A DNA stretch of 24,772 nt from a virus (lineage: Duplodnaviria; Caudoviricetes), in IMG/VR virus record IMGVR_UViG_3300020042_007470, positions 1 to 24,772 of that record; one strand, written 5' to 3'. Position 1 is the stretch's first letter. Each line of letters begins with the position of its first letter. Of the stretch, positions 1 to 24,772 are shown in pieces. Below the pieces are notes generated by a model. It saw nothing but the letters and a program-made list of their open reading frames with translations. It searched no databases and was not told the origin of the DNA. The translations under genes were made by a program, and so were the position numbers.

Positions 1-120
1 GGTGGCGATTATGTGGTTGAGTGTGATTGCTGTGGTGGCACACATTTGGTTGGTAACATTTTTGAGGATCAGGTGAGCGCAGCTCACGAGGCATACAACG
101 ATATGGAAAGAGGTAAATAA
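1..120 (+). CDS. Partial (5'-truncated) hypothetical protein with Cys cluster
   Basis: Frame 1 is open from base 1 (GGDYVVECDCCGGTHLVG...MERGK) to TAA at 118-120; its end contains the GAGG RBS of the next gene. Confidence 0.6.
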   Translation, partial: GGDYVVECDCCGGTHLVGNIFEDQVSAAHEAYNDMERGK

Positions 121-122
121 TT

Positions 123-521
123 ATGGGTTTAGATATGTATTTATATGCACGCAAGTTTGTGGGCGCTTGGCGCAACGAGGATAGCGAACCGCGCGATCAG
201 ATCTTGGCAGCACTTGATCTGAAATTGGAGGATATGTCTGATGGTGGGATTTATATTGAGATCCCGGTGGCTGAGTGGCGTAAAGCACAGAGGGTTCACA
301 ATTGGTTGGTGAGCGAGATCCAGGATGGCAACGATAATTGTGCAGACTATTTTGTTAGCCACGATACTTTGTCGGAGCTGCGTGAGTGGTGTTTGGATGA
401 GGTTGATCAGGGTGATCCGCACGATCTTGATCAGCTGCAGCACACTGCTGATATGTTGGGGAAGATCCTCGACAACCCTCGTTTAGAGTTTTGCGATTTT
501 CAATACACATCGAGTTGGTAG
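123..521 (+). CDS. Conserved phage hypothetical protein (MGLDMYL...WRK...HNW type)
   Basis: ATG with AGAGG RBS, 132 aa, acidic; MGLDMYL start and WRKxxxxHNW motif recur in phage early genes. Confidence 0.8.
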   Translation: MGLDMYLYARKFVGAWRNEDSEPRDQILAALDLKLEDMSDGGIYIEIPVAEWRKAQRVHNWLVSEIQDGNDNCADYFVSHDTLSELREWCLDEVDQGDPHDLDQLQHTADMLGKILDNPRLEFCDFQYTSSW

Positions 522-530
522 GAGGAAATA

Positions 531-752
531 ATGGCTAAGGTTTATGCGAGCTATGGTGTGGACGGATATAGCGCAGACTTTGTTGCGCCTACACAGAAGA
601 AGTTACAAGAGTATCTGGGTAACATTACGATCTACGATATCCGGGTTTATAAGCATTTGACACAAGCACAAGTATCTGTGCTATCATTGACGCAAGCACA
701 ATTTTTTGAGATGATTATGGAGGAAAACACTAATGCCAAACTGGGTATATAA
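531..752 (+). CDS. Hypothetical protein
   Basis: Strong AGGAGG RBS at 519-525, 73 aa, fits the operon. Confidence 0.7.
   Translation: MAKVYASYGVDGYSADFVAPTQKKLQEYLGNITIYDIRVYKHLTQAQVSVLSLTQAQFFEMIMEENTNAKLGI
657..701 (+). promoter_or_regulatory. Candidate sigma-A promoter inside ORF 531-752, with a 15-bp direct repeat
   Basis: TTGACA (657-662), 19-bp spacer, extended -10 TGcTATCAT (682-687); TTGAC(A/G)CAAGCACAA at 657-671 and 687-701. Confidence 0.45.
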
Positions 753-1293
753 TGACATTGAAGTAGAGGGTAAGCCACAAGATGTGAATGCTTTTCTAAC
801 AAAAGCTGCACAGGTGAATGAGTGGAATGAGAGCGAACGCTATATGAACTTTTCGTTCACAAACTTTGTGGCACCAGGCGATGAGGTTGATTACGATAAG
901 GATTGGTATGAGTGGAATGTAAACCATTGGGGCGTGAAGTGGGATGTTCGCACTGCTGAGATCAACTTGTCCCCTAAGGAAGATTTTGTGTTGATCACTT
1001 TTGAAACTGCGTGGAGTATCCCTGTTGCAGCGTTTGAGGCGATTGCTACACAACACCCGGAGCTTGAATTTACGTTCAAATGTATTGAGGAACAGGGTTG
1101 GGGCGCGCATTATTCTGCCAGCGATCCTGATGATGAGGGGGTTCGCAGCTTGATCACTGAGGATGAGTGGGATATTCCTGAGAACCACAACGAGTGGGTA
1201 AAACGCGATGGCGAATGTCGCGGTTGTATTTGGGATGATGATCCTGAAAGCCGTTACAAAGATTGTCCACCGATTGAGGCTGAGGATGAGTAA
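733..1293 (+). CDS. YubB/DUF1281-like ferredoxin-fold protein
   Basis: GGAGG RBS; MPNWxxN, DWYxWxxxxWGxKWD and FETAWS motifs typical of this family. Confidence 0.75.
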   Translation: MPNWVYNDIEVEGKPQDVNAFLTKAAQVNEWNESERYMNFSFTNFVAPGDEVDYDKDWYEWNVNHWGVKWDVRTAEINLSPKEDFVLITFETAWSIPVAAFEAIATQHPELEFTFKCIEEQGWGAHYSASDPDDEGVRSLITEDEWDIPENHNEWVKRDGECRGCIWDDDPESRYKDCPPIEAEDE

Positions 1294-1495
1294 AGTGTTT
1301 GTGGTTGTGGATGAGGTTACGTTCAAATTCTTGGGAGTGTTTCCGTCTATGGATTTGGCCTCAGCTGCAAGTGTGTCGTTTATGGATCGAAACAATGATC
1401 AAAGTGTTTTGATCATTCCTATCCAAATGTATGAGGGTAGTCTAAAAAATAAAACTATAACAGTAGAGGAGATTTTGAATGGCAAGAACGAGTAG
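1286..1495 (+). CDS. Hypothetical protein (69 aa)
   Basis: In-frame ATG at 1286 with GAGG upstream, overlapping the previous stop; preferred over the 1208 start. Confidence 0.65.
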   Translation: MSKVFVVVDEVTFKFLGVFPSMDLASAASVSFMDRNNDQSVLIIPIQMYEGSLKNKTITVEEILNGKNE

Positions 1496-2003
1496 TAACA
1501 TTGAGGCGTTAGCGACTAAGATCGCTGATGCCCGGTTGGAAGAACGCGAGGCGATCAGGTTGGCTAAGATCAAGTATGAAAGCTTTATCCAGGCGGAAAC
1601 GTCAGTGGCTCGTGATAGTGTGTTGGAGTGTGTGCGTGAGGCTGTGTTTGCGGGTATGTCTACACGACAGATTGGGTTCGCGTATGGGTCTAGCGATCCT
1701 CACACCGCTAAAAGGGTTGTTGCGGAAGCAATGGTTGGCTTTGAGAATGCAGCTGATGAACCTAACGCTGGTTGGAAGATCACGCTGCCTGAGAATGACA
1801 ATTCTTTGTTCACTTTGAAAGTGTATTCTTTTGGCGATAACAAACAGGATGGACAGGTTGATGCATCTGTGGATGAAGATGAGATCAACATCACAGCACA
1901 GGCTGGCGACTACTGGGTAGTATCGCAACTTTACCGACAAGGGTTGGTTGAGAATGTTTTGAAAGATTATTGGAAAGCGAGGAACAAACGAGATGGCATT
2001 TGA
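1479..2003 (+). CDS. Hypothetical protein, possible N-terminal helical/HTH-like region
   Basis: GAGGAG RBS, 174 aa, short overlap with neighbours. Confidence 0.75.
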   Translation: MARTSSNIEALATKIADARLEEREAIRLAKIKYESFIQAETSVARDSVLECVREAVFAGMSTRQIGFAYGSSDPHTAKRVVAEAMVGFENAADEPNAGWKITLPENDNSLFTLKVYSFGDNKQDGQVDASVDEDEINITAQAGDYWVVSQLYRQGLVENVLKDYWKARNKRDGI

Positions 2004-2229
2004 TTATGAAGAGTTAGAGGAAGTGGTTGAGGAGTTAGGTAACTATTATTCTGAAACTATTGGGCGTAACGTTGATATGGGTGTTGATGAAGATTTGGAT
2101 ATCTGGTTTAGCAGCTCACGCACTAACGGCCGCGAATATGTTGATAGTTTGGATGAGTTAGATCGCCGTATGAAGTTGTTGTATCGTGATCTGATTGAGG
2201 ATGATGAAGAGGATCTTGATGAGATCTAA
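1993..2229 (+). CDS. Small, very acidic hypothetical protein
   Basis: GAGG RBS, 78 aa, D/E-rich with acidic tail. Confidence 0.75.
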   Translation: MAFDYEELEEVVEELGNYYSETIGRNVDMGVDEDLDIWFSSSRTNGREYVDSLDELDRRMKLLYRDLIEDDEEDLDEI

Positions 2230-3571
2230 TCTTCCGGCACTCACGCTTGAAGATCGCCAGGCTGAGGCTGTCAAACTTATGGTTGCTGAACCTACCAGAG
2301 CTGCTTTGAATGCATCTCTTATGGGAACTGGTAAAACTTTGATGGCTGTGGAAGTGGCTAAGAAGATCGAGGCCGACACGATCCTTGTGGTGGGGCCGCT
2401 GAATACTTTTTGGGGTTGGTGGGATACGATCCAACGTCAGAATGATTACAAGCAAACTATCTCGAAGATCAACTCAACCAAAGAGGGACGCGCAGCTTAT
2501 GAGAATTTGAAAGCTGGCAAGCCTGGTTGGTATTTTGTGGGTCGCGAATATTTCAGAACTAAGGAATGGTTCAAGATCATTCCAGATATGGTGATCATTG
2601 ACGAATGCCATTTTGCACAGAACCGGGCTAGCAAGTCTTTCAAAGTTTTGAAAACACTCAAAGCTGGTTACAAGTTGTCGCTCTCTGGCACTCCGTCTGG
2701 TAACAAGTTTGATGGCTTTTGGGCTGTTAGCCGCTACCTGTGGAATGACACTAATGTTGTGGATAAGTCGTATTGGAAGTGGGTTGAGAAGTTTGCTAAG
2801 ACCGCTTATAGTCCTTTTGCTGGTGTGGAGGTTCAGGGTGAGAAGATACCGGGTAATTTTGTAAAGTCGTTACCTTGTTACATTCGCTTAGAACCTAACC
2901 ATAATTTAGAGGTTGTTCAGGAAACTAGGTATGTTGATTTGGTGCCAGCGCAACGCAGGATCTATGACAAGTTTGAGCGTGATCTGGTTGTGTTCTTGGA
3001 AGATAACCCGATGATCGCAGAAGTTCCTATCGCAGCTCGTATTAGGTTGCGTCAGATCACTTTGGCTGTTCCGAGTATTGGTGAGAACGATGAGATCTTT
3101 TTTGCTGATGATGCTGTGTCTACAAAGTTCAAAGCTTTGCAGGAGATCTTGGATGATATCCCTGATGAACCTGTGTTGATCTTGACGGATAGCCAAAAAT
3201 ATGCTAAGATTGTGGCACAACGGCTTGGTAATCAGGCTTTTGAATGGTCTGGCCAGGCAAGTCAAGTAAAGCGCGAGGAGGCCAAAACTGCATTCCTAAA
3301 CTCTGAGCTGCAATACATTGTGGCTGTGATCCCGGCGATCGCTGAGGGTGTGGATGGCTTACAAGATGTGTGCAGCACTATTGTTTGGTTGTCGCACAGT
3401 GATAACAATTTGATGAACCAGCAAGTGGTTGATCGTATTCGTAGGCGTGGACAAAAACAGGTTGTCAAAATTTATGACATTCTTGCTCGCGATACTTATG
3501 ATGAGGGGCAACTCTCGAACCTGGTGGAACGCCAGTTACAGATGAATGCAACACTGAGGAAAGGAGAATAA
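2219..3571 (+). CDS. Superfamily 2 (SNF2/DEAD-like) DNA helicase
   Basis: Motif I MGTGKT, motif II DECH, motif III SGT, motif V AEGVDG, motif VI QVVDRIRRRGQ; start chosen at ATG 2219 (GAGG upstream). Confidence 0.92.
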   Translation: MRSNLPALTLEDRQAEAVKLMVAEPTRAALNASLMGTGKTLMAVEVAKKIEADTILVVGPLNTFWGWWDTIQRQNDYKQTISKINSTKEGRAAYENLKAGKPGWYFVGREYFRTKEWFKIIPDMVIIDECHFAQNRASKSFKVLKTLKAGYKLSLSGTPSGNKFDGFWAVSRYLWNDTNVVDKSYWKWVEKFAKTAYSPFAGVEVQGEKIPGNFVKSLPCYIRLEPNHNLEVVQETRYVDLVPAQRRIYDKFERDLVVFLEDNPMIAEVPIAARIRLRQITLAVPSIGENDEIFFADDAVSTKFKALQEILDDIPDEPVLILTDSQKYAKIVAQRLGNQAFEWSGQASQVKREEAKTAFLNSELQYIVAVIPAIAEGVDGLQDVCSTIVWLSHSDNNLMNQQVVDRIRRRGQKQVVKIYDILARDTYDEGQLSNLVERQLQMNATLRKGE

Positions 3572-3573
3572 GT

Positions 3574-3768
3574 ATGGAAACTTTTGTTAGTTTCGTTATT
3601 GTAATGATTATGTTGGGGGCTGTGTTGTTTCCGATTGGTATGTTTATGTTTATAAGTATTGGTAGTGTGCTTGGTTTGGGACGGCCTGGTGGGGTAGCTC
3701 GCAGGGCGCAGGATCAACGCCGCTATGTTCCGATCACGCAACGCAGCTACGACTTCGATGAAGACTAA
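3574..3768 (+). CDS. Small membrane protein
   Basis: AAGGAG RBS; hydrophobic N-terminal half then basic tail. Confidence 0.75.
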   Translation: METFVSFVIVMIMLGAVLFPIGMFMFISIGSVLGLGRPGGVARRAQDQRRYVPITQRSYDFDED

Positions 3769-3777
3769 GGAGTAATA

Positions 3778-3858
3778 ATGGTAAAAAGTAATGAGGCGTG
3801 GCTGGATGAGAACCAGCCTGGTTGGGATGAGCTGCCTGAGGAAATTGTCAGTGGGTAG
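3778..3858 (+). CDS. 26-aa acidic peptide (not in ORF track)
   Basis: TAAGGAG RBS then ATG; MVKSNEAWLDENQPGWDELPEEIVSG*. Confidence 0.55.
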   Translation: MVKSNEAWLDENQPGWDELPEEIVSG

Positions 3859-3970
3859 TGGTAGTTTTGGCTGGTGCCTAACAGGTAGGCACGATGAGTG
3901 CATAAAAAATTCTTCAACAGACTTTTGCAAATGCGAATGTCATAATAATAAGGAGGTAACAAATGAGTGA
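3851..3970 (+). CDS. 39-aa Cys/His-rich putative metal-binding peptide (not in ORF track)
   Basis: GTG start with GAGG upstream; MGSGSFGWCLTGRHDECIKNSSTDFCKCECHNNKEVTNE*; fills the gap with short overlaps on both sides. Confidence 0.6.
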   Translation: MGSGSFGWCLTGRHDECIKNSSTDFCKCECHNNKEVTNE

Positions 3971-4133
3971 TATACAAGATCTGATCCACAAGTCTACGAT
4001 GAAAGCTGTTGCTATTGGTGCAACTTATGAACGCGATCGCATTATTAAGTTGCTGGAAGCGTCAGACTCAGTATGTAACCAATGGGCTATCGCTCTTATC
4101 AAAGAAGATGCTGTTGTATCTGAAGAAGCTTAG
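3963..4133 (+). CDS. 56-aa hypothetical protein (not in ORF track)
   Basis: Perfect TAAGGAGGT RBS; MSDIQDLIHKSTMKAVAIGATYERDRIIKLLEASDSVCNQWAIALIKEDAVVSEEA*. Confidence 0.75.
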   Translation: MSDIQDLIHKSTMKAVAIGATYERDRIIKLLEASDSVCNQWAIALIKEDAVVSEEA

Positions 4134-4650
4134 CTTTGATCTAAACCAGGCTAATTGTTTAGATGCTGATCCTGAAATCTTTTTTGTGGATGACCGGGAG
4201 GAGCCAGAGTATGACAAGTGGAAAACTAATTCCGCTCTTAGGTTATGCAGCTCTTGCCCGGTCAAAGCAGATTGTTTGAAGTTTGCTTTGAAAGAGAAAG
4301 CTATTGGTGTTTGGGGTGGGACTACAACTTTGCAACGTAGGGTTATTGCTAACCGATCTGCTAGAGGTTTGGTAGATCGTAAGGCGCGTAAAGATAACAC
4401 GCAGTATTTGGATGGGGCTAACCTCGCGAAGTCTATCGAAAAAGGTGCTAAGATAGCAGAAGACCTTACAAAAGCTTTGGCTGTTGATAATGGTTGGGCT
4501 GATGATATGACAATTGTTTTGGCTAGGATGAAGATCCGAAACCCTGCAATGTCTTACACTGAAATGGCTTTGGCTACTGGGCTTAGTCGTGATGTTGTGT
4601 CTGGTCGTATACAAAGATTGATTAGGAGGAATAATGAAAGAGTTTTTTAG
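4108..4650 (+). CDS. whiB: WhiB-family Fe-S transcription factor fused to a WhiA-like C-terminal HTH domain
   Basis: C...CSSC-x5-C and GVWGG WhiB motifs; C-terminal LDGANLAKS...ARMKIRNPAMSYTEMA...LSRDVVSGRIQRL resembles the WhiA linker helix + HTH; start moved to ATG 4108. Confidence 0.85.
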   Translation: MLLYLKKLSFDLNQANCLDADPEIFFVDDREEPEYDKWKTNSALRLCSSCPVKADCLKFALKEKAIGVWGGTTTLQRRVIANRSARGLVDRKARKDNTQYLDGANLAKSIEKGAKIAEDLTKALAVDNGWADDMTIVLARMKIRNPAMSYTEMALATGLSRDVVSGRIQRLIRRNNERVF

Positions 4651-4750
4651 GAATTTGATGGGCATAACCTTTGCAGGTATCTTTGCCTGGGTTTTGATTT
4701 GGATAGCTTGCGCTTTCTTTTATCTGATTGCTTTGGTGATCAGTGCTTAA
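4634..4750 (+). CDS. 38-aa single-pass membrane peptide (not in ORF track)
   Basis: AGGAGG RBS; MKEFFRNLMGITFAGIFAWVLIWIACAFFYLIALVISA*. Confidence 0.7.
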   Translation: MKEFFRNLMGITFAGIFAWVLIWIACAFFYLIALVISA

Positions 4751-5309
4751 GATTGGTAGTTTGTTTAGTGGTTATGGCGGTTTAGATATTGCAGCTGAGA
4801 AGATCACTGGTGGTAAAGTTGTTTGGCATTGCGAATGGGAAGATGCTCCGAGTAAGATCTTGGAACATAACTTTCCGGGTGTGCCAAATTATAAAGATGT
4901 TACAAAGATTGACTTCACCCAGGTGGAGGCGGTTGATGTTTTGACTGGTGGGTTTCCTTGTCAAGACTTATCGTTAGCTGGCAAACGTGCTGGCTTAGAG
5001 GATGGAACAAGAAGTGGTTTGTGGTCTGAGTTTGCGAGAGCGATCGAAGAGTTGCAACCTAGGCTTGTAATTATTGAGAATGTTAGGGGTTTACTTAGTG
5101 CCAAAGCAAATAATGGAATGGAATACAGCGAAGAAGATTTGGCAGCGTTCAGAGGAAAACCTCCTCTCAGAGCCCTTGGTGCCGTTCTTGGGGACTTGGC
5201 CGATCTTGGGTATGATGCAAGATGGCAAGGTGTTCGAGCTGCAGATGCCGGTGCGCCACACAATCGCTTCAGAGTCTTCATCGTTGCTACGCACACCAAG
5301 CGTAACTGA
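4743..5309 (+). CDS. C5-cytosine DNA methyltransferase, N-terminal subunit (motifs I-VIII)
   Basis: SLFSGYGG (I), GFPCQ (IV, catalytic Cys), ENV (VI), HNRFRVF (VIII); stops before the TRD and motifs IX-X. Confidence 0.9.
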   Translation: MLKIGSLFSGYGGLDIAAEKITGGKVVWHCEWEDAPSKILEHNFPGVPNYKDVTKIDFTQVEAVDVLTGGFPCQDLSLAGKRAGLEDGTRSGLWSEFARAIEELQPRLVIIENVRGLLSAKANNGMEYSEEDLAAFRGKPPLRALGAVLGDLADLGYDARWQGVRAADAGAPHNRFRVFIVATHTKRN

Positions 5310-6048
5310 TTCGACTGGTGGCGCGATTAGCGAGAAGCAAGCTATTGAGCGCGGCCGTATGTTGAAGCTGGCAGATCAGTCAGCTACTTTGGCTTTTTAT
5401 AATGGCTTGAAAGTTTCGCCATCGATCGAAGCATCTTTGTTGCCTACGCCGTTGTCGCGTGATCATAAAGAGGGATATAACCCGCACTATCGCGATGGTG
5501 TTTTGCAAACCGATAACGTTCCGCGTGCTGTGATGCACAGTGGGGAAGTTACTGAACTTAGTTGGGGCCGCTATGAACCTGCGATCCGCCGTTGGGAAGA
5601 AGTTACTGGTCGTAAAGCACCAGCAGCTACACGACCTGATGGTAGGGATGGCGCTCATAGATTGAACCCGGAGCTGGCGGAATGGATGATGGGGCTTGAG
5701 CCTGGTTGGATCACAGGCGCAGGGTTGACAAGAACAGATGAACTAAAAGCTTGTGGTAACGGTGTTGTGCCTCAGCAAGCAGAGTTGGCTTTAGCGCAGC
5801 TTTTGGATGGGGTAGATTTATCTTTTGAAGTAAACTATCCTTTGCTTCCAACACCAACTTTGAGAGATCAAAAAGAGGGAAAGAATCTTAGGAAGATCGC
5901 AATTGATGCTTTGAAGAATGGTAGCAACAGGGGCATTGGCCTGAATCATTTGACTGAAGCTATTGGTGTCGATTGGGAAGAGGGCGAAAGTTTTTCATTT
6001 GTTGATGGAAAGCTAATCAAAAATAGATTGGTAGGAAATGATGAATGA
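5113..6048 (+). CDS. C5-cytosine DNA methyltransferase, C-terminal subunit (variable region + motifs IX-X)
   Basis: RLNPELAEWMMG (IX) and LKACGNGVVPQQA (X); +1 frame relative to the upstream ORF; first ATG at 5113, true start uncertain. Confidence 0.8.
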   Translation: MEWNTAKKIWQRSEENLLSEPLVPFLGTWPILGMMQDGKVFELQMPVRHTIASESSSLLRTPSVTDSTGGAISEKQAIERGRMLKLADQSATLAFYNGLKVSPSIEASLLPTPLSRDHKEGYNPHYRDGVLQTDNVPRAVMHSGEVTELSWGRYEPAIRRWEEVTGRKAPAATRPDGRDGAHRLNPELAEWMMGLEPGWITGAGLTRTDELKACGNGVVPQQAELALAQLLDGVDLSFEVNYPLLPTPTLRDQKEGKNLRKIAIDALKNGSNRGIGLNHLTEAIGVDWEEGESFSFVDGKLIKNRLVGNDE

Positions 6049-6262
6049 TGATGCTTATGTGAAGTTTACGAACGAATATTTGCTTTGGAAACGCAATCGC
6101 GAGATGGCTTACCAAGATAATACTCCAGAAGAATTTATGGAGGAAGTGATCTTGAAAGAAAAGTCTGAGGCTTATGATAAGATTTGGGATCTGTTCACTG
6201 ATGGCGAAGCCAGCTTGGATAAGATTGAAAAGATTGTGAAGTTAGCTAATGACACAGTATGA
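6038..6262 (+). CDS. Hypothetical protein
   Basis: AGGA RBS, 74 aa, overlaps both neighbours by a few codons. Confidence 0.7.
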   Translation: MMNDDAYVKFTNEYLLWKRNREMAYQDNTPEEFMEEVILKEKSEAYDKIWDLFTDGEASLDKIEKIVKLANDTV

Positions 6263-6773
6263 GTGGGAAGCTGCAGGGAATCATAACCCTTGGGGCAAGA
6301 AGCGTAAACGTGGATCTCATTGTTCGAAAGGGCATGAGTTCACTGAGGAAAACACTTTTGTTAGGCCGTATGATCGTGCCAGGGTGTGCAGGGAATGCCG
6401 TAAAGAGTATGCCCGGAAGAAGTATCAAGAGAACAAAAGCAAAGCGATTCAGCAACCAAAGCTGAAGAAGACTAAAGAGATTGATATAAGTTATTTGATA
6501 TCAACTGATCCGAATGTCAGAGCTTTGTGGTATAATCTTCAAACAAGTATGAAAGATGTTATCACTCCTTGTCAGGAGAACGAAGACAATCACATGCTTT
6601 ATAGTGGTGATCAAACACACACGATCACACCAGAGGCAGCTGAGCTTTTATGTCATGGCTGCCCGATCATAATGGAATGTTATCAATACGCTAATGCGGC
6701 TGACGAAAGTTGGGGTATTTGGGGTGGGGTTAACTTTAGTAAGGAGGAACTAATAGATGTTGACAAACAATGA
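6249..6773 (+). CDS. whiB: Zn-finger::WhiB-family protein
   Basis: N-terminal HCSKGH...ENT...RVCREC finger; C-terminal PC...LCHGCPIIMEC...GIWGG WhiB domain. Confidence 0.85.
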   Translation: MTQYEWEAAGNHNPWGKKRKRGSHCSKGHEFTEENTFVRPYDRARVCRECRKEYARKKYQENKSKAIQQPKLKKTKEIDISYLISTDPNVRALWYNLQTSMKDVITPCQENEDNHMLYSGDQTHTITPEAAELLCHGCPIIMECYQYANAADESWGIWGGVNFSKEELIDVDKQ

Positions 6774-7455
6774 TGTAAAAGAGTTGACGGTTGATCTGTT
6801 TAAGCAGCGCTCGGACCGGGACAAGCAACACAAGGTGGGTGCCAGTAACATTAGTAACCCTTGCACCAAACACCTTGCGCACGATCTTCTGGGCACACCA
6901 GAGGCTGAAAGTAAGTATTGGATGGGTGGCAAAATTGGAACTGCCATTCACAGCTTTTTGGAGTCTGCGATTGAGGCTTCTGATAGTAGCGTATTTGATG
7001 GATGCATTGTGGAAGAAAAGATCGTTCTGGGGGAAATTCCTGGATATGGTGTTGTTAGCAGTAAGCCTGATCTTGTTCTACCTAACAGTAACCATCTGAT
7101 CGACTGGAAGACTACCAGCCGCGCTAAGGTTAAGAAGCTGCAGAACCTTGTTGATGGAATCAAAGAAGACGCTGACAGCTTGTATACGATCCAAAAGTAT
7201 GTTGGTCAAGCGCAGCTGTATGCTTGGGGTTTGAACCAGGCCGGCACCCAGATTGATCGATCAACACTTGTGTTTATTAATCGTGATGGAACGTATGAGA
7301 ACGATATCTGGACTTACACGTTTGATTATGATGAATCAATTGCTCTAGCTTTGTGGAATCGTGTCACAGCCCTGTGGTATGATCTTCAAGATGGAGTTCA
7401 CCCGGATAGTTATCCAAATGATCCACAATGTTTTAAATGCTCAATTGGTATTTAG
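6757..7455 (+). CDS. Cas4-like PD-(D/E)XK exonuclease
   Basis: AAGGAGG RBS; GASNISNPC, GTAIH, KPDL...IDWKT, QAQLY and C-terminal CFKC. Confidence 0.88.
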   Translation: MLTNNDVKELTVDLFKQRSDRDKQHKVGASNISNPCTKHLAHDLLGTPEAESKYWMGGKIGTAIHSFLESAIEASDSSVFDGCIVEEKIVLGEIPGYGVVSSKPDLVLPNSNHLIDWKTTSRAKVKKLQNLVDGIKEDADSLYTIQKYVGQAQLYAWGLNQAGTQIDRSTLVFINRDGTYENDIWTYTFDYDESIALALWNRVTALWYDLQDGVHPDSYPNDPQCFKCSIGI

Positions 7456-7471
7456 ACACACCTGCACAGAT

Positions 7472-7501
7472 TTGGTATTAAGTATAAATGTGTGCTATAA
7501 T
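7472..7501 (+). promoter_or_regulatory. Sigma-A type promoter for the ATPase-SSB-RNA-primase unit
   Basis: TTGGTA (7472-7477), 18 bp, extended -10 TGcTATAAT (7496-7501) in an AT-rich intergenic gap; GGAGG RBS at 7520. Confidence 0.75.
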
Positions 7502-7530
7502 GTAAAAACACAAACGAACGGAGGAAACAA

Positions 7531-8271
7531 ATGACTACAAATAATAAGACTGACTTTCCTGCTTTCAGCTTTCAAAAGCTGATTCACAAAGCGGAAGTTC
7601 TGAACAAACCAAAAAGCATTTTGCTTTTTGCTGACCCAGGTAAAGGTAAGACTTGGCTTGCAGCTTCGATCTCGGAGCTTGCAGAATACAGCCCGGTTCT
7701 ACTGATCGATGCAGAGGGTGGCGCATCTGCTATCGCTCGTGACTGGAAGAACGTTGACGTTGTTAGCGTAACCACACACGAGGGCTTTGTAAAAGTTATC
7801 GAAGAGCTGCTGATCAACCAAGGTCACTACAAATCGGTTATCATCGACACTCTTGGTGTTGTGATGGATCGTGCAGAAAAGTTCTTTGGTGAAAAGCCTG
7901 AGAACCAGAACAACAAGTTCGGTAAATGGGGCGACCTAAAGAACTGGGCTAACGGAGTATTCCGCAGCCTACATGGTGCATCGTTTACCTCAATCCTAAT
8001 CGCCCACGCATTGGATGAAAAAGATGATAACACTGGAGCTATCAAGACGACAGCAATGTTGCCTGGATCGTTCAAGTCCACACTGCCAAGCATTCCAGAC
8101 ATTGTTGGATACCTTGCAGTTGAGCAGACCGAGGATGGCCCACAGCGTGTGCTAATCACTGGCAGCTCAGACCGCCTAGTAACAAAAAACCGATTTGGTC
8201 TTCCACCGAAGATCTATCAACCATCGATGAAAAAGATCATCGATCTTATCAACCAAGGAGGTAAAGAATAA
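7531..8271 (+). CDS. AAA_24 / Sak4-like ATPase (putative single-strand annealing recombinase)
   Basis: Walker A ADPGKGKT, IDAEGG, Walker B VIIDT, IAH, KNR motifs; sits between exonuclease and SSB. Confidence 0.85.
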   Translation: MTTNNKTDFPAFSFQKLIHKAEVLNKPKSILLFADPGKGKTWLAASISELAEYSPVLLIDAEGGASAIARDWKNVDVVSVTTHEGFVKVIEELLINQGHYKSVIIDTLGVVMDRAEKFFGEKPENQNNKFGKWGDLKNWANGVFRSLHGASFTSILIAHALDEKDDNTGAIKTTAMLPGSFKSTLPSIPDIVGYLAVEQTEDGPQRVLITGSSDRLVTKNRFGLPPKIYQPSMKKIIDLINQGGKE

Positions 8272-8747
8272 TGACTAACATTTCATTTAACATTACAGAA
8301 GAGGCTCTAGCAAGTTCGGGAGGATCTTACGATCCAGTTCCTGCTGGCAGCTACAACGCAACAATCTTCAACATTGAGTCAGAGCAGGTGAAGTCTGGCC
8401 CAAACGAGGGTAAGCCTCGTTTCAACGTGCAGTTCCGTCTAACCGGGGACAAGGTGGATAACCGCCGCGTCTTCAGCTATGTTCCACTCTATGTAGCAAA
8501 CGATTTCTGGAAGACCCAGGCTTTCTTCAAGTCGCTTGGTTTCGACATGAAGTCAGGTAAGTTCACTGTTCCAGAAGTGGCTGACCTACTGGGCAAGTCG
8601 ATCGGGGTTCGTGTCAAGATTGGCACAGACCAGAACGGCCAGCCTCGTAACGAAGTCGGTGGCTTTGATGCACCGGCACCTGAGAGTGCAGCTTCGTTGC
8701 TTGAGTCGATGGGTGCTAAGCCTATTGACACGAGCGACCTCCTCTAA
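8271..8747 (+). CDS. ssb: DUF669-like single-stranded DNA-binding protein
   Basis: YDPVPAGSYNATI..KSG..G...NRRVF pattern, acidic C-terminal tail, typical synteny with the ATPase. Confidence 0.8.
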   Translation: MTNISFNITEEALASSGGSYDPVPAGSYNATIFNIESEQVKSGPNEGKPRFNVQFRLTGDKVDNRRVFSYVPLYVANDFWKTQAFFKSLGFDMKSGKFTVPEVADLLGKSIGVRVKIGTDQNGQPRNEVGGFDAPAPESAASLLESMGAKPIDTSDLL

Positions 8748-8753
8748 ATGGGC

Positions 8754-8781
8754 AATCCTGAACATGATTTAAAACTGTTCA
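8754..8781 (+). ncRNA. Predicted compact H-type RNA pseudoknot
   Basis: S1 AATC(8754-57)/GATT(8766-69); S2 TGAACA(8759-64)/TGTTCA(8776-81); loops C, T and TAAAAC. Confidence 0.5.
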
Positions 8782-8784
8782 CAA

Positions 8785-8864
8785 GCCCTGCATGGCTGAC
8801 GCAAACATCTCCTTGTTGTCTCCTCCTCCTTGTAGCGAATGTGGTTCGATTCCACATCAGGGCA
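8785..8864 (+). ncRNA. tRNA-like RNA without an anticodon arm, with a pyrimidine-rich anti-SD loop
   Basis: Acceptor GCCCTG/CAGGGC + A; canonical T-arm TGTGG-TTCGATT-CCACA; central stem CGCaaACA/TGTaGCG closing loop TCTCCTTGTTGTCTCCTCCTCCT. Confidence 0.7.
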
Positions 8865-8868
8865 CAAT

Positions 8869-8941
8869 GCCTCAATAGCTCATCTGGTAGAGCAACGCAC
8901 TTGTAATGCGTAGGTGGCGGGTTCAAGTCCTGCTTGAGGCT
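8869..8941 (+). tRNA. tRNA-Thr(UGU)
   Basis: Acceptor GCCTCAA/TTGAGGC, D-arm GCTC/GAGC, anticodon arm ACGCA-CTTGTAA-TGCGT, T-arm GCGGG-TTCAAGT-CCTGC; CCA not encoded. Confidence 0.95.
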
Positions 8942-8944
8942 CAA

Positions 8945-9003
8945 GGCAAGGAAGTGCGACACACTGTGTCGAAGTATTGGGACAACCAGGCGGAAACCTT
9001 GCC
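8945..9003 (+). ncRNA. Structured inter-tRNA spacer (predicted three-way junction)
   Basis: Closing stem GGCAAGG/CCTTGCC; hairpins CGACAC-act-GTGTCG and TGG-gacaa-CCA. Confidence 0.4.
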
Positions 9004-9007
9004 CCTT

Positions 9008-9080
9008 TGGGGTATAGCTCAGCTGGCAGAGCGTTCGACCGTTAATCGAAATGTCGCAGGTTCGATCCCTGCTGCCCCAG
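9008..9080 (+). tRNA. tRNA-Asn(GUU) with C at position 33
   Basis: Acceptor TGGGGTA/TGCCCCA + G73, D-arm GCTC/GAGC, anticodon arm TTCGA-CCGTTAA-TCGAA, T-arm GCAGG-TTCGATC-CCTGC. Confidence 0.92.
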
Positions 9081-9113
9081 CAACATAGGAGAATTTTATC
9101 TAAAGGAGGATAT

Positions 9114-11309
9114 ATGAAAACAGCAGATTTCTTTTCTGCGATCTACGGCGATGCTCGTGGACTTGCAACCATCGTAACCAAAGGTGCATCAGGCGATCTT
9201 ACGGAACAAAAGTTCTTTGAATACCCTGAGCAGCTAGAGGCCATGATCGCGCACTGCAACATTTACGCTCGCGAAGACATTTACTATTCCCCAATCCTTT
9301 TCAACTCGCCTCGCCGCATTAAAGAGAACGCAAAAACCGTTCACGTTGTTTACGCCGATGCCGATACTTGCGCCCCAGAAAACTTTATTGTCGAACCATC
9401 GATCTCTGTGCAAACAAGCCACGATCGTTGGCACACTTACTGGATCCTTGATGCTGAAACCGATCCACAAGATGTTGCCCTGCTAGCCAAGAAGATTGCT
9501 TACGCACACTCACACCAGGGTTGCGACAAGTCTGGCTGGAATACTACCAAGCTACTTCGTGTGCCAAACTCGGTGAACTGTAAGCGCGAAGACAAGTTTA
9601 CAGTAACCGCCACAAGTAACGGCGCAATTTACACAATGGATGACCTGACATTGCATTACGGCGATGTTCAGGTCGAGCCGATCCGGGAACTATCTTTAGA
9701 TGCTCTCCCGGCTGGCTGGCCAGATCTTATGAAGAGCATGGCTAAAGTGAAAAGTAGCCCAGAAGTTTTGTCGCTTTACAAAGATCAGCCACCAGTGAAC
9801 TCAGACTGGTCTAAGCTGCTTTGGAAACTAGAGTTAGCTTTATTTCAGCAAGGTTTGACGCAGGAAGAAGTGTTTGTTGTTTGTCGCACAGCAAAGTGCA
9901 ACAAGTATCACAGCCCTCTGCGGCCTAAGCGTTACGATGCTGATGGTGATCTGTGGCGCGAAGTGCAACGTGCAGCTAAGTCACACCAGATTGATGCAAC
10001 CACACCACAGCTTGCTAGGATTGAACCTGTCGAAACTGTGATCTCGTTACAGCAAGAAAAGGTTGACTTCTTGTCAATAGCCGAAATGAAGATTGTGAAA
10101 AAAGCCCACACCTTTATTGACGACTATGTTGCCTGGGCCGGGTCCAAAACTGACGGTGCTTTGGGATACCAGATCGCCAGTGCGTTTACAGTAATGTCGT
10201 GCGTGTTCTCAGACATTGGTTATGCAATCCCGAAGTATGGTCGCATGGGTTTGAACCTCTGGTTTATGGTGCTAGGTGAAACCACTCTAACTCGTAAATC
10301 AACCAGCCGAAACCTAATGTTGCGGATGATTCGTGAGTATGAGCGGTTCTCAGGTTACCAGATCGATATCGGTTCGGATGCCACACCTGAGGGTATTACA
10401 AACATTTTGGCAGAGCGTGACGGCAAAACTTCTTTGTTGCACCGCGATGAAGTCCAAGGAATGTTCAAAGACTTTATGTCTAAAACATATATGGCTTCAG
10501 CTGCAGAAAGATTTACCGAACTTTATGATGGCCACGTTCCTGTGGTGATCAGGTCCGGTAAAGACAAGAGGCAAACAGAGAGAGCAACAACAAACTTTGT
10601 AATGTATTTGATGGGTATTGGTAGCAAAACCGCCGATGTTCTCACCACCGAATATTTCAAGTCAGGGTTCTTGGCACGTTTCATTTATGTTACAGCTGAC
10701 ACCCCGGAGCGCACACGCGAGATGGAAGATATCCAGCAAGCAGATGAGCAAGAAGTTGTTGTAAAAGATCTTGTCTTAGATGGTTTGGTGAAAGCCCTTT
10801 ACAACTCTGTTGTTTATTGGCAGAAAAAGGGTTCACCAAACCCTCGCCCGGTTCGCATGACTCAAGAAGCATTGGAACGTTTCAACCAATACAAATGGGA
10901 TATGGGAAACTATACAGAGATGCACCCAGACGCTGAATCTATTGAGCCATCGCGTCAGCGACTAGCTTTATCGGTTTGGAAGTGTGCAATCATGCTAGCG
11001 ATGTGTGACCAGTCGGATCAGGTAGAACTCAAGCACTTGCTTGTGGCAATCCATTACTCGGAAGCCTGGTTTATGGATTTGGTTCGTATGGCTAGTGCAA
11101 TCTCGAACTCTGAATGGCAACGCGATGTTGACAACCTTGAAGCATTAGTTATGGATAAGGGTGGCCGAATCCGTTACGAAGAGGCTTACAGGAAGTTTAG
11201 CAACAAGCGTAAACGAGAGTTTGATGAGATGATTCAAGCACTCCAGTCGCAAGCTAGAGTTCAAATTACTATGGAAAATAATAAAACCTATTTGGAGGTG
11301 ATCGGATGA
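9114..11309 (+). CDS. RepB-like DNA primase fused to a DUF3987-like ATPase/helicase domain
   Basis: AAGGAGG RBS before ATG 9114 (the 9051 start lies inside a tRNA); YADAD, QTS...HTYW, LLRVPNSVN primase motifs; GETTLTRKST, DEV, SGFLARF in the C-terminal half. Confidence 0.85.
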   Translation: MKTADFFSAIYGDARGLATIVTKGASGDLTEQKFFEYPEQLEAMIAHCNIYAREDIYYSPILFNSPRRIKENAKTVHVVYADADTCAPENFIVEPSISVQTSHDRWHTYWILDAETDPQDVALLAKKIAYAHSHQGCDKSGWNTTKLLRVPNSVNCKREDKFTVTATSNGAIYTMDDLTLHYGDVQVEPIRELSLDALPAGWPDLMKSMAKVKSSPEVLSLYKDQPPVNSDWSKLLWKLELALFQQGLTQEEVFVVCRTAKCNKYHSPLRPKRYDADGDLWREVQRAAKSHQIDATTPQLARIEPVETVISLQQEKVDFLSIAEMKIVKKAHTFIDDYVAWAGSKTDGALGYQIASAFTVMSCVFSDIGYAIPKYGRMGLNLWFMVLGETTLTRKSTSRNLMLRMIREYERFSGYQIDIGSDATPEGITNILAERDGKTSLLHRDEVQGMFKDFMSKTYMASAAERFTELYDGHVPVVIRSGKDKRQTERATTNFVMYLMGIGSKTADVLTTEYFKSGFLARFIYVTADTPERTREMEDIQQADEQEVVVKDLVLDGLVKALYNSVVYWQKKGSPNPRPVRMTQEALERFNQYKWDMGNYTEMHPDAESIEPSRQRLALSVWKCAIMLAMCDQSDQVELKHLLVAIHYSEAWFMDLVRMASAISNSEWQRDVDNLEALVMDKGGRIRYEEAYRKFSNKRKREFDEMIQALQSQARVQITMENNKTYLEVIG

Positions 11310-11713
11310 TGAACAGAAACGAAGCGTTACATGTGGCTGCAGCTTTGAACGAAGCGATTTGGATTCGTGACCATGCAGAAACGATTACTAGACCAGAACT
11401 GGTTGATGCTGTTGTTGCGTTGGGAGCTTACGAAGTTTTTTCAAGTAGGCAGATTTCAGCAATATCTAACGGCAAACTATCTCCAGCTGCTGTATCGGGA
11501 ATTATAAACAAGTCAGATAAAACTGGTGGAAAACTAAACCCTGGCACTTTGGAGATCTTGCGTGGCATTCTTTACTCAAGGGCAGACAATCGCACTGATA
11601 GGCGCTTGATCAAAACTGCACTTGGTGAGGGTAACTCGCAAGGAATGATAGCAAAACTGACTGGTGTGAGCCAGTCTTTGGTTAGTAAAATATCGCGAAA
11701 GGAGGAAAAATGA
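11306..11713 (+). CDS. HTH DNA-binding protein
   Basis: GGAGG RBS; C-terminal SQGMIAKLTGVSQSLVSKI and a second internal SSRQISAIS...LSPAAVS HTH-like segment. Confidence 0.75.
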   Translation: MMNRNEALHVAAALNEAIWIRDHAETITRPELVDAVVALGAYEVFSSRQISAISNGKLSPAAVSGIINKSDKTGGKLNPGTLEILRGILYSRADNRTDRRLIKTALGEGNSQGMIAKLTGVSQSLVSKISRKEEK

Positions 11714-11910
11714 ATTTATATTTAAGATCGTCTAAATGGGATGATGTTTTGACAGATGCAAGTGCAATAAAGTTTCATGCTTTACAACATTTGATGGGCA
11801 ACAAATACCCAACATCTACTGCAGCTTTTCAGTTTGTAAAACATTTGGAACACACTAAAGGGGTAGTAGTAAACTTGTGGAGTGAAAATGCCAACGATAT
11901 TAAGCTTTGA
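11710..11910 (+). CDS. Hypothetical protein
   Basis: AGGAGG RBS, ATGA overlap, 66 aa. Confidence 0.65.
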   Translation: MNLYLRSSKWDDVLTDASAIKFHALQHLMGNKYPTSTAAFQFVKHLEHTKGVVVNLWSENANDIKL

Positions 11911-12328
11911 TCCGGGCGGAACCACAGGTGTAGCTTTGACGGCTTACAGTGATGAAGATGTTGAAGTTTTGTGGCACAAACAGATCACTGGCAGCTTGAA
12001 AGGGTTTCTTGACTTTCATTGGGATCAGCTAGAAGATTTAAAGTTTGACAAAATTGTTTGTGAATCTTTTACTCTTCGCGAAGGTGTTTATGGTGCCGAC
12101 CTGTCGCCAGTTTACATTATCGGCGCACTGGAGGCTTTATATCCAGGGGTAGACATAATCTACCAAGAACCTAAACTAAAGCCTTTGTGCGATGACACAA
12201 GGCTAAAGAAGATGGGTTTGCACACGCCGGGGCGCGGTCACGCAATGGATGCTGTCCGTCATGCTATAATCTATTTAAGGAACAAAAAACATTATCCGAC
12301 TCTTAGAAAGGGGTGGCTAGATGAGTAA
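11888..12328 (+). CDS. RuvC-like Holliday junction resolvase
   Basis: ILSFDPGGTTG, VCESF and HAMDAVRH acidic catalytic motifs. Confidence 0.82.
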   Translation: MPTILSFDPGGTTGVALTAYSDEDVEVLWHKQITGSLKGFLDFHWDQLEDLKFDKIVCESFTLREGVYGADLSPVYIIGALEALYPGVDIIYQEPKLKPLCDDTRLKKMGLHTPGRGHAMDAVRHAIIYLRNKKHYPTLRKGWLDE

Positions 12329-13625
12329 ATGCAAACTATGCGACATGTTACCAAATAAAGATCTTGAAGCTGTCCTGTCAAGCGCAGCTTCGGCTCGCGA
12401 AGTGGCAGATCAGTTTGAGATTGGCAAAACTACAGTAGCAAAACATCGCAAAGAAAATCATATTCTTGGCCACACAAAAGTTGAGTCTGGAGATACTGCT
12501 GAAGTTATTTGGCGAGGAGATAGTGGAGAACTAAAAACCGGTTCTATGTCTAGCGACATTAACGGCAAAACTCATGAAGATATTTTGCGGGAGTTTGGTC
12601 ACGATCCTGAACTGGTAGAAATTTCTACAGTTTTGTGGGAAAAGCACAGCCAATACTGGAGTATTGACTTAGAGCAAATGTTGTGGAAACACAGCTACTC
12701 TTTCGGCCTGGTAAAGAAAAGGCAAGAAGTTGCTCGTGATGATGTTGATGCCATTAAGTTGATGAATGAAATCAAGCCATTGGTTGCTTCAAGTAAACCC
12801 CCGGTGGGTCAATCATCCAGCTTTGTGTTGGACTGGGCTGACTGGCAGTTCGCTAAAAAAGAGGGTGGCGGTTCACAAGGTCTAATCGAACGACTGCTAA
12901 AAGCTTTTGACTCGGCCGAAGAACGCATCTTAGAGTTGCGATCAATAGGGCGTAGACTTGACGAACTGGTGATCATTGGTGGTGGCGACATGGTTGAGGG
13001 TTGTGTAATTTACCCAAACCAAAGCTACGAGATCGATGATCACCGCCGAGGGCAAATCAAAAACACTGTGGCAATGATCATTTATGGTATCAAAAAGCTT
13101 GCACCATTGTTCAACACTGTAAAAGTTGTTGTTGTGCCAGGTAACCATGGTGAACACCGGATTGCTGGTAATCGCACAACAATTGGTGACAACGATGACC
13201 TGCTCGTGTTTGAAATGGCGCAGCTCGGTGTCGAATCTGATCCAAAATATAAGCACGTTTCATTTGAGATTGCTGATAAAGAAATGTCTGTAACAACCGA
13301 AATCCTTGGTTGGACTTATGGTGTCACCCATGGTGACGTTTATGGTAAGACTGGTGGCACAGGTATTCGTAACAAAGTATTTAACTGGTTCAAAACTATG
13401 GCTGCCAATCGGCACCCAGTCGGTTCGGCGGATGTGTTGGTAACTCACCACTTCCACCACTTAGCACTCGAAGATTGGGGGGCGACACTATGGGTTCAAA
13501 ATCCAACAATGGATGGTGGAAGTCACTATTACAAAGAAGCAACTGGCCATGGCGCAAAGTCAGGAATGAACAGTTGGGTAGTGACGCACCACGAACGTAT
13601 ACAGGACCAACAGATCCTAAGATAA
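12321..13625 (+). CDS. Calcineurin-like metallophosphoesterase (Mre11-like) with N-terminal CxxC/HTH region
   Basis: DWQ, GDMVEG, GNHGE, HGD and HHFH motifs; N-terminal CKLC and AREVADQFEIGKTTVAKH. Confidence 0.85.
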   Translation: MSKCKLCDMLPNKDLEAVLSSAASAREVADQFEIGKTTVAKHRKENHILGHTKVESGDTAEVIWRGDSGELKTGSMSSDINGKTHEDILREFGHDPELVEISTVLWEKHSQYWSIDLEQMLWKHSYSFGLVKKRQEVARDDVDAIKLMNEIKPLVASSKPPVGQSSSFVLDWADWQFAKKEGGGSQGLIERLLKAFDSAEERILELRSIGRRLDELVIIGGGDMVEGCVIYPNQSYEIDDHRRGQIKNTVAMIIYGIKKLAPLFNTVKVVVVPGNHGEHRIAGNRTTIGDNDDLLVFEMAQLGVESDPKYKHVSFEIADKEMSVTTEILGWTYGVTHGDVYGKTGGTGIRNKVFNWFKTMAANRHPVGSADVLVTHHFHHLALEDWGATLWVQNPTMDGGSHYYKEATGHGAKSGMNSWVVTHHERIQDQQILR

Positions 13626-13642
13626 ACTGGTTAGTAAAAGAA

Positions 13643-13858
13643 GTGCATGACGAAACTCATGACATAACTTTAAGCATCCAATTCATTTGTGGCTGTGGCG
13701 AAAGAGTAGTTGATCTCGGTAATGAAGAGTTCGAATGCTTGCATTGTGATCGTTTTTGCGACATACAAGACTGCATCCACTGTGAAGAGCTAGAAAAATC
13801 TGACGTAGAAGCATACCTTAGTGAAATGGAAGATGGTGATGAAGATTCCGACATATGA
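13643..13858 (+). CDS. Small Cys-rich acidic protein
   Basis: CGC, CLHC, C, CIHC; start placed at GTG 13643 after the upstream stop (uncertain). Confidence 0.6.
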   Translation: MHDETHDITLSIQFICGCGERVVDLGNEEFECLHCDRFCDIQDCIHCEELEKSDVEAYLSEMEDGDEDSDI

Positions 13859-14030
13859 ATATGTTTGCACCCTGTGTGACGTAACTTACGAAGAAACTCG
13901 AAGCATTAAAGAAAATTCTAAAATTATAGAATGTATTGAATGCGGAGAATTGCTAAAAAGAGTCTTCTCAACCCCAACAATAACATTTAATGGTAGCGGA
14001 TTTTACGCTACAGATAAGAAAGGAGAATAA
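13839..14030 (+). CDS. FmdB-family zinc-ribbon protein
   Basis: PTYEYVCTLC...CIECG..LKRVFS...FNGSGFYATD signature. Confidence 0.85.
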   Translation: MKIPTYEYVCTLCDVTYEETRSIKENSKIIECIECGELLKRVFSTPTITFNGSGFYATDKKGE

Positions 14031-14384
14031 ATGATCAAATGGTCACTATTTAAAGAAGCAGCTGACGGCACATACAAGCCACCAGCCGGGGTTCAAAGCG
14101 CAGCTAAACGCGCTCTGAAGTGGATCGCTGACGGCAAGGCAGGCTCTGGATTTACCAGCGTAGGTCGCAGGCGTGCATCACAGCTGGCCTCAGGTGAAGC
14201 TGTGAGCCGAGACACTGTTGCTAGAATGAAGTCTTACTTCGCTCGGCACACAGTAGACAAGCAGGCTACCGGATTTAGCGCTGGCGAAGAGGGTTACCCA
14301 ACACCGGGCCGAGTAGCTTGGGATGCTTGGGGCGGAGATGCAGGTAAAACCTGGGTCAACAGAATCAACTTAGAAGAAAAATAG
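14031..14384 (+). CDS. Conserved basic phage protein of unknown function
   Basis: AAGGAG RBS; RMKSYFARH and VAWDAWGGDAG motifs that recur in phage proteins. Confidence 0.75.
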   Translation: MIKWSLFKEAADGTYKPPAGVQSAAKRALKWIADGKAGSGFTSVGRRRASQLASGEAVSRDTVARMKSYFARHTVDKQATGFSAGEEGYPTPGRVAWDAWGGDAGKTWVNRINLEEK

Positions 14385-14392
14385 GAGGATAA

Positions 14393-14677
14393 ATGTTAAC
14401 AGAATTTGAACGAGATCTTATCGATGTGGCAGATGCTAACCTTACTTTATTGCTGAGCAAGCACAAAGATTATGGGCCGCTAAACATTGCTAACGCACCA
14501 GGTGGGCCACTAAATGGCCTCCGGGTAAGAATGCACGACAAACTAGCTAGAATCAACCACCTGATCGATAACGAACTTGAGGCAGAGCACGAAAGCCTTT
14601 ATGATTCGTTTCTTGATCTAGCAAACTATGCTTTGATTGCACAGCTTGTGCTAGAAGATAAGTGGCCTACAGAATAG
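14393..14677 (+). CDS. Nucleotide-modification-associated domain 1 (DUF1599-like) protein
   Basis: AGGAGG RBS; KHKDYG, VRMHDKLAR, DSFLDLANYA motifs. Confidence 0.78.
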   Translation: MLTEFERDLIDVADANLTLLLSKHKDYGPLNIANAPGGPLNGLRVRMHDKLARINHLIDNELEAEHESLYDSFLDLANYALIAQLVLEDKWPTE

Positions 14678-14688
14678 TAGGCAAAGAT

Positions 14689-14719
14689 AAACCCCCAACC
14701 TTAACTGGCTGGGGGTTTT
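14689..14719. terminator. Bidirectional intrinsic terminator between the convergent arms
   Basis: AAACCCCCAaCC-ttaact-GGcTGGGGGTTTT hairpin flanked by A and T runs, between converging stops at 14677 and 14740. Confidence 0.85.
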
Positions 14720-14739
14720 CTCTTGTCGGGTTTTCCTAC

Positions 14740-14982
14740 CTATGGCAGAAGACTTGTTACTAGTGACACAGCAATTGCTAAAATAGCAATTGCAATAGCA
14801 ATAATATTTGATTTGTTTGTTTGTTGCGTTTTCAATTCTTTTACATCAAGTTCAATCTCGTTGATACGATTGTCTTGAGCATCTAACTTCTTTTCCATAC
14901 GCTCCTGTGACTCCCTTACTGAGCGCATGCCTTCTTCTAAACGACCAAGCGCAACGTATAATTCTGGAGATTGATCAGACAT
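14740..14982 (-). CDS. Coiled-coil protein with C-terminal transmembrane helix (lysis cassette)
   Basis: Heptad-rich N-terminus, hydrophobic IIAIAIAILAIAVSLV tail, TAATG coupling to the upstream gene. Confidence 0.75.
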   Translation of the reverse strand: MSDQSPELYVALGRLEEGMRSVRESQERMEKKLDAQDNRINEIELDVKELKTQQTNKSNIIAIAIAILAIAVSLVTSLLP

Positions 14983-15263
14983 TACTCTTTGGGCTTACTT
15001 TGGTCAACGTGTTTTTGCACAGCATCTTGAGTTGCCCTAGCAACATCTTCTGTGTCTACTCGCCCGGTTACTGCAATTGCATAACCGATAGCACCAACAA
15101 TACCTAGCATTAGGGTTGTCCAAGCAATTAGTATGCCAGTAAATGGGTCGCCAGTAATGACGGCACCAGAACCTGCAGCTCCACCAACAATAAATAAGAA
15201 CACACCAAAACCACGCCATATAAGCGTGCCAATGATAGCAAGAATTTCTTTAATTCGATCCAT
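14982..15263 (-). CDS. Putative holin
   Basis: Two hydrophobic segments and a charged C-terminus, directly downstream of the endolysin. Confidence 0.7.
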   Translation of the reverse strand: MDRIKEILAIIGTLIWRGFGVFLFIVGGAAGSGAVITGDPFTGILIAWTTLMLGIVGAIGYAIAVTGRVDTEDVARATQDAVQKHVDQSKPKE

Positions 15264-15302
15264 TTTATACCAATCTCGCCCATCTCCTAAAGCAATTGTA
15301 TC

Positions 15303-16142
15303 TTACTTTATAATGGCCCAGGTTTTTGGCCCAGCAATCCCATCCGAGGTTAGATCGTGTGCTGACTGGAACTTCATTACTGCAGCTTTAGTATTTGGGC
15401 CAAAGTCGCCGTCAGGAACTAAACCTAATGAGTGCTGTAAATACTTTACGTTAGAACCTTTTGCTCCAAGCTTCAGCGCCTCAACAAGGGCTGGTTTAGG
15501 TGTTGCTGGAACAGTTGGTAGAATAACAGCTTTAGGGGCTTCTACGACAGGCTGAGGGGCTGGAACAGGCTTGTCTGCAACCTCGATAGAGTGCGCTGGC
15601 ATTTCAGTCACAGGGGCATCCTCGGCAGTAGCCAAAGGAGCTGCAGCATGAGCTTTTTCAAACTCAATAACAGCTTTAGTGAACTTCATGGGATCGTAAA
15701 AACCTTTGCCAGTAGCAAAACCAGCGAGTGGCTGTGATTTTAGGTGACCTGCCCAGATCTCCCAGTGCAAGTGCTTCCCAGTAGCAAAACCTGTTGCCCC
15801 CATTTTGCCTACAACAGTCCCAGCTTCGATCTTCTGGCCAACTTTGACCTTGATCGAACCAGCAACCATGTGGAAGTAAGTCCATGTAACCTTTTTGCCC
15901 ATAACAGTTGACTGCACAACAACTTTGTTACCCGCGCCGTTAGGCTCAACGCTTGTAGAAATAGCAACTACTTTGCCGTCAAAGCAAGCCTCAAGATAAG
16001 TTACAGCGGAGCCTTGCCAAATGTCTGTGCCGTTGTGGTGTTTTTTAGTCTTTTTGATCGGGTGAATTCGCCAGCCAAAAGGAGAAGTGATCTTCCAGGC
16101 TTTGCCAACTTTGCCGTCTAGTGGATATTGTGATTTCGCCAT
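15303..16142 (-). CDS. Endolysin: M23 peptidase + Pro/Ala linker + PG_binding_1 domain
   Basis: HNGTD and HLH Zn ligands; ITSPFGWR; C-terminal LKLGAKGSNVKYLQ...DGDFGPNT...DGIAGPKTW. Confidence 0.93.
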   Translation of the reverse strand: MAKSQYPLDGKVGKAWKITSPFGWRIHPIKKTKKHHNGTDIWQGSAVTYLEACFDGKVVAISTSVEPNGAGNKVVVQSTVMGKKVTWTYFHMVAGSIKVKVGQKIEAGTVVGKMGATGFATGKHLHWEIWAGHLKSQPLAGFATGKGFYDPMKFTKAVIEFEKAHAAAPLATAEDAPVTEMPAHSIEVADKPVPAPQPVVEAPKAVILPTVPATPKPALVEALKLGAKGSNVKYLQHSLGLVPDGDFGPNTKAAVMKFQSAHDLTSDGIAGPKTWAIIK

Positions 16143-16152
16143 TTTTATTTCC

Positions 16153-16842
16153 TTATGTTGTTAGTTTGTATGAGAAGTTAAAAGTAAAGGTGTCGTTGTT
16201 TGCTAACGCAGCTGGGACTCCAGCGGATCCAGTTTTGGTTACGTTTACAAGTTTATTGTTAAACAAATACTTTACAAAACCGCGAGAAGAGGAGTTGTGT
16301 AAAACCTTTAAAGTGTAAATGTCTGCACCCTTAACATATGTTCCGTCACCGATTGGTAGTGAAGAATTGAGGGTAGTTCCCCCGGTCAAAGGAAATGTAA
16401 CATACATTCCTGTATAGTTAGCGGGTAGTGTGGCGGTAAGTATTGTTGCGATTTGGACGTGAACAGTGTTATTGGAAACCATGTAACGGCCGGTATCGGT
16501 CAAGTTGAAGTTGGTTAGCGGGTTAGTGCCATCTGTTAGCACAGGAGTAAAAGTAGTCCAAGGCTGGAATAGTAAAACCCAGACTGTGCCATCAAAATAG
16601 TAACGCGCTTTAGTGTTAGTGACAAACATTGTCGAACCGTTTAGGGGCGTTGGGGTGACTGGGCGATCAGCATAAGTTGCAGCAATGTAGCTGTAGTTTT
16701 GAACGTAGTCTTTTAAAGGTTTGAAGTTGTTGGTAAGGGCAGTATCAACACTTGTTGCCAAAGTTCCAAACGCTGTGTGCAAAGGGGCAACCGAATCGGT
16801 GCCGACTGGATAGTAAATGCTGTAATTAGTAGTAATAGCCAT
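16153..16842 (-). CDS. Minor tail / tail fibre-associated protein
   Basis: Thr-rich beta protein; YYFDGTVW, WTTFTP and GRYMV motifs; position in the tail module. Confidence 0.75.
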   Translation of the reverse strand: MAITTNYSIYYPVGTDSVAPLHTAFGTLATSVDTALTNNFKPLKDYVQNYSYIAATYADRPVTPTPLNGSTMFVTNTKARYYFDGTVWVLLFQPWTTFTPVLTDGTNPLTNFNLTDTGRYMVSNNTVHVQIATILTATLPANYTGMYVTFPLTGGTTLNSSLPIGDGTYVKGADIYTLKVLHNSSSRGFVKYLFNNKLVNVTKTGSAGVPAALANNDTFTFNFSYKLTT

Positions 16843-16881
16843 AGGTCTATTTTATCACACAACCACTAGCCATTGGCTAGT
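16843..16881 (-). promoter_or_regulatory. Candidate leaderless promoter with palindromic operator
   Basis: Minus strand TGaTAAAAT-agacct-ATG with no SD; perfect palindrome ACTAGCCA-T-TGGCTAGT at 16865-16881. Confidence 0.4.
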
Positions 16882-18036
16882 CGCGGAGTCCCATCTTCGA
16901 ATAATGCCAAGACCACCTGTTGCAACTTGGAAAGTTGTTGCAGTAGCAATTGCGGAAGCTGCGCCGTCACCAATAGCATTCCTAGCTGCTACTGTGTAAA
17001 AATATGTTGTTCCAGAAACGACAGAGTTATCGGCATAAGTTACGCCAGTAGTCGGAGTGATGATCGTCACAGGTGAAGACATTGTTGGCGATAAGCTTCT
17101 TTTGATAACGTAAGCAGTTATTGCACTACCACCATTAGAAGCTGGTGCAGTCCAAGACAAAGCCAAACCGTTAGGGTTTTGTGGTGACTGTTGCGCCACA
17201 GCAAAAGCCGTTGGCTGGCCTGGTGCAGTAGCAGAAGATGTAACGGTTATCGCACCAGTCGCAATGTATTGCCCTGTCGTTGAGGCTGCTGTAGCCACAG
17301 CATTTACGGCCGCTATGCGGAAGTAATAAGTTCCGTTAGCCAAGCCAGTCACAACTGTGCTTGTGCCAGTTAAGCCTGTGGTGGTTGTTGCCCCGGTGAA
17401 ACCAGAGTTTGTAGCTCTTTGCAAAGTGTAGCTAGTTACAGATGTTCCACCATCGCTTACAGGGGCAGTCCAAGAAACAGTAACTTGGGACTGTCCCGGA
17501 GTTCCGGAAATACTCAAAGGTGCTGTCGGTAAACTGTAGTAATCAAATGATCCAACAAGGCTGGCGTTAGACTTCAGGGTGGCATCATTGTTAAATGTGG
17601 AGATTGATGTTGAGCTGCTGTGATCACTGAGAACGTTGATCCCAGATTGGGATGTTTCGTCAGCCGAATAATAAACGCTACCCATTCCCGAAACCCAAAA
17701 GCCCATACGAACATTGTCAGTTGTGCTTCTATTAATGAGCGGAAGGGTGCCAGTCAGGGACTTTAACCCTGTGCTAGATGCAGATGAGGCTGCGGCTTCA
17801 GTAAAGTTTGCTGTCTTACCAAGTAAAGAAAAGCCGCTGCTCCAAACACCCAGAGCAACAGTTCGGCTGGCATCTTTACCAGACAAGTTGAGGGCCATCC
17901 GATAAATCTGAATGTAAGGCACTCCGTTAGGATCGGTTGCTGGGTTGATTGTAGTTAGATCCACAAGACATGCAGTTTGCGACCAAGCAACCCAGGCCAC
18001 ATTGTTTGTTGCTACGGCAGAGTTAATTGTCGCCAT
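16855..18036 (-). CDS. Minor tail protein with two fibronectin type III domains
   Basis: VSWTAPVSDGG...YYFRIAAVN and LSWTAPASNGG...YFYTVAARNAIG FN3 repeats; GAGG RBS. Confidence 0.88.
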   Translation of the reverse strand: MATINSAVATNNVAWVAWSQTACLVDLTTINPATDPNGVPYIQIYRMALNLSGKDASRTVALGVWSSGFSLLGKTANFTEAAASSASSTGLKSLTGTLPLINRSTTDNVRMGFWVSGMGSVYYSADETSQSGINVLSDHSSSTSISTFNNDATLKSNASLVGSFDYYSLPTAPLSISGTPGQSQVTVSWTAPVSDGGTSVTSYTLQRATNSGFTGATTTTGLTGTSTVVTGLANGTYYFRIAAVNAVATAASTTGQYIATGAITVTSSATAPGQPTAFAVAQQSPQNPNGLALSWTAPASNGGSAITAYVIKRSLSPTMSSPVTIITPTTGVTYADNSVVSGTTYFYTVAARNAIGDGAASAIATATTFQVATGGLGIIRRWDSATSQWLVVV

Positions 18037-18163
18037 CAGTCACCTCAATTATCTCGTGAGTAGGTAAAACGGTTTCTACAACCGCAAGCGCTAACTGCGC
18101 ATCCTCAATCGTTGCGTGCTCGCTAACAACAGTTCCAGATGGTAGATAAATAATTTTAAACAT
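18023..18163 (-). CDS. 46-aa hypothetical protein in the tail module (not in ORF track)
   Basis: TAATG-coupled to the upstream gene; MFKIIYLPSGTVVSEHATIEDAQLALAVVETVLPTHEIIEVTDGDN*. Confidence 0.65.
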   Translation of the reverse strand: MFKIIYLPSGTVVSEHATIEDAQLALAVVETVLPTHEIIEVTDGDN

Positions 18164-19794
18164 TATGGGCCCACATATTCAATAATAAAGAAAGTATCAG
18201 TAGTCAAAGTATTTGTTGCACCGCTATTTTGATAAGCTTGAAGAGTGACAGTATCGTTAGCTGCCATGTTCACCGAGTTCATATTAAGGTAAACTGATTG
18301 GCTGTGACCAGCGGATTGAGGTGCTGGCAAAGTGTTTCGATAAGTCACGCCAGTGCTACTTAAAGCAATCAACGCCCCACGACCACCAGTAGTGTTATTG
18401 GCTGTGTGGATGCAAACAAAAGTAATATTATATCTGCCAGCTAGAGGAACTGTGACCACTCCTGAAGTTCCGCTAAAAGTGCTGTTGTTGCTGATTGTTG
18501 TCCAACCAGTCACAGTGGAAGTTGATCCGTTAGTGATAGAAAAAGTTGAGTTTAGTTTTAAATGCATTCTTGGCATTTGCCCAGCAATAGGATACCAGGC
18601 GGAACCAATGTATGAAGTAACCTGGTTCACATCTTCAAGATAGCAGAGCATCCCCTCAACAGGCGCTGTGATCGAAGCATCGCGAGCTGCAGCTGAAGCG
18701 AAAGAAGAGCGCAAAGATCGGGCCACAAGGTTACCAGAAAAAGAAGGGCTAGTAGCGTTTAGTAGCGAAGAAGAGCCTGTCGGATCAATCCAAAGATCGC
18801 CGTTAGTTGGTGAAGTAGGTTCGGTGACACTAACTGAGATCTTAGTGTTGTTGACCTTCAAAAAGTCTCCAGCAAGCTCAGGGGCTTTCAAACTTGTCGG
18901 AGTAACATAAGCTGTCGCGGTAGCCGGGTTGCCGGCATCATTACCAGCATAAATACCGCTCTGGTTTACAGTAATACCTGCAAAGTCTGGGCCAATACCC
19001 TGAACTGAAAGCTTGCCATCATAAGAGCCGCTAGAGTCAGAGATTACAACATAACCGCCGGGAGCAACAAAAGTCCCAGACTCAGAGTTCTCAACAACAA
19101 AAAGGAGATCTGCGCCAGAAGAATCTACAGAAAGTATAATCGCATTAAAGACATTGTAGCCAGCAGGGTTCATACCAGTAACAGTTACTTCTTTACCAGC
19201 AACGTAAGAAGCAAGTGTAGCGTCAGTTTTCTCAATTGTATAAGTCGCGTAAGTTCCGTCCCCAGTAGCCAAATTTACATAAACAGGTGTTTGAGCAACC
19301 TGATTACTGTTAGACAAAGCGATGGACAAACCATCACCAGCAATAAGACCATTTACGTTCAAGTTCAAAGCACTATCAGTCATGTGCATTGTGCCCTTGG
19401 TGTAATACTCTTCTTGCGTCACAGGGTTGATAGCAAACTGCCCAGCAGTCATTTCAAAGTTTGGGATAGCCCCAATAGGTTCACCAGTTTCAGGATCTAA
19501 CTCTTGACGGCTAGGTGCACCAACAGTTAGCGACCCACCAACATCAAGAACCGCATCTGCAACAACATTGCCAGTAAAGTTCATCCCAGTCGCGTAAGGA
19601 ATAACTTGACCGCTATCCTCAGCAACAAAAGTAAAAGTAGAGTTAATTCCATTGTTTTGTTCAAAATCAACATTAGGAACATTTGTTGCAGCTTGCAATC
19701 TTGCAATCGCATTTTCAAGATCTTGAATTTGTTTGTCAGTAGTGCGAACCCAAGGTTGCATACTTGACGGAGCGTTACTCTCTGGTTTAATCAT
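18163..19794 (-). CDS. Minor tail / receptor-binding protein with C1q/TNF-like C-terminal domain
   Basis: N-terminal coiled coil; PTNGDLWID and FASAAARDA linkers; C-terminal GVVTVPLAGRYNITF...DTVTLQAYQ beta-sandwich pattern. Confidence 0.75.
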   Translation of the reverse strand: MIKPESNAPSSMQPWVRTTDKQIQDLENAIARLQAATNVPNVDFEQNNGINSTFTFVAEDSGQVIPYATGMNFTGNVVADAVLDVGGSLTVGAPSRQELDPETGEPIGAIPNFEMTAGQFAINPVTQEEYYTKGTMHMTDSALNLNVNGLIAGDGLSIALSNSNQVAQTPVYVNLATGDGTYATYTIEKTDATLASYVAGKEVTVTGMNPAGYNVFNAIILSVDSSGADLLFVVENSESGTFVAPGGYVVISDSSGSYDGKLSVQGIGPDFAGITVNQSGIYAGNDAGNPATATAYVTPTSLKAPELAGDFLKVNNTKISVSVTEPTSPTNGDLWIDPTGSSSLLNATSPSFSGNLVARSLRSSFASAAARDASITAPVEGMLCYLEDVNQVTSYIGSAWYPIAGQMPRMHLKLNSTFSITNGSTSTVTGWTTISNNSTFSGTSGVVTVPLAGRYNITFVCIHTANNTTGGRGALIALSSTGVTYRNTLPAPQSAGHSQSVYLNMNSVNMAANDTVTLQAYQNSGATNTLTTDTFFIIEYVGP

Positions 19795-19795
19795 C

Positions 19796-21301
19796 TTATG
19801 GCCCCATTAATGGAATAATAGCAAAGTCGCTGTGTTTCATATACTCATCCGGGTAACTTGTTGGATCAAGCATTACAGAATTAAACTCTGCAAAAGTTTT
19901 GCCAGTCCAGTTAGTTTCAAAGTCAGCAAATGTTACATACTGATCGGCGCTTACGTTTATGCTACCATAATCGTAAGACACGCTTCTGACTCGATAATTT
20001 GAACCGCTATAAGTAAAGATTGCGCCTGGTAGAAAACCAAACTCTTGATTACTTGCTTCCTCTATTTTATCAGTGCTAAAACTAAACTTTACTACAGGGC
20101 CCGCAACTTGCTGAGCGGTGTAATAAGCTGTGTTGTAAAAATAAGCATTGTTTACCAAGAAAGGGTTGTCTGTGTATTCGTTCTCAGAGTCACCAAGGGA
20201 ACTGCCAGTTGGGAAAGTGGCACTAAACTGATCGGTCAATGTTCCTGTGCCAGTCAAAGCAAGTGCAGGATAGTTGTCGCGAAACTCAAGGGTGTATGGG
20301 GCATTCAAAGGACCTTTAGGCCCAGTCAGAATCAGCTTGATCTCATAAGGATCATCAGTAATCTCTGCAGTGATCTTAGCTCCGCGCAACTGGCTTGACT
20401 CAACAATGCGACCATTCTTGTCGCGGAAAGAATAAAAGCCGTTAAGCAGCTCAGTTGGCACAGTTCCGACAGCACGATCGCTAATATATTCAACATAAGA
20501 ATCTGGAGAAGTGGTCACATATTCTGGCTGATTCACAGAAACCAAAGAAACCCTAGAAGTTACACTAAACTCTTTAACCTCATCGCCTTCAACACTTTCA
20601 GGGCTATCATTGTAGCCGTAAGTAAAAGCGATCGCACCCTCAACCCAAGAAGTCTTAATGTTGGTTAGCTTAATAGTTTTTGATTGCTCACCAAGAGAGA
20701 TCTCAAAGTTTTCTGAAGTAATATCAGTTACATTGATTTGTTTTGTGGCTCGGCGTTTAACATAAACTGTGCCAGACATAAAATAGATTTCTGTGTTAGA
20801 AGCAATGCAAAGTTTTTTTAGACCATTCCAAATGTTGTCGGTCCAGGCTGGCACAACAATATATTCATTAAGAGATGCAGAAATGTCGTAACTGGTAATA
20901 CCTGCTTCAGTAAAGTAAGCCTGAAAAACTTGTGCAAGAGTTCCACGAGCAGGAGAAATGCGTTTAGTGGCATTCAGTTTTTCAAACTTAGAGAACACGT
21001 TAGCTGACACAGAGTTGGAATCAACTGACAAGTTACCAACACGACCTGTAAAGCTGCCACGAAGATCGTCAACCAAAGTTAGTTGGTTGTCAATTAAAAG
21101 CCGACTTGAAGGATGTGTGGTGCCGTAAGTTTCGATCTTGTTAGATTCGCCAACAATAGATAGGGCGGGGATTTCACCACTGCTATCAGACAGGCCGACA
21201 GGAGAAGCGCTTTCGCTAATAGAATAGCTGACAATAACATCAGACTGATCCCCGGTAGGCGAAAACTTACCGTTACCAGTTGTGCTTACTGTAATGCCCA
21301 T
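19796..21301 (-). CDS. Minor tail protein (tail-tip/hub position)
   Basis: ~500 aa beta-rich protein, second gene after the tape measure; ATG 21301 with GAGG RBS. Confidence 0.75.
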   Translation of the reverse strand: MGITVSTTGNGKFSPTGDQSDVIVSYSISESASPVGLSDSSGEIPALSIVGESNKIETYGTTHPSSRLLIDNQLTLVDDLRGSFTGRVGNLSVDSNSVSANVFSKFEKLNATKRISPARGTLAQVFQAYFTEAGITSYDISASLNEYIVVPAWTDNIWNGLKKLCIASNTEIYFMSGTVYVKRRATKQINVTDITSENFEISLGEQSKTIKLTNIKTSWVEGAIAFTYGYNDSPESVEGDEVKEFSVTSRVSLVSVNQPEYVTTSPDSYVEYISDRAVGTVPTELLNGFYSFRDKNGRIVESSQLRGAKITAEITDDPYEIKLILTGPKGPLNAPYTLEFRDNYPALALTGTGTLTDQFSATFPTGSSLGDSENEYTDNPFLVNNAYFYNTAYYTAQQVAGPVVKFSFSTDKIEEASNQEFGFLPGAIFTYSGSNYRVRSVSYDYGSINVSADQYVTFADFETNWTGKTFAEFNSVMLDPTSYPDEYMKHSDFAIIPLMGP

Positions 21302-21302
21302 G

Positions 21303-22190
21303 TTAAACAACCTCTACGAAGTTTGCACTCATTTCAAAGTATCCGTTATTAATTGCCGAAGAAATGTAGCTAATTGTTGGGCTTGAGGCAAATTCAAACC
21401 GAGTGATTCCGCGGCCTGAAATAAAACCACCAGAAGCCACAGAAGTGCCAGTTGGCAAGATCTGTGCGATCAAAGCCACAAGGTTTGCTGTCGAAGTTGA
21501 GCCTGAGCCGTTAGCAAGGAAGATCTCCACCCTAGAAACAGAAGAGCCATCAAAAGTAGCATTTGTTCTAGTAGTTCCACCAGCAAGCAAACTGTTTGGG
21601 TTTACTGCGGTTTGTGCAACGCCAGACAGGTTGTAAGGAACAATGCGTATACCGGCTGCGCTCGAAGCTGAAACTCCAGATGCGGTAGCATGCCAACCAA
21701 AGTTTAAAGTATGTGTAGCAGGAATAATCAAAGTAAGTTTGTTGCTATCAATTGCTCCACCACCTAAAATATAAGAAGCATACTTTATTGGGTAAGCATT
21801 AGCGTAAGCCTGGCTGGTAAAGATTGGGGTAACTCCAGCAGAAAGATTAGGCCATTCACCCTCAGCAAGCATTGGGGCAGCCCAATGAGGAGGTAAAATG
21901 TTGCTGTTAGAAGCAAAAGGATCGTTCCAGTAAAACGGCCCATCACCATACAAGCCGTCATAAAAGTCTTTTAAAACATATAAAGATTCGCTGGCTTCAG
22001 TGTTGTTCATCTGGCCGGCCCAAGACATAGAATATTCTCTGTGAGTTCTTTTAGATCTGCGCACAGAAGAACCACCGTTAAGGAATTCCATTTTGTTTGA
22101 GTAACCGACCGGGCTGGCATCCATGCCAGACTGCGGGGCTTTGATCAAAGTTTGGTAAGTAGCGTTCCCAAAGTAAACGGTTCCAGCCAT
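21303..22190 (-). CDS. Minor tail protein (distal-tail position)
   Basis: 295 aa, TAATG-coupled directly after the tape measure gene; assignment by synteny. Confidence 0.75.
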   Translation of the reverse strand: MAGTVYFGNATYQTLIKAPQSGMDASPVGYSNKMEFLNGGSSVRRSKRTHREYSMSWAGQMNNTEASESLYVLKDFYDGLYGDGPFYWNDPFASNSNILPPHWAAPMLAEGEWPNLSAGVTPIFTSQAYANAYPIKYASYILGGGAIDSNKLTLIIPATHTLNFGWHATASGVSASSAAGIRIVPYNLSGVAQTAVNPNSLLAGGTTRTNATFDGSSVSRVEIFLANGSGSTSTANLVALIAQILPTGTSVASGGFISGRGITRFEFASSPTISYISSAINNGYFEMSANFVEVV

Positions 22191-24107
22191 TAGTTTTTAC
22201 CTAGCCTTGCAAGTTCTCGATTGCCATCGTTAGCTGATTCAGCAATTGTGCGGTTCGTAGTTCTTAGAGTTACTGGGCGGTTGATTGCAGCTTGCAATAG
22301 TTCGCGGTCTCTACCTGACAAGTATACCACACCGCCCGAACCGCCAGAAGCTCCACCACCGAGCATTCCAGGGGATAGTTGTTGCTGGTTTAGGGCGTTC
22401 ATAAAGTCTACGCCGTAACGGTTCACAGAAGATGCACGCATCATGTATTCGCCGTTTGAGGCACCGATTGTGATGCTGTCACTTGTGCCACTACCTGCAC
22501 CTTGGATTAGACCACCTTGAGCGTAGTCGCCAGATTTTAACGCGCCCTCAATAGAAAGTCGTTGGTTCATCCAGTAACTCTTCTGAGATCCAGTAGCATT
22601 CTTTTCCAAAGTGCCAATACGATTAGCTTCCTTGGTCAAAGCATTTTTACGATCTTCTTTAGTAGGTGCTTTGATATCTACTGTAACGCTTGCTTTAGAG
22701 TTGTTGATCTCTTCAAGCAACTGGTTTAGTGCGCGCTTAGCAGGATCAGTGCTAGCATCAACATTGACATTCTTTGGTGTTCCTTTGACAATAGCTTTGA
22801 AGCCGTCAAAAGACTTAGCATACTTGTTGATCTGGTCGTTAGCAATATTCATTGATTCGGCTTGTGCGCGGAACGAAGCCTCGCCATCCTTGATGGCCTG
22901 GTTAACAACGCTTTGGCTTGCACCAGAATCCACAAGCGCCTGAATGTAAGAAGCGTTGCTAGTAATAATGTCTTGCAAAGCTTTATCGTTGTCTCGACCG
23001 GCTTTAGTGTTTACATCTAGCGAACCGCTTAGAAGATCAGTGTTGTAAGTAACGTCTTCTTGGTTCTTTGCAATCTCCTGATCCAAAGAAGCCATCTCAT
23101 TAGCAACACGCTTAGCAGACTCTGTGTCGCCAAACTGAATGGCCAAACGATAGTCAAGTTCAAGATCTTTACGCTTACGGCTATTTTCATCCAAAGTGTT
23201 TTGAAGATCAGTAACATTTTTGCGGGCATCCCGAATACCATTATTGATGCCCTCAATCACGCCCTGAAGTTCACCAAAAGCATTCTGACGTTCAAACTTA
23301 AACTTCAGCATGTTTGTAAAAGCTTTACCAAGATCATCGGCATAATCAGTTAAGGTTCTCATAACCTTTTTCTGCTTATCCATTTTCTTGGTGTTGTCTT
23401 CAGTCCACTGGCTTAAAAACTGAGCTGCGTAAACTCCGCCCATAAGCGCAGTTTGCAAAGATTCGCCATACTTTACCGACTCTGTTTGAGACTTAGTTAG
23501 CTCAGTCCGACCTTTGGCGATAACACTGTTTTGGGCAATCCAAGCAGCTAGTAGTTCGCGCATTTGAGCCGGGTCAGCAGCTTCCCTCAACGAAGCCGCA
23601 AGCTTGTCTGCGTTCTGAACGCCAGAGTCGGGCACAGCCTTGGAAATGTAGTCTCGCATCTGCAAGAAAGCCCCGGAAGAATCAACTCCCTTAGATTCCA
23701 TCACAGCAAGTGCGCCCACCATGCGCTCAATACCACCGACAAAACCATCGCCAGCAACTTCAGCAGCAGATAGCGACTGCTCCATGTAAGATTTCCAGTT
23801 AGCAAGGTTAGTGCGACCCTCCGCTGTAAACTTGTCGAAGTTATCGCCAGAAGTAGACAGGCCAGAGCTTAGCGTCTTGAAAGAGTTAATAAGGCTAGAT
23901 TGAGCATCTACTGTTCCAGTAACGCTGTCTAGGTAACTCTTAAGCTGACCAGATAAACCACCAACCATTGCATCGGCAGTGTCAGCGCTAACACCAACGT
24001 TAATCAAAGCTTGCTTTTGAATTTGAGCCGCTGCTGTTGATGTGATCGTGCTCTTAATCATAGCATCAATCTCTTTAGCTGCATCATTGTAATACCCAGG
24101 CATATCT
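22190..24107 (-). CDS. Tape measure protein, C-terminal part (5' end replaced by the inverted duplicate)
   Basis: Long Ala/Gln-rich helical protein with YAQGGLIQGAGSGTSDSI...SNGEYMM...YGVDFMNALN C-terminal motif; the first ~10 residues of the track ORF come from the duplicated segment. Confidence 0.88.
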
Positions 24108-24714
24108 ACAACTACAGGGCTAACTGGCACAAGCACAATCGTTACTGGCCTAGCTAACGGAACATACTACTTCCGCATAGCTGCCGTAAATGCTGTGGCT
24201 ACTGCAGCTTCAACAACTGGTCAATACATTGCGACTGGAGCGATCACCGTTGGATCTGCAGTTACTGCACCAGGCCAGCCAACCGCTTTCGCTGTAGCAC
24301 AACAGTCGCCACAAAACCCTAACGGTTTGGCTTTGTCTTGGACTGCCCCAGCATCAAATGGTGGTAGCGCAATAACGGCTTACGTTATCAAAAGAAGCTT
24401 ATCGCCAACAATGTCTTCACCTGTGACCATTATCACTCCGACCACCGGGGTAACCTATGCCGATAACTCTGTGGTTTCTGGAACAACATATTTTTACACA
24501 GTAGCAGCTAGGAACGCGATCGGTGACGGCGCTGCTTCTGCCATTGCAACTGCCACAACCTATCAGGTTGCAGGAACTAGCCTTGGCATTATTCGAAGAT
24601 GGGACTCCGCGACTAGCCAATGGCTAGTGGTTGTGTGATAAAATAGACCTATGGCTAACACTACTAACTACAGCATTTACTATCCAGTCGGCACCGATTC
24701 GGTTGCCCCTTTGC
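24108..24714 (+). repeat. 607-bp inverted, diverged copy of 16779-17385 (3' part of the FN3 gene + start of the next gene)
   Basis: Ungapped manual alignment: about 62 substitutions (~90% identity), mostly synonymous, about 9 aa changes; no start codon or RBS of its own. Confidence 0.95.
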
Positions 24715-24772
24715 CAACTTTGCCGTCTAGTGGGTATTGTGATTTCGCCATTTTTATTTCCTTATGTTGTTA
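24709..24772 (+). repeat. 64-bp direct copy of 16100-16163 (endolysin start region)
   Basis: Identical except A16125 vs G24734 (synonymous Tyr); shares the 6-bp microhomology CTTTGC with the inverted copy. Confidence 0.95.

Follow-up and report, generated by a model that had tools for sequence, protein, structure and literature searches.

A conserved tRNA-like RNA with a CUCCU loop, preceded by a pseudoknot, in the replication operon of an uncultured phage family

Results

Genomic context

The window (the whole 24,772-nt stretch that was analysed, from IMG/VR record IMGVR_UViG_3300020042_007470) contains a replication operon with the order AAA_24, DUF669, tRNA-like element, two tRNAs, and DUF3987 primase. 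The features used below are as follows.

6757..7455, + strand: 232-aa ORF; by synteny, in the place of the Cas4-like exonuclease of cultured relatives
7472..7501, + strand: promoter-like site with an extended -10, 5' of the AAA gene
7531..8271, + strand: AAA_24 (Sak4-like) ATPase gene, ribosome-binding site (RBS) at 7520-7530; the syntenic gene in phage Amigo is named Sak4-like
8271..8747, + strand: DUF669 SSB-like gene, stop 7 nt 5' of the pseudoknot
8754..8781, + strand: H-type pseudoknot (stem 1 8754-8757/8766-8769; stem 2 8759-8764/8776-8781), ending 3 nt 5' of the element
8785..8864, + strand: the element, tRNA-like but with no D stem; it consists of a 6-bp acceptor, a short linker with GG, a central stem-loop, a T arm, and a discriminator A
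8785..8790, + strand: acceptor stem, 5' strand (partner 8858-8863), supported by covariation
8794..8795, + strand: conserved GG with a linker of 1-3 nt before it, as parsed in relatives
8808..8830, + strand: pyrimidine loop of 23 nt with CUCCU tracts, closed weakly in the window copy; predicted RBS-pairing guide
8840..8856, + strand: T arm (stem 8840-8844/8852-8856), window loop UUCGAUU; loop UUCRANU in relatives, a pattern that the parser required
8869..8942, + strand: tRNA-Thr(UGU)
9008..9081, + strand: tRNA-Asn(GUU)
9087..9110, + strand: purine tracts in tandem (9087-9092 and 9102-9110) ahead of the primase start, which can pair with both loop tracts (-16.9 kcal/mol)
9114..11309, + strand: DUF3987 DNA primase gene

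The 232-aa ORF had no Pfam match. The promoter-like site is the likely start of the transcript that holds the element, and a TATAAT-like box was present 5' of the AAA gene in 13/21 genomes. Most proteins matching the window primase came from Arthrobacter, Curtobacterium, and Clavibacter phages (36-30% identity); the top match is labelled a Stenotrophomonas phage. Together with two WhiB genes in the window, the matches to actinobacterial phages suggest that actinobacteria are the likely hosts of this uncultured phage family.

A branched stem lies between tRNA-Thr and tRNA-Asn (8946-9003, z -1.26), and the matching interval of relatives holds several other recurrent hairpin families (L017/L020/L191; L009/L165). 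Elsewhere in the window, a cytosine methylase ORF is overlapped by a second long ORF in another frame (4743-6048). Part of a fibronectin-like tail protein gene (16855-18036) is repeated on the opposite strand close to where the contig ends (24195-24638), possibly an inversion or an assembly feature.

Structure and detection of the element

A sequence-only reading had described an 80-nt tRNA-like element here, and its 6-bp acceptor, C-U seventh position (C8791/U8857, unpaired), T arm, and discriminator (A8864, with CAA immediately 3') could all be read directly as claimed. The linker consists of AUGG (8792-8795) followed by CUGA (8796-8799), the 3-70 pair is C-G, and U8857 is able to pair with A8839 to give a 6+6 stack. 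An acceptor and a T arm suffice for RNase P; a cut is predicted directly 5' of 8785, and the T loop is the predicted docking site of the linker GG, as it is for G18-G19 in tRNA.

The 23-nt CUCCU-bearing loop was likewise present as described, closed by ACA/UGU and CGC/GCG pairs. Its stem is weak in the window copy, where this fold (-18.4 kcal/mol) competes with a lower-energy alternative that has an 8-nt loop (-20.9 to -22.1 kcal/mol); CUCCU is unpaired in both. Compared with shuffles, the window copy has no excess stability (z -1.34), and single copies are mostly unremarkable (z -1.2 to -3.2), so the argument against a chance origin comes from the relatives that carry the element.

As the sequence-only reading had expected, standard tools gave no full match. 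ARAGORN called only tRNA-Thr and tRNA-Asn in the window. Rfam gave no real match on the element, and E <=10 yielded a 17-bit YrlA match on the T arm (threshold 69). Matches to Plastid-ycf2 were rejected as artefacts, as they were antisense to tRNA-like stretches and below threshold.

Conservation across relatives

Protein searches with DUF669 and AAA gathered 112 loci (some contigs twice), of which 7 end too early to be assessed. The element was found 3' of the DUF669 gene in all of the remaining loci (105/105), and within 70 nt of the DUF669 stop in 103/105. The parser gave false positives in 2/1620 shuffled regions, and its one match among 492 window tiles was the element's own tile. With pattern-selected loci added, the set comprised 81 distinct sequences, which fall into 47 clusters when grouped at 85% identity. 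Like a canonical tRNA, these sequences have the T-arm pair G53-C61 (81/81), A73 (78/81), and C74 (81/81), in tallies from a parser that presupposed the GG and the T-loop pattern and took in L011 with a wrong 5' end. The D stem-loop and 7-nt anticodon loop of a canonical tRNA (RF00005) are absent; ARAGORN called 0/81, and RF00005 had no match on the window element. The 3' acceptor strand has 7 nt in 65 sequences and 6 nt in 16. That this length is fixed even where pairs 6 and 7 are broken, as they often are, fits the expected processing ruler.

Covariation was examined in an alignment of 45 sequences to a model (R1) from related loci, a check that the sequence-only reading had proposed. In this alignment 86.2% of cells were paired, compared with 62.0% in shuffled sequences, and two-sided changes occurred in 16/17 pairs. 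By helix, 92.5% of cells were paired in the acceptor, 99.6% in the T stem, and 68.7% in the central stem, the alignment having been fitted to the same structure. The acceptor and T stems covary strongly and the central stem more weakly. The element is a real, conserved, unannotated phage RNA family.

These data also bear on whether the element is a decayed tRNA gene. Its 5' start resembles the tRNA-Leu that phage Jojan60 carries in this place, and an origin from a tRNA is plausible from this sequence similarity. Against decay as the present state, no close relative has an ordinary tRNA at this position and the stems are kept by compensatory change, which rules it out, as the sequence-only reading required. 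We regard a decayed gene as having next to no chance of being correct.

In cellular genomes, a restrictive pattern spanning the pseudoknot junction gave 76 matches, none of which fits model R1. A metagenome scan for near-copies of the window element gave 3 matches; one of them (L348) is without tRNA-like ends and looks like chance similarity in coding DNA. Among contigs from three expression runs, each with a small share of words in common, none spans the element, and neither a transcript of it nor a processed end or CCA addition was seen.

A pseudoknot precedes the element

The pseudoknot at 8754-8781 was missing from the sequence-only account. A pseudoknot was found at this place in 46/47 cluster representatives, as against 32/470 shuffles, with 35 distinct stem combinations. 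It ends 1-7 nt before G1 and occurs in two interchangeable sequence types. The pseudoknot upstream of the element covaries. By eye, the cultured phages Amigo and Molivia have the same pseudoknot before an aberrant tRNA, annotated as tRNA-Gly and with an abnormal anticodon arm (Amigo L034:3075-3152; Molivia L035).

Short pseudoknots near SSB genes are described for STAXI (RF01728; PMC2864571), and ours shares with these its small size and its position adjoining an SSB gene. STAXI pseudoknots are tandem, repeated two or three times, whereas ours is single in the window and is always followed by the tRNA mimic; RF01728 gave no Rfam match for it. A closer layout is that of the vertebrate MALAT1 and MEN-beta transcripts, in which a stabilising 3' structure is followed by a tRNA mimic (mascRNA/menRNA) that RNase P and Z cut, as described in PMC9777231. 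In both cases a protective structure would stand directly 5' of a tRNA mimic. The vertebrate structure is a triple helix, whereas the phage has a pseudoknot, no D hairpin, and a large anti-Shine-Dalgarno (anti-SD) loop, and the mascRNA/menRNA model (RF01684) had no match on the element.

The loop carries a CUCCU core

The sequence-only reading had seen repeats of the anti-SD motif in the loop. Conservation of such a motif was borne out, with CUCCU in the middle of 76/81 elements; the longer CCUCCU that it had named is present in just 32/81, and the conserved core is CUCCU(UU). We take this core to be the portion in common with the 16S tail, and ACCUCC to be the 16S-like flank. Among cluster representatives, 42/47 loops hold CUCCU, whereas shuffled loops averaged 7.1 and never exceeded 15. 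The five loops without it comprise L191 (where a second element carries CUCCU), L195 (a near variant), and one lineage in which the scaffold is kept and CUCCU is absent (L027, L028, L032). This lineage has the shortest gap between element and primase start (11-14 nt).

A tRNA-like search pattern that left the loop unspecified gave 88 matches, 52 of them inside the AAA-DUF669-primase gene context. Outside that context CUCCU occurred in 0/36 matches, a few of which are true tRNAs. The CUCCU loop is thus specific to the family's gene context and far above what composition would give.

These counts bear on the reading that the pseudoknot and tRNA mimic are a processing or stabilising signal only, marking where RNase P would cut to end the SSB mRNA, with a loop that is incidental or prevents misfolding. 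The lineage without CUCCU fits such a signal, as do similar CUCCU-less scaffolds, which are common in other phages. The 42 observed against 7.1 expected, the complete lack of CUCCU elsewhere, and a loop fitted to the phage's own RBSs (below) speak against it, and we consider it unlikely.

Pairing of the loop with the phage's own ribosome-binding sites

The pairing tests used gene starts picked by a generic Shine-Dalgarno (SD) score, and, since the genomes are related, all of their p values overstate independence. In the lineage test (six tests in all), each loop was compared against RBSs of its own and of other lineages, leaving out six visibly mis-called starts and loops without CUCC. The primase RBS matched its own loop, with 20/27 lineages positive (p 0.003; by energy 18/27, p 0.02). 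The AAA RBS was not significant across lineages (15/24, p 0.10) and the SSB RBS had no own-match (9/27), leaving primase as the sole one of these three flanking genes with a significant own-match.

Of 21 genomes, whole or partial, the genome test covered 19 (CUCC is absent from the other two), with genes holding AGGA or GGAG, and it measured the own-genome excess in the longest complementary run. The excess was +0.29 nt for the early arm (15/19 genomes, p 0.0001) and +0.65 nt for the replication module (16/19 genomes, p below 0.0001). Across the same 19 genomes it was +0.06 nt for post-primase genes (p 0.27) and -0.03 nt for the structural arm (p 0.68), and neither control, pseudoknot or T arm, showed an effect. 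By duplex energy, the structural arm was weakly own-matched (p 0.037). When lineages with AGAA-style sites were dropped, the replication-module effect was gone (+0.14, p 0.13) and the early-arm effect stayed (p 0.01), though it is small, at 0.2-0.3 nt per gene. The loop fits early and replication RBSs of the same phage better than those of relatives, a small effect that comes partly from a few lineages.

Individual genomes vary. G001 and G002 have perfect matches of 10-12 nt between loop and exonuclease, AAA, and primase RBSs, all in the top four, while the primase RBS ranks low by energy in G003, G005, G007, and G008. In the window, the RBS of the ORF in the exonuclease position was the best loop partner of five RBSs tested (-17.9 kcal/mol). 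The sequence-only reading had singled out a match between 8816-8826 and 7520-7530, the AAA RBS. Its 10/11 pairs are there, but it has no special role, as this RBS is the weakest partner among the four replication RBSs.

That reading had also proposed that SD-led mRNAs would be silenced and leaderless ones spared. AGGAG or GGAGG precedes 133/238 long ORFs on the early strand versus 55/351 on the structural strand, so structural genes are mostly without AGGAG. They carry no leaderless signature, with a -10 box at leaderless distance in 25/350 and also in 25/350 controls, and the part of the proposal that concerned leaderless mRNAs is not supported. As for silencing, loop flanks that fit the phage's own early and replication RBSs point to phage mRNAs and away from general silencing.

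A general host shut-off or ribosome competitor, in which a loop imitating the 16S tail would silence strong-SD mRNAs of every kind, chiefly those of the host, is for this reason improbable, about as much so as a processing signal alone. It would be consistent with a core that the loop has in common with the 16S tail, and structural genes would largely escape it. The 16S-like flank ACCUCC, however, is found in only 2/81 loops and CACCUCC in 0/81, and the flanks track the phage's early RBSs, not its post-primase SD-led genes.

A cis-acting attenuator of primase deserves somewhat more weight, although we still think it rather unlikely. Here the loop of the unprocessed transcript would pair with the primase RBS and hold primase low relative to SSB, at a level set by folding of the tRNA mimic and by cleavage. 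This would account for a significant own-match at the primase RBS alone among the three flanking genes. In 20/28 loci with a primase start within 45 nt, moreover, the nested minimum-energy fold pairs the loop with the leader. A second element copy in the early region of G009 (C1:32270-32343, - strand) has a loop complementary, by eye, to the A/C-rich leader directly behind it. In the window and many relatives, however, the primase start lies 100-800 nt off, past tRNA genes that would be excised, and the loop is still kept; nor does attenuation of primase explain the early-arm match.

Related modules in other phages

We found related modules in several other phages. In mycobacteriophage Fowlmouth, 12 unannotated acceptor-GG-T-arm modules lie among the small genes 40-60 (L238:3770-11100), and 11 model matches were found in phage Cuke (G012). 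In both, most modules have after them a hairpin and the unusual motif GGAUGGA, which occurs 15 times on the coding strand of the Fowlmouth region and 2 times on the opposite strand. Most of the Fowlmouth modules are without a central stem-loop, as a purely processing-related signal would allow; an acceptor and T-arm module seen by eye before primase in Clavibacter phage CN1A and the pseudoknot before an aberrant tRNA in Amigo and Molivia point the same way. The CN1A module is about 50 nt long, unannotated, and has an encoded CCA (L039, about 3435-3470); model R1 gave no score on it.

A strong hairpin precedes the Fowlmouth exonuclease gene (L238:17545-17610). Its loop is complementary over 8-9 nt to 9/41 starts examined, and the same loop recurs in Cuke, on a different stem, and in MrMiyagi (L345:340-405; L346:148-217). 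This conserved loop is complementary to GGAUGGA, the unusual RBS motif of the early genes; the hairpin is not tRNA-shaped and thus favours the model preferred below as an analogue only. A second long hairpin follows it, and in MrMiyagi this holds a T-arm-like motif.

Other structured RNAs were also observed. 3' of its tRNAs, Amigo has one of 155 nt that bears an anti-SD loop (L034, 3237-3395); against 52 annotated starts its best RBS match was 8 nt, nothing special. Curtobacterium phage Yappy has another tRNA-like element in the interval from the DUF669-like gene to tRNA-Leu (L036, about 3283-3380). D-armless scaffolds with other loops occur in unrelated phages (the L043 group with 16 matches, the L051 group with 5, L075, L107, L115, and L047); the L047 scaffold has a C-rich loop, and the one in L075 is near a below-threshold match resembling twister-P1.

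Six family loci carry, by eye, a separate RNA resembling the tRNA-like domain (TLD) of tmRNA, with G3-U70, in the same interval as the element; the L045 copy is uncalled by Rfam. TLD-only RNAs of ~80 nt with G3-U70 were seen before primase in L038 (3886-3968), L009, L010, L041, L045, L079, and L207, and the unannotated copy in Jojan60 has an Rfam tmRNA score of 61.8 bits.

These RNAs bear on the suggestion, made in the sequence-only reading, that the element could be a decoy for SmpB. GAC motifs flanking helix P2 of tmRNA are an SmpB contact. In the element GAC follows the GG in 5/81 sequences and precedes the T stem in 0/81, a G-U pair at 3-70 occurs in 0/81, and there is no tmRNA match on it, which upholds the claim of that reading that it is not a normal tmRNA. 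The stemless GG linker and single central helix do recall the tmRNA TLD and the TLD-only RNA of mycobacteriophage DS6A, described with the same plan of acceptor, stemless GG linker, one helix, and T arm (PMC4131195, PMC11915505), but the element has a linker of 1-3 nt and acceptor pairs 6-7 that are often broken. A separate TLD-like RNA with the missing marks argues further against the element as an SmpB or tmRNA decoy, which we judge very improbable.

Discussion

We found no description of the element in the literature, most subscription papers being beyond the scope of the search. The family may be among the 10,006 uncharacterised candidates of PMC10690425; contig ids and domain names had no match in four supplementary files of that catalogue. 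By analogy, the element would resemble C4 in function, and it resembles MALAT1/mascRNA in layout; it is a member of neither. C4 is an antisense RNA of phages P1 and P7, ~77 nt long, which host RNase P cuts from a longer phage transcript and whose loops occlude an RBS, according to a secondary account (PMC5320573). Like C4, our element has a loop that can pair with RBSs of its own phage and covaries with them (a small effect, partly from a few lineages), and its structure is compatible with the predicted excision by RNase P. It differs in its true T arm, elbow GG, and discriminator, in its one anti-SD loop that fits many RBSs where C4 has an a'/b' pair for one target, and in its location, which is the replication operon rather than the immunity region. 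The C4 covariance model (RF01695) had no match on it.

Other known RNAs share single traits with the element. Cuckoo RNAs of Alphaproteobacteria, as described in PMC4615179, also present an anti-SD motif in hairpin loops with variable stems; they are 2-4 plain adjacent hairpins, each with CCUCCUCCC, whereas the element is a single stem-loop in a tRNA scaffold. The Y RNA YrlA is a tRNA mimic, and that of M. smegmatis is reported to be cut by RNase P and to gain CCA (PMC4201824). The element differs from YrlA (RF02553) in having no D arm and no GNCGAA Ro60 motif (0/81), in addition to the low Rfam score given above, and no Ro60 gene was present among the 16 proteins scanned in the window, which is a partial contig. 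In phage T4, RNAC and RNAD sit in the tRNA cluster. They are small phage RNAs of unknown function (PMC9697503) and are leads by description only.

On balance, our preferred model is that the element is a tRNA mimic, excised by RNase P, that represses the phage's own strong-SD early and replication mRNAs, and that the pseudoknot caps the SSB mRNA; we consider the case for it about evenly balanced. Docking of the linker GG into the T loop would create a tRNA elbow. Host RNase P would then cut the replication-operon transcript at G1, and 3' tRNA-maturation enzymes would trim the other end. With a cut at G1, the pseudoknot would become the protective 3' end of the AAA-SSB mRNA, and SSB output would be uncoupled from that of primase. 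The freed, tRNA-shaped RNA would be stable and accumulate, and its loop would keep 30S subunits off those early, exonuclease, AAA, and primase mRNAs that are led by AGGAG. Such a block would give negative feedback and a shift towards the structural genes, which are mostly without AGGAG. At loci with a primase RBS immediately after the element, this pairing could have a further, cis-acting role ahead of processing. The direction of the effect is assumed, by analogy, to be repression and not protection.

A broader version of this model is more tentative. The element may be a tRNA turned guide RNA, freed by host tRNA maturation, whose loop co-evolves with early RBSs to form an RNA-only timer: translation of early and replication genes would give way to that of structural genes. 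Excision would at the same time leave the SSB mRNA capped by the pseudoknot, in a bacterial parallel to MALAT1/mascRNA processing.

The unannotated RNA family described here is present in every assessable member of the phage group and is missed by standard tRNA and Rfam scans. Since the Fowlmouth and Cuke modules come from phages of M. smegmatis, both the processing step and the idea of targeting early RBSs are testable in a laboratory strain. If the loop works as predicted, the phage programme would be controlled at the level of translation by a tRNA mimic, and this would offer a handle on the old question of what role non-tRNA small RNAs play in phage tRNA regions.
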